64,000 nucleotides of DNA from Haliotis rubra (GCF_003918875.1 NW_025767202.1:2170001-2234000), one strand, 5' to 3'; shown: positions 1 through 64,000, counted from the stretch's first letter. The notes: generated from the letters alone by a model not told the origin. Program-made: numbers and translations.

Positions 1-189
1 TCCAGTAAGTGCCTAATTAAAATGGGCGAGAGTGGCTTTACTCCTGACGCCTCACACAACACATGAACACCCCACATTCAAAACCTGTTCAATCTCTGTC
101 AAACAGATGGAAACTCAATAAGAGCTGCCAGTGGCACGAAACACTGACACCTCCCCTGCTCAACGTACACATTGTGTAGAGGGAGACTT

Positions 190-318
190 ATGCTGTTGAT
201 CACTGGATTGTTTGGTCCAGACTCGATTAGTTACAGACCGCTACCATAGAGACGGAATAATGCTGAGTTAAACAAACAAACAAACCAACAAACAAACAAA
301 CAAACAAACAAACAAACA
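190..318 (+). mobile_element. SINE-like family B, 3' fragment with (AAAC)n tail
   Basis: gatcactggattgtttggtccagactcgatta...acagaccg...ggaataatgctgag matches the fuller copies at 33485-33709 and 51143-51398; ends in an aaac microsatellite. Confidence 0.8.
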
Positions 319-679
319 CTCCCCCTGAACAAACATCATAACCAAATACACGAAGGAGACCTGGTTGTCCCAGACATAGGCAGGCACAGGCACACATGTA
401 CAACAAAACCAACCAATGGCCACCAACTTGCACTGAACCAACCACACCTCTACATACACTGCAGAATTACAAGAAGCCATTAATGACATCTTCAACACCA
501 GCCTCCTATTCCACCCCCACCACACAAATATGCAGCACAATCCCACAAAGCACAGACACTCTCCCTCCCATCTTCAAAACACCATTTACATCTTAACAAG
601 TAAACGCCACATAACAACAACAATTGTATAAACACAGCCACCAGGATCAGGGTCGAAATTCAGAGCAGGACTGTGTCCG

Positions 680-2430
680 TATTTCATTTAATATTATTTC
701 AGCATTCAGCACTGTCTGTCATGTTCATCAATGTCACACGGATCACTGCATTATTTATATTTAGCTTGGGAATGGTTGTAAAGTACATTTTCATTGTTCT
801 TATGTTTCCCTTGTTTCCGATGGGTGTTGTGATATTGCTTGTCATAAATCGACATTCATAGTGAAACCAAGGTTTATATTTCTTCCTATTCATGCGTTTT
901 GGTGTCCCTTCACATATTCTGTTACACACAACTGTGACTATACAATATTCTTCATAGGAACGTAACATATGTATATAATTTGAACCCGAGCAGGATAACT
1001 TTCACTCAGCCGTCGATTTGATAAAACTATACGCACAATGTAAATCAGACATAAAGATGGATCTATATTCTATATTGTTACCCTGTATGGAAATAGAACA
1101 CGGTCTGCCTGGCATGGCGTCAATGTAAGGTGTCTAAGTAGAGTATCAACATACAACTTCGGCATTGATTCGCCACTAATAGAACACAGTCTGTCTGCCA
1201 TGGCGTCAATGTAAGGTGTCTAAGTAGAGTATGAACATACAACTTCGGCATTGATTCACCACGAATAGAACACGGTCTGTCTGCCATGGCGTCAATGTAA
1301 GGTGTCTAAGTGGAGTATCAAGATACAACTTGGGCATTGATTTACCACGAATAGAACACGGTCTGTCTGCCATGGCGTCAATGTAAGGTGTCTAAGTGGA
1401 GTATCAAGATACAACTTGGGCATTGATTCACCACGAATAGAACACGGTCTGTCTGCCATGGCGTCAATTTAAGGTGTCTAAGTGGAGTATCAACATACAA
1501 CTTGGGCATTGATTTACCACGAATAGAACACGGTCTGTCTGCCATGGCGTCAATGTAAGGTGTCTAAGTGGAGTATCAACATACAACTTGGGCATTGATT
1601 CACCACGAATAGAACACGGTCTGTCTGCCATGGCGTCAATGTAAGGTGTCTAAGTGGAGTATCAACATACAACTTGGGCATTGATTTACCACGAATAGAA
1701 CACGGTCTGTCTGCCATGGCGTCAATGTAAGGTGTCTAAGTAGAGTATAAACATACAAGTTGGGCATTGATTCACCACGAATAGAACACGGTCTGCCTGC
1801 CATGGCGTCAATGTAAGGTGTCTAAGCGGAGTATCAACATACAACTTGGGCATTGATTCACCACGAATAGAACACGGTCTGTCTGCCATGGCGTCAATTT
1901 AAGGTGTCTAAGAAGAGTATCAAGATACAACTTGGGCATTGATTCGCCACGAATAGAACACGGTCTGCCTGCCATGGCGTCAATGTAAGGTGTCTAAGTA
2001 GAGTATCAACATACAACTTGGGCATTGATTCACCACGAATAGAACACGGTCTGCCTGCCATGGCGTCAATGTAAGGTGTCTAAGTAGAGTATCAACATAC
2101 AACTTGGGCATTGATTCACCACGAATAGAACACGGTATGTCTGTCAATGTAAGGTGTCTAAGTGGAGTATCAACGTACAATGGTGGCAGTGTTTTACTAC
2201 GAAATCCATTAAATCAATCAGCATTATTCAAACGACAGATGTGAATAAAATCTGTTTCGAATTCGCGATAGGCAGGATATGTTCATAGCCATCGAATCTG
2301 AGAGCAGAATCACTCGATACAGTCCTGAATGCGATGTTCCGGGGATCTATTAGTACTGACCTATTTCCTTTCCATCTTTTGACAGATTTCCCTATTTCAT
2401 TTAATATTATTTCAGCATTCAGCACTGTTT
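680..2430 (-). pseudogene. Decayed Mab-21/cGAS-like (cGLR) nucleotidyltransferase paralogue, C-terminal part, interrupted by the 86-bp array
   Basis: Aligns by eye with 10295-10740 and 4345-4420. Minus-strand remnants QILFTSVV*IMLIDLMDFVV (cf. Mab-21 R-x-SFS-x-x-E-K-x-L), LDTLH*RHGRQTVFY (cf. L-x-SYHLKT-x-x-F) and EEYCIV..NRICEG (cf. PHYFI..NLF). Many stops and frameshifts. Confidence 0.45.
1092..2180. repeat. 86-bp tandem minisatellite, ~12.5 copies
   Basis: Unit aatagaacacggtctgtctgccatggcgtcaatgtaaggtgtctaagtggagtatcaacatacaacttgggcattgattcaccacg; unit starts at 1264, 1350, 1436. Confidence 0.97.
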
Positions 2431-2637
2431 GACTCAGTCATCATGTATGTCTACCTCCGGCAATCCATTCTCTGTAGCGTCATTTTAATTTTCATTCAAA
2501 TGTTTAAGAAAAGTAAAAGAAATCACAAGAAATGGAACATTTGCACAGTCTCCTGCATTTCTTTAGTTAAGCATGTCCTAGAACTCTTGTACTTTTGACT
2601 GTGTCATTTTGTTCTAGATAGGTTAGTGTGTTTATCA

Positions 2638-2790
2638 CTGCATTATTAATATTTAGCTGAATGGTTGTAAAGTACATTTTCATTGTCCTTGTGTTTCCCT
2701 TGTTTCCGATGGATGTTGTGATATTGCTTCTCGTAAATCGACATTCGTAGTGAAACCAGGGTTTATATATGTTCCTATTCATGCATTTTA
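2638..2790. repeat. Diverged duplicate of 745-900 (3' part of another cGLR-like paralogue)
   Basis: actgcatta..tatttagct..gaatggttgtaaagtacattttcattg...gtgaaacca.ggtttatat...cctattcatgc occurs at both sites. Confidence 0.85.
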
Positions 2791-2822
2791 GTGTGATTTT
2801 CACAACCCTCAAATATCACGTT

Positions 2823-2985
2823 CTAGCCTCCTGGTTTAAGCGCCCACTCGTCACACCGAAGTCCCGGGTGCGATTTTCCACATGGGTACAATGTGTGAAG
2901 CCCATTTCTGGTGTTCTCCGCCGTGATATTGCTGGAATATTGCTAAAAGCGGCTTAAAAACATACTCATTCATTCACTCACTCAA
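2823..2985 (+). mobile_element. tRNA-derived SINE, family A
   Basis: Degenerate A/B boxes; body cacatgggtacaatgtgtgaagcccatttctggtg...gatattgctggaatattgctaaaagcggc; (ACTC/ATTC)n tail. Confidence 0.9.
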
Positions 2986-3097
2986 TATGAGGGGATAAGA
3001 TCATGCATTTCAAGGTCTGAAAACAGACACCTAAGATATGAAGGTGAACTGATTACATATTCTATTTGACTCGTGTAGTTGTGCTTATGTATTTATC

Positions 3098-3401
3098 CAG
3101 TGCCATCAACCCTCCCGTTCCCTACGTTCTAGAAGTGCCCAGTTACTAGTTGTGCCACGTACGAGGACAAAGACATTTGGAGGCCCAAAGCAGGCCCTAT
3201 GCTTTGGAACAACATCCCATTGGACATTAAAAGTGCAGAGAAAATATGTGCATTTAAGAGAATGTTGAAAACATTCTTCTTCAAATCATGTTACAGTTCC
3301 GAGTGACTCTTTCCTTGTCAGACTCATACGAAAGCGCCTTTGAGCAGGACTCATCTGGATATTGGCGCTATATAAATCTCTATATATCATTATTATTATT
3401 A
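3098..3401 (+). mobile_element. L2-clade LINE 3' end fragment
   Basis: Encodes HQPSRSLRS..LLVVPRTRTKTFG / GPMLWNNIPLDIK..FKRMLKTFFF (L2/CR1 ORF2 C-terminus), then aagcgcc...ggcgct stem-loop, ataaat and an (att)n tail. Confidence 0.8.
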
Positions 3402-4039
3402 CGTATTTGACCAACTTACCATACTCAGATTTCTGCTGTATAATTTGGTTTTACCGTCGTCCTCCGAAAGTCTGTCTCTTGGGTTGACATTAGTAGATAC
3501 TGTGTTTATTTGTGCTTGCATTTCAACATTTAAAACTGTTTCTTCTATCAATATAGACATGTAGTCACAATCACAAACATTCGGGTTGACAAGTACACAA
3601 TACCTAAATGTACAAGTTTACCTATGCTTAAAAATTATATTCATTTGAAATACTAATGTGTAAGATGTAGTCGTTACTATGCTCGGATACTGTGGTATGA
3701 TGTGCACACCTGTCCCTAACTGGAAACGCTATACCTACTAAAAGCCTGTGCCCTATACGCCAATGTTTGATATGAAATGTAAAACCATCAATATGTAGAT
3801 CTAAAACATATGTATCTGTTTCTTGGAAACAAAAACTCCCCAGTTTTGATCAAATTAATAAATTAGGTGTAATGGAATCCACAAACATTGAAATTGATAA
3901 ATACCTTTACTTGAATGCGTGCTAGAGAGATTTGCTGCGTTCCACTCTTTAGGATATAAATGGGGCAGGTTAAAGTTGGGTTAAAAGTAACAAAACTAGG
4001 CTTCTACCTAGTTGTGACAACGCCTGTAGAACTGAAGTC

Positions 4040-7000
4040 ACGTACTAAGGTGTTACGTTGTCTCCAGAAATTAAGTCAGTAGGTGTCTTCCTGTAACTGC
4101 TCGTAGATGCAAATCTTGTGAATGATAGGTTCAGTATGTTGTCTCGCAGTATCATCAAGCAGGGACGAGTGAGATACATATGTACTGTATGTAGCAGCCT
4201 GTAAAACACATTAGTTTCAAAGTCCCAACTAACAGGCAGCTCGCAGTTCTGTGCAGGTAAGCATACACTGGGCTTGTCACAGTGAAGGGGAAGTACCTCA
4301 TGCCCACCTACTGCCTTTCTTCCACACTCGACTGTTTGTAATACATGTTTTATAGCCATTGAATCTGGGACCAGTATCACTAGGTACAGTCTTGAATGTG
4401 ATGTTCCGGGCATCTATATTAGTGGTGCAGTGTGATGACAACCTTTGTCTCCTCTTTATCTATCAATTTTAAGCATCTCTTTAACCCAATTCTTTGAAAT
4501 TGTCTGTAGTCCTCGATTTTCTTTTAGCCTGACTGTCTCTACCTGTGCTGTGTACCTAGTCACGGGTGACACATTCGACGTTCATAAACTCTCATGCTAC
4601 ACTAGGTTTTACTTGCTGATATCACAGTCAAGAGCTGGCGAAACACCGTTCAACAGGATCGGTTAGATCTTGCCCAGCATAAACCTTTCATGCATATAGA
4701 ATAATTAAATACATGTTTAAAAACGATCTTTAACATATAGTCTGTTTCATAGCTGCAAATGTTGGCTTAAATGACAGTCATATTGTTCATGTTGCAGTAT
4801 GTGCGGGGATTGTACCCTAATGACAGTCATATTGTTCATGTTGCAGTTTGTGCGGGGATTGTACCCTAATGACAGTCATATTGTTCATGTTGCAGCATGT
4901 GCGGGGATTGTACCCTAATGACAGTCATATTGTTCATGTTGCAGTTTGTGCGGGGATTGTACCCTAATGACAGTCATATTGTTCATGTTGCAGTATGAGC
5001 GGGGATTGTACCCTAATGACAGTCATATTGTTCATGTTGCAGTATGAGCGGGGATTGTACCCTAATGACAGTCATATCGTTAATGTTGCAGTATGTTGCG
5101 TTGCAGTATGGATTGTACCCTAATGACTGTCATATTGTTCATGTTGCAGTATGTGCGGGGATTGTACCCTAATGACAGTCATATTGTTAATGTTGCAGTA
5201 TGTGCGGGGATTGTACCCTAATGACAGTCATATTGTTAATGTTGCAGTATGTGCGGGGATTGTACCCTAATGACTGTCATATTGTTCATGTTGCAGTATG
5301 AGCGGGGATTGTACCCTAATGACAGTCATATTGTTCATGTTGCAGTTTGAGCGGGGATTGTACCCTAATGACAGTCATATTGTTAATGTTGCAGTATGTG
5401 CGGGGATTGTACCCTAATGACTGTCATATTGTTCATGTTGCAGCATGTGCGGAGATTGTACCCTCATGACTGTCATATTGTTCATGTTGCAGTATGTGCG
5501 GGGATTGTACCCTAATGACAGTCATATTGTTCATGTTGCAGTATGTGCGGGGATTGTACCCTAATGACAGTCATATTGTTAATGTTGCAGTATGTGCGGG
5601 GATTGTACCCTAATGACAGTCATATTGTTCATGTTGCAGTATGTGCGGGGATTGTACCCTAATGACAGTCATATTGTTAATGTTGCAGTATGTGCGGGGA
5701 TTGTACCCTAATGACAGTCATATTGTTAATGTTGCAGTATGTGCGGGGATTGTACCCTAATGACAGTCATATTGTTCATGTTGCAGTATGTGCGGGATTG
5801 TACCCTAATGACAGTCATATTGTTCATGTTGCAGTATGTGCGGGGATTGTACCCTAATGACAGTCATATTGTTGAATTGTTGACAGCAGTTGTTCATGTT
5901 GCAGTATGAGCGGGGATTGTACCCTAATGACAGTCATATTGTTAATGTTGCAGTATGTGCGGGGATTGTACCCTAATGACAGTCATATTGTTCATGTTGC
6001 AGTATGAGCGGGGATTGTACCCTAATGACAGTCATATTGTTCATGTTTGCAGTATGAGCGGGATGCAGTATGTTAGCGGGAGCGGGATTGTACCCTGAAT
6101 GTTACATGTTGTACCCTAATGATTGTTAAGCATGTTGACAGTATATTGTTAGCGTTGCAGTATGGCGGGGATTGTACCCTAATGACAGTCATATTGTTAA
6201 TGTTGCAGTATGTGCGGGATTGTACCCTAATGGTTAATGAGTTGTACCCTAATGACAGTCATATTGTTCATGTTGCAGTATGTGCGGGGATTGTACCCTA
6301 ATGACAGTCATATTGTTAATGTTGCAGTATTGTACCCTAATGACAGTCATATTGTTAATGTTGCAGTATGTGCGGGGATTGTACCCTAATGACAGTCATA
6401 TTGTTCATGTTGCAGTATGAGCGGGGATTGTACCCTAATGACAGTCATATTGTTCATGTTGCAGTATGAGCGGGGATTGTACCCTAATGACAGTCATATT
6501 GTTAATGTTGCAGTATGAGCGGGGATTGTACCCTAATGACAGTCATATTGTTAATGTTGCAGTATGAGCGGGGATTGTACCCTAATGACAGTCATATTGT
6601 TCATGTTGCAGTATGAGCGGGGATTGTACCCTAATGACAGTCATATTGTTAATGTGCAGCAGTATGCGCGGGATTGTACCCTAATGACAGTCATATTGTT
6701 CATGTTGCAGTATGAGCGGGATTGTACCCTAATGACAGTCATATTGTTCATGTTGCAGTATGAGCCCTAATGACAGTCATATTGTTCATGTTGAGCATGG
6801 GATTGTACCCTAATGACAGTCATATTGTTCATGTTGCAGTATGAGCAGGGATTGTACCCTAATGACAGTCATATTGTTAATGTTGCAGTATGTTTGTACC
6901 CTAATGACAGTCATATTGTTCATGTTGCAGTATGAGCGGGGATTGTACCCTAATGACAGTCATATTGTTAATGTTGCAGTATGTGCGGGGATTGTACCCT

Positions 7001-7400
7001 AATGACAGTCATATTGTTCATGTTGCAGTATGTGCGGGGATTGTACCCTAATGACAGTCATACTGTTAATGTTGCAGTTTGTGCGTTGTATAATGACAGT
7101 CATATTGTTCATGTTGCAGTATGGGCGGGGATTGTACCCTAATGACAGTCATATTGTTCATGTTGCAGTATGTGCGGGGATTGTACCCTAATGACAGTCA
7201 TATTGTTCATGCTGCAGTATGTGCGGGGATTGTACCCTAATGACAGTCATATTGTTAATGTTGCAGTATGAGCGGGGATTGTACCCTAATGACACGCTTT
7301 CTGTTCGAATAGCAAGGAACGCATCGTTGTGGTGAAGGCGTTAGTTTTGAAGATCACTCACAAGTTTCATATCACCAGTTATTAAGATAATAACTGTCTA
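4040..7400 (-). pseudogene. Decayed Mab-21/cGLR-like paralogue, split by the 49-bp array
   Basis: Minus strand reads IRTESVSLGYNPR (decayed hGS-x-x-EG), SYETDYML (D/E-h-D catalytic motif), KGCHH, then LPVSWDFETNVFYRLLHTVHMYL; colinear with 10690-11240. Confidence 0.45.
4770..7293. repeat. 49-bp tandem minisatellite, ~51 copies
   Basis: Unit taatgacagtcatattgttcatgttgcagtatgtgcggggattgtaccc; starts at 4818 and 4867; scrambled units at ~5870-6250. Confidence 0.97.
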
Positions 7401-7859
7401 TGTAATACAACGCTGGTGAGGGTCCATGTTGACGGCATTTTGATTGGTTTATTTGTTTAGTATGGCATATAAACGGTAGTGTTGAGAGGCATATATATAC
7501 AGATATGAAGTGATTTTGTACCCTGACCAATCTATCACAAATCCATGCAAAATCAAGTAAACTGTTCCCCCAAATACAGAGGAACATATGGTACGTCTAA
7601 TAAGGAACTATACTCTCCCTAAATAGAAGCGAAAAGGTGATATTGATATATGAAATTTCAAATACTTTTCCAAATTAGTGTTTGATTGTTATGATTTCGC
7701 CATCATAAAGCTGTTGTTTGTACTTCCAATGAATGCACAGCGCAAAAACGAACCTTCGGAAACTTTATTTTCACGTTTATGTTCGAAAGTGTCAACTTGC
7801 ATGAAAATGCCATTAAGAAAATGGACGTTCAGTTCTGAGGAACCGTGAGCAAGGATATT

Positions 7860-8720
7860 GCTAATTTATGACCGGTTATTGGTATTTCTATCTACATTAA
7901 GGAATACAGTTATGCCGCTGTAAATTGAAACATTGCCATTGGACGTCTGGAGGCTGGGGAGTCTAAAACTGCCTTTGCACTACACGTCAATGTTCACCAG
8001 CGTGCCATCTGCCATTTATTGGACCGATATCAGCAAACCAAACCAGCGCAGGATAGGTACATCCGGGTACTTCATTTTGCAGATTCGAACTGTCACAGCA
8101 ACTGCATCTACAATAGCAATGTCTGGTTTGAGGAGCGTGTCGGCGCACCACTCGAAATCTTTTACCTGGACTTCGCGCCAGAAGACCCTATTTTGGCCCT
8201 GCGCTGCTACGACTACATCGACGTTGAGGGGTCCAGTGGTGCAATAACGTTCTATTCTAGAATCTACAAAACTTGCTACGTGTATGGTTAAGTGACGTGA
8301 CGGAAGAGCACGTGTCTATCACGTCGAAATGTACCTGTCTCGCTCAGGTTGACCGATATGGTGGTGAGAGTGTCATTATGTGGAGAGCCACATCCCACAC
8401 GCACAAAGCTAAATTGTGCCCTCAAGCCAATTCAGCTGCTATTCGGTCCAGAGACGAAAATGGCAATCACATCCTTTAGCACCGATAGCACCTAAACCTC
8501 ACTGAAGTTGCATAAAAAAGTTTGCAAGTTGCCTTCCGGCGCACATGGGATTATTTATAGCCGCTACGAATTGCCATTATTTCTGGACTTACCGATGCAC
8601 AACATTTAATGCCGGGTACAATCGGCCGAACTGGAAGGTCATGGGAGCTGTTTTAAGTGTGTCCAGGTAAACGTTGGTTGTTACTAATATAATGGGCAAG
8701 GCAGACACATTTGACTGATT
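7860..8720 (+). mobile_element. Degenerate Tc1/mariner transposon
   Basis: Across frames: NIAIGRLEAGES, DRYQQT..QDRYIRVLH, TATAS..GLRSVS, LRARRPYFGPAL, DRYGGESVIMW (Tc1 HTH and DDE segments); frameshifted. Confidence 0.75.
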
Positions 8721-9432
8721 TCGGAGGAGTTTACCGAGATCACCTAATCGTCCTGCCTAACCCTCTCCCACATCACCAACTTCCACAGAGCCCTTATTAC
8801 CTAACATCTGTAATTACTGAACTGTCTCATTGGAGCCGGCTAAGTCCTCAGGTAGAACAATATGTCACTAGGTCAACACAGCTTATGCGATCATGAGATT
8901 AACCTGGAGCAGGATATGTGGCAATATGTAAGTACATGAATTATTTTTATCTACTCTCTCCCTTTTATTTATCTACTCTCTCCTGTTATTTATCTACTCT
9001 CTCCTGTTTACTTTTCACTGTTTTTTCATCCTCAGCCGCGGAAAAAGTGTGTTAGATCAGCTAATTTTTCTTTAGAAATTATTGCCTTTTGATAAATCAT
9101 ATTCTTGGGGTTTATTTGAAACATAGTCTGTTGTAAGAGTTTGTCTTTACGTGCCAGTGAATTTATTTTTACCTGTGTTGCCATAGCAAACAAATATATT
9201 CAGATTTCTGCATAGAACAGTGAGCTTTTGAATGCATAATTTGGCTTAACCGTCCTCCTTCGAAAGTGTTTGGGTACATCAATGTTAACGAAATTAGATT
9301 CTACGTTTGATTCTGTAGCCGTCAAATATGTAAATTCGGTGTAAACATTAAAATGAATAAATGATAACTTTTTATAAAGCAGGCTCGAGACATTTGTCGA
9401 GTAATGCCTCCGTTAGAGTTAAGTTCGAATTT

Positions 9433-9615
9433 CGTTTGTTTGTTTGTTTGTTTGCTTGTTTATTGTTTAACGCCGCTCTCAGAAATGTTCCAGCAATATG
9501 ACGGTGGTCAATAAATAATCAAGTCTGGACAAGACAATGCAGTGATTGACATCAGCATCCATCTACGCAACTGGGATACGATGACATGTGTCAACCAAGT
9601 CAGCGAGCCTGACCA
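9433..9615 (-). mobile_element. SINE-like family B, 5'-truncated
   Basis: (gttt)n tail followed by the reverse complement of the family B body. Confidence 0.85.
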
Positions 9616-10002
9616 TCTACATATTTGCGAGTAGGGAGAGCTAGTACATTCTTGAATATTCTTGATAAGAAGGCATTGTTTAAATTCTGATGAATAATGT
9701 AGTCTCAAACTGCCAAATGACAGTGATTTACTCGTTGTAAAGCTTTTCAACATAATTAACAGGAATCATTATTTGGATCCCTTATCCATGCAAGACGATA
9801 TACTGTCCTCGAGTTGTGTCTACATCCAAAGCTACAAAACAATACAAACGTACTTGTGTAGTAGCTACGAATGTGCATCACGTCTGTATACCTGATATGC
9901 ATAACCACAACAATATACATGGCATGCATGTTAAACTAAGTATAATCATGATAATTGTATTTATCCCTGTGACTTACGTAGGCAGTGCAATTCAGAACAC
10001 AT

Positions 10003-10241
10003 TGATTGATTGCTGTTTAACGCCGTACTCAGCAATATTCGATCTATATGGCGGCGGTCTGTAAATAATCGAGTCTGGACCAGACAATCCAGTGATCAAC
10101 GGCATGAGGATTCATCTACGAAATTGGGAACCGATGACATGTGTCAACCAAGTCAGCGAGCCTGACCACCTGATCCCGTTAGTCGCCTCTTACGACAAGC
10201 ATGGGTTACTGAAGATCGATTCTAACCCTGATCTTCACGGG
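10003..10241 (-). mobile_element. SINE-like family B, full length
   Basis: Reverse complement begins cccgtgaagatcagggttagaatcgatcttcagtaacccatgcttgtcgtaagaggcgactaacggg. Confidence 0.9.
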
Positions 10242-10294
10242 ATCGTTCATGTCACCTATAACGCGAGAAACGTAATTCGGGATGAGTGAGTAAT

Positions 10295-11240
10295 GACATC
10301 CCTTCTAGGTTGTCACGTACTTACACCCTACTGTGTCTATACGATATTCTCGACAGGAACATAACATATATAAGTCTAACCTAAGCATCAGATCTTTAAC
10401 TCTGTCGGTGGTTCGTGTAACAACGCATCCTGCAATGAAAATCAGCCATAAAGATGGTAGTATGTTGTTATCCTGTGTTGTAATAGAACAAGGCTTGGCT
10501 GGCATGGCGTCAACGTAAGGTGTCTAACCGAGAAATTAACCCGATCGTTGGCCTGGCAGTACCCCCTTAAGTGGAGTATCAACGTACAACTGGCATTGGT
10601 TCACCACGAAATCCATCAAATCAATCAGCATTTTTCAAACGGCAGATGTGAATGAAATCTGATTCGAATTCATGATTAGCAATGTATTAACTTACAGTCG
10701 TTGAATCTCGTATCTCTCGATACAGTCGTGAATGTGCTCGTCTTGGTAGCTGCGATTTTTTTCATTCTGTTTGATGCACAGTGTGATGACAACCTTTGTC
10801 TGTTCGTTATATTATTTATTCAGCATCTCGGATACTCAAAACTTTTAAACTGTCTATAGCCATCGATTTGCAGTTAGTTTCTCCGTCTATACATGTCCTT
10901 GGTAATTACTCACGGTTGACAAATTCAATTTTGATTAATTTTATCCTGTTTTTACTTGCTTACCTCTCAGCCATGGTCTTGAGAACACTGCTTTACTGTA
11001 ATCAATGCACGAGTTCGTCATGATCCAGCCAAGCATGACCCTTTTATGCGTTTAGATTAACGTACCTGTAAAAACCAGCATTAGCATATAGTCTGTTTCA
11101 TAGTTACATGCAATGGAGAACGTGGCAGTTGTTGTTTGTTAGTATGTGCGGGGATTACCATGAATAGACTCTGATGAAACGCTTGTATTTCGAATAGGAG
11201 CTGTCAAGATCGTTACTGTGACGGACATCACAAGGTCCTG
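10295..11240 (-). pseudogene. Decayed Mab-21/cGLR-like paralogue without repeat expansions
   Basis: Minus strand: SVSSESIHGNPRTY..NYETDYML, GHAWLD (cf. PGY-x-x-L), KGCHH, QISFTSAV*KMLIDLMDFVVNQCQLY, LDTLR*RHASQALFY, LPSLWLIFIAGC, CREYRID, in Mab-21 motif order; many stops. Confidence 0.5.
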
Positions 11241-12352
11241 TCAGTCTGAAATAACAGGTTGTGTGAAAATACCGATCGGGTATCCAGCTCAGGTTTTAAG
11301 GTAAGTTGATGTTGATGTTTTGCCACGCACAACGTTCTACCTCCAATAAGTATCGGTGTGTCGTTCTATTGCCTGCATGTCACAGTGACCCGGTAAGACG
11401 AGTGTTCTTCTTTGTGAAGCAGAGCGTGATATAGTGTTGGCGGTCATACTCGTTGTATGATTTATTTTTGTTTGAAACATTTCGCATATTCAGATTCGAT
11501 TAAATGTTTATACCAGTGTTAATCCTTGTTGTATTCGCTGTTGCCTGTGAGATTAAGTCAGTGGGGGTGGGGGTAGGGGTCGGGTGGGGGTTGAAACCAG
11601 CCAAGCGCAACAATAGTTCCCGATGCCCGCAGAGTCCACACTAATGTTAGGTGGTAAATCTTCATTTGTCGACTTCCCGGGCTTGAACAGTGTTGGCGTA
11701 GCTGAACGTATTTATACGTGTGTTAGTATAAGCGTTTGTACATTTAGTTTTGTTTATTGTTCAAACCCGAAATCAGCAATATCCACGTTATATAGCGGCG
11801 TGACTTTGAGAGAGCATAATAGATTCATTATTTGGAATATTATAAAACATATATTCATCCAGTGCACAATTCTATAACAGAACATGCCCTCCAATTGTTG
11901 AAATTGTTGATACTGATGTCATCAAAAGTTTCATATTATTAAATTCTGGACGTCTACATAGATAGCGTCCATGTGAACATGTAAGATATATATTTATTGA
12001 TAGATATGAACTGGAGTTTCTGGTTGGTTTTGGAGATATCAAAACATATGACGTCCACTTGATTATCCACAGTATATTTCAGAGAATCGTGCAGAAAGAT
12101 TCCACGTGGTCAAAGTAACAAGACGCCTGACAGTGTATACCAATGGAGAAAAACACCAACGTTTCATGTTCAACGAAGTCCAGCATTTCACATATGGTAT
12201 GTTCAGCACACTTCAGATGACATGTGCGTGTATTTGTAGCAGATTGTACTGAATCTGTGAAGATAACTGTAATTTGTTTTACATGTTGATTCGCTAGTCA
12301 AAACTAAAACGTCAACTGAGAAGCAGTACAACAAACACACAACACAGAAATA

Positions 12353-12744
12353 TGTTGAAATTAACAACTTTATTTTAAAATTAAATTAAAAGTTGACAAA
12401 TCAATAATAATCACTACTAAGGTATAACTATGGCAGTAAGAGAGTTACAGTACAAGTTCAAAGGTAATATAAAGAGCAGTGATAAGCAAGTGAGCATCAA
12501 ATGGTGTGATGGTGATATTCACCTGTCAACGACAGTGATGCAGCTTGCAACATAGACCTAACAGGACATTATGATCGTTACACACTGATCTCGCTGATCT
12601 TCTGGTAACTTTACACGTCATGTGAGACGAGAGGCAAGAGTGTTCTCCCTCTGATTAGCGTTAGAAAAAGATGGTGGAACATTGTCCGAATCCCTGGGCC
12701 AGAAATAGGTGGTAGCTTCCTGCAGGACCTTCCAGAACATAACA
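12353..12744 (-). mobile_element. Possible solo LTR remnant
   Basis: TG...CA ends, minus-strand AATAAA near its 3' end, shares atattcacc and gagaggcaagag blocks with 50009-50297; no TSD found. Confidence 0.3.
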
Positions 12745-13122
12745 CAAGCAATGTCACAGTCACGTCACACTACTGTAAACACATTTTGTAATGCGGGAGA
12801 GTAATATACATCTTTGGAAAATGAAATGTTTTGACAAATTTGAAATTGCTTCTTTTTTAAGATTTAAAAAGTGAAGAAATTCTTTTAGGTTTTGAGAATC
12901 CGAATGTTATTAGTTCTACTTGTCTGAAATACTTTCTGTAAATATAGAAAAAGACCTTACGGAATATCAGCATTGTGGTTGAGCTTTTGGCCGGGGAATT
13001 GGTGATACATTTGTTGCTCCCAATATATATACCTCGTTGTTCAATTTTGCATGGAGCTTTAGAAGAAGGGACGAGCTCGCAGTGCTACTCACCTACCTTC
13101 TCTCATCTGCTCACTGTGTTAT

Positions 13123-13196
13123 AGGGGCGGTGGGGTAGCTTCATGGTTACAGCTTATTGCTCGGTTCGATTCCCCACATGGGTGCAATGTGTGAAT
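13123..13196 (+). mobile_element. SINE family A, 5' fragment
   Basis: ggggcggtggggtagc...ggttcgattccccacatgggtgcaatgtgtgaa. Confidence 0.8.
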
Positions 13197-13937
13197 GTAC
13201 AATGTACGGCGACCCACCCCCACCCCACCCACCCCTCTTCCTGTGGACATTTTGATCTGACATGTGCGATATGATAAAGAGAAGAGCATCACGGTCGCCA
13301 GCACAAAGTTGATGGCTACGGGCTACGGGGTGTGTAGTGAACGCCATACCTCCATGCCTATACTTCTAGTTCAGATAATATGCAACTAATCCAACAGGAG
13401 TAAAACTGAAACTGCATACAATCATCATAAACATGCAGATACATATCGCTGGATCGTGATGATGTTTTGAAGTGTAATGTTCTGCCCTATATAGATCCAG
13501 CTGCTGCCAACAGAAGCCATGCAGCATGAATTTATGTTTACACACAGCACTGCACAGCAATTAACGGCACTTGCTTTATTAATTCAGCACTCATTTGAAC
13601 ATTGCTTCATGGTTACTAAGCACCATCAAGGAGAACATTTGTTAGCCTTTTAACGTTCAACTTCAGGCCATGAAAACAATCAGCCGTGTTTTATGTGTCA
13701 TGTACATTCACAACACTTCAAAAACTCATTTCAGTTTAGAAGCACTTAAGCACTAGCACATATCGATATTTTAAAATAGCATCGACAAAAACTCTCCGAT
13801 ACTTAAGAGAATTTTGATAGAGCAGTGTCCAGTATATAATAAGTGTTTACTGATCAGTTAAAATAGTTATGGCACTGTGTGTTCGCGAACAGGTGAGCGT
13901 ATCCTGGCCCACCTGTCAGGTGCTGTGCTAGTGGCTA

Positions 13938-14098
13938 GGGGTAGCCTAGTGGTTATAGCAGCCGCTCGTCACGCTGAAGACCCGGGTTCTATTCCCCACA
14001 TGGGTGCAATATGTGAAGCCCATATGTGGTGTCCCTCGCCGTAATATTGCTGGAATATTTTCTCAATGCGGCGTAAAACGATATTCACTCACTCACTC
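13938..14098 (+). mobile_element. SINE family A
   Basis: A box tagcctagtgg, degenerate B box, family A body and (ACTC)n tail. Confidence 0.9.
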
Positions 14099-14786
14099 TG
14101 TACTAGCATCATGCTTGAGCTTCATGATATCTTTCATTGACTAATAGTTAACACTTCTCCAGATATTGTCCTGGCGTAAACATCCCTCACACTGAGGCCT
14201 ACATGTATACCCATTAAGATGTTTCTCAGATTCCCTAACGAGGGTGAGGGGATATGTAAATATTTTTAATCACATTTTTGGTTGGGACACTTTTACGTCT
14301 CGTCAGCGAATATAAATCTAGAATATCATACACAGATGCTTTTATGCTTTAAAGACAACATACAAAATAGTGTTGACGAGTATATAAATGGTTCAATGTT
14401 GACACCGGGTGTTCCCGAAATGAGTAATCATATCCTGAAACCGACAGCAGCCACCACTCACTGAATGTGCATAAAATGTTTGTTAGCGGCCTTACGGCTC
14501 ATAATTGCCGCCCCCAAACTGCTATTATTCATGAACTCGTCGATGTACGTCATTAAATTTCGAGCACATGGATCAGTCCTACTGGGAAGTGATGGACGCT
14601 GTTTTACAAGTAAGACATGACAGTTCAACTGCACCTGGCGCCCTGACCGCCTTTAAATAAATCTTGGATCGTTTATGTCCTGATACGATTCTCACACAGA
14701 CTATTTTCAGTTGAATTAATGATCTACTGCAATTCCTCAATCCATAATCAAATTATTGATATGTATTTTTGTATTTCTAGCTTGTG

Positions 14787-14927
14787 ATGAGTGACGGATA
14801 TTCTCCCGATGCCACGGAAGAACAAAAGGTTGTGGCGAAGGACGTGTTGAATAAGATAGCGGACAAGAATGTACAGGATACAGTTATATACGGTCGCTAC
14901 ACGGATACAAGCGACCGGTATGACATG
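14787..14927 (+). CDS. METTL27: METTL27-like coding exon 1
   Basis: MSDGYSPD...SDRYDM then gtaggt; ttctag acceptor at 14780 implies an upstream UTR exon. Confidence 0.8.
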
Positions 14928-17900
14928 GTAGGTTGCACCTGGGGCGGTAGTCTGGCAGCACCTTCATTTCCCAGACAATCACACAATGATACAAATATCA
15001 CACACACCATACCACACCACAGGGAATCATTGATAAACGACACATTCACATATGCGCGCGATGTTAGATTTGCAGATACAGTGTTCCCGGCTGCTAAGAA
15101 TGAATACCTGCTAATGAGAATTTTTGTTGTATTGGTGCACCGGTACCTCTAGGCCATCTGTGTTTCGGAAGCCGAATACGGAGCGTATACTTTCATAACA
15201 TTCATTGGGAGAAGATACAGCTTAATGTATCATGGAATGTTGATATTCCGATCAAAATCGCTGAATATATTGCTTCAGTTTTCGTGTCCCAATACACTTT
15301 TATAATTATGAAAATACATTTACGGCCTCTGTACACAGGCTATGGACGTCTGCAACTACAACGGCCCGAAAGAGACGGCTGCCGTTGTTGCTGAATGCTT
15401 TACAAGGAACAGAGAAAATGTGCATCTTTTGGATGTAGCTGCTGGCACTGGTCTCTGTGCTGTAGAGGTATGTAAGATGCTCTGGTCTATGTGCTGTAGA
15501 GGTATGTAAGATGCACTGGTCTCTGTGCTGTAGAGGTGTGTAAGATGCATTGTTCTCTGTGTTGTAGAGGTATGTAAGATGCACTGGTCTCTGTGTTGTA
15601 GAGGTATGTAAGATGCATTGGTCTCTGTGCTGTAGAGGTATGTAAGATGCACTGGTCTCTGTGTTGTAGAGGTATGTAAGATGCACTGGTCTCTGTGTTG
15701 TAGAGGTATGTAAGATGCATTGTTCTCTGTGCTGTAGAGGTATGTAAGATGCACTGGTCTCTGTGCGGTAGAGATATGTAAGATGCATTGTTCTCTGTGC
15801 TGTAGAGATATGTAAGATGCACTGGTCTCTGTGTTGTAGAGGTATGTAAGATGCATTGTTCTCTGTGCTGTAGAGGTATGTAAGATGCATTGTTCTCTGT
15901 GTTGTAGAGGTATGTAAGATGCACTGGTCTATGATCTGTAGAGGTATGTAAGATGCACTGGTCTCTGTGTTGTAGAGGTATGTAAGATGCACTGGTCTCT
16001 GTGCGGTAGAGATATGTAAGATGCATTGTTCTCTGTGCTGTAGAGATATGTAAGATGCACTGGTCTCTGTGTTGTAGAGGTATGTAAGATGCACTGGTCT
16101 CTGTGTTGTAGAGGTATGTAAGATGCACTGGTCTCTGTGCTGTAGAGGTATGTAAGATGCACTGGTCTCTGTGCTGTAGAGGTATGTAAGATGCATTGTT
16201 CTCTGTGTTGTAGAGGTATGTAAGATGCACTGGTCTATGATCTGTAGAGGTATGTAAGATGCACTGGTCTCTGTGTTGTAGAGGTATGTAAGATGCTCTG
16301 GTCTCTGTGCTGTAGAGGTATGTAAGATGCACTGGTCTCTGTGCTGTAGAGGTATGTAAGATGCACTGGTCTCTGTGCTGTAGAGGTATGTAAGATGCTC
16401 TGGTCTCTGTGTTGTAGAAGTATGTAAGATGCACTGGTCTCTGTGCTGTAGAGGTATGTAAGATGCATTATTCTCTGTGCTGTAGAGGTATGTAAGATGC
16501 ACTGGTCTCTGTGTTGTAGAGGTATGTAAGATGCACTGGTCTCTGTGTTTTAGAGGTATGTAAGATGCACTGGTCTCTGTGTTGTAGAGGTATGTAAGAT
16601 GCACTGGTCTCTGTGTTGTAGAGGTATGTAAGATGCACTGGTCTCTGTGTTGTAGAGGTATGTAAGATGCACTGGTCTCTGTGTTGTAGAGGTATGTAAG
16701 ATGCATTGTTCTCTGTGTTGTAGAGGTATGTAAAATGCACTGGTGTCTGTGGTGTAGAGGTATGTAAGATGCACTGGTCTCTGTGTTGTAGAGGTATGTA
16801 AGATGCACTGGTCTCTGTGCTGTAGGGGTATGTAAGATGCACTGGTCTCTGAGCTGCAGAATGTCACGCTCTATCGTTTAGAAACATTTACGGAAGTTTC
16901 TCTGTTGCAGGACATTCTAGTGCGCGCACGTGTGTGTATGTGTGCGTGCGCCGCGCGCGCGTGTGTGTACGATGACAAAAATACTCTGCATATGCAATAA
17001 ACGATTTCAGATCATTACTATATAAATAGATATCTTCACGGAGTTCAGTGACACGCGGTAAGTGAGAACCATTGTGTAGTATTTCAGATGAATAATATGC
17101 TCATTTCTGGTGTCCACCATCGTGATATTGCAGGAATATTGCTAAATGCTCACTCACTCACTCACTCACTAATAATACGCTAAACACTATTGTATCTCTA
17201 CTTTCTAATTTTCTAGCTTAATACCATAAGAATATATGTCCACTAGCTTCGCAAACATGGGTTCCTGAAGATGGACGCCTTGGACGCCAGTCCGGGGATG
17301 CTGGAGGAAGCTAAACGGAAAGGATTGTATGACCAGTACATTATTGACATTTTAGGAGAAAAGACGCTTGACATTTCAACAGGTGGGTAAATCATATAAA
17401 TATAGAAAGGGATTTATGTTGTTCCCTAAAAACCTGCATATACCAATAGGGCGGCCTAGTGGTTAGGCGTTCGCTCGCCATGCCGGAGACCTGGGTACAA
17501 TATGTGAAGCCCATTTCTGGTGTCCCCCGCCGTGATATTGCTGTAATATTGCTAAAAGCGGCATAAAACCATTCTCATTCTCTCAATGTTGCTACTAACT
17601 GTTTCTGTTTCACCAGATTAAACATAGGCGACAAAATGTAAAAAAACCCTGCATAATCATTAATATGCCTTCTCATCAATATACGATGTTCACTGGACAG
17701 GAGGGGGGCATGGGTTGATGTACCCTCTTTGGTTGTTAATGTTCCCCTCGCTCTTCGGGACCAGTGAACAACGTATTTACCTTACTGTACAACCCGATGT
17801 TAATTTTGAACTGTTTGAAGGACTGGTATCAGATCATAATAAGGAGTACCAGAGTTAGGCAATTAGCCAATACCGACGCGAGTCAAGAAAAACAAATTTA

Positions 17901-19068
17901 AAGTTAGCTCCCTTCCATCGATTTGCATTCGCAAAACATCGGTAATTTCCGTACATCATATTCGAGATAAAGAATTACTAACACGAATTACCAGATGAAT
18001 TCCCACAGTACGGCATTCCCAGCGGATAACGTAGAAAATGTTACTCGCTTGTAAGCGGGGTACATAGAAAATGTTACTCGCTTGTAAGCAGGGTACATTG
18101 AAAATAATAGAAGAGCGCTAAGAAAACGACATTGATGCGTGAGGTAAGATAATATGCCTTAAAACTTTTGTGTTGAAACAAGTGGCCTGTCATACCCATT
18201 CGGTCCAATTCCTAACTGGCATTATTTCAGAGTATAACATGCAGTCCGTAAACTTGATGGTTGTGTTATATTTTAGCCATTATTTACAGATACATACGAC
18301 GCCGTTGTCATGTGTGGATTCAGTATAGAAATCCTGCAAAGGCTACCGATCACCGCATTTGAAGAACTGATAAGGATAGTCAAACCAGGTTCGTGCTGAC
18401 GGTACAATTAAATAGGCTGCTTATAACTCATCACTCGTTATAGGTTTTGTGTAGTCATATTTCGTCTCTAGATCATGCTTGTATTACCAAGCCATTGTCA
18501 TACAAGACGAGGATAGTTGATACTTCCTACATCATATAAACCCGTATATACCTCAGACCTCGTGCTTCTTTACATAATTGGGGCGGTGGGTAGCCTAATG
18601 CTTAAAACGTCCGCTCGTCATGCCAAAGACCTGGGTTCGATTCTCCACATGAGTATAATGTGTGAAGCCTATTTCATGTGTCCCCTGTCGTGATATTGCT
18701 GGAATATTGCTAAAAGCGGCGTAAAGTTATACTCACTCATTCACGTTCGAATTGCCCTAATTGTGAGTGTTGATTAGTAAGAAGGTGTGTTACCAGTGGC
18801 TCCCACAGCATTCATCAGCTCTGTCTTGCTCCCCACATTAAGTTAACAAGCCGTGATGTAACTGAAATCTTCTCCAGGAGGCTACTTCATCAACACTGGG
18901 TGGATGATGATGTACACTGATGGCGGCGAGGTTAAAGCAGAACAGCTGAGAAGACAACTTAAAACATTGGAAGAAAATGGCAAATGGAAGTTTGTGCAAC
19001 TGAAACATTTTAAGAATTATATAAAAGGGTTTGATGGCGCCGTTAGTGTCCATATGATCTGCAAATGA
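14787..19068 (+). CDS. METTL27: Methyltransferase-like protein 27 (METTL27/WBSCR27-like) class I SAM methyltransferase, 5 coding exons, 231 aa
   Basis: Exons 14787-14927, 15339-15467, 17247-17382, 18290-18388, 18878-19068; all GT-AG, phases 0/0/1/1, 696 nt, open. Motifs RYD..YNGP, LLDVAAGTGL (motif I), LRKHGF..DALDASPGML..AKRKGLY, DTYDAVVMCG, ELIRIVKPGG, LEENGKW. AATAAA at 19696. Confidence 0.88.
15339..15467 (+). CDS. METTL27: METTL27-like coding exon 2 (SAM motif I)
   Basis: cacag|AMDVCNYNGPKETAAVVAECF..LLDVAAGTGLCAVE|gtatgt. Confidence 0.88.
15445..16858. repeat. 34-bp tandem minisatellite, 41 full copies, made of the exon-2/intron-2 junction
   Basis: Unit gcactggtctctgtg(c/t)tgtagag|gtatgtaagat; first unit starts at 15445 inside the exon, last partial unit at 16839. 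Confidence 0.97.
17098..17170 (+). mobile_element. SINE family A, 3' fragment
   Basis: catttctggtgtcc..cgtgatattgcaggaatattgctaaa + (actc)n. Confidence 0.75.
17247..17382 (+). CDS. METTL27: METTL27-like coding exon 3
   Basis: actag|LRKHGFLKMDALDASPGMLEEAKRKGLY..DIST|gtgggt. Confidence 0.88.
17448..17585 (+). mobile_element. SINE family A (intronic)
   Basis: gcctagtggtt head, family A body and tail. Confidence 0.85.
17903..18155. repeat. Interspersed repeat shared with 34393-34620 (probable non-autonomous DNA element)
   Basis: ccttccatc.atttgcattc..aaaacatcggtaatttccgtacatc...gttactcgcttgtaagcggggtacat...gtgaggtaagataa at both loci. Confidence 0.75.
18290..18388 (+). CDS. METTL27: METTL27-like coding exon 4
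   Basis: ttacag|DTYDAVVMCG..FEELIRIVKP|gttcgt. Confidence 0.88.
18580..18744 (+). mobile_element. SINE family A (intronic)
   Basis: ggggcggtgggtagcc head, ggttcgattc B box, (actc)n tail. Confidence 0.9.
18878..19068 (+). CDS. METTL27: METTL27-like coding exon 5
   Basis: ctccag|GGYFINTGW..LEENGKW..VHMICK*. Confidence 0.85.
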
Positions 19069-19169
19069 TATATTGCATGACGTTTCTAGTCCATAAAGAC
19101 TCAAAGACTCATGTACATACTACACTATTCTAGTACACTGACTGTTAGTTATAATGTCAGATTTTCGTT

Positions 19170-19450
19170 TACATTTTGAACACACCTTTATTAATACATT
19201 TGAACACACCTCTATTAATACATTTGAACACACCTCTATTAATACATTTGAACACACCTCTATTAATACATTTGAACACACCTTTATTAATACATTTGAA
19301 CACACCTCTATTAATACATTTAAACACATCTCTATTAATACATTTGAACACATCTTTATTAATACATTTTGAACACACCTCTATTAATACATTTAAACAC
19401 ACCTCTATTAATACATTTGAACACACCTCTATTTACACGTTTGAACACTT
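19170..19450. repeat. 24-bp tandem repeat (~11 copies) in the predicted METTL27 3' UTR
   Basis: Unit tttgaacacacctctattaataca, between the stop at 19068 and AATAAA at 19696. Confidence 0.92.
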
Positions 19451-19942
19451 GTAATTACTTGAGTTATAATTGTTTAACATAACGTAATAACACTGGTTTC
19501 GTATTGTTTGTATTAATGATATGACAAGAAGTCAGTTATTGCTTGTGACATGTATAATACACATTTACATGATATATTGTTGTTGTTCTATGTAGATATG
19601 TCAAAACCATATGTGCACTTTTTGTACGTCCATTTCATCGAGACATGGAATGTTTTATTGGAAGTCTTGTGAATGAATTTTTGTATTTAAACAAGAATAA
19701 ATATGAGTTAAAGATGGTTTCTGAAACGCAACCAGTTTGTTGTTCGAAATACAACAAAGGGCTTGTTCTGGCATGACATCGTCGAGAAAAATGAACAGTA
19801 ACAATGTTCACTTTAAACGCAATACATGACCATGGCTAATAGAGACAATTAAACGCAGTGTATACATTATTTCCACTTCTGCAGTCATTTCAGGTCCACT
19901 GTACAGGAGTCAGGAAAACATCTCTATGCATCGTTGTGAAAC

Positions 19943-20173
19943 AGGGCCTCCTTTCACAAAGCACTAAGGTGATCGTAAGTCACTTTGTTCTGCTGCTCTG
20001 TTTCCATCGTAAACTTAAGGTGGTCTAGGAGTACATTGGGGTCATGATGGTTGTCTAGGTAACCTCAACTTTCCTGTGCAATGTTAATGAGATGGGAGAG
20101 TGGAGATGCCAAGGGTAGACCATGAGTTAAGGTTAACCTTAGTAAAGGTCATAACTGACTTCGAGGAGGCCCA
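19943..20173. mobile_element. Degenerate MITE (PIF/Harbinger-like ends)
   Basis: gggcctcctttcacaaag ... cttcgaggaggccc imperfect TIR; left end resembles 33847-33969. Confidence 0.4.
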
Positions 20174-20479
20174 GGTTCAACATACCACGCTGGGAGTTGT
20201 TGGGATTCAGTTTGTTGTGTATGATATCATTAATCTCACCTTTGTCATGAAGTGTTTTCAGGTTCTTCTTATGTTTAGATTCTAACTTTGCAGTTGGGTC
20301 CTTAGACACTAGTTTGTAGGTGGAGGTATCACTTAAGAAAATGAGAGGTCAGGTTGAAAGAGCATTGGTATGCTTCACAGTTTGGTGGTAGCTCGCCGCG
20401 TGACAGTGCTGCTTCAACGCTCATAAAAACATTTGGGATTTGGCACATACTGCAACGTTTTCAATATCTGAAAATCTAA

Positions 20480-21230
20480 ATCAAATAATAGACTGTCTAC
20501 GTAGTGGCATTCCAACCGTAACGATCCCATGAAGGATTTTGTCAAGACTCGTCCAACATTGGAACGACCATTAATTTTGCAGTAAACACCTTCGATACAG
20601 AGGTTCCTTCGATACAGAGGTTCCTTCGATACAGAGGTTCCTTCGACACAGGTTGCAGACACCTGTGACGACACAGGATGTTGGGTCGTTATGACCTTGG
20701 CTGGGATACCAGATGCAGAAGGACGTCGATGACTGTGGCTGAGGCCAACTTGAGTGTTGTGAGTGAGACGAGATATTGCAAATGGCCGTTTTATCGCTTT
20801 TGCAAAAGAACAGCCCTAGATTGACGTTTCAACACGATAACTCCCGATCACTCGTTGCTCGAGTTAATGTGTTACCCTGGCTCGTAAGATCCCCTGATTT
20901 GTCACCAATTGTACACGTGATGGAGCTACTATTACGACGTCATCCGAATCCTCCAACTACGCTGCTGAAACTCCGCCAAATCCTTCCTCGGATATTGAAT
21001 GATGTTCCCCAGAACTTTCATCGACGTTCATTGGCCTCAGTGAAGCGAAGGTGCCAGGTCTCCATCACAAGCGGGACACACTCGCTACTGACAGTGTGTA
21101 CTTCCTTCTGAGCCCTCGCCTATGTTGTGGACTGTTGTTCCTCACCATTCCTTGGAACATTTGTCTTTCCATCTCATTCGCGTCATTTAAAGACTATAAC
21201 ACCGTTTCTGTTTGCGTGTCACAGTAACTT
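20480..21230 (+). mobile_element. Degenerate Tc1/mariner transposon
   Basis: LTFQHDNSRSLVAR..VLPWLVRSPDLSPIVHVME..VKRRCQ = Tc1 FQxDNA..WPxxSPDLxPIE; carries a 17-bp x3.5 internal repeat at 20589-20650. Confidence 0.8.
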
Positions 21231-21709
21231 TTGCCTTGGAGGATTTCCATTAAGTTCTTAAATACACTGCTTGCCGTGTGTGGGACAAGGTCTCACTTTC
21301 AAAGCAATATCGGTTATCGACCCTTACTATACTCTTTTGGATCGTCGAGCATAATGAATACAGCGGGTATAATGTTGTTGAATGGGGGTGATCATTTCAG
21401 TTCGGAAAATCAGTAATAGTCTTTAAACAGACATTACCGCCTTTGGAGTTTCTGGCCCTTGAACATTATTTTTTTTCATACACGACAGGCACAAATAATG
21501 TGCAGGATGCTATTTCGTGAGCCAGCACTCCTCTTGAAGAGGGTGCAAGTCTTGCAGTTGCTTCGTGCTGTCGCTGTTATGAAGTGACACCACAGGCCCG
21601 GCGTCCCATACAGACATCACAGTATATCGGCCACTGACCACTGACAAGTTTCGTCACATCTTACACATTCAATGTATTGCCTTTGATCTTCGTACGTCTG
21701 TATGTGTGG

Positions 21710-21845
21710 TTTATGGCCGCTTTTAGCAATATTCCAGCAATATCACGGCGGGGGACACCAGAGATGGGCTTCACACATTGTACCCACGTGGGGAGTCGAA
21801 CCCGGGTCTGACGAGCGACCGCTTTAACCACTAGGCTACCCCGCC
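21710..21845 (-). mobile_element. SINE family A
   Basis: Reverse complement of family A head and body. Confidence 0.88.
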
Positions 21846-22377
21846 GTATAGGATAGTGAACTTCCGTTGACAAAATATCCTAAAATCGGAAAAACTATTC
21901 ATTTTCCTTTCTATATTGGTTGCATGTCTCTATTTGCTGCTGTCGAGTCTAGTTAGAGATCCTGTTACGTCCATGTATAGCTTCATACATCAATATGCAT
22001 CTCAGGATAGCAGTTGTAGTAGTGTGCATATATTATGCAGAACAACAGATATACTGCACAGATGACTTGCATTGCATTGGGCTAGTCTGTTCGTTTAGGC
22101 AAGCACTTTTGTTACAAACAAAATAATATTCTGGTCACGTGATATGCACATTAGCCGTATGATATGCCACCACGGATTGTGATGATACTGCTAAGTGCAG
22201 TGGCGATGATATCTGCCATAGAAAATGCTCCGGGATTTCTGACTTTTTGGTGTCCCCCCGAACACCCTCTCTCCTCGGATGTCCATCATGCTGGTGGATG
22301 CACAATATGCCATTTGTTGAATATTGTTTATACTGAAATAATATATTTCAAATGCCCACCGATTGTGAGCCGATAAT

Positions 22378-25300
22378 GTCTGTAAGCATTATGGTAACCA
22401 ATCTGGGACCATCCGTAAATCATTTAAATGGAGACCGGATAGGAAACAGGATTTCATTGACACTTTGAATTCTCAACCTTTCTCTGACAAACTAGATAGT
22501 ATTTGTAGTATTCTAGATCGGGAGAATGTAGATGCTATTGACATTGACAGTTGTGTCAGTTCATTCAACAGTCTGTTGGAGGAGGTGGGGAAGTCTCATT
22601 TGATTGGCCCTCAGATCAACGCACGTGCGAAGCGGGGAAAGTGTTGGTTTGACACGGATTGTGATGTGCTTAGGTCAGAGTTCAAGGCAGCGGAGTCATG
22701 CTGCAGGAAAACTGGGTCAGATACAGATAGGATAACTATGGTAAATTGTAGAAACATTTATAGAAAGACACATAAAATTAAAAGTAGAAATTCTGCGAAA
22801 GATTCCGCTAGGTTATTATCTACATTGTGTAAGGAAAACCCTACGCAATTCTGGAAAAGTGTTAGGCCGAAGTCGATTGATAGTACACATGGTGTGTGCA
22901 ATTTTGCTGAGTATTTTGAAAAGTTGTTGAATCCTGATATTGTTCCAAAGTTAACTGATGAGGTGGTCGAGGTGACTAGGAAATCTGCCAACGGTATGGT
23001 TCAGCACTGGGTTGACGAGTTAGACCGTGCCATTACTGCGGTTGAAGTACATGTGGCAATTAGTAAGTTGAAGTGTAATAAAGCAGCAGGTTACGATGGC
23101 ATTATTAATGAATTCCTTAAGGCGGAGAAGATACCTTATCTCCAGTAATTACTATGTTATTTAATGCTATCTTAAAATCTGGTAAAACTCCCTCTGAACT
23201 GAGAAAGGGCGTTATTGTCCCCATTCATAAAAAAGGAAGAAAATTAGTTGCAGATAATTATCGAGGGATTACACTTCTCTCTTGTGTCAGCAAGTTGTTT
23301 ACGAGTGTTTTAAATAACAGAGTTAAACAGTGGTGTGATAACTACTCCCTCTTAGCAGAAGAACAGTTTGGTTTTAGAAAGAGTTATAGCACGGCTGATT
23401 GTATGTTTATTCTCCACGGACTGATAAATTTAGCCTTGAGTAAAGGGTTGAAATTATATTGTTTTTCATTTGACTGTTATGTTGATAGGCAAGCCCTTTG
23501 GTTTAAACTCTATTCTTTGGGTATTAGTTCCAAATTTCTATCATTAATTAAAAATATATACATAGATGTGTCCTCCTGTGTTAAACTGGCCGGAAATAGG
23601 TTTGCAGAGTTCTTTTCATCAAATATAGGTGTAAGGCAAGGGGAAAATTTATCGCCTATATTATTTTCAATGTTTATAAATGATATTGTGTCTGATCTCT
23701 CTGCTTGCAATGATATTGGCATGACAGTGTTTTACATCAAGCTATTTATGTTATTATTTGCTGATGATGTGGTCTTGTTCAGTGAATCCGTCGAGGGCTT
23801 GCAGCGTGGTCTTGGTTTCTTACAGAGATATTGCGACAAGTGGGCCATCACTGTTAATACGGTTGTTATTTTTTAGAAAGGGGTAGATTGTCAAAGAGAG
23901 AAATCTGGTATTATGGTGATCAGGTACTAGAAAATGTTAATAGTTTCAAATATTTGGGTATTGTCTTCTCTCGGCAACAGGTAGTTTTCCCAGGCACAAA
24001 AGACTCTATCAGGAGCAGGCTATGAAATCCTTATTTTCGTTACAACGAATATTGTTGTCCACCCATATATGTCCCCTGCGCAGCAGTATCAATTATTTCA
24101 AAGCTTAGTACTGCCAATTTATGCTATGGCTGTGAAGTTTGGGGATTTATGGAAGCGCCAGCTATCAAAAGGGGTCCACAGTTTATTAAGCAGGTTCTGC
24201 GTGTTCAAAGATCAACACCATCAGCTTTTGTCTATGGTGAAATGGGCGTACTGCCATTGATTACTATTAGATTAGTACGCATTGTGAAATATTGGATTAA
24301 GATTATCACCTGTGACGGAAACCGATATATAAGCATTATATATAGGGCTCTAGTCGACAATGCTCGGCAGAATCAACATATACGACACGGGTTACTCTCA
24401 TTAGAGATTTGTTGTTTCATTATGGATATGGTTTTATCTGGTTACAACAGAAATTGACTCTAAATTGTACAGCATTTATCAGTGCTTTTAGACAAAGGGT
24501 TATTGATATACATTCTCAAATGTGGAAATATAATCTAAGCTCACTTAGTGAAACAAGAATATATTTGCTTATCAAATCATCACTTACCATGGAAAAGTAT
24601 TTATCTCATATTGATATTATAAACTATAGGGTAGCCTTGACACGACTACGATTATCTTCTCATTCACTTATGATTGAGAAGGAAGATGGGCTCGACCAAA
24701 ACTAGCTTTAGAAAACCGATTATGTCCTTTTGCAAAAATGACATAGAGGATGAATATCATGTTATTATAATAACCTTGACCTTATAGTAACCTTTTTAGG
24801 GTTTATATTTGGTCTAGGATAATTATAATACCTAGAATGTGTTGTCGGGGAATTAGCTTGGGACCGCAACACCTTCAAATAACCAAGAGAAGCATCGATT
24901 AGTGGCCAGTCTTTATTCGGAGCATTTCATGAGTGAAATATATAAAACATCAGCATTTCAAACTTGGACAATTAATACCTAATATGAAAATCATGTGAAT
25001 TAATAATTACATAAACCTTTACTGACAATATACCTTACAATAAACAATGACCAAGATCAAACGGAAGTGAGGGACACTTCATATTATATTAGAAACATAA
25101 TACACATGATGTAGCGCAGCTGAGAAATATGCGTAGAGAATGATGAGGTAACTGTTCAGTAAGACACGTAGTACATGTGCTATCAATTGCTAAAATAATC
25201 TTCCATGGAAGTCGTAAATAATAGGCGTTATATAGTTTGCTACATCCAAACAGAATACAACCTAAGCAGAATAATAAAATACACAAATAATATAAAATGT

Positions 25301-26590
25301 TCAGTCTGCTAGTTGAATCATATGACCACATCTGAATATCTAGACTGTTGTGAATTACTAAAGATCATATGCCGAACGGCATGTTATTGAATAAGTATAC
25401 ATATACATACTTGAAGCTTTACAGTACTGAGAACGTAGCAATATGTGAGCAACAGAATGAAACAACAATGTTTATGTGCGCTCAGTAGTTTTGCGTGTAC
25501 CATATTGTAACTTCACCCTAATATGTACATTGTTTAAACATTGGTTGATGAAAGGTAGCAAGGAACATTTGAGTTAAAGACATATAATAATCATTTAGAA
25601 ATACATTCACTGACATTCACTTTCATTGCAAACACACGCAATCAAATATACAACACGTGCGCAAGAATTGCTTTGCTTCCACGAGCCCGATCATATGTAA
25701 TTGTGATATACTGAACCTATATTATGTCTTAACGTTACTACATTATACTGTAAACTATTTTGATGTAAGATTGTTAGATTTGTTCTACATGGTCTGACAC
25801 AACTATGATACAGATATTCCTTGTTGTACTTATTCAATACTGCATAGTTTAAATGATGATATTGGCATAAACTAACAGTATGGAACGTAATAGAAAACAG
25901 AGAAAATATGAACATAATTTAAGATCAAATAACCAAAGAGAAGCATCGATTAGTGGCCAGTCTTTATTCGGAGCATTTCATGAGTGAAATACCCCGAATA
26001 ATGGCCGTTATATATACCACCGATGCTCTCAGAGTTCGTGATATGGTCGCGCGTTCAATGGTCACTTATTTAAACAATACTTACAAATGCTGCTAATCTA
26101 CACTGCTGACTATCTAAATCTTAAGATTACCTTGTAGCATTGAAAGACGTGAGAGTGCAGAAATGACCAAATTTATCTAACAGTTTTCTACATAGAGGAT
26201 GAATATCATGTTATCATGGTTTGTCCTAAGTTACTTGACATTTAGACGTCGCTACTTACAACTACCACTCTGGACGTATACAAGTCTCCAAATATGATGA
26301 AGTTTATAAGTCTTCTACAAACTAAAGTTGAAGTATTAACCTTCAACTTAGCCAAACTTAGCCAAATTGTTTATCATATATTTCAGGTAAAGCAAAACTA
26401 TAATCTGAATTTATCCATGAATGCTTATTTCCTTCCTAGTGCTTTTTTCTGCCACGAAAGGTCTTTGCAAGTGGGTTGGGTTGGGTGGGGAGGGGAGGCA
26501 AATGTGCTTTTGAAAGTATGTATGATGTATTTGTCATGTTGGCCGTTGGCCTATAAAAGATATAAACATGTGAATTCAAACAAGTACATA
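22378..26590 (+). mobile_element. 5'-truncated, frameshifted non-LTR retrotransposon ORF2 (RTE-X-like), split by a 1.4-kb insertion at 24766-26189
   Basis: WFDTDC, KAAGYDGI, NYRGITLLS, EEQFGFRK, GVRQGENLSP, LLFADD RT motifs; C-terminal RLSSHSLMIE..RLCPF..IEDEYHV resumes at 26190 (MVCPK..PNMMKFISLL). Clade call is tentative. Confidence 0.88.
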
Positions 26591-27149
26591 TCAGATTCTA
26601 TAAAAATTTATGAAGAAGCAATGGCCAATTTAAATCAGAGGTTGTTCTGATTTGATACCGTTGATTGTACCAGAATGGATTATTTCCCAGATTCCTGGGA
26701 ATACACCTCACCCTAATTCACCTAAACTGAGATGTCAACGTACATGTAAACACGTTTGTATGCATCTCAGGTGACTGTAATGGACTGTACACATGTCGGT
26801 CGGCAGATTTGTTTTAATTTGACAAACGCTTATACTACTCTTGCGAATGCTTCTCATCCAGAAACTCCCATGCTAGTGAGTATGGGGTTTGCAGAGACTT
26901 CATTGGTTGTAAACAGGCAGGATATGTAGTATTTCTGGATAGTTTGTCATCTGTTGCCACTGACGTGTTGGATATTCGGCTCAGCTGCCAACTCGCGAAG
27001 CATTTCGCTTGCAATACAATCTGATCACGTCATTCATCATGTGCAACCTGTACTGAGTATTACGATAGACAAAGAGAACCAGTCTGGGTCATACGTGATG
27101 CTCTTAGACGATATTTTCAAGCTGAACCACGACCGAATAAGAGGCGATG

Positions 27150-27290
27150 GAGTTCTGCTGGTGTTTTGGAAGGTTTGAATGCCCTCATGCTCACAATTGG
27201 TGAAGCAAATCGTTGGTGTCTTCTACTGTGATAGTGCTGGTGTGTTCAGAAAAGCGGCCTTACGCCGCGTTCCCTCCACAGATGACAGAT
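27150..27290 (+). pseudogene. Possible decayed 3CxxC zinc-finger exon
   Basis: FGRFECPHAHNW*S, then in a shifted frame ANRWC...C; resembles FG-x-F-x-C..W-x-S-x-N-S-W..C-x-x-C. Confidence 0.3.
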
Positions 27291-28751
27291 GATACGATCT
27301 TTACAACTATGTTAACGGTTTGCTGTCGTCATGAACGATCAATGTGATTTGATAGGACAAAATGTGGTTCTGATGGTTCATGGACTCAGCACCATTGCAC
27401 TTGATGCTGGTAGTGCTGGAATATTGATAAAAACAGCGTCAAACCATGCTCCCTCACTCACCCATTGACACACAAATGTCAGGTGAACACGACCCTATAC
27501 ATCTGTGTTATCATGGCCATCGCCCTGAGTAATGAACAATGCGTGTCGAGGTAACAGTTGGTTTCATTAGTACACTGTCTGTATCAGGCTTCTCAGTATA
27601 GGTCATATCAAATTTACCCAAACAATCTCAGATTACATAAAATATATACTTTTAGCAATTACATATATGCACAGTGGGACATCTGATCATTTCTAGGCCC
27701 AGCTGTCACCAGGCAGTATCATTTGATGAAAGTTAGGAAGGACAAATGAAAAAAAAAACTGTTCAGGAGACAGCTGCAATATAGTAGGAGTATATTGCAC
27801 AAAACTGTTTTCACAACTATCTGGAATCCACAGATGGTCTGTTTGTGTTCAGCGTGGTACGTTGCTGTGTAGACACATGGGTTCGAATTCAAGATCATTA
27901 TAATATATGTACTTTGTGTAGACACATGGGTTCGAGTACTCGTGCATTGTACCAGAATGATAAATGTATTCAGTTCTGAGATGCTGTGTGTGTTTGACAT
28001 TGGGTCTCCCTGCGATTACATCAGTCTGATACACCGTAACTTGTAAAAAGGAAACTTGACACTGATTTTCAAAGCTTAATAACAAAACCAGTAGATCTTA
28101 TACACGTAGCAAAGGAACATGACGTTATGGGAAGCGGATAACATTATAAGTTGTAAGCTTCTCTCGAGGGAAATACGGCCTGATGTACACCTCTTTGTAG
28201 CAGTGTCACCCGAGCCGGTAGGCATGTATAGACATGTCCTGAGCTGTATATTTGACAAACCTCTTGAACATGTACACGAGTGAATTGGGGTGAGTAAAAT
28301 GTGACTATAGGCTATAACCAGCACGAAGCCTAATGGAAGCCTGGAAGCTGCGATGCATAGAAGCAAGGATGTTCGATTGGCGACAAACCCGGCGGCCATG
28401 GAGAGCAGGGTAACGTGTGGACGCTATGGCGCTGTAGAACGTTACGTCGCAGGTCTTCTCGCGAATATTCCTGCCTCCATCTGCCAATTTCGAACTGTGG
28501 GGTAGGTAATTCTGCGTGGTCAAGTGGTTTGTGTCGCTGTGGTTGTGGCTGTTTGGGTTCGATTTCGAAGATGACTTACCCTGGTGTATCAGGTTTTGAG
28601 CGACATTTACACTTAGAGTAGTGCTGAACGGTGCCCATAAAGCGAGACGGTCTTCCTGGACACGCCAAAGTGTATGTCATTTTCCCATTTCATTATTGCG
28701 CTTGGCATGGTTGCCGTTATATGGTCCGTTTGAATTACCGCAGATGAAGTG

Positions 28752-28918
28752 AGTGAGTGGGTGAGTTTGATTTTTACACCGCTTTTAGCAATATTCCAGC
28801 AATATCACGGCGGGGACACCAGAAATGGGCTTCACACATTAAGCCCATGTGGGGAATCGAACCCGGGTCTTCGGCGTTACGAGCGAACGCTCTAACCACT
28901 TGGCTACCCCACCGCCCC
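28752..28918 (-). mobile_element. Full-length SINE family A with 16-bp TSD
   Basis: TSD taccgcagatgaagtg at 28736-28751 and 28919-28934; intact A and B boxes. Confidence 0.95.
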
Positions 28919-29467
28919 TACCGCAGATGAAGTGTTTTATTACCCACTATACACAGTTCGGCTTGCACAGTTACATAACATCATGAAGCACGTCTTTCTC
29001 TGAAGGGGCAATTTTGCATCTCAGTACTGACGTCGGCTACGGCTGCTTTTATGCGAATAGCACGTTTGTTTTCACGATATATTTCTTTCTGTAACAATAA
29101 TCTGATCGCATGGCCTTTATCTATGTTAAGATTCTCCACCACCTTGTAACCTTAACTTGGAAAGTGTGAAAGGTTTCATCAGCAGAGTGAATGCTTAATA
29201 TTACTTTCTGTTACAAAACATATCCATTGCTTTAAAAGTGTAATGTATCCGTGAACTGACTGTGTGTTTATATTTTATTGGGTTGTATTTTAAACATGCA
29301 GTAAGAAGGTAGCAATGAAGACATTACTGAATTACCCACATACTAGGAGAGACCTTTTTGCAAGTAGTATTTTAATGTATAGGCTGTGTACTCTGTGAAC
29401 TGAATAGAACTCAACTCAACACAAGGGAGAATTCCTGCCTTTATGCCTTCTCATGAGTGGCCTTTGA

Positions 29468-32358
29468 AGGTGTTCCGTTAGTTGACACAGATCCAGGTGT
29501 TCCGTTAGTTGATACAGGTCCAGGTGTTCCCTTAGTTGATACAGGTCCAGGTGTTCCGTTAGTTGATACAGATCCAGGTGTTCCAGTTAGTTGATACAGA
29601 TCCAGGTGTTCCGTTAGTTGACACAGATCCAGGTGTTTCGTTAGTTGATACAGATCCAGGTGTTCCGTTAGTTGATACAGATCCAGGTGTTTCGTTAGTT
29701 GATACAGATCCAGGTGTTTCGTTAGTTGATACAGATCCAGGTGTTTCGTTAGTTGATACAGATCCAGGTGTTCCGTTAGTTGATACAGATCCAGGTGTTC
29801 CGTTAGTTGATACAGATCCAGGTGTTCCGTTAGTTGATACAGGTCCAGGTGTTCCGTTAGTTGATACAGATCCAGGTGTTCCCTTTAGTTGATACAGGTC
29901 CAGGTGTTCCGTTAGTTGATACAGATCCAGGTGTTCCAGGTAGTTGATACAGATCCAGGTGTTCCTTTAGTTGATACAGATCCAGGTGTTCCTTTAGTTG
30001 ATACAGATCCAGGTGTTCCGTTAGTTGATACAGATCCAGGTGTTCCGTTAGTTGATACAGATCCAGGTGTTCCGTTAGTTGATACAGATCCAGGTGTTCC
30101 AGATAGTTGATACAGATCCAGGTGTTCCGTTAGTTGATACAGGTCCAGGTGTTTCGTTAGTTGATACAGATCAGGTGTTCCGTTAGTTGATACAGGTCCA
30201 GGTGTTCCCTTAGTTGATACAGGTCCAGGTGTTTCGTCAGCTGATACAGATCAAGGTGTTCCAGGTAGTTGATACAGGTCCAGGTGTTCCGTTAGTTGAT
30301 ACAGATTCAGGTGTTCCGTTAGTTGATACAGATCCAGGTGTTCCCTTAGTTTATACAGGTCCAGGTGTTCCGTAAGTTGATACAGATCCAGGTGTTCCAG
30401 GTAGTTGATACAGGTCCAGGTGTTCCTTTAGTTGATACAGATCCAGGTGTTTCGTTAGTTGATACAGATCCAGGTGTTCCGTTAGTTGATACAGATCCAG
30501 GTGTTCCGTTAGTTGATACAGATCCAGGTGTTTCGTTAGTTGATACAGATCCAGGTGTTCCGTTAGTTGATACAGATCCAGGTGTTCCAGGTAGTTGACA
30601 CAGATCCAGGTGTTCCACGTAGTTGATACAGGTCCAGGTGTTCCGTTAGTTGATACAGATCCAGGTGTTCCAGGTAGTTGATACAGGTCCAGGTGTTCCC
30701 TTAGTTGATACAGGTCCAGGTGTTCCAGGTAGTTGATACAGGTCCAGGTGTTCCGTTAGTTGATACAGATCCAGGTGTTCCGTTAGTTGATACAGATCCA
30801 GGTGTTCCCTTAGTTTATACAGGTCCAGGTGTTCCGTAAGTTGATACTGATCCAGGTGTTCCAGGTAGTTGATACAGGTCCAGGTGTTCCATTAGTTGAT
30901 ACAGATCCAGGTGTTTCGTTAGTTGATACAGATCAGGTGTTCCGTTAGTTGATACAGGTCCAGGTGTTCCGTTAGTTGATACAGGTCCAGGTGTTTCGTT
31001 AGTTGATACAGATCCAGGTGTTCCGTTAGTTGATACAGATCCAGGTGTTCCAGGTAGTTGACACAGATCAGGGTGTTCCACGTAGTTGATACAGGTCCAG
31101 GTGTTCCGTTAGTTGATACAGATCCAGGTGTTCCAGGTAGTTGATACAGGTCCAGGTGTTCCCTTAGTTGATACAGGTCCAGGTGTTCCAGGTAGTTGAT
31201 ACAGGTCCAGGTGTTCCGTTAGTTGATACAGATCCAGGTGTTCCCTTAGTTGATACAGGTCCAGGTGTTCCCTTTAGTTGATACAGATCCAGGTGTTCCA
31301 GGTAGTTGATACAGGTCCAGGTGTTCCGTTAGTTGACATAGATCCAGGTGTTTCGTTAGTTGACATAGATCCAGGTGTTTCGTTAGTTGACATAGATCCA
31401 GGTGTTTCGTTAGTAGATACAGATCCAGGTGTTCCGTTAGTTGATACAGGTCCAGGTGTTCCCTAAGTTGATACAGATCCAGATGTTCCGTTAGTTGATA
31501 CAGATCCAGGTGTTCCGTTAGTTGACATAGATCCAGGTGTTTCGTTAGTTGACATAGATCCAGGTGTTTCGTAAGTTGACATAGATCCAGGTGTTTCGTT
31601 AGTTGACATAGATCCAGGTGTTTCGTTAGTTGACATAGATCCAGGTGTTCCGTTAGTTGACATAGATCCAGGTGTTTCGTTAGTTGATACAGATCCAGAT
31701 GTTCCGTTAGTTGATACAGATCCAGGTGTTCCGTTAGTTGACATAGATCCAGATGTTCCGTTAGTTGATACAGGTCCAGGTGTTCCGTTAGTTGACATAG
31801 ATCCAGGTGTTCCCTTAGTTGATACAGATCCAGGTGTTCCGTTAGTTGATACAGATCCAGGTGTTCCGTTAGTTGATACAGATCCAGGTGTTCCGTTAGT
31901 TGATACAGATCCAGGTGTTCCGTTAGTTGATACAGATCCAGGTGTTCCTTTAGTTGATACAGATCCAGGTGTTCCGTTAGTAGATACAGATCCAGGTGTT
32001 CCAAGTTAGTTGATACAGGTCCAGGTGTTTCGTTAGTTGATATAGATCCAGGTGTTCCGTTAGTTGATACAGATCCAGGTGTTCCATTTAGTTGATACAG
32101 ATCCAGGTGTTCCGTTAGTTGATACAGATCCAGGTGTTCCGTTAGTTGATACAGATCCAGGTGTTCCGTTAGTTGATACAGATCCAGGTGTTCCGTTAGT
32201 TGATACAGATCCAGGTGTTCCGTCAGTTGATACAGATCCAGGTGTTCCGTCAGTTGATACAGATCCAGGTGTTCCGTTAGTTGATACAGATCCAGGTGTT
32301 CCGTCAGTTGATACAGATCCAGGTGTTTCGTTAGTTGATACAGATCCAGGTGTTCCAG
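29468..32358. repeat. 27-bp tandem minisatellite, ~105 copies
   Basis: Unit ccaggtgttccgttagttgatacagat; followed by a short (cagaacagt)n tract at 32370-32455. Confidence 0.97.
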
Positions 32359-33484
32359 TGTTCAGCGATCGAACAGTCAGAACAATTGGTCAGAACAGTC
32401 AGAACAGTTGTTCAGAACAGTCAGAACAGTTGGTCAGAACAGTCAGAACAGTTGGTGTTTCCGATGACTTTCTTGTCTATACTTGGCATGTAGACAGGCA
32501 AGGTCATGCTTGCGGCGCCACGAATCTTCATAGTAGGCATAGAGATACACCCTTGAAGCGACTGAGAGTGGGCGGAAGTGACGACAGAGTGAGCTCCTCG
32601 TATTGGCCTCTTATACCCCCGGGAGGGTAGGGATGATGGATGTCAAGCGTCGGATGGAGTAATTATTGTAATAACACAAACATACAAGGGAGGTCACTCT
32701 GTATCTTGGTCTACACGTAAACACGCCAAAGCCGTGTGGTGTCACCATTTAAAAACAGAATAGTTGATGTTTTATGAGCGCCTCATTAAATTGTTGTCGG
32801 TTGCATTCATCATAAATACAGTTACAATCGGGCCTGTAAGTCTCTGTTCGTCACCACTCGCCCTTTCCGTAACCTCCAAGAAGACCCCCTCGTCTCGATG
32901 CCAGTTATGTCCGAAAATACGACAAACCAGTCAAAACGCGCGTAATGATTGTGGTACTTTGATGAAAATACTCCCCAGTACTTAAATCGCTTATGGCATT
33001 GTGTCCTTGTATAAAAAATCACAAAAATATATATCGTCACATTGAAAGTACAAAGAACGTAGCTAACAGAACTATGTTGCCTCGTGTAGATTTTAGTAAG
33101 GATAATGCCATGGACGGTGAGAGAATCAAATACACGCACTTGCTTTTGTTGACATAACGGCACTCATGGGTCAAATTGAATTAGTATTTGGGACGATCTT
33201 GCGGATTTGTTTTGGAGATTGTACGTGCACTTCCAACATTGTTAGGAAATGTAATTATACATCTCTATGAGTCTCAAAACAATAATATCATAGTTGTAAC
33301 TAATCAACTTTACTCTTTAACATTGGGCTTATAGTTCACATCTCTGGAGATATTTCAGTCTGACTATTTTTGGTCATTGATATATTTTTTCAGCGACTTC
33401 ATTGAAAATTCCACTGTTTCCAGTTTCTGACTAATAATTCATCACTCTTAAGTTTGATTTACTCGCTCGTCTACTGGAACTAGC

Positions 33485-33709
33485 ACCCGTGAAGATCGGG
33501 TTAGAATTGATCTTCAGCAACCCATGCTTGTCATAAAAGGCGACTAACGGGATCGGGTGGTCAGGCTCGCTGACTCGGTTGACACATATATCCCCATATA
33601 TCACCATATCCCAATTATGTAGATCGAAGCTCATGCTGTTGATCACTGGATTGTCTGGTCCAGACTCGATCATTTACAGACCGCCGCCATATAGCTGGAA
33701 TATTGCTGA
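33485..33709 (+). mobile_element. SINE-like family B, near full length
   Basis: acccgtgaagatcgggttagaattgatcttcagcaaccc...ccatatagctggaatattgctga. Confidence 0.9.
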
Positions 33710-33846
33710 ATGGTCCGACAACAGGGGCTGTTCGGCTATGACTGGACGGCACTATGCTCTTGTGAATTCTTCTTCACAACACCAACAGTTGTGATTCCGC
33801 GGGTATTGCTTCTGACTTAACTACATGCCGTTGTGCATGGTGGCCT

Positions 33847-33969
33847 AGACCCCGTCTCACAAAGCTCTCGTAGCGCTACCACTATCGTAAGTCAATGTTA
33901 CAGTATAGGAAGAACGAATGCGAAAGTTACGAGATCTTAGGCTTACGAGAGCTTTGTGAAACAGGGCCC
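33847..33969. mobile_element. Short MITE with ~25-bp TIRs (PIF/Harbinger-like)
   Basis: ccccgtctcacaaagctctcgta vs tacgagagctttgtgaaacaggg. Confidence 0.7.
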
Positions 33970-34299
33970 AGGCTGACTGCATGCCACGGAACCCCAGCGC
34001 CTTGGACCATACAGCAAAACCTGATGCTGGTGCCAGTCACTGGTGTATCTGGTTCAAACATCGCAGGCCGGAGTTATACAGCTGCGTTGCTGGCTGAACA
34101 CAACTGACCCAGAGGTCAAACACTTGAACGCAGATGAACGTTTCTAGTATACAAATAACAACAACCCTTTTATTTACAACATAAATAGCGCATACAAACA
34201 CATAATCTTACGTATGTATGTATGTATGCGTGCGTGCGTGCGTGCATGATGCATCCCTCGAGGGGAACATAAACAAACATCGAAGGTACGTGAAGCAAT

Positions 34300-34620
34300 G
34301 TATTTATCTTATCGCACCTTAATGTTAATTTTGGAGTTTGAAGCAGATTTTTTGCAGCCATCGCTATTTTGCTGACAAGAAAAACGGATTTAGAGTTATC
34401 CCCTTCCATCAATTTGCATTCACAAAAAACATCGGTAATTTCCGTACATCAGCCGTGATGCAATAGATGAAAGAATTAATATCACGAAGTACCAAATGAG
34501 TTGCCATTGACAGCCGGGTACATTGAAATGTTACTCGCTTGTAAGCGGGGTACATTGAAAATAATAGTAGAGCGCTCAGCCAATCAGAAAGCGACATTTA
34601 TGTGTGAGGTAAGATAACAA
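34300..34620. mobile_element. Non-autonomous element, same family as 17903-18155
   Basis: ttatcttatcgcac / gtgaggtaagataa imperfect inverted ends plus shared internal sequence. Confidence 0.55.
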
Positions 34621-34853
34621 GCATTGTATATTGCACATGTTAAAGGTTAATTATTGCAGTTGGCATTAATTGGCTTAACGTTAACGTTGTCACGTCATTA
34701 ATAATAAGTTGCTTCACATTAACATGGGAATTCATCTTGTTAAATACAAATCACGAATAAAGATGAAAACATTATGATTGCACTGCATATTTTCATTTAG
34801 ATGTCTCATCTAGATGTCTTTGTTTCATAATAAGGTTTATCGTCAGGTGTACC

Positions 34854-35312
34854 TCAGGTACCTCCAGGTGTACTATTAGATATATCCCTATCGGGTGTTT
34901 GTCCAGGTGTACCATCCTCAGGTGTTTCTCCACGTGCACTAGACATGGACTTATATGTATCGGTTCCCCCTTCAGATGTGTCTCCAGCGGCATCAGATTT
35001 ACACGCATATGCAGCTGTACCCTCCTTAGGTGTGTTTACAGGTGTCCTAGTCTCCTCCACAGGTATATCTCGAGGTATGGTTGTCACTTCGTCAACAGGG
35101 ACTGCGGTCCCGTCAAAAGCTGCCTCCGCCGTGGTGCCGCTACGCTCGGACTGGGCGTGTATCCGGGGTAGCGTGGAGTAGGCCGGGGGAGGGTAGGAGG
35201 GGATGTCTACGTACGGGGGGAGGTCATTGAGGGTGAAAACTCCAGCAGGGTTATCATACGTTTCGCACCGCTCCTGGGCCTGTTGCCGTGAACGTCTTGC
35301 TAACCTACTCCT
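34854..35312 (-). CDS. CUB-LDLa receptor last exon (cytoplasmic tail)
   Basis: tttcag|RSRLARR..YDNPAG..LPPYVDIPSYPPPAYSTL..GGT*. Confidence 0.8.
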   Translation of the reverse strand, partial: RSRLARRSRQQAQERCETYDNPAGVFTLNDLPPYVDIPSYPPPAYSTLPRIHAQSERSGTTAEAAFDGTAVPVDEVTTIPRDIPVEETRTPVNTPKEGTAAYACKSDAAGDTSEGGTDTYKSMSSARGETPEDGTPGQTPDRDISNSTPGGT

Positions 35313-38300
35313 CTGAAATGACGAATGTAAACAACAATGACCACATGGAAGCGCAAGCACAGGGTTAACATCAACACATGACGGAGTGGGAACGGTTACA
35401 GCTAGAATGAAGAATCACTCACGCATTCATACACTCATGCGTGGACATACAAAACAAATACACATAGGCACACACACAACCACACACACACAAGGACGCA
35501 CGCACGCACACACACAGAGGCACACACTGTTACATACGTACATTGACACACACATGCACATACACACACATATTGTGTTTTGTGAGTGTGGGTGGGAATG
35601 TTATACATTGTTCTCCTGCAAATATCACCTTCTCCTGTACAGCTCCGTATGAAGGTGTACATGGCCTTAAGAAGGCGTAACCACTAGCCCAAGTGTTGGG
35701 TTCAACGCCTCTGTAACAGTATTTACGTAAAGTCCCAGTGTAATCCCGAAGGAAGGAACTTGCAAGTGAGGTAGGTCTGACATATTTAAACTTCATAAAT
35801 CCATGCGTATGGAGTTGACTAACCAAGAAATACATGATTCGAACACTCCAACACAGGATTCTGAAACTCGAAGGGACACAACTCAGGTGAGACATAGCGA
35901 CATACAACAATAGTTGCACGCTACACACAGATACAGGCCGTTAACCACCCAGTGCTAGGATATGAAGAGTCTAAAGTCTATACCCGTCTCCTGCGACGTT
36001 TCCGGGACGACTTGGCGCAGCAACAGCACATGGCGACGATGACAATTAGCAGAATCAGACATAGGATGATGGCAGCGGACATGTAGATAGTCGAGCTGTA
36101 GTTCACGTCCGAATTGTCGCAGTGGTCGCTGTTGTCCCCACAGTTGTTGTAGCTGTTGCAGTACATGCTGCTGTCGATACACCTGCCGTTGCTACATCTG
36201 AACTCGCCACTGTAACAACGTCCTGATCAACACAAAGGAAAGATATGATGATTCAGAATACATGTATTTTCAGTAAACATTCATTGGTTGTGATTGAGAG
36301 ATTTCCGATTGAAGGAATATTAGAACGGAGTAATGCTAGTTTGTATGTGTATCATTTAGTGATATTTTGGTAAAATGAAGAAATTTGAAAATTGATTTCC
36401 AGGATATTAACATGCAGATATACTTTCCTACACCGATGTAATGTTGGGATTTCTTTTATCACTTTCTGTTTAGGATTTTACGCATAATTGAGATGCAAAT
36501 TGTCTCTTTGGATTTATTAATTTTGTTTGTTTTGTCATTTTGAGTGAGTGAGGGGAGGGCGGCGGGCGGGCGCGTGAGGTGAGTGAGTGAGTGAGTGAGT
36601 GAGGGAGGGAGGGGAGGAGGGAGTGAGCGGTAGCGAGTCTACTAACCTGTATGGAGGGTGTTATGCGTCGGCGGGTGGGGAGGGCTGTGGTGTTTGTGGT
36701 GACCCTGGTTTACTATCCAGCCCCCCTACTATATAACGTGTAAAGGTTCATCACAGAAATATGGTGACATGATCGAAAACCGGACAATTACGCACACGTC
36801 AATGAATATATCGTATTTTAAAGGTCTCACAAGTATCAAAAGCTCTTGTCCATATCTCCGATGTGTGTAGGGGGCATATACATGCGCTTTCCGTGGGGAT
36901 GCATTTGATGGTTTTTATTAAATCGCCAAAGACTGAGTGTCTATACAAAACTAGGTCGTCAGCGCTTGACTTCACTACCTCCAGCGATCTGATTGGCTAA
37001 CACATTACACTGAATGAACGGATTATTATGTGTTTCTATAAAAAAGGAATTTCGTTTTTAAAATTATTCTTACCAAGATAAAACATCAGACCGTGACATC
37101 TTGGGTGAAAGACGTTCGAGTTCGTAAGGCCCTCGGTAATTTCCGTATACTTCGAGAAAACTAAACCTATTCCCCTGCGCGATGCGCAAACGTTTCTTCT
37201 AGACAGAACTCAGTCATGTTATGGTGGATCAGTGGCGTCTCCATCGCCCTCGTTGACAACGGACAAGCTAGCCGTTAAACGTCTTGTGTGTAACATCAAC
37301 ACAAGTCCCCGCCAGATGGGGGATATTTGTGGCCTCACATTTGCTTGTGTTAGTCAAGTTGAATCTAAGTCGATGTAACACGTGTTCTGATTGGATAGAA
37401 AGAAGGGAGATAATTCGTGTTGCGATCTTTTGCCGCTAGGTGATTTTACGAGAACCCGGAAATATGGCCGTATTAGAACAGAGGTTACGTAGGAAGATAT
37501 GACAAGTAACCTCTGTGGAAGAAGAATGTGGATTACTATTTATCTAATTTTCAAAAGAGCCTGCTTGCGGTACGATTGAATCGCTACTCACCATGACTAT
37601 GCCTATCGTATGTGCATGTCAGCAATCTTCCATTGATATTGACTGGATAACCCTCCCTCCCACCCGCACGCACACACGTACGCACGCGCGCACGCACTCA
37701 CTCACTTACCGACCCACCCACACACTCACTCACTCACTCGCGCCATAGTAAGTGCAGTTGAATTCCTGCAGAATTGTGTCTTCACTTACCTTGAAGGTGA
37801 TTGGAAACACGGGCAAAACAATATCAAAGTCAATTGTTTTATGTTTGACAGATGTACTCACGTGAAAAAAAGGTCTTTTTGTCCGTAATTTATAACCACA
37901 AAATCTTCACACTGTTCCATCATTTTATTTGTGTGAATCTGTAGATATATGAAACGTAGCATGATGCGATGTCCTGGCCTGGCTTGGAGAGTCAGGTCAC
38001 AGTCCATGTGCGGTTGGTAGTACAGTTTTTCCGTCAGTGTTAACACAAACGGTTCCTCCACGTCAAACCTCCTTCCACATCTCTCATCCATGGCAACTGA
38101 GGAAACATGTAGAGCACAATGTGTCAAAGGGAGAAACAACAACACACATCACAAGCAAATTACCATGTTACATGTTTGGTATTTTTTATGTTCTGATATG
38201 ATTATCCAGGTAAAGTTCCATTTGGATTAATTATTTTCAAGCGCCTGTCGTGCAGTGTGCCAAATAGTTTCCCAAATTTTGTTAGCCAGTCGAGCCAGCT

Positions 38301-41300
38301 GTGCCTGAACGTTACTAGCCCACAAAATAATTCGCTAGCCCGAAATTTGAATGTAGAAACTAAGCAAAAGAATACAAAAATAGATGAGAATAAGATATTG
38401 TCGGCATGACACGGGTTTCATCATTAAGCTGCTAATATGATGAACATTTTAACAGGCCATAATCTTGAATGATTTAAAAGTCGGGGAGAGTGATATAATT
38501 ACAAAATGACCCATGAAAATCACTAGCCAGTCAAGCCACTGACTGTTGAGATTTACTGACCCGACTGTATTTTTACTAGCTACGGGCTAGCGGGCCAGTG
38601 GCTATTTCGCACACTGCTATCGTGTCACGCTAAGCATGACCTCGAATTGTTTGAACTGTGAAATTTGTATGTTTGCATGTACACGTGAGACGACACTGTG
38701 AACAATATCAGCAAAAGCTCGGAAACTCAGCACAACGCCAGAGAATAAGCAGTCTTGAGGGTATGCTGGTACACGGCGTTGAGCGAGTGGGGAAACGTAT
38801 ATAACAGGGTCACGTGGACCACTCGACATACTCTCAGTTCGAGATAATCTGGCTGTCACACCAGTCTGAATGTGTTAAGGGATTGTTCCATGTTTCTCTG
38901 TATGTGTGTTTCAGTGTTCCAATTTGAAAACAAAGCGTCACCATTCTGTAATAAGTCATGTCGGTTACTCTGTGTATGATCTTTCAAACAAAAGTGTGTC
39001 TAGGAAGAAGTTGCGTGACAGGTTTTATTCGAGGAAACGACGTCTTTAGATATCAGTTACAGGCAAATAGCCGCTACACAAAGGGAAGGGGGTCCGGGAG
39101 GTGTAGGGTGGTAGACATACACGTGGTCTTCGTGGTAGCTGAATAATCCTCAGGAATATTCAGGGTCATATTCCCCATAAAGTCACGTAAAGTAAAAAAT
39201 ATGTATACTTGTACCTTGACTTCCACGTTTATTTGTACGTTTATTGATACGATTACTTGTACGTTTATTGATACGATTACTTGTACGTTTATTTGTACGT
39301 TTATTGATACAATTACTTGAACGTTTACCTGTACGTTTATTGATACGATTACTTGTACGTTTATTGATACGATTACTTGTACGTTTATTGATACAATTAC
39401 TTGAACGTTTACCTGTACGTTTATTGATACTATTACTTGTACGTTTATTTATACGATTACTTGCACGTTTACTTGTACGTTTATTGATACGATTACTTGT
39501 ACGTTTATTTGTACGTTTATTGATACAATTACTTGAACGTTTACCTGTACGTTTATTGATACGATTTGTACGTTTATTTATACGATTACTTGTACATTTA
39601 TTTATACTATATTTATACGATTACCTGTTTACTTGTACGATTACGTACGATTACTTGTACGATTACTTGATACAATTACTTGTACGTTTACCTGTACGTT
39701 TACTTGTACGACCTTGTACCTTACGTACGATTACTTGTACATTTATTTATACAATTACTTGTACGTTTACTTGTACCATTACTTGTACGCTTACCTGTAC
39801 CGTTACGTGCAATTTTACCTGTACCTTCACTTGTATGTTTGCTTATTTGGTTAATGTTCAAGTACTTGTATCTTTACTTTCAAGTTTACTTGTATATTTG
39901 TTTACTTGTCCCTGTACTTAAATGTGTACTAATCTTTGCATGTTTTACCGGTACGGTTACTTGTACGCTTACTGGACTGCACGTTTTCTTGCATGTTTTC
40001 TCATACATACCTTTAACTATGCGTTTACTTGAATACTACCTGACACTGAATATGCTGTAGGGTTATCATTAAGCGCTTTGAAGAAAATCGTCTTAACTGC
40101 CTGTCGCGCCCAACATGACTCGGCACATATGTTCACGTTGTGCTCCACCGGTCGAGACGCTCAGCTCGAGAAAAAGTACACTGTTTTGTTATAACACTAA
40201 AGGCGTGTTCGGTGTCCCCGAATCAATCATTACTGGAGCGAGGCGAGGTAACAACTTACCTAAGAAACCACACTTAAGGTGACCGCGTCTGAACAAACTT
40301 TATTTTTTTTATAGAATACACCATTGATATATGTTTTGCTCCCCTGTGTATATGTTTTACATCGTGGGCCATACCGACAGGTCAGCACAATCAACGTGCA
40401 GGGAAAACCTAATGTATCTAGATCATACTCTTGTAATATTTACAAGTTTATGGAGGTGCCTCTGTATACATGATAGTGAGTCGGGGTGAATTTGCTGTGT
40501 GTGGAGGGCGGAAATGGGCGTTGTTGTCAGGATTCTTTATCTCTTGTCATATGCATCTTCAAACCGACATTCTGTAAATATAGATACAGAAAAACCTTCT
40601 TGATCCGGATTCTGTTCTTCTGGAAGCCCTATTTCTAGATGATTACTATATGGGGATCGATTTGAGAAAGGTGCAAGCCAAATATATTGTATATATATAC
40701 TCATGCCAATAATGGTTGTCACCCCTTCAATTTTTTATTGGAGAGGGATGTGGGTTAGGATGTGGGGTGTGTGGGGGTTGGGGTGGGGAGGGGGTGACAA
40801 CCATTATTGGCATGAGTATATTTTAAACATGTTCATCGAAATGTTTTCCATGGCTGCTAATGAATGCGAAATATGATACATTGGCTTGCATCGTCATCAG
40901 GTTACGGGCCCGTGTACGTAATATTCATTGCCACCTCTTCAGTACGATACATCGGTGGGTAAATGCCATACAAGATGTTTCTGATGATATTAGCAGTGTA
41001 TTGCTAATGATTCATGTTTGTTCGGTAACTCATGGATCATATCAACAATCTCCATACAACATAATGGTCTACATCACCATTTATATTGTGATAAAATCAG
41101 CACTTCCTTAATTTTGTCTGATCTGTTGTGTCATCTTGTCAGTGTCAGTGACTGTTGTGTCATCTTGTCAGTGACTGTTGTGTCATCGTGTCAGTGTCAG
41201 TGACTGTTGTGTCATCTTGTCAGTGACTGTTGTGTCATCTTGTCAGTGACTGTTGTGTCATCGTGTCAGTGACTGTTATGTCATCTTGTCAGTGACTGTT

Positions 41301-42918
41301 GTGTCATCGTGTCAGTGTCAGTGACTGTTGTGTCATCTTGTCAGTGTCTGTTATGTCATCGTGTCAGTGTCAGTGACTGTTGTGTCATCTTGTCAGTGAC
41401 TGTTGTGTCATCTTGTCAGTGACTGTTGTGTCATCTTGTCAGTGACTGTTTGTGTCATCTTGTCAGTGACTGTTGTGTCATCTTGTCAGTGACTGTTGTG
41501 TCATCTTGTCAGTGACTGTTGTGTCATCTTGTCAGTGACTGTTGTCATCTTGTCAGTGACTGTTGTGTCATCTTGTCAGTGACTGTTCATCTTGTGACTG
41601 TTGTGAATCATGTCATCTTGTCAGTGACTGTTGTGTCATCTTGTCAGTGGCTGTTATGTCATCGTGTCAGTGTCAGTGACTGTTGTGTCATCTTGTCAGT
41701 GACTGTTGTGTCATCGTGTCAGTGTCAGTGACTGTTGTGTCATCTTGTCAGTGACTGTTGTGTCATCTTGTCAGTGTCAGTGACTGTTGTGTCATCTTGT
41801 CAGTGACTGTTGTGTCATCTTGTCAGTGGCTGTTATGTCATCGTGTCAGTGTCAGTGACTGTTGTGTCATCTTGTCAGTGACTGTTGTGTCATCTTGTCA
41901 GTGACTGTTGTGTCATCGTCAGTGACTGTTATGTCATCTTGTCAGTGACTTTGACTGTTGTGTCATCTTGTCAGTGACTGTTGTGTCATCTTGTCTGTTA
42001 TGTCAGTGACTGTTGTGGACTGTTGTATCTCTTGTCAGTGTCAGTGACTGTTGTGTCATCTTGTCAGTGACTGTTGTGTCATCGTGTCAGTGTCAGTGAC
42101 TGTTGTGTCATCTTGTCAGTGACTGTTATGTCATCTTGTCAGTGACTGTTATGTCATCTTGTCAGTGACTGTTGTGTCATCTGTCAGTGACTGTTGTCTC
42201 ATCGTGTCAGTGACTGTTATGTCATCTTGTCATTGACTGTTGTGTCATCTTGTCAGTGACTGTTATGTCGTCTTGTTAGTGACTGTGTATCACGGGCCTG
42301 ACTAGCTAGGCGTACAGTTGTGGCAGTTATGTACATATATGTAGGGTCCCAATGTACCGGAACAAGAATAGTAATGTTACTTACATCACATGAAATGTTT
42401 AAACTAAACTAGTTCTGGATCACTAGCCAGGTGAGCTATACCTCGCCACCCCTCCTTGGAACAACATTATTTAAAAGATGTTGAGCAAATCAAGAGTTCT
42501 ACATTGTCTGTGTATGGATCGCTTAGTGTCACCAGACAGGCTTTTGGTAGTAGGATTGGATCTTCCTACGTCTCGTTGATTCATATTATACACGACGATT
42601 CAGGTAGCATATAAACCGGCACCTCGTTATCGCATTAAAGCCCAACAAAGTTCTTCTACAACCTTATCAACCAGTTATAAATGGCATCAGCTGAATTTCA
42701 ATACAGCACTGATTTGTTGAATCCGGTAAACAGGTACCTTATGCAATGTATATAGACGCTACTTAGCTCTCACACGTAGCGCAGTGTTGTCCTAAAATAG
42801 CACCCCCAACAATATTGACAATATAAACGCACGTACCTTGAGGAATGGCCGGCTCGGATGTATACACGTAACATAACAGAGACAGATAGATACACAGTGA
42901 ACGGAGATCCCCCGCCAT
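34854..42918 (-). CDS. Type I membrane protein: signal peptide-CUB(partial)-LDLa-TM-cytoplasmic PY-like motifs (LDLRAD/LRP12/NETO-like); possibly disrupted
   Basis: Exons 42918-42837 (signal peptide), 38096-37862 (first half of CUB), remnant ending 36647, 36222-35984 (LDLa+TM), 35312-34854 (tail); the exon for the second half of CUB is not found. Confidence 0.7.
35984..36222 (-). CDS. CUB-LDLa receptor LDLa + transmembrane exon
   Basis: gatcag|[60 protein letters not shown]|gt. Confidence 0.88.
37862..38096 (-). CDS. CUB domain exon (N-terminal half)
   Basis: ctcag|AMDERCG..YQPHMDCDLTLQARPGHRIMLRF..CEDFVVI|gtgagt. Confidence 0.78.
38253..38616. mobile_element. hAT-type MITE
   Basis: TIR cagtgtgccaaatag / ctatttcgcacactg; 8-bp TSD ctgtcgtg / ctatcgtg (1 mismatch). 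Confidence 0.85.
39225..39965. repeat. Degenerate 12/24-bp tandem repeat
   Basis: Alternating tacttgtacgtt / tattgatacgat units decaying rightwards. Confidence 0.9.
40695..40821. repeat. 31-bp perfect inverted repeat enclosing a G-tract spacer
   Basis: atatactcatgccaataatggttgtcacccc (40695-40725) and its reverse complement (40791-40821). Confidence 0.9.
41122..42292. repeat. 24-bp (and 30-bp variant) tandem minisatellite
   Basis: Unit ctgttgtgtcatcttgtcagtga with an optional extra gtcagt. Confidence 0.95.
42837..42918 (-). CDS. Signal-peptide exon of the CUB-LDLa receptor
   Basis: MAGDLRSLCIYLSLLCYVYTSEPAIPQ|gtacgt; phase 1 matches the CUB exon. Confidence 0.6.
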
Positions 42919-43524
42919 CTTGTGTATGTCAGGTTCCGGGACGGACGACCAGCCATGCATGATGTAAGGGTGTGCGTGATGCGTGAGGCCCTTTATGTCA
43001 CGTTGACTTCACATTGACAACATGGTATGGCGGGCATTGGAGCAGCGAATGTATGGGTAGCATGTTGTTGTTATTGTTGTTCAAAATTACCATCTAGTCA
43101 GACCGGCTTTGTAAAGCCGAGCATATTCATGCTTTAAGAATACGCCACGAAACGGGTCTCCGAATGTGTGCTTTCAACAGGGCGAAGCCTTCCCTACACC
43201 ACTCGTTGACGAGATGTATATTACAGGAACATATGTGACAAGAACAGAATGTTATTCTGGTTGTTGAAATTGTTGAACATGATTTTACGGAACTACTGTA
43301 TTAGATTGGTAGATACGTACCTCGTTTTATACATATTCACGTTATAGGTCAACCTTTGATTGATTCTTTGTACCCGACCTGTTTAACAAGTACCAAACAG
43401 GGAAATACCTTCATTGTATCCCAGTTTCCCTGTTTGCTTGTGTGAGAGGATACCTCGTAAGATGCTTGTGTGAGATGTCCGTGTATGATGCTCGTATATA
43501 ATGGTTGTGAGTTATCCCTCGTGA

Positions 43525-45420
43525 AGATGGTTGTGTGTGTTGTTTGTTAGTGATGGTTGTGTGTGTTGTTTGTTAGTGATGATTGTGAGTGATGGTTGTG
43601 TGTTGTTTGTTAGTGATGATTGCGAGTGATGGTTGTGTGTTGTTTGTTAGTGATGGTTGTGTGTGTTGTTTGTGAGTGATGATTGTGTGTGTTGTTTGTT
43701 GTGAGTGATGATTGTGTGTTGTTTGTTAGTGATGGTTGTGTGTGTTGTTTGTGAGTGATGATTGTGTGTGTTGTTTGTTAGTGATGGTTGTGTGTTGTTT
43801 GTTAGTGATGGTTGTGTGTGTTGTTTGTTAGTGATGGTTGTGTGTGTCTCTTTGTTAGTGATGGTTGTGTGTGTCTTTGTTAGTGATGGTTGTGTGTGTC
43901 TTTGTTAGTGATGGTTGTGTGTGTTGTTTGTTAGTGATGGTTATATGTGTTGTTTGTTAGTGATGGTTGTGTGTGTCTTTGTGAGTGATGGTTGTGTGTG
44001 TTGTTTGTTAGTGATAGTTGTGTGTGTCTTTGTGGAGTGATGGTTGTGTGTGTTGTTTGTTAGTGATGGTTGTGTGTGTCTTTTGTTAGTGATGGTTGTT
44101 TGTGTTGTTTGTTAGTGATGGTTGTGTGTGTTGTTTGTTAGTGATGGTTGTGTGTGTCTCTTTGTTAGTGATGGTTGTGTGTGTCTTTGTTAGTGATGGT
44201 TGTGTGTGTCTCTTTGTTAGTGATGGTTATGTGTGTTGTTTGTTAGTGATGGTTGTGTGTCTCTTTGTGAGTGATGGTTGTGTGTGTTGTTTGTTAGTGA
44301 TGGTTATGTGTTGTTTGTTAGTGATGGCTGTGTGTGTCTTTGTGTGAGTGATGGTTGTGTGTGTTGTTTGTTAGTGATGGTTGTGTGTGTCTTTGTTAGT
44401 GATGGTTGTGTGTGTCTTTGTTAGTGATGGTTGTGTGTGTGTCTCTTGTTAGTGATGGTTGTGTGTGTCTTTGTTAGTGATGGTTGTGTGTGTTGTTTGT
44501 TAGTGATGGTTGTGTGTGTCTCTTTGTGAGTGATGGTTGTGTGTTGTTTGTTAGTGATGGTTGTGTGTTGTTTGTTAGTGATGGTTGTGTGTGTTGTTTG
44601 TGTGTGTGTCTTGTTAGTGATGGTTGTGTGTGTCTTGTTAGTGATGGTTGTGTGTCTCTTTGTTAGTGATGGTTGTGTGTGTGTCTTTGTTAGTGATGGT
44701 TGCGTGTGTGTGGTTTGTGAGTGATGGTTGTGTGTGTTGTTTGTTAGTGATGGTTGTGTGTGTTGTTTGTTAGTGATGGTTGTGTGTGCTGTTTGTTAGT
44801 GATGGTTGTGTGTGTTGTTTGTTAGTGATGGTTGTGTGTGTCTCTTTGTTAGTGATGGTTGTGTGTGTTGTTTTGTGAGTGATGATTGTGTGTGTTGTTT
44901 GTTAGTGATGGTTGTGTGTGTCTTTGTTAGTGATGGTTGTGTGTGTGTTGTTCTGAGTGATGATTGATTGTGTGTGTTGTTTTGTTAGTGACGATTGTGT
45001 GTGTTGTTTGTTAGTGATGGTTGTGTGTGTTGTTTGTGAGTGATGATTGTTAGTGATGGTTGTGTGTGTCTTTGTTAGTGATGGTTGTGGTTTTGTCTCT
45101 TTGTTAGTGATGGTTGTGTGTGTCTTTGTTAGTGATGGCTGTGAGTGATGGTTGTGTGTGTTGTTTGTTAATGATGGTTGTGTGTGATGATTTTGACCGA
45201 TGGTTGTGCGCGATGGTTGCGATTGATGGTTGTGATGGTCATGAATGATGGTTGTGAATGATGGTCGTAAATGTGGTTGTGAGCGATGGTGGTAAGTTTT
45301 GGTTGGTTGTAAATGATGGGTTGTAAAATGATGTTGGTTGTGATGGTGGTAGTGATGGTTGCGATGGTTGTCAGTGATCCTTGTGAGTGATGGTTGTTTG
45401 TGGTGGTTGTGGTGGTCCTC
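43525..45420. repeat. GT-rich ~27-29-bp minisatellite
   Basis: Unit gttagtgatggttgtgtgtgttgttt and variants. Confidence 0.95.
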
Positions 45421-46487
45421 GTAACCCTCCATTCTTAAAAATAATGTGCCTCGGCCCCTCTGGGACCTAGGCTCCATTATTATTCAGAAATGGAGAGTTA
45501 CTCGGAGATTACCCTCTACATAACTGTTAGTGTTGTAATCAGCTGTTGAAATATAATGCATCCCATACCATGCGTTTACAAAGTCATAATCTTGTGCACG
45601 ACTATACGATGTCTGTGTTCTACGTCCGTGTATAGTCTACCATGGAAACCCTGAAACTAATATACCCAATGTAGCCTATAACAGTCAAGACTATAGGTGG
45701 CAAGTATAGAATACCACAGTTTCAGGCTGAAATGAAGAACGTCTCTGGATACCTTGTATTATAATTTTCATGAAAATAAATTCGAAATTGTTTCTTTTTC
45801 TTTACAATGTGTTCATTTGAGAGGCTAGATGTTAGTCTAGTCGCTGCTGTATTGTAGTATATCCACAGACGTCATACCAGGCAAAGGCGTAGATAAACAC
45901 TACTACTGGGAGACCCCGAATCCCGGGTGTACTCTGTGTAATCACACATCCTTGCTAATTCATCCGTGAGTCTATTCAGTGCACGGTCCCGCCCAAACAC
46001 TTAAAGCATATCGTATTAAGATGCATTTACATAAACATTTTCACAGTAAGCAACAATTTTATGAGACCAGTTTTACGAGTTTGCAAGATGGAGATGAATT
46101 TGAATGTGAATTCAGGGACGTTTTGTACAATAAATGCGTTTCAGATATTTGAATAAAAATCCCACATGCAATTCATCTTAACACCGTCATACCCTTCTAC
46201 TTACATATTAATGCACAAAGCATCACTATAACTGATATGTTTCGAGCAATATCACCAGCTAAGATAAAAGCTGAACCATCGAGACTTGGCATAATCCGTG
46301 TTCAGGGTTTCGGGAAGATAGTACCCCCATCTTTAGCATACTTACCAAAACGATCGGAAGTCCGTATGATTTGGAGGGTGACTGCCAATGGCTGAACGAC
46401 ATCATAATGAAGTTTTTACTCAAACCATGAGCCATGTGTGGGACCTTTCTCTTCATGTTGAAATATAATTGTATCAGACTGTTTCAA

Positions 46488-46732
46488 ATTGCTGCCACCG
46501 AGATAACGGAACAATGTGGGACATGTGCCATATGCTTGCAAGTTTATGAAGGTTTATGCTAGCTCGCCTGTTTCCATACTGTTTCTCGGAAATGTATTAT
46601 GAGCTGTACCAAATCACGGCGTGAAGCCATCAGCACCAAGCTTCTAACCTGCCCATTGTGCCACACTGCGAGTCCAGTGGAGGAGTCGGCGGACGAACCC
46701 ACCTTTGTACTTCAGGACCTCGTGGACCAAAG
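46488..46732 (+). pseudogene. Decayed RING-finger exon of the TRIM-like gene
   Basis: (ATT)AATEITEQCGTCAICLQVYEGLC*LACFHTVSRKC..LTCPLC|gtaagg; ATT where ATG is expected, TAG at 46560, fifth Zn ligand C>S. Confidence 0.8.
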
Positions 46733-47164
46733 GTAAGGGACCGTTAATAATTTATGGGGTGTGGGGGTGGGGGTGATGATTTTTATTGAGAAGCATATAC
46801 ACATGTACTAGGGGTTGTCAGCAATTGTTTACATAAAAATATTAAAAACGTATGCTTAAAAATTATGAGCAGGGTGTGTGTGTGTGTGTGTAGATTGTTT
46901 TGTAAACTGGATGATAAAAAGTTTAAATTTCAACGTCACATCGGCAGAAGTTGAGATGACATAAGAGTAGGTATCATCCTATGTATTGACAATTCCAGGC
47001 CATAAAAGCCGACAGGACCGACCTAAGATCACAGGGGAAGCAAAGGGTATCTCTTTCATCCATTGTGGCGTACTGTTGATGGCATCTTAAAACGCTTATT
47101 CCTGTCTGTAAGTATCATATTCACACATAGCGAGTGGTGAGTGATTGAAGGTGACCTTAGAGAT

Positions 47165-47329
47165 TTTTCTGGGTTTCATCTTCTTTGTATTGTTTGGTAG
47201 AACGTTTCAGGGCTTGTTCTGGCCCCATCATCAGGTAGAACTGAAGTACAGTGTTCCACCTGATGATGGGGCCAGGACAAGCCCTGAAACGTTTTACCAA
47301 ACAATACAAAGAAGATGAAACCCAGAAAA
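47165..47329. mobile_element. 77-bp inverted repeat resembling a Penelope-like pseudo-LTR, with hammerhead-like core
   Basis: Arms 47165-47241 and 47253-47329 (3 mismatches, 11-nt loop); CTGATGA 47260-47266 ... GAAACG 47286-47291. Confidence 0.6.
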
Positions 47330-47759
47330 GTGTCTATGTTCAACAAATAGCATCTTCTAGATATTGTGTGGTAAGTGTATTGAGTATCTCTGATCCCTGC
47401 TAATGGTGGTTGTGTGTATCTTAATTAGGTCTTTTTAACGGTGATTCATACCTACTGAATGTCGCCCTGTTCAACACATACCATACCTCTAATGCAGAAG
47501 GACTGACATCATTTGACACCATTCTCGGATAGCAGTAGGGGTTGACACGCGGTGCAAATGGCATGCGGCATTGTCACAAATCAAACGCAAACGCATGCCG
47601 GGCACTTTTGACTTATAATACAATGATATTTTGATAGTATCATGTCATGCAACCTAAGCGTACACAGTGTGAATCATATTTCATTTTGGAGTGGTTTACA
47701 TATTAAATGCAATCATACACAGAAACCAACGCAACTTCTGCCTTTCAGACACACAGTAA

Positions 47760-49904
47760 AGACACAAGGGAGAAACCCCAGGACCTGAGGCGGCTCCAGG
47801 GAGACGTAGGAAGATCAGTTGCGACCAACACAAGGAGGAGACTGTGACATTCACTTGTTCAGATTGCAGGACAACAGTTTGTCAAACATGCTGCATGGCC
47901 CACCACAGTAAATGTGTCTCAGTCGTCAGCACAGAGTCCCAGATGTGCACAGTGAAGTCACAACTGAGAAGGATGAAAGAAAATATATTACAAAGACAAG
48001 AAGAAATAAAGGAAAACTTGGGAAAAAAGAAGTCCAAAGCAAATGAAGAGACTGCGAGGTATTTACAACTTGAATCAGACATTCGGGCATTAAGTCACAA
48101 AGCAGTAGAAATGATCAAAAGCAAAGAAAATATACTCGTTAAGGAACTAAAATCAATATCTGAAAAACATGTTAGACAATTACAAGCTGATATATCATCG
48201 GATGAGACGTCAGTGGCAAGGTGCCAGCAACAGGTTGAGCGGATAGACCAAGTCTTACAGTCTGAGAGTGACATGGATGTGTGTACGTTGTATCAGGATT
48301 GTGAGGCCGATGATGCTGTTGCAGATGCAGATCTGAGGGACGAGGACAGAATAGCCAAGATTACACTGAGACTGGACACGGGTCAGCTGTTTAAAGCACT
48401 GGTCGCTCTACAGCTGGGTGAGATAGACGTCCTTTATGAGAGGATGCTGGACCTGAAGGCTGGTGCTGAAACACAGGGCACCAGTCACGTGTTGGAGCTG
48501 AAGGCTGGTGCTGAAACACAGGGCACACCTCACACGTTGAACCTGAAGGCTGGTGCTGAAACACAGGGCACACCTCACACGTTGAACCTGAAGGCTGGTG
48601 CTGAAACACAGGGCACCAGTCACGTGTTGGAGCTGAAGGCTGGTGCTGAAACACAGGGCACACCTCTCACGTTGAACCTGAAGGCTGGTGCTGAAACACA
48701 GGGCACACCTCACACGCTGAACCTGAAGGCTTGTGCTGAAACACAGGGCACACCTCACACGTTGAGCCTGAAGGCTTGTGCTGAAACACAGGGCACCAGT
48801 CACGTGTTTGACCTGAAGGCTGGTGCTGAAACACAGGGCACACCTCTCACGTTGAACATGAAGGCTGGTGCTGAAACACAGGGCACACCTCACACGTTGA
48901 ACCTGAAGGCTGGTGCTGAAACACAGGGCACACCTCTCACGTTGAACCTGAAGGCTGGTGCTGAAACACAGGGCACACCTCACACGTTGAACCTGAAGGC
49001 TCGTCCTGAAACACAGGGCACCAGTCACGTGTTGGACCTGAAGGCTACTTCTGAAGTACAGGGCTCTAGTAACGTACTGGACCTGAAGGCTACTCCTGTG
49101 CTACTGGAAACCATCAACGTCAGAACAGCGGAGGATAGAAATAAAGCCCTACTCATAGACGTGATAGTGATGATTGTAAATGACACTGACATTGTGATCA
49201 TTACAGACTACAGCAACAAGAATGTCAAGTCCTTCTACAACAGAAACGACAAGCCCTGTTACAATAGGCTTAGCCTGGATAGTGACCCCTGGAGTCTGAC
49301 TCAGCTGACGTCCAACCAGATAGCTGTGACTGTCCCGAAAATCAAACAGATTGTAATAGCAGACGCGAGTCCAGACATGGCGCGGCTGTCAACCATCTCA
49401 ACAAGCAAACAGTACCGGGGTATAACTGCTCTCACGTCATCAACAGTAGCAGTGAGCACCACGTCGCCACCCGGCGTTGACGTCCTCGATAGTGAAGGGA
49501 ACGTGTTGAGGTCAACCAGCCTAATGCACCATAGTCCGAGCATCTTGAAGTACCCGTATTTCCTCTCCCTTACAAACACAGGAAACATTTTGGTGTCTGA
49601 CTCTGGAACCAAATATGTCTTGTGTCTGAAACCCGACGGAGATATCGTGTTCACCTCCATCCCGACTGGAGACAGCTCACGTCATGGTCCCCAAGGTGTC
49701 ACCACCACCATTACTGGTGATATCCTGGTGACGTACTTTGATCTCAACAGCGTTGTCCATCTGACCGAGACGGGCCAGTTTGTGAAGACGTTACTCACAG
49801 AACGACACGACATTGACAAACCACGCGGGCTTTGTGTAGGTGGTCAAGGTCGTGTGTATATTTGTAACTCGTTTAAAGGTCAGATCAAGGTGTTTAAGTG
49901 TTAG
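47760..49904 (+). CDS. TRIM-like B-box / coiled-coil / repeat linker / NHL-like beta-propeller ORF (RING-less gene or young pseudogene)
   Basis: Open from 47760: CDQHKEETVTFTCSDCRTTVCQTCCMAHHSKC (B-box), coiled coil, then YPYFLSLTNTGNILVSD, GPQGVTTTITGDILVT, KPRGLCV blades; acceptor at 47748 is out of frame with the RING exon. Confidence 0.82.
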   Translation, partial: RHKGETPGPEAAPGRRRKISCDQHKEETVTFTCSDCRTTVCQTCCMAHHSKCVSVVSTESQMCTVKSQLRRMKENILQRQEEIKENLGKKKSKANEETARYLQLESDIRALSHKAVEMIKSKENILVKELKSISEKHVRQLQADISSDETSVARCQQQVERIDQVLQSESDMDVCTLYQDCEADDAVADADLRDEDRIAKITLRLDTGQLFKALVALQLGEIDVLYERMLDLKAGAETQGTSHVLELKAGAETQGTPHTLNLKAGAETQGTPHTLNLKAGAETQGTSHVLELKAGAETQGTPLTLNLKAGAETQGTPHTLNLKACAETQGTPHTLSLKACAETQGTSHVFDLKAGAETQGTPLTLNMKAGAETQGTPHTLNLKAGAETQGTPLTLNLKAGAETQGTPHTLNLKARPETQGTSHVLDLKATSEVQGSSNVLDLKATPVLLETINVRTAEDRNKALLIDVIVMIVNDTDIVIITDYSNKNVKSFYNRNDKPCYNRLSLDSDPWSLTQLTSNQIAVTVPKIKQIVIADASPDMARLSTISTSKQYRGITALTSSTVAVSTTSPPGVDVLDSEGNVLRSTSLMHHSPSILKYPYFLSLTNTGNILVSDSGTKYVLCLKPDGDIVFTSIPTGDSSRHGPQGVTTTITGDILVTYFDLNSVVHLTETGQFVKTLLTERHDIDKPRGLCVGGQGRVYICNSFKGQIKVFKC
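48447..49097 (+). repeat. In-frame 45-bp (15-aa) coding repeat, 14 copies
   Basis: L[DEN]LKAGAETQGT[PS][HL][TV] from 48447 to 49076, plus a partial unit. Confidence 0.96.
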
Positions 49905-50008
49905 AATATAAAAAAAAGATTTACAAACACTTTTATCATTTGACAAATCGTTCACTCTTTCAGCGAGTGGCAGAACAAATTCAAAAGTAATATAATACAT
50001 ACAGTCAC

Positions 50009-50297
50009 TGTGATTATAGCAATAAAGAGAGAAAAATGGTGGTAATATTCACCCCTCAGTAACAGTAATCCAGCCTGGAAGAAAGGGCAAGGCAGAGACT
50101 ATCCAGGGTATATATACTAGTAATCATCACATACAATGCTTGTCTTCTGTTGTGAGCCGAGAGGCAAGAGCCAGCTTCCCGTATATACACCAGATGCTAG
50201 AGATTTCTACATACACGCAGAATATTCTGGAATAAGCTCCTTGCAACACTTTCCAGATCATTCCGTCTGAAGTTAGTACAAGTGTTAGTATAGCACA
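50009..50297 (-). mobile_element. Possible LTR remnant
   Basis: tgtgattata / tatagcaca inverted ends, adjacent minus-strand purine run (aggggca), motifs shared with 12353-12744. Confidence 0.3.
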
Positions 50298-51142
50298 ATG
50301 CCCCTAACTGAATCTACCCGTACAATGAATAACAGTTGGAACATTGCTACACAACGTACAACCTGCTTCATAACAATATTGAATGTTTCTCTCTGGCCTT
50401 GTTGTAAGTAGTTTTATATTTGTAATTGTAAAACATTGAGTCCCAGAAGCTACGAAGCTCGAGAATAATGAGTCTGTGTTAACTGTACTCTGTTTCCTTG
50501 AGAGACAAGGAAAGGTGTGTACATATCGGAACGAGGATTAACCTGGCACCCGTCTTTCCAAACTACTGACATTTTCCCAAGGCAAGGAAATCCCACCTAC
50601 TGAAGACCCGTCTTGGGAAGATGCACTTCTGTATGAACAGTCTTGTTATTGAAATGATCTTTTCACCTCATATTAAAAATAACTTTCGACCGTGTGTATT
50701 CTGGTCTTCATATGGCATTATTTAAAACTTTAAAGAGGTATGTAAGTCAATGTATTATACATTATCTTCTTGGAAATGACAGCTACCGCTGGGATGCTTT
50801 CTTATAATCAGGTAGTTAAATTTATCAGGTGGAAATGAAATTTAATTGACGCAGCCTACGCAAGCACATGCACATCAAACAGTTTTATGGTTCTAGAATA
50901 TACCCCCTTTATGTACGATGTGGCAAATCATGTATTGTCCATATTGCGTGGGGTTGAGTACTTAGCATATATAGTGAAAATCTATTTTTTTCTAATGATG
51001 ACTGCTGAAGTGTTGAGACAAGCAGTTAGGTGTGAGCTACCGATGGTGTACCTGATGACAACCTGTGGTCGATCTTCAACAGATTTGAAGATGGGGATGT
51101 GTTGTGGATGTTTTGACAATAGAGCCTTTTTGACGATTCTGA

Positions 51143-51398
51143 GTGAGTGAGTGAGTGAGTGAGTTTAGTTGTACTCCGCACTCAGCAACATTCCAGCTAT
51201 ATGGCGGCGGTCTGTAAATAATCGAGTCTGGTCCAGACAATCCAGTGATCAACAGCATGAGCATCGATCTGCGCAACTGGGCTACAGTGGCATGTGTCAA
51301 CCAAGTAAGCGAGCCTGACCACCCGATCCCATTAGTCGCCTCTTACGACAAGCATGGGTTACTGAAGGCCAATCTTCTAACCCGGATCTTCACGGGTG
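51143..51398 (-). mobile_element. Full-length SINE-like family B with 14-bp TSD
   Basis: TSD tttgacgattctga at 51129-51142 and 51399-51412; (ACTC)n tail. Confidence 0.95.
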
Positions 51399-51593
51399 TT
51401 TGACGATTCTGAACGTATCATGATATGATGTGAGCATCAAATACTGACGACACCAGGTGTTCACCCATCCAAATACACATCCCAAACACCAAAATCATCA
51501 AAACAAAAACCACTCGAGGAAATGTGTTAATATATAACCCCAATAGAGGACATTAGGCAAAAGCAGGTCAATTCTTAACCTAAGCTGGTTGCC

Positions 51594-51812
51594 TGGTTTG
51601 TTGTTTTACACCGCACTCAGCAATATTCCAGCTATATGACGGCGGTCTGTATATAATCGAGTCTGGGCCGACAATCCAGTGATCCACGGCATGAGCACAG
51701 ATCTACGCAATTGGGACACGATGACATGTGTCAACCAAGTCAGCAAGCCTGGCTTCCTGATCGCCTCTTACGACAAGCATGGGTTGCTGAAGACCAATTC
51801 TTATTTGGATCC
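51594..51812 (-). mobile_element. SINE-like family B, diverged
   Basis: Reverse complement of the family B body. Confidence 0.85.
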
Positions 51813-53723
51813 GAAGTAATAGTCGATGGTCTATAATTCCCAAGTCTCATCGATTGCACAGGATTGTAAGGTGGATCTGTTCGAGTGACATGGTGGAGTA
51901 CGACTATTTGCTTTCTCCTGGCTGGCCAATTGTGGCTTTGTCCTCACACACATCAAGTCATGATCTTATTTCATAAACAAAGCAACTCTTTTTTACCACC
52001 GGGGCCATTGAACAAAAATTGGTAAATATAAAGTTGATTTTTGAAAGTGCAAAAGTTGTTACAGTATTTCTGCATTGTTGAAGAACTTGTGGCGTGGAAC
52101 GTTAAATTGACATGCGAATTTGACACGAACCAGAAACCAACATCCCAAATCAAGGATTGTTCACATCTGATAATTCTGCAAGGTCGGGATGTTTCACACA
52201 GTTATTTCTGTCCTTTCTGAATGGCGAAACAATGACAATGACAATGACAGTGAGAAACGAGTCCACATTATCTGACGAAACAAATTATATCGGACACAAA
52301 AGGAAAAGTAGCATTGTAAAATGTAATTGCTGTTATTAACACCAGGTTTTCTCGAAGATGGAGCATCCGCTACTCTCACACCATGCATGTTTGTGTTTTC
52401 TTTTTTGATTGTCTGCTTCAATGCATGAGGGTGTGCCAGGTAATTATTGTAATTACTCCTGTACACGTGTGTTAGTTAATCGCAAACTGTTTCCACGTGC
52501 ATCGTTCCGTAATGAACTGAGTAACCCGAGACGACTGGGGATATTAGTCACAGTGGTTCGAATCGTTGTTTCGACAATAATTTTTAAAAATAAAAATCTA
52601 GACTTTTGCAACTGTATATTGTTTTTATATGCTATGAGTAACATACATTTCAAATTTGAACGAAATCGGCGAAGAAAATTTAGAAAATTCTCCCGCTACA
52701 CTTATATAAAATACACCATCCACATTTACTCTTTATATCAAGTACCAGTATCTTTTAGAAATCTGGGATTTCTTTATTCAGTTCATGAATTTTATTTTGT
52801 AAGACTAAGCTTTGTATTTAGGTGTCCTCGCTTGGTCTTAATTGTCTTAGAGACATATTTTGGCTGTACATAGACCGCTAAGGAGCATTTCTCCCAAATT
52901 TCCCTAGCCTAGATGGTTTACTCCCAAAAGTTAGACGTCCCAAAAGTCAGACATCCCAATTGTCAGACAAATCAATCAGGCGTGACTGTGATAACAACCT
53001 AGTCTTACCCACTGATATAATGAACCTGTCCCATGCACTAGCGAGATGGTTTTCACATTTGTACAGAAATACTTTGATCAGAATACTAATGTTGACTGGC
53101 CCTATGGAGTGTCGAGTTAACCAACTCCCAGGATTGGTCACTCCCGACTTAATGTGTCGATTGTTACTTAATGTTACCTTGATGTCAGGAGCGCAGATAC
53201 GCGACACTCTACAAGGCACTATTCATTAACAAACAAAAATACTTAAGGTAAATAAAACTCAAAACAACATATGGCATTAAATGTGTTTATGTCTACAGGG
53301 GTTTTCTTTACTCAGTGCATCAGGGCGCAGGGTTGGCAGAAGCTTGGACACCTGTAAATGAAATAATCGATGATACATCATTGTGTTCACATGCAGGATA
53401 GGAAACAAGATGTTTATATTTAATGGAGAACATCTAGATAATTAGCATGTGAACTTTGAAGGTAATACACCGATTTGTCAAATTTGTTGACACTCGTCGT
53501 ACGGAGCCGACTCATTTGTTTATGACAACACTCATCTCTCACGTCTGACCACATCACAATGAGAATTCGTCGTGTGTTTAGTAGAAATAACCACTTCTGC
53601 CTATGGGAGATATGTTAAACAGATTAGACGACGTGACGAACAGTATTGCCACGTACAGGTGATATCTCCGTGTTGCTAGGATACCACCTGCTAGTTTACC
53701 TTCACAAGACCCGGGTATGGTGG

Positions 53724-53899
53724 TTAGCAACCGACTTCGAAACAAGACTGTGTGTCGGTGTCGGTGTCGCTGCCGTCACAGGTACCATTAGCGCTGTTAC
53801 TGGTGCCGCAGACCCGCAGTCGCTGTCTCCGTATGACGCCCACACCACAGGTTACCGAGCAGCAGCCGTCATCCTGCCATTCATGCCAGTCTCCCCATT
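53724..53899 (-). CDS. TSP1 exon (third)
   Basis: ttccag|EWGDWHEWQDDGCCSVTCGVGVIRRQRLRVC..C..SCFEVGC*. Confidence 0.85.
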
Positions 53900-56800
53900 C
53901 TGGAAGTGTCGAAGTCAACTTATAAACACTGAGGAAATGTTTGCATTGAAATTTGCATTATTTTACTATAGGATATATAAATCTGCTTATTAGTAATGTA
54001 CCACTACCTTCATATCTTAGCACACACACATACACACACGCTCGCACATACACACACACACACAAAGAAGATCGTTCAGGCCGTTTTAATAGTCCGCTTT
54101 CAATGCCATTAACGAGCCCTCTAGCTACTTCTTAAACGAAACCCAAGAAACCCATTAATTTGGGAGTAAAAGTTCGGAATGTCAGTTCGCATCTATTGCT
54201 AAGCTGTATGTTTCTAGCCTCTCTGTAGTAATTTAGATAATCCTCTTCTTGTCTTATCTTATAAGAATACATACCCGGACAAATAGCACGACTACCCTGT
54301 AATTGACCACGTGCCCAGACAAATGTAATGTCTGTCCTGTAATACACTACACGACTTGAAGAATTCCACAAAGACAATGAATAAACCACATACCGATATC
54401 GTTGTCATGGCTACCCTGCCATAGTATAAGTACATGGGCAAATGGCTGTAATTGATTCTATGCCTTGATAAGTATCATGGCTACCCTGTAATAGGTAAGA
54501 CATTTGGAAAGCTGTGATTGTTTCATTTTCACTTTATACCTGTCTTGTCTATCTATCCTATAATAGACTAGAACAAGGGTCATTGCCACCCTATAATGTC
54601 CTACACACCTGTACAAATGTCATATCTACCCTGATTTGCTCTACACCTGGACCGCTGTCATGACTACCTATAATAGTCTACGTACCTGGACAAATTCCAA
54701 CATTGCATTCCATTGACTCTGTTTGAACTTGCTCTTCATTGCACGTAGGGTCATTACTTGGACATGGCCTTGACCTTTCACGGGAGACGCAGCCAAGGCC
54801 ACATGTAGTGGAGCAAGGTCCGAGAGCTGACCAGCTGGACCACTCTACAAATAATAACCCCAATACGTGATTTAGTGGAAATCAATACAAACCGATTAAA
54901 CGTTCCAAGTTCACGAAAACAATTAGTCAGGAACTATAAACATATTCATGACGGTATTGCCAGGACTTTAAGGTCGTGATTCACAATTGGCACGCGCATG
55001 TTAATGAACGCGTTGTTTACCTATCAGGTGCTCTTTAATAACATATTCTTGAGCGTAAATAAAGCTAACGCTGGACCAGGGTTTGCTGAACATCGCCAAC
55101 GCGATGTGTGAATGCTGCTAACAGGAATGGCGCCGAAAGAAGTTGCAAGACATTTTAATATTAATCGATATTATCTCTGTGGAGATATTCTGTTATCATT
55201 TGTCACTAGCCCGTCGTCCACGTGTGGCGCGTCGGCCAACATATTCGGTTGCTGCATCTACTGAATCATCAACAGCTTGAACGATTCTTGGATTGACACC
55301 AAATCGTGGCAGAGCCGTTTCCAACTGGCTGAAAGCATCCACAATTTTGTTCCAAGTCACTGTCAGGCATGCCTAACTAGACAGCATCTGAGATTCAGGT
55401 GAGTCCAAGTTCCATCTACATTCGTCCACGAGAACATTTGCGTTATTCAACCTTTTGGGTTAGAAGTGTAATAGTGGTAGGATTTGAGGCTATAAAACAC
55501 TGCAGGTATCCTCCACATGCCAAGCATGAGATGGTACTACCTCCACGACTGGATCAGAACTAGCTCACCCAGCTCAGTTGAACCAATCCTTGGCTGACAC
55601 TTGAAAACCCATCTAGAAGACAACCATCTGGTGTCTTCAACGCATGGCCACCACCTCCCTTGTATCAACGCAAATGGCTGTTTTTCATGACAGTGATAGA
55701 GTTAACCGAGTTGTTACAACACACTACTTGAAGAGCCTGGTGCTCTGATTCCTGTTAGCAGGTATGTTTTTGGTTAATGAATTTGTAAGGATTATAAAAT
55801 AAGCAGACGAATGACCGAAATAGTATGTTGTTACTTTCACGATTTTCACCCCCTTTAAAGAGACACACATCCTTTTCCTTCTGCTGTAACCTTTCATCAG
55901 ACATGGTTGGTACATAGCATGTATACAAGTGAGAGTTAAAGTGGCAGTCACATCGGCAATATTTTAGAAATGTTCTGATTCGTTGTCGTGATTGTTAAAC
56001 AATAATAGTAACGCAAAACGTTTTCTGAGAAAATGTTTGAGAATATTTAGAAACCTATTACTCATTACTCATCAACACAAAAACGTAACGTCCAAAAGAT
56101 AATCTGCATCTAGAACCAGACCTCTAACCCAGGAACTGTCTCGACGCGAGGTAGCTCTGCACGCTTCTGCATATATAGCCAAGCTCTACTGTACATTTCA
56201 CATTTGATCTACACACGTTTTATAAAGAACAACAGATGCTTAGTTCGATTAATTAAAAGCACTGAAGGTCTCACATGGTGGCTTCAACAAGAAACAATAC
56301 AGGAACCGGTGAATGATCTACGTCCTATTTATGCACACACGGCATAATTTGACACAACGTTAGTGATAAGGCTTAACAAATATTCTTAACAGAATCCTAA
56401 ATTACCAGGCTGAGGATTAGTCCATGGTGTCCAGCTTTGGGGTGGTCTTGACCACGTAGTCCATGTTGGAGGCTGTGTCCACGTGGTCCATGTTGGCGGT
56501 GTTGACCACGTGGTCCATGTTGGAGGTGTTGACCACGTGGTCCATGTTGGCGGTGTTGACCACGTGGTCCATGTTGGAGGTGTTGACCACGTGGTCCATG
56601 TTGGAGGTGTTGACCACGTGGTCCATGTTGGAGGTGTTGACCACGTGGTCCATGTTGGCGGTGTTGACCACGTGGTCCATGTTGGCGGTGTTGACCACGT
56701 GGTCCATGTTGGAGGTGTTGACCACGTGGTCCATGTTGGCGGTGTTGACCACGTGGTCCATGTTGGAGGTGTTGACCACGTGGTCCATGTTAGTGGCGTT

Positions 56801-59800
56801 GTGGATGTTGTTGTGGTTGTTGGTGTTGTTGTGTGTGTTGGTGTTGGTGTTGGTGTTGTTGTTGGAGGCGTTGTTGTGGTTGTTGTTGGCATCTCTGGGG
56901 TTGTGGATGTTGTTGGAGGTGTCGTTCTTGTTGTCGTGAGTGTTGTTGTGGTTGTTGTTGGCATATCTGTCGTTGTGGTTGTTGGTTGTATCGTTGTGGT
57001 TGTGGTTGTCGTGGGTGCGGTTGTTGTTGTTGTTGGAGGTGTGGTTGTTGTTGGAGGTGTTGTGGTTGTTGTTGGTATTTCTGTTGTGGTTGTCGGGGGT
57101 GTTGTTGTTGTTGTTGGAGGTGTTGTTGTTGTCGGGGTTGTTGTTGTTGTTGTTGGGGGTGCGGTTGTGGTTGTTGGTATCTCTGTTGTTGTGGTTGTCG
57201 GGGGTGCGGTTGTGGTGGTTGTTGTTGGAGGTGTGTGGTTGTAGGGGTGTTGTTGTGGTTGTTGTTGGCATCTCTGTGGTTGTTGTTGGGGGTGTTGTGG
57301 TTGTCGGGGGTGTTGTTGTGGTTGTTGTTGGTATCTCTGTGGTTGTTGTTGGAGGTGTTGTTGTAGTTGTCGGTATCTCTGTTGTTGTGGTTGTTGTTGG
57401 TATCTCTGTGGTTGTTGTTGGTTGTTGGAGGTGTTGTGGTTGTCGGGGGTGTTGTTGTTGTTGTTGGTATCTCTGTTGTTGTTGTTGTCGGCGTTGCGGT
57501 GGTTGTCGGTTGTTGTTGTTGTTGGAGGTTGGCATCTCTGTGGTGGTTGTTGGAGGTGTTGTGGTGGTTGTCGGGGTGTTGTTGTGGTTGTTGGTATCTG
57601 GTGGTTGTTGTTGGTTGTTGTTGGCATCGGTGGTTGTTGTTGGAGGTTGTTGTTGGTGCGGTCTCTGTGGTTGTTGTTGGAGGCGTTGTTGTGGTTGTCG
57701 GGGGTGTTGTTGTGGTTGTTGCTGGTATCTCTGTCGTTGTGGACGTTGGGGGTGTCGTTGTGGTTGTGGATGTTGTGGGTGTTGTTGTAGTAGTTGTTGG
57801 AGGTGTTGTGGTTGATGTGGTTGCCGTTGTGGTTGTACACATAGGTGAGATACAGTTCACTGTTCTGTTTTCACTGGCGACGAATGGCAAACACATCCGG
57901 ATATCATCCTGATGTTCCGTGTCACACATCCTTGTCCTTGTGTCCACCCTCTCCTGCATCCCACACGCCCCTGTACAGTCCCCCTGCACCCACTCTGTCC
58001 ACTCCGTGATTCCTACACACAACATACACACATTAAGACAAAGTGAGGGATTTTAACGCCTCTTGAAACAGTATATTCAGCCACTGCGTGTCGGCCTGGC
58101 GGGGGAGTAATGCCCAAAACATTGCTCAAGGACGTTTACCTACTTTGATGAAAACCAACGAACACGGTGCTAAACCCTGGGGTATCCTAAGTACCATTAC
58201 ACAGTATAATGTGGTCAGACCCGCTGACTTGGTTGACACATCACGACCCAGCTGACCGATGCTCGTGGATTGTCTAGTCCAGACTCCGGCATTTACAGAC
58301 CACCGTCATATAGCTATGATATTGCTGAGTGTGTCTTTCAACAACAAACAAACAACGCTGTAATGCGGCTCCTCAGAAAACCCGTCTTATGGGGGAGGTG
58401 GAGTAGCCAAGTGGTTAAACCGTTCGATAACCACGCCGAAGACCCGGGTTCGATTCCCCACATGGGTACAATGTGTGAAGCCCATTTCCGGTGTCTCCCG
58501 CCGTGATGTTGCTGGAATATTGCTAAAAGCGGTGTAAAACTAAAACTCACTCACTCTACGCTTATGAAGAAAATGTATGTATCCATGAAATGAGTGTTAC
58601 AATAATGATAATACATATATCACTGACATCAGTGGTGAATGCAGCTTCACTTACTTCCATCATCGTCGATAATGGTAAACGTGAAGGTGTCTTCAGGCCC
58701 AGGGCTTCCGGTACTGGTAGTCAAGATCCTGATGTGAAAAGATTCCGTGCCCTCGAAAATCTGACAGACAAATCAACAATATTACAATTGATTCGTCAAC
58801 CTTCATTGCACTGTTTTATTATGCAAATAGCAATTTCAGGATTGTCATCAGTAGATACAAACCCAGATATTGTGTAAATTGAACAGTGAAAAATGTTTGC
58901 AACCATCTCTTTTCAGCAATAGAATGAACCAGAATGGAGTTGTACAGGCTGTGACAACTTTGTTCTTACCATACAGTTCCTAACGACTATCTCTTAAACT
59001 CAATGGTTGCCCAGTAAAATCTCCTTTACCTCCTGTTCATAGTAACACCCTATGAACCAAGCAACACTACATTTACACACAGTGCTTCGTCATTTACGAT
59101 CAGCTCTGGTGTGCTGGGACAAAGTCTAACCCGGAGTCTGAGAGAGGGGGAATTCATAGCAGATAGTTCTGTTCATTAGTGATGTGGTTTACACTCTGGA
59201 CAGGGAATACATTATATTACAACGGTTGCGTCTAAAGCCTACATTCAGTAGTACGTCAGGTTGTGATGTGGTTTACACTCTGGACAGGGAATACATTATA
59301 TTACAACGGTTTTGTCTAAAGTCTACATTCAGAAGTACGTCAGGTTGTGATGTGGTTTACACTCTGGACAGGGAATACATTATATTACAACGGTTTTGTC
59401 TAAAGTCTACATTCAGAAGTACGTCAGGTTGTGATGTGGTTTACACTCTGGACAGGGAATACATTATATTACAACGGTTGCGTCTAAAGTCTACATTCAG
59501 AAGTACGTCAGGTTGTGATGTGGTTTACACTCTGGACAGGGAATACATTATATTACAGCGGTTGCGTCTAAAGTCTACATTCAGAAGTACGTCAAGTTGT
59601 GATGTGGTTTACACTCTGGACAGGGAATACATTATATTACAACGGTTTTGTCTAAAGTCTACATTCAGAAGTACGTCAGGTTGTGATGTGGTTTACACTC
59701 TGGACAGGGAATACATTATATTACAACGGTTTTGTCTAAAGTCTACATTCAGAAGTACGTCAGGTTGTGATGTGGTTTACACTCTGGACAGGGAATACAT

Positions 59801-61898
59801 TATATTACAACGGTTTTGTCTAAAGTCTACATTCAGAAGTACGTCAGGTTGTGATGTGGTTTACACTCTGGACAGGGAATACATTATATTACAACGGTTT
59901 TGTCTAAAGTCTACATTCAGAAGTACGTCAAGTTGTGATGTGGTTTACACCCTGGACAGGGAATACATTATATTACAACGGTTTTGTCTAAAGCCTACAT
60001 CCAGTAGTACGTCAGGTTGTGATGTGGTTTACACTGTGGACAGGGAATACATTATATTACAACGGTTTTGTCTAATGCCTACATTCAGAAGTACGTCAAG
60101 TTGTGATGTGGTTTACACTCTGGACAGGGAATACATTATATTACAACGGTTTTGTCTAAAGTCTACATTCAGTAGTAGGTCAGGTTGTGATGTGGTAGAG
60201 GTCTTGTTTGATTAGTGGCGCATTTGAATCTAAACAAGGTGATCACAGATACAGTTACTTCTCTGTCTTTAGAGGTTCGGGACAATCTGATAAACTACAA
60301 GAAGCAAATTACTTAGATTCGGGGACATTCCCGTCATGCCTGACTGCTTCCTATTGCATAGCGATCAGAATTATTGCAACGGTGGTCAGTCAGAAAATTA
60401 GGCCACTAAGGTTAATTTAACCTTCAGTAATCCCAAGTGAGTTATTTAATTTTGATTCAATATCCTTCTTGAAGAAGAAATAGGAAATATTTATCATTCC
60501 GTCATTTTTGCAAAAATTGTTATGAAATGTGGTATTTGTTCAGACTCATGTTGGATTAATGAATGGCCCGGGTTTGTGCAAAATGTTTTAAATTACAATA
60601 TTAATATAGCATTAACCATGCTCTCAAATTCTCTCAAAGATTTACAATGATGATATATCACTGAGCTGAGACGTGGCACTATTAGAAACGTCTTCCACTG
60701 CTGCTATAGCTTTACTTACTTCCGGTACTAATTACCGACAACTAGTTACATGACTGCTGTTCACAATGACCTCACCGAGTCGTCACTGATAGGTACGCTT
60801 ATGGTGATGGCTGAGATGAAAGGCGGGAAGACTGCCGAGATGTTGCCTCCGGTCGCCACCGATGTCTCGACAATGTTGCTACTAGCAGGCACGGTTGTTT
60901 CGATTGTGTAATAAATCGTCGCAGGCTGAGCTAGTGAAGGTGCGAATCGTGAGACTGTGACTTCTAAGGGTCCGTCACCTTCGCTGATGAAGTTGGGGCC
61001 AGACATTATGTAAAATGCCGTGGTAGGAAAAAACAGCGCTGCAAATATTTCAATGGTGAATACAGTGTAAGAGATGTGTTGAGATTCTACACACGCTCTT
61101 AATTTTTTATGCAAAGACACGTTTAGATTAGGGTACGGGTGTGTTGGGGTGGGGTGGGGTGGGGGAACGCGGTGTGTGTGTGTGGAGTGATTTAGTCATT
61201 TAGGGATCTCCTACTCGTTGGGTGTTCAAACGACGACAGGGTACGTATAGGTATGCTTTTCCAAATGACGGTCTTTGAAATGTTCTAATTTTTCAGTACT
61301 TCGTCACTGAATGGATACACAATCCCTGAAACAGTGTTCCTAGTGTTCCTAACGATAATAAGTTAATCTAGTTTATGCATTATAATCTTTGTTTCAGAAA
61401 CCTTGACATGGGTCCCGGGCAAAGCACTGAAGATGCGACTTTATAAATGAGTGAATCTGGGATTAGGAAAGGCCTTTCAGCCTTTTGCACACACAGGTTG
61501 TGGCTCTTCCCCAACTAAAATTCAACTTTAAATTATGAAAAGTAAGATTCATGAAGAATTATAATTCTTATCATATATCCTGGATTCAGATTGTGCCTGA
61601 GCGTCGCATTGTGTCCCATAGTCACAATCACTGGATTGTCTGGTTCAGACTAGATTTGTTTACAGACAACATCATACAGCTGTAATACCGCTGAAACCAA
61701 TATCTGCTCATGATATAGTGCAATCGGCTCTGTTTCTGGAAGAGACTTCTTATGAATGTGGAAATGGTTTTGTTGCTTCTATCTAATCTTGTACAATATA
61801 CAGAGGTAAATACACCCACCTGTGTGGACGTCCAGAGTCTGATTCAGCAGCAGCAACAGCAACAGCAGGTTCTTCCATCGTTGAAACACACCCGCCAT
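53724..61898 (-). CDS. Secreted Calx-beta / TSP1 / Thr-rich mucin / WxxW-repeat / TSP1 / TSP1 protein (frameshifts in mucin exon)
   Basis: Exons 61898-61820, 61038-60776, 58760-58655, 58012-56406, 54844-54686, 53899-53724, GT-AG with compatible phases; possible extra exon starting at 53351. Confidence 0.78.
54686..54844 (-). CDS. TSP1 exon (second)
   Basis: ttgtag|EWSSWSALGPCSTTCGLGCVSRERSRPC..C..CNVGICP|gtacgt; 159 nt, phase 1-1. Confidence 0.88.
55000..55900 (+). mobile_element. Highly degenerate Tc1-like relic (intronic)
   Basis: MAPKEVARHFN-like HTH start and scattered similarity to the 7.9-kb and 20.5-kb relics. Confidence 0.4.
56406..58012 (-). CDS. TSP1-like + Thr/Pro-rich mucin + (PPTWTTWST)13 exon
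   Basis: gtgtag|ITEWTEWVQGDCTGACG..RTRMC..C, poly-Thr, 13 WTTW units, WTNPQP|gtaatt; the Thr-rich frame switches several times at ~57240-57650. Confidence 0.75.
56445..56796 (-). repeat. 27-bp coding repeat x13 (PPTWTTWST)
   Basis: Plus-strand unit gttgaccacgtggtccatgttgg(a/c)ggt. Confidence 0.95.
58214..58355 (+). mobile_element. SINE-like family B, deleted copy
   Basis: gtcagac.cgctgacttggttgacac..tccagactc..catatagct..atattgctgagtg + (acaa)n. Confidence 0.75.
58390..58557 (+). mobile_element. SINE family A, full length
   Basis: tagccaagtgg A box, ggttcgattcc B box, (actc)n tail. Confidence 0.92.
58655..58760 (-). CDS. Calx-beta domain, second exon
   Basis: tgtcag|IFEGTESFHIRIL..TFTIIDDDG|gtaagt. 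Confidence 0.85.
59179..60197. repeat. 84-bp tandem minisatellite, 12 copies (intronic)
   Basis: Unit gtgatgtggtttacactctggacagggaatacattatattacaacggttttgtctaaagtctacattcagaagtacgtcaggtt. Confidence 0.97.
60776..61038 (-). CDS. Calx-beta domain, first exon
   Basis: ttgcag|ALFF..ISEGDGPLEVTVSR..VFPP..TISVPISDDS|gtgagg. Confidence 0.82.
61820..61898 (-). CDS. Signal-peptide exon
   Basis: MAGVFQRWKNLLLLLLLLNQTLDVHT|gtgggt, phase 1. Confidence 0.75.
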
Positions 61899-62418
61899 CA
61901 CTTGGACAGAACAGAAACGTTCTGCTGTAGTGTAAGATCATATAGCGCAATATAATTGGGACAAAATCAAATTTATTCTCAAAATATCCAACTCTATATG
62001 ATCAAGCAGGTAATACAATGAGCATCTTATGATCACTTTGTTTTTGATACAAAGAAATATGTAACATATATTTAATTAAGAGTACTAATGATGTCCTACC
62101 TTCTCTTCTGCAAAAATGTCTTTACAATAGAAACGTGCAGTATATCTAAGTATTCCCATTATCAATCTCCGACTAATCCGTGTGTGATGAATGTTCCTTT
62201 ACGTCAATGATAGCAGGTGTGCACAGATTAGAGGATAATGCAAGATTAAATGAATGGATTAGTCATGCTCTGGGATCAATACAATGGATTAGATACTTAA
62301 ACATTATACACCCACAGTCTCCGAGGGTTGAAACATGGCGTTATGAGATGTACTCTTGTAACAAGTTAGAGGGTTTTGATATGCTATCTCCAAATGATCA
62401 GTTTTATTCTTTACTTAA

Positions 62419-63095
62419 AGGTCACATGCAACCCAAAAATCAAACATAATTCAAACACAATTATCACTTATTCATGACATATAATATACATTGCTGGTTA
62501 TGAAAAAACATATAAACAAAATTATAAACGTACAATCGCAAATCAAAAGTGCAATATTGTGTACTTCGGTTTACTTCCCAAGAAACGAAGCAGCCGGGAA
62601 ACCGAACCCAGTCAGAGCGGGTGGGTGTGCACTCAAGTGTAACGGCTGGTTCATTTGCAGATGCTCATTGTGTGTGTTTATATAGAGATGTTGGGTTTTG
62701 TAAATACATGCTCATTTTTTATGTATAACATTTTGCAATCAACAGACATCATAACATGTCATGTGTTCAAGTATCACACGTGCCTGTCTGTGTAATTACA
62801 TAATGTGACAGAGGCCGAACTCGGGCCATAAATCAATGCATTTTGTTTATGGTGTATAGCCTGATTGGTGTTAAGTTCAAATTGCATGTGGTCAGTGATA
62901 GCAGCTGTGTATTGAATATTGTCATTAGCTGACAGGCAGGCAGACACGTTTGAACTCCGATTTCGCGCGGTTTTTTTCATCGCGTTATTTTCCAACTTTA
63001 TAAGTTGAATTTGCATTTTTGACGATTTGTTTCTGTAAGTCCATACCGAAAGGTATCAGAATCTGCAAAGTTGTGTTTTACGTTGCATGTGACCT
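62419..63095. mobile_element. Non-autonomous DNA transposon with TTAA TSD (Kolobok-like AG termini)
   Basis: ttaa|aggtcacatgcaac ... gttgcatgtgacct|ttaa. Confidence 0.85.
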
Positions 63096-63304
63096 TTAAC
63101 AACCCCGTTTTAACCTTTGATAGTGCCAGGGCCTCCAATAACATACTTCCTATACGGCGTGATGTTTCATACAAATAATATTCATGTATGTACTACATAT
63201 TATATATATTTTAGCTTTTTTACATTGTTTTAGTGTCTCTCGGTGAGCGATTGGTTGTTCAAACAAGCGAGACAAAAAAAACACTATCTGTCTGTCTGTC
63301 TGTC

Positions 63305-64000
63305 ACGGTGACCGGACAAAATCCACCTGGACAAAATCAACCCGGACAAAATCCACACCAAAATTGCCACCCCGGACAAAATCCACCTCTTCTTAACAAA
63401 AAAATGGACAAAATCCACCCTTCTCAAATTGCTATTGTTAAAAGTTTTAGTGTTTCCTGATCTTTGATCAAGTTGTTTCTGCTCAAGCATTGTTTTGATA
63501 GCATTTTCGTTTTCCTAATTGGCTGTTGTTCCTAGATGTTGTCTCAAACATTAAAAGTTTCTCCATTTGTCACATTTTGATCACTACTTAATCCTCTTTC
63601 ATGTATCATTAAGTAGTCTCACACTTTGATCATTACGTAATCCCCTTAAAGAATTAAGATGTTTTTGCAAGCCTGATTGGAGCCCTTTTACTAATGTTTT
63701 GATAGAACATACTTTTTAATGAGTTTGAGAAGAAAGAGAGCAAGTCAACAATTAGGTGGGAGTGTTCCCATCGGAAACCGCTGTCTTGCAAGGGTTCAGT
63801 GACCACAGACATGGAAGTGAAAGAGGTCAGCCCCTAAGAAAAGAACCAGAACAACCACCAAACGTCTCCACGAACGCCTTGAAGGTCTGTGCAAGACCTA
63901 CGCAGCGAAGGACGAGACGCTCGGGGACTTTCTCCACGGCGTCGGCCGTTGCTTGTTTGCGTTTTTGAAATGTGGCAAGATGTTTAGTCATAGATATATC
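63305..64000 (+). mobile_element. DNA transposon end with ggacaaaatccacc subterminal repeats, possibly Mutator-like
   Basis: Five ggacaaaatc motifs at 63313-63420; downstream TTKRLHERLEGLCKTY..DFLHGVG resembles a transposase C-terminus. Confidence 0.4.

Follow-up and report, generated by a model that had tools for sequence, protein, structure and literature searches.

Among the described systems closest to the locus presented here are the C-mannosylated proteins with thrombospondin type 1 repeats (TSRs), such as thrombospondin, properdin, UNC-5, F-spondin/mindin and apicomplexan TRAP. Like the predicted abalone protein described below, they are secreted and carry WxxW at the start of their TSP1 repeats. 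Each WxxW(xxW) there is part of a TSR that is folded, held by disulfide bonds and equipped with an Arg ladder. A second group is formed by the extracellular adhesion proteins with Calx-beta domains (the sponge aggregation factor, FRAS1/FREM and ADGRV1), for which the Ca2+-binding domains of CALX/NCX are the reference of the fold. A third is the CysD domain (Mucin2_WxxW, PF13330), where a WxxW lies between O-glycosylated mucin tracts, a motif discussed as a site of C-mannosylation (PMC3195396). As for the enzyme, CeDPY19 modifies a WxxW octapeptide and acts on unfolded chains only; small side chains are preferred at position +1, and +2 may be any residue (PMC10154233).

In a contig of the blacklip abalone Haliotis rubra (NW_025767202.1; the window analysed is its 64,000 nt stretch 2170001-2234000, and positions are counted from the first letter of that stretch unless stated otherwise), we find on the minus strand a six-exon gene for a secreted modular protein with a tandem array of WxxW sequons. 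We consider it probable that this is a single-copy gene for a secreted stalk glycoprotein, whose array is read in the Trp (W) frame and whose glycosylation sites and role we infer from its sequence, and that indel errors in the reference are behind the faulty RefSeq model of it.

Gene structure and domains

The coding part of exon 1 (61820-61898, minus strand like all other features given here) runs from the ATG at 61898 to the donor CAG/GTGGGT, in phase 1. It encodes a signal-peptide-like N-terminus (MAGVFQRWKN, then a core of eight Leu, then NQTLDV), identical to the start of the RefSeq protein 'mucin-2-like', and it is here that the highest Kyte-Doolittle score of the protein (1.67) is found. 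On the same scale no hydrophobic segment is found beyond it in the predicted protein, which has no transmembrane segment, and in both respects we agree with an earlier note on this DNA, which had been made from the sequence alone.

Exon 2 (60776-61038; 263 nt, phase 1 to phase 0, acceptor tttgcag/CG, donor TCG/gtgagg), which is single-copy in the genome and also part of the RefSeq model, encodes the N-terminal two thirds of a Calx-beta domain. Its C-terminal third is encoded by exon 3 (58655-58760; 106 nt, phase 0 to phase 1), which translates to IFEGTESFHIRIL...FTFTIIDDDG and has one ambiguous G at each border, settled in both cases by canonical AG and GT sites. Searched one at a time against Pfam, neither exon gives a Calx-beta match. 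Read together, as scored on the spliced RefSeq protein, residues 41-148 match positions 14-119 of the 119 of PF03160 (E 4.8e-6) with a borderline 27.0 bits, exactly the gathering score of 27.0, which bears out the one Calx-beta domain that had been claimed. In addition, this full-length domain aligns over residues 36-149 to fly CALX CBD structures (PDB chains, E 0.001), with DDxxFExxE and the C-terminal DDD retained. Its acidic cluster reads DDSIFEGTE against DDDVFEEDE in CALX, and IIDDD against ILDDD, with about seven of the ten acidic positions kept; the Ca2+ motif is only partly kept, and Ca2+ binding is putative. Whilst the sponge aggregation factor, FRAS1/FREM and ADGRV1 have arrays of Calx-beta domains, the abalone protein has a single copy, and no Wreath, CSPG or GPCR parts are found in it.

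Exon 4 (56406-58012) measures 1607 nt in the assembly, begins and ends in phase 1 and has its GT donor at 56406. It contains a TSP1-like repeat, a tract rich in Pro, Thr and Ser (PTS) and the WxxW array. The first of these, repeat 1 (57849-58010), has WTEW, six Cys and the R-x-R spacing (RTRTRMC) and lacks the O-fucose sequon, reading CTGACG in its place. The TSP1-like domain is weaker than the earlier note had it: it misses the Pfam threshold (TSP_1 15.1 bits vs 21.6; TSP1_spondin E 0.0029), though WxxW and the six-Cys spacing are there. Elsewhere the genome has weak paralogues of it, of which one lies some 10 kb upstream. That one belongs to a tandem paralogue on the same contig and strand (contig positions 2241224-2243680), in which an exon with a TSP1-like repeat and a Thr-rich mucin part precedes a TSP1 exon. 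Its identity to repeat 1 is 44%, and the two of its ORFs that were inspected show neither a WxxW array nor a Calx-beta exon.

Exon 5 (54686-54844; 159 nt, phase 1 to 1) encodes TSP1 repeat 2 (WSSWS...CSTTCGLG), and the coding part of exon 6 (53724-53899) encodes TSP1 repeat 3 (WGDWHEW...CSVTCGVG...FEVGC), followed by the stop codon at 53726-53724. Both exceed the TSP_1 cut-off of 21.6 bits, with 28.3 bits (E 2e-6) and 23.8 bits, respectively. Two C-terminal TSP1 domains had indeed been proposed, but within 56406-61898, and they lie outside it, at 54844-54686 and 53899-53727. As in TSR proteins, both have the O-fucose sequon CxxTCxxG, and the phase-1 borders of the TSP1 exons are typical of shuffled extracellular modules. 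From sequence and splice-site reading, phases agree at every exon border, and the predicted full-length product is about 796 aa.

The WxxW array and its transcription

The array (56421-56799) consists of 13 units of 27 bp (TPPTWTTWS) and a degenerate unit RPPQSWTPW, as given by TRF and the unit table; TRF places 12.9 copies of the 27-bp unit between 56444 and 56791 (95% matches). In the W frame these are 13 WTTW units and a terminal WTPW, as the earlier note had counted them, making 14 WxxW and 28 Trp in 131 aa. At the protein level the ten inner units do not differ, and their DNA varies at a single synonymous third position (CCT/CCG). The array is unique in the genome. It arose by expansion of a 27-bp unit where the mucin tract ends on its C-terminal side, and recently so, as the units are 95% identical in DNA. 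No relatives of it were found among 1.84 billion proteins or in the literature, and against Pfam no family matched at E <= 10, Mucin2_WxxW/CysD (PF13330) included. Its AlphaFold model is of low confidence (pLDDT 52.8), with no confident fold. Unlike the motifs of TSR proteins, the 14 sequons stand free of any TSR, in Thr/Pro sequence that has neither Cys nor Arg. CysD folds into a Cys-rich domain of some 100 aa and has a single WxxW, whereas the array is Cys-free and built of a 9-aa unit.

The coding frame of the array is the W frame. No other frame stays open across the array as far as the donor at 56406, and the W frame continues in phase into the TSP1 repeat of exon 5. RNA contigs (X3) come from a sister species, about 3.8% diverged from H. 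rubra in exons, in which the gene is transcribed and spliced. One of them (record 16) joins 58761-58654 to 58011, that is, exon 3 to exon 4, and its first 362 nt, which are unplaced, would fit exon 2 and about 100 nt of exon 1. Another (record 15) has 56508-56406 spliced to 54844-54686 and then to 53899-53698, so that the array exon is joined to the two TSP1 exons; such contigs confirm the exon borders. RNA contig depth extends over the array and is zero in the intron 56405-54845. Among the coding substitutions listed between the two species, 11 of 15 are synonymous in the W/TSP1 frame, including all three of those in exon 5. The end of the array is conserved in the sister species, where two of 103 nt differ; of these two changes one is listed, and it is synonymous.

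The public gene model

The only public entry for this gene is the 389-aa RefSeq protein 'mucin-2-like [Haliotis rubra]', an automatic and mis-framed model without the array, so that in substance the gene is not a named one, as the earlier note had it. Joining 61898-61820, 61038-60776, 58760-58655, 58012-57498, 54844-54686 and 53899 onward and translating gives exactly this protein. From the signal peptide through Calx-beta and TSP1 repeat 1 to about residue 120 of the stalk it is identical to our reading. At 57498, however, a GC-AG pseudo-intron takes it out of exon 4, so that some 1.1 kb of stalk is missing along with all of the WxxW array; exons 5 and 6 are then read out of frame, with loss of both C-terminal TSP1 repeats. 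The architecture of the earlier note is right and describes the gene better than this model does.

Should the public annotation be right, 57497-54845 would be a true GC-AG intron, the array would be intronic, and the product would be a 389-aa protein with Calx-beta, a TSP1 repeat and a short mucin part. The exon set does reproduce that protein to the letter, and the RNA joints listed are a minority of all, which leaves room for a junction of 57498 with 54844. Even so, we regard this as very improbable: the RNA contigs end exon 4 at 56406 and not at 57498, covering the array and leaving the intron 56405-54845 empty, and the frame that the model imposes on both TSP1 exons destroys their domains and makes one of the nine substitutions listed in exons 5-6 synonymous, as opposed to seven of nine in the TSP1 frame.

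As to the name, it rests on composition only. Identity as a gel-forming mucin (MUC2-like) was considered and rejected, since PTS composition is all there is in common; searched with Pfam, neither the exons nor the RefSeq protein show a VWD, C8, TIL, CysD or cystine-knot domain.

Frame breaks in the stalk

The mucin-type Thr/Pro stalk would span about 350 aa. Along about 1 kb of the PTS tract, Thr, Pro and Ser together make up 0.8-0.97 of each 30-codon block. As assembled, the tract is split over three frames, and the long Thr/Pro stalk of the earlier note becomes a continuous ORF only after nine frame corrections. A Viterbi frame path has the Thr-rich reading change frame nine times between about 57650 and 57235, which delimits 57235-57650 as the error-prone part of the tract. 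The frame of TSP1-like repeat 1 runs into a stop at 56793, just 5' of the array, and exon 4 as assembled is 3n+2 long, when its length should be a multiple of 3 because of the phase-1 borders at both ends. The earlier note had overlooked these breaks.

The breaks are most likely due to Nanopore indel error, in the form of about nine indels of 1-2 nt within a low-complexity stretch of 410 nt. The reference is a Nanopore/Illumina hybrid; the published H. rubra assembly was built with 30x Nanopore reads and polished with Racon and Pilon (PMC6774278). Against the reference, Illumina contigs of the same species (sets X1 and X2) have an additional T at 57233 and an additional G at 57243, lack one base at 57648 and lack 15 at 57651. 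Adding the two bases of X1 (57233, 57243) produces an uninterrupted PTS reading at that junction (...EMPTTTTTTPPTTTTPPTTTTTTAPP...), and the 16-nt deletion at 57648-57651, present in both X1 and X2, has the sign that restores the frame. In the neighbouring 53650-56508, an X1 contig differs from the reference by no substitution and six gap letters, located at homopolymers. Matching indel evidence covers two of the nine frame switches among the matches listed, and as short-read contigs break in repeats, the middle of exon 4 is pieced together rather than read as one intact sequence.

It could also be that the frame-restoring X1 contig, whose depth is 97 compared to about 160 in the flanks, represents just one allele of a pair, the assembled one being perhaps truly broken. 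The gene would then be decaying, or null, in the individual or the species, with the stop at 56793 leaving the array untranslated in H. rubra. Such a reading would account for the 3n+2 length and the nine frame switches, and the nearly halved depth would fit heterozygosity. In addition, sequence made of A and C only cannot contain a stop codon, whatever the frame, and frameshifts in the stalk would therefore be tolerated at the DNA level, and the TRF periods there (127, 92 and 29 nt) are none of them multiples of 3. We nevertheless think it unlikely, since all breaks fall within 410 nt of a Nanopore-derived assembly whose mismatches to same-species Illumina contigs nearby are indels only, and the two single-base insertions observed give a perfect PTS reading. 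Moreover, the flanks of exon 4, the array and the downstream TSP1 exons are under purifying selection between the two species, and the sister species expresses and splices the gene.

With indel error as the preferred explanation, the RefSeq model becomes understandable, its pseudo-intron and out-of-frame TSP1 exons following from the errors in the stalk. On this reading, residual Nanopore indels in one low-complexity exon led an annotation pipeline to invent an intron, lose 14 sequons and mistranslate two TSP1 domains. Other mucin-type genes of the H. rubra assembly are probably affected likewise. Owing to the mis-built model, the true protein is missing from public protein databases, which may partly explain the lack of array relatives there.

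C-mannosylation and the possible role of the array

Features of a DPY19 substrate (PMC10154233) are present in the sequence, namely 14 WxxW, a signal-peptide-like N-terminus and an array without confident fold. The genome has two multi-exon DPY19 loci above the PF10034 cut-off, which cover profile positions 5-653. On such grounds C-mannosylation of the array's Trp is plausible. A point against it is the residue at +1 in the array, which is Thr and larger than the best-documented Ala or Ser. The protein would enter the ER, where DPY19 C-mannosyltransferase would have access to the 14 unfolded WTTW/WTPW sequons, at the first Trp in each, and the Thr/Pro stalk would be O-glycosylated in the Golgi. 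This would yield an extended stalk outside the cell, flanked on either side by adhesive modules (Calx-beta and TSP1), and with a glyco-aromatic segment adjoining the C-terminal TSP1 pair. The design that we infer in this way is consistent with a matrix or mucus adhesion protein, and the shell-matrix, mucus or adhesive role raised in the earlier note is a candidate one.

Alternatively, the array might be translated and yet be a mere variant of a mucin repeat, with its Trp largely unmodified, serving as a neutral spacer of variable copy number without specific function, and we give this somewhat less than an even chance. It is what could be expected of units 95% identical in DNA, with no homologue elsewhere and no confident fold, in a gene whose tandem paralogue about 10 kb upstream is composed of TSP1, mucin and TSP1 and no such array. 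What speaks against it is the occurrence of 14 consensus sequons in an unfolded secretory segment, in an organism with two DPY19 loci, together with the conservation of the array end in the sister species.

Tandem WxxW sequons that stand free, outside both TSRs and cytokine-receptor motifs, seem not to have been described. A more daring interpretation, which we offer tentatively and hold to be rather doubtful, is that the array is a natural poly-sequon with up to 14 C-mannosyl-Trp, one every nine residues, Cys-free and outside a TSR context. This would be an undescribed glyco-aromatic module, perhaps serving an abalone matrix or mucus protein as an adhesive strip that faces carbohydrate or mineral beside the TSP1 pair. 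If its Trp are unmodified, the array is one more lineage-specific mucin repeat. If they are modified, it would be the densest natural C-mannosylation substrate known, and a model both for the action of DPY19 on consecutive sequons and for C-mannosyl-Trp outside the Trp-Arg ladder.

Results

The tryptophan array is encoded in exon 4 of a minus-strand gene, whose exon borders were obtained by placing Logan contigs on window positions 53650-59150, the single G that is ambiguous at each border being assigned according to the canonical splice dinucleotides AG and GT. Exon 1 runs from the ATG at 61898 to 61820 (79 nt coding, ending in phase 1) and is followed by exon 2 at 61038-60776 (263 nt, phase 1 to 0), exon 3 at 58760-58655 (106 nt, phase 0 to 1), exon 4 at 58012-56406 (1607 nt, phase 1 to 1), exon 5 at 54844-54686 (159 nt, phase 1 to 1) and exon 6, which starts in phase 1 at 53899 and ends with the stop at 53726-53724 (176 nt including the stop). 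Run X3 comes from a sister species (organism B) whose exons show 32 differences from the window over 852 nt, about 3.8%. Its record 15 runs from 56508-56406 across to 54844-54686 and on to 53899-53698, and its record 16, with 362 nt extra upstream, connects 58761-58654 with 58011-57732. X3 shows zero depth at 54938-56225 and 58802-59150, both within introns, and positive depth across the array, which means that this run is RNA and that the array is exonic. Transcripts of the sister species therefore keep the array exon and splice 56406 to 54844, as the earlier note needs if its array is to be part of a protein.

The array itself is a 27-bp unit in 12.9 copies with 95% matches (TRF; 56444-56791, minus strand), enclosed in a tract that is strongly A/C-rich on the coding strand. 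In the frame that reads Trp (hereafter the W frame) it gives, in order, TPLTWTTWS, ten times TPPTWTTWS, TPPTWTTWT, QPPTWTTWS and RPPQSWTPW, so that unit-by-unit translation returns exactly the 13 units plus WTPW counted in the earlier note, with 28 Trp and 14 WxxW motifs among the 131 residues. The array contains no Lys and a single Arg, in its last unit. As protein, the inner ten units are all alike; at the DNA level they differ only in having CCT or CCG, a change in a third codon position. No frame other than the W frame stays open across the array as far as the donor at 56406, and the TSP1 domain of exon 5 continues it in phase. Eleven of the 15 listed coding differences that separate organism B from the window are synonymous in the frames first proposed; for exons 5 and 6 together the figure is seven of nine in the TSP1 frame, against one of nine in the RefSeq frame. 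AlphaFold finds no confident fold for the array alone (pLDDT 52.8), and no Pfam family, Mucin2_WxxW included, matches it.

Domain searches were run exon by exon, with the public protein model P0151 (RefSeq ‘mucin-2-like [Haliotis rubra]’) used for the spliced search. The Calx-beta domain is interrupted by an intron, and its two exons (2 and 3) taken singly have no Pfam match; spliced in P0151, they match positions 14-119 of the 119 of PF03160 (E 4.8e-6) with 27.0 bits, a score just equal to the gathering cut-off; this bears out the single Calx-beta domain claimed for the gene. Against the Ca2+-binding-domain structures of fly CALX (E 0.001), DDSIFEGTE and IIDDD stand opposite DDDVFEEDE and ILDDD. 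Both of the proposed C-terminal TSP1 domains (repeats 2 and 3) score above the Pfam threshold and carry the CxxTCxxG O-fucose sequon. The first TSP1-like domain is less clear-cut: WTEW, six Cys and the R-x-R motif are present, but its Pfam score is below threshold.

The protein has a signal-peptide-like start, its C-terminal residue is the final Cys of TSP1 repeat 3, and past the signal peptide it has no hydrophobic stretch. With the stop at 53726 in exon 6, the earlier statement that there is no TM segment holds. Further along the minus strand, 34857-38148 holds exons for part of a CUB domain (37861-38148) and, at 35981-36226, for an LDL-receptor class A domain with a TM segment and the stop-transfer sequence RRRRR behind it. 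These were considered as a membrane anchor and ruled out, because the reading frame ends within exon 6 and the protein has no further hydrophobic stretch; they belong to another gene, as does a Pro/Thr/Glu-rich tail ORF at 34857-35414 on the same strand.

The Thr/Pro stalk upstream of the array is where the first reading needs correction: the Thr-rich tract is there, but its nine frame changes in the assembly had been overlooked. Exon 4 is 1607 nt long, that is 3n+2, despite phase-1 borders at both ends. The Thr-rich content of the TSP1 frame persists only to about 57650, and that frame, uninterrupted, runs to a stop at 56793, immediately before the array; nine corrections of the frame from 57647 to 57235 are required to keep the reading Thr-rich, after which 57235-56406 is continuous again in the W frame. 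An internal canonical intron mending the frame was rejected, since inspection by eye saw no coding-strand GT at 57650-57250, so that a hidden intron of this kind cannot account for the changes.

Assembly error is the most likely cause of the frame breaks. The published blacklip abalone assembly (1,378,265,264 bases in 2,854 scaffolds; PMC6774278) was made from about 30x of Nanopore reads plus Illumina data, with Racon and Pilon polishing (PMC6774278), and an assembly of this type is prone to residual indels. Over 53650-56508, an Illumina contig of the same species (run X1) differs from it by no substitution and by six gap letters at homopolymers, an indel-only error profile. Within exon 4, X1 has an additional T behind 57233 and an additional G behind 57243, and X1 and a second Illumina run, X2, alike lack one base at 57648 and 15 at 57651. 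These indels fall on the frame-switch points and are frame-restoring in sign modulo 3, a match that covers part of the nine switches, as short-read contigs break in repeats. Inserting both X1 bases by script turns ‘...TTTTTTPLQPHTSNNNHH...’ into an uninterrupted ‘...EMPTTTTTTPPTTTTPPTTTTTTAPPTTTTTEIP...’. If the breaks were real, the assembly would carry a broken allele, and the depth of the frame-restoring contig, 97 as opposed to about 160 in the flanks, would fit this; given the frame-restoring indels, we consider such an allele improbable and retain assembly error as the explanation.

Homopolymer-length indels relative to same-species Illumina contigs also occur at 55331 (+AA), 55772 (-1) and 56029 (+AAA), with no substitutions; these look like Nanopore consensus errors that persist in non-repetitive intron sequence.

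Several other repeats lie in the window. An extremely abundant interspersed repeat, over which contigs of the DNA runs reach a depth of 5e7, occupies 58066-58617 in the intron between exons 3 and 4; the loose-end consensus of this repeat starts GGTAGCCTAGTGGTTAAAGCG and, judged by that start, resembles the head of a tRNA-derived SINE. Between exons 2 and 3 the intron carries an 84-bp minisatellite (59179-60196; 12.1 copies, 96% matches) that yields a spurious 343-aa ORF on the plus strand. An A/C-rich minisatellite at 43350-45480 (GC skew 0.56) has a minus-strand reading ...HTTITNKQHTQPSLT... of mucin-like composition; as a second mucin exon this tract (43.4-45.5 kb) was rejected, stops occurring every 55-190 codons in all frames. 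At 29400-32400, about 3 kb of a repeat of 27-bp period has open minus-strand frames giving GTPGSVSTN or EHLDLYQLT.

Discussion

The automatic public model of this gene is wrong. A protein search with the first TSP1-like domain as query gave a single public entry, P0151 (389 aa, 100% identical), and a script joining 61898-61820, 61038-60776, 58760-58655, 58012-57498, 54844-54686 and 53899 onward reproduces it exactly. The model stays in the TSP1 frame into a shifted, Asn/Gln/His-rich reading, cuts exon 4 short at 57498 with a GC-AG pseudo-intron (54845-57497) and passes through exons 5 and 6 in a wrong frame that stops 15 codons into exon 6, as a result of which the public protein databases have neither the array nor the two C-terminal TSP1 repeats. 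The architecture first read from the DNA is right, and better than the public annotation. The same kind of mis-modelling probably affects other low-complexity exons of this Nanopore-hybrid assembly.

In unfolded chains, the Trp that DPY19 enzymes modify is the first of the WxxW motif (PMC10154233); an octapeptide suffices as substrate (PMC10154233), with small side chains preferred at +1 and any residue accepted at +2 (PMC10154233). The genome has two DPY19-family loci. C-mannosylation could be expected on the first Trp of each WTTW, the Thr/Pro stalk would be O-glycosylated, and the protein, with Calx-beta and TSP1 modules at opposite ends, may have an extracellular adhesive or matrix role. 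The original interpretation as a putative C-mannosylated adhesive or matrix protein is plausible.

A repeat unit bearing Trp in this way appears to be unprecedented. A word-indexed protein search with the 131-aa array gave no match, and an exhaustive HMMER search of 1.84 billion representatives gave 216 at E <= 0.001; a WxxW scan found no W[ST][ST]W array among the 150 of these that were listed, and the roughly 15 inspected are all unrelated repeats of 9-residue period (e.g., bacterial collagen-like TGPTGxTGx, PPSETTDQT). Look-alikes in the ESM Atlas score 0.80, the chance level. The literature searched yielded no occurrence of the array motif strings, and nothing specific on abalone with Calx-beta, thrombospondin, mucin or shell matrix. 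The search for orthologues of the N-terminal half found P0151 alone, among proteins of 214-735 aa, a range outside which proteins of about 800 aa fall, so that neither an absence of orthologues nor anything on other abalones follows from it. Within the species' own genome (1,378,282,171 bases, 2855 contigs) there is no second copy of the array, other matches being Thr/Pro/Ser-rich low complexity at 22-51% identity, and the Calx-beta exon is single-copy. A tandem paralogue does lie on the minus strand of the same contig, 10-12 kb past the window end and about 10 kb upstream of the gene (G000:C2312:2241224-2243680; L014, L017, L018). One of its exons fuses a TSP1-like domain to a Thr-rich mucin tract (PWSAW...TTTTLEPTTTT...), a canonical TSP1 exon (WSEWSCW...CSVTCGTG) comes after it, and neither of its two ORFs contains a WxxW array. 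This paralogue, with TSP1, mucin and TSP1 but no array, indicates that the array was added recently and locally within a small group of TSP1-mucin genes; among TSP1/mucin-type secreted proteins, the product of this gene is a lineage-specific variant.
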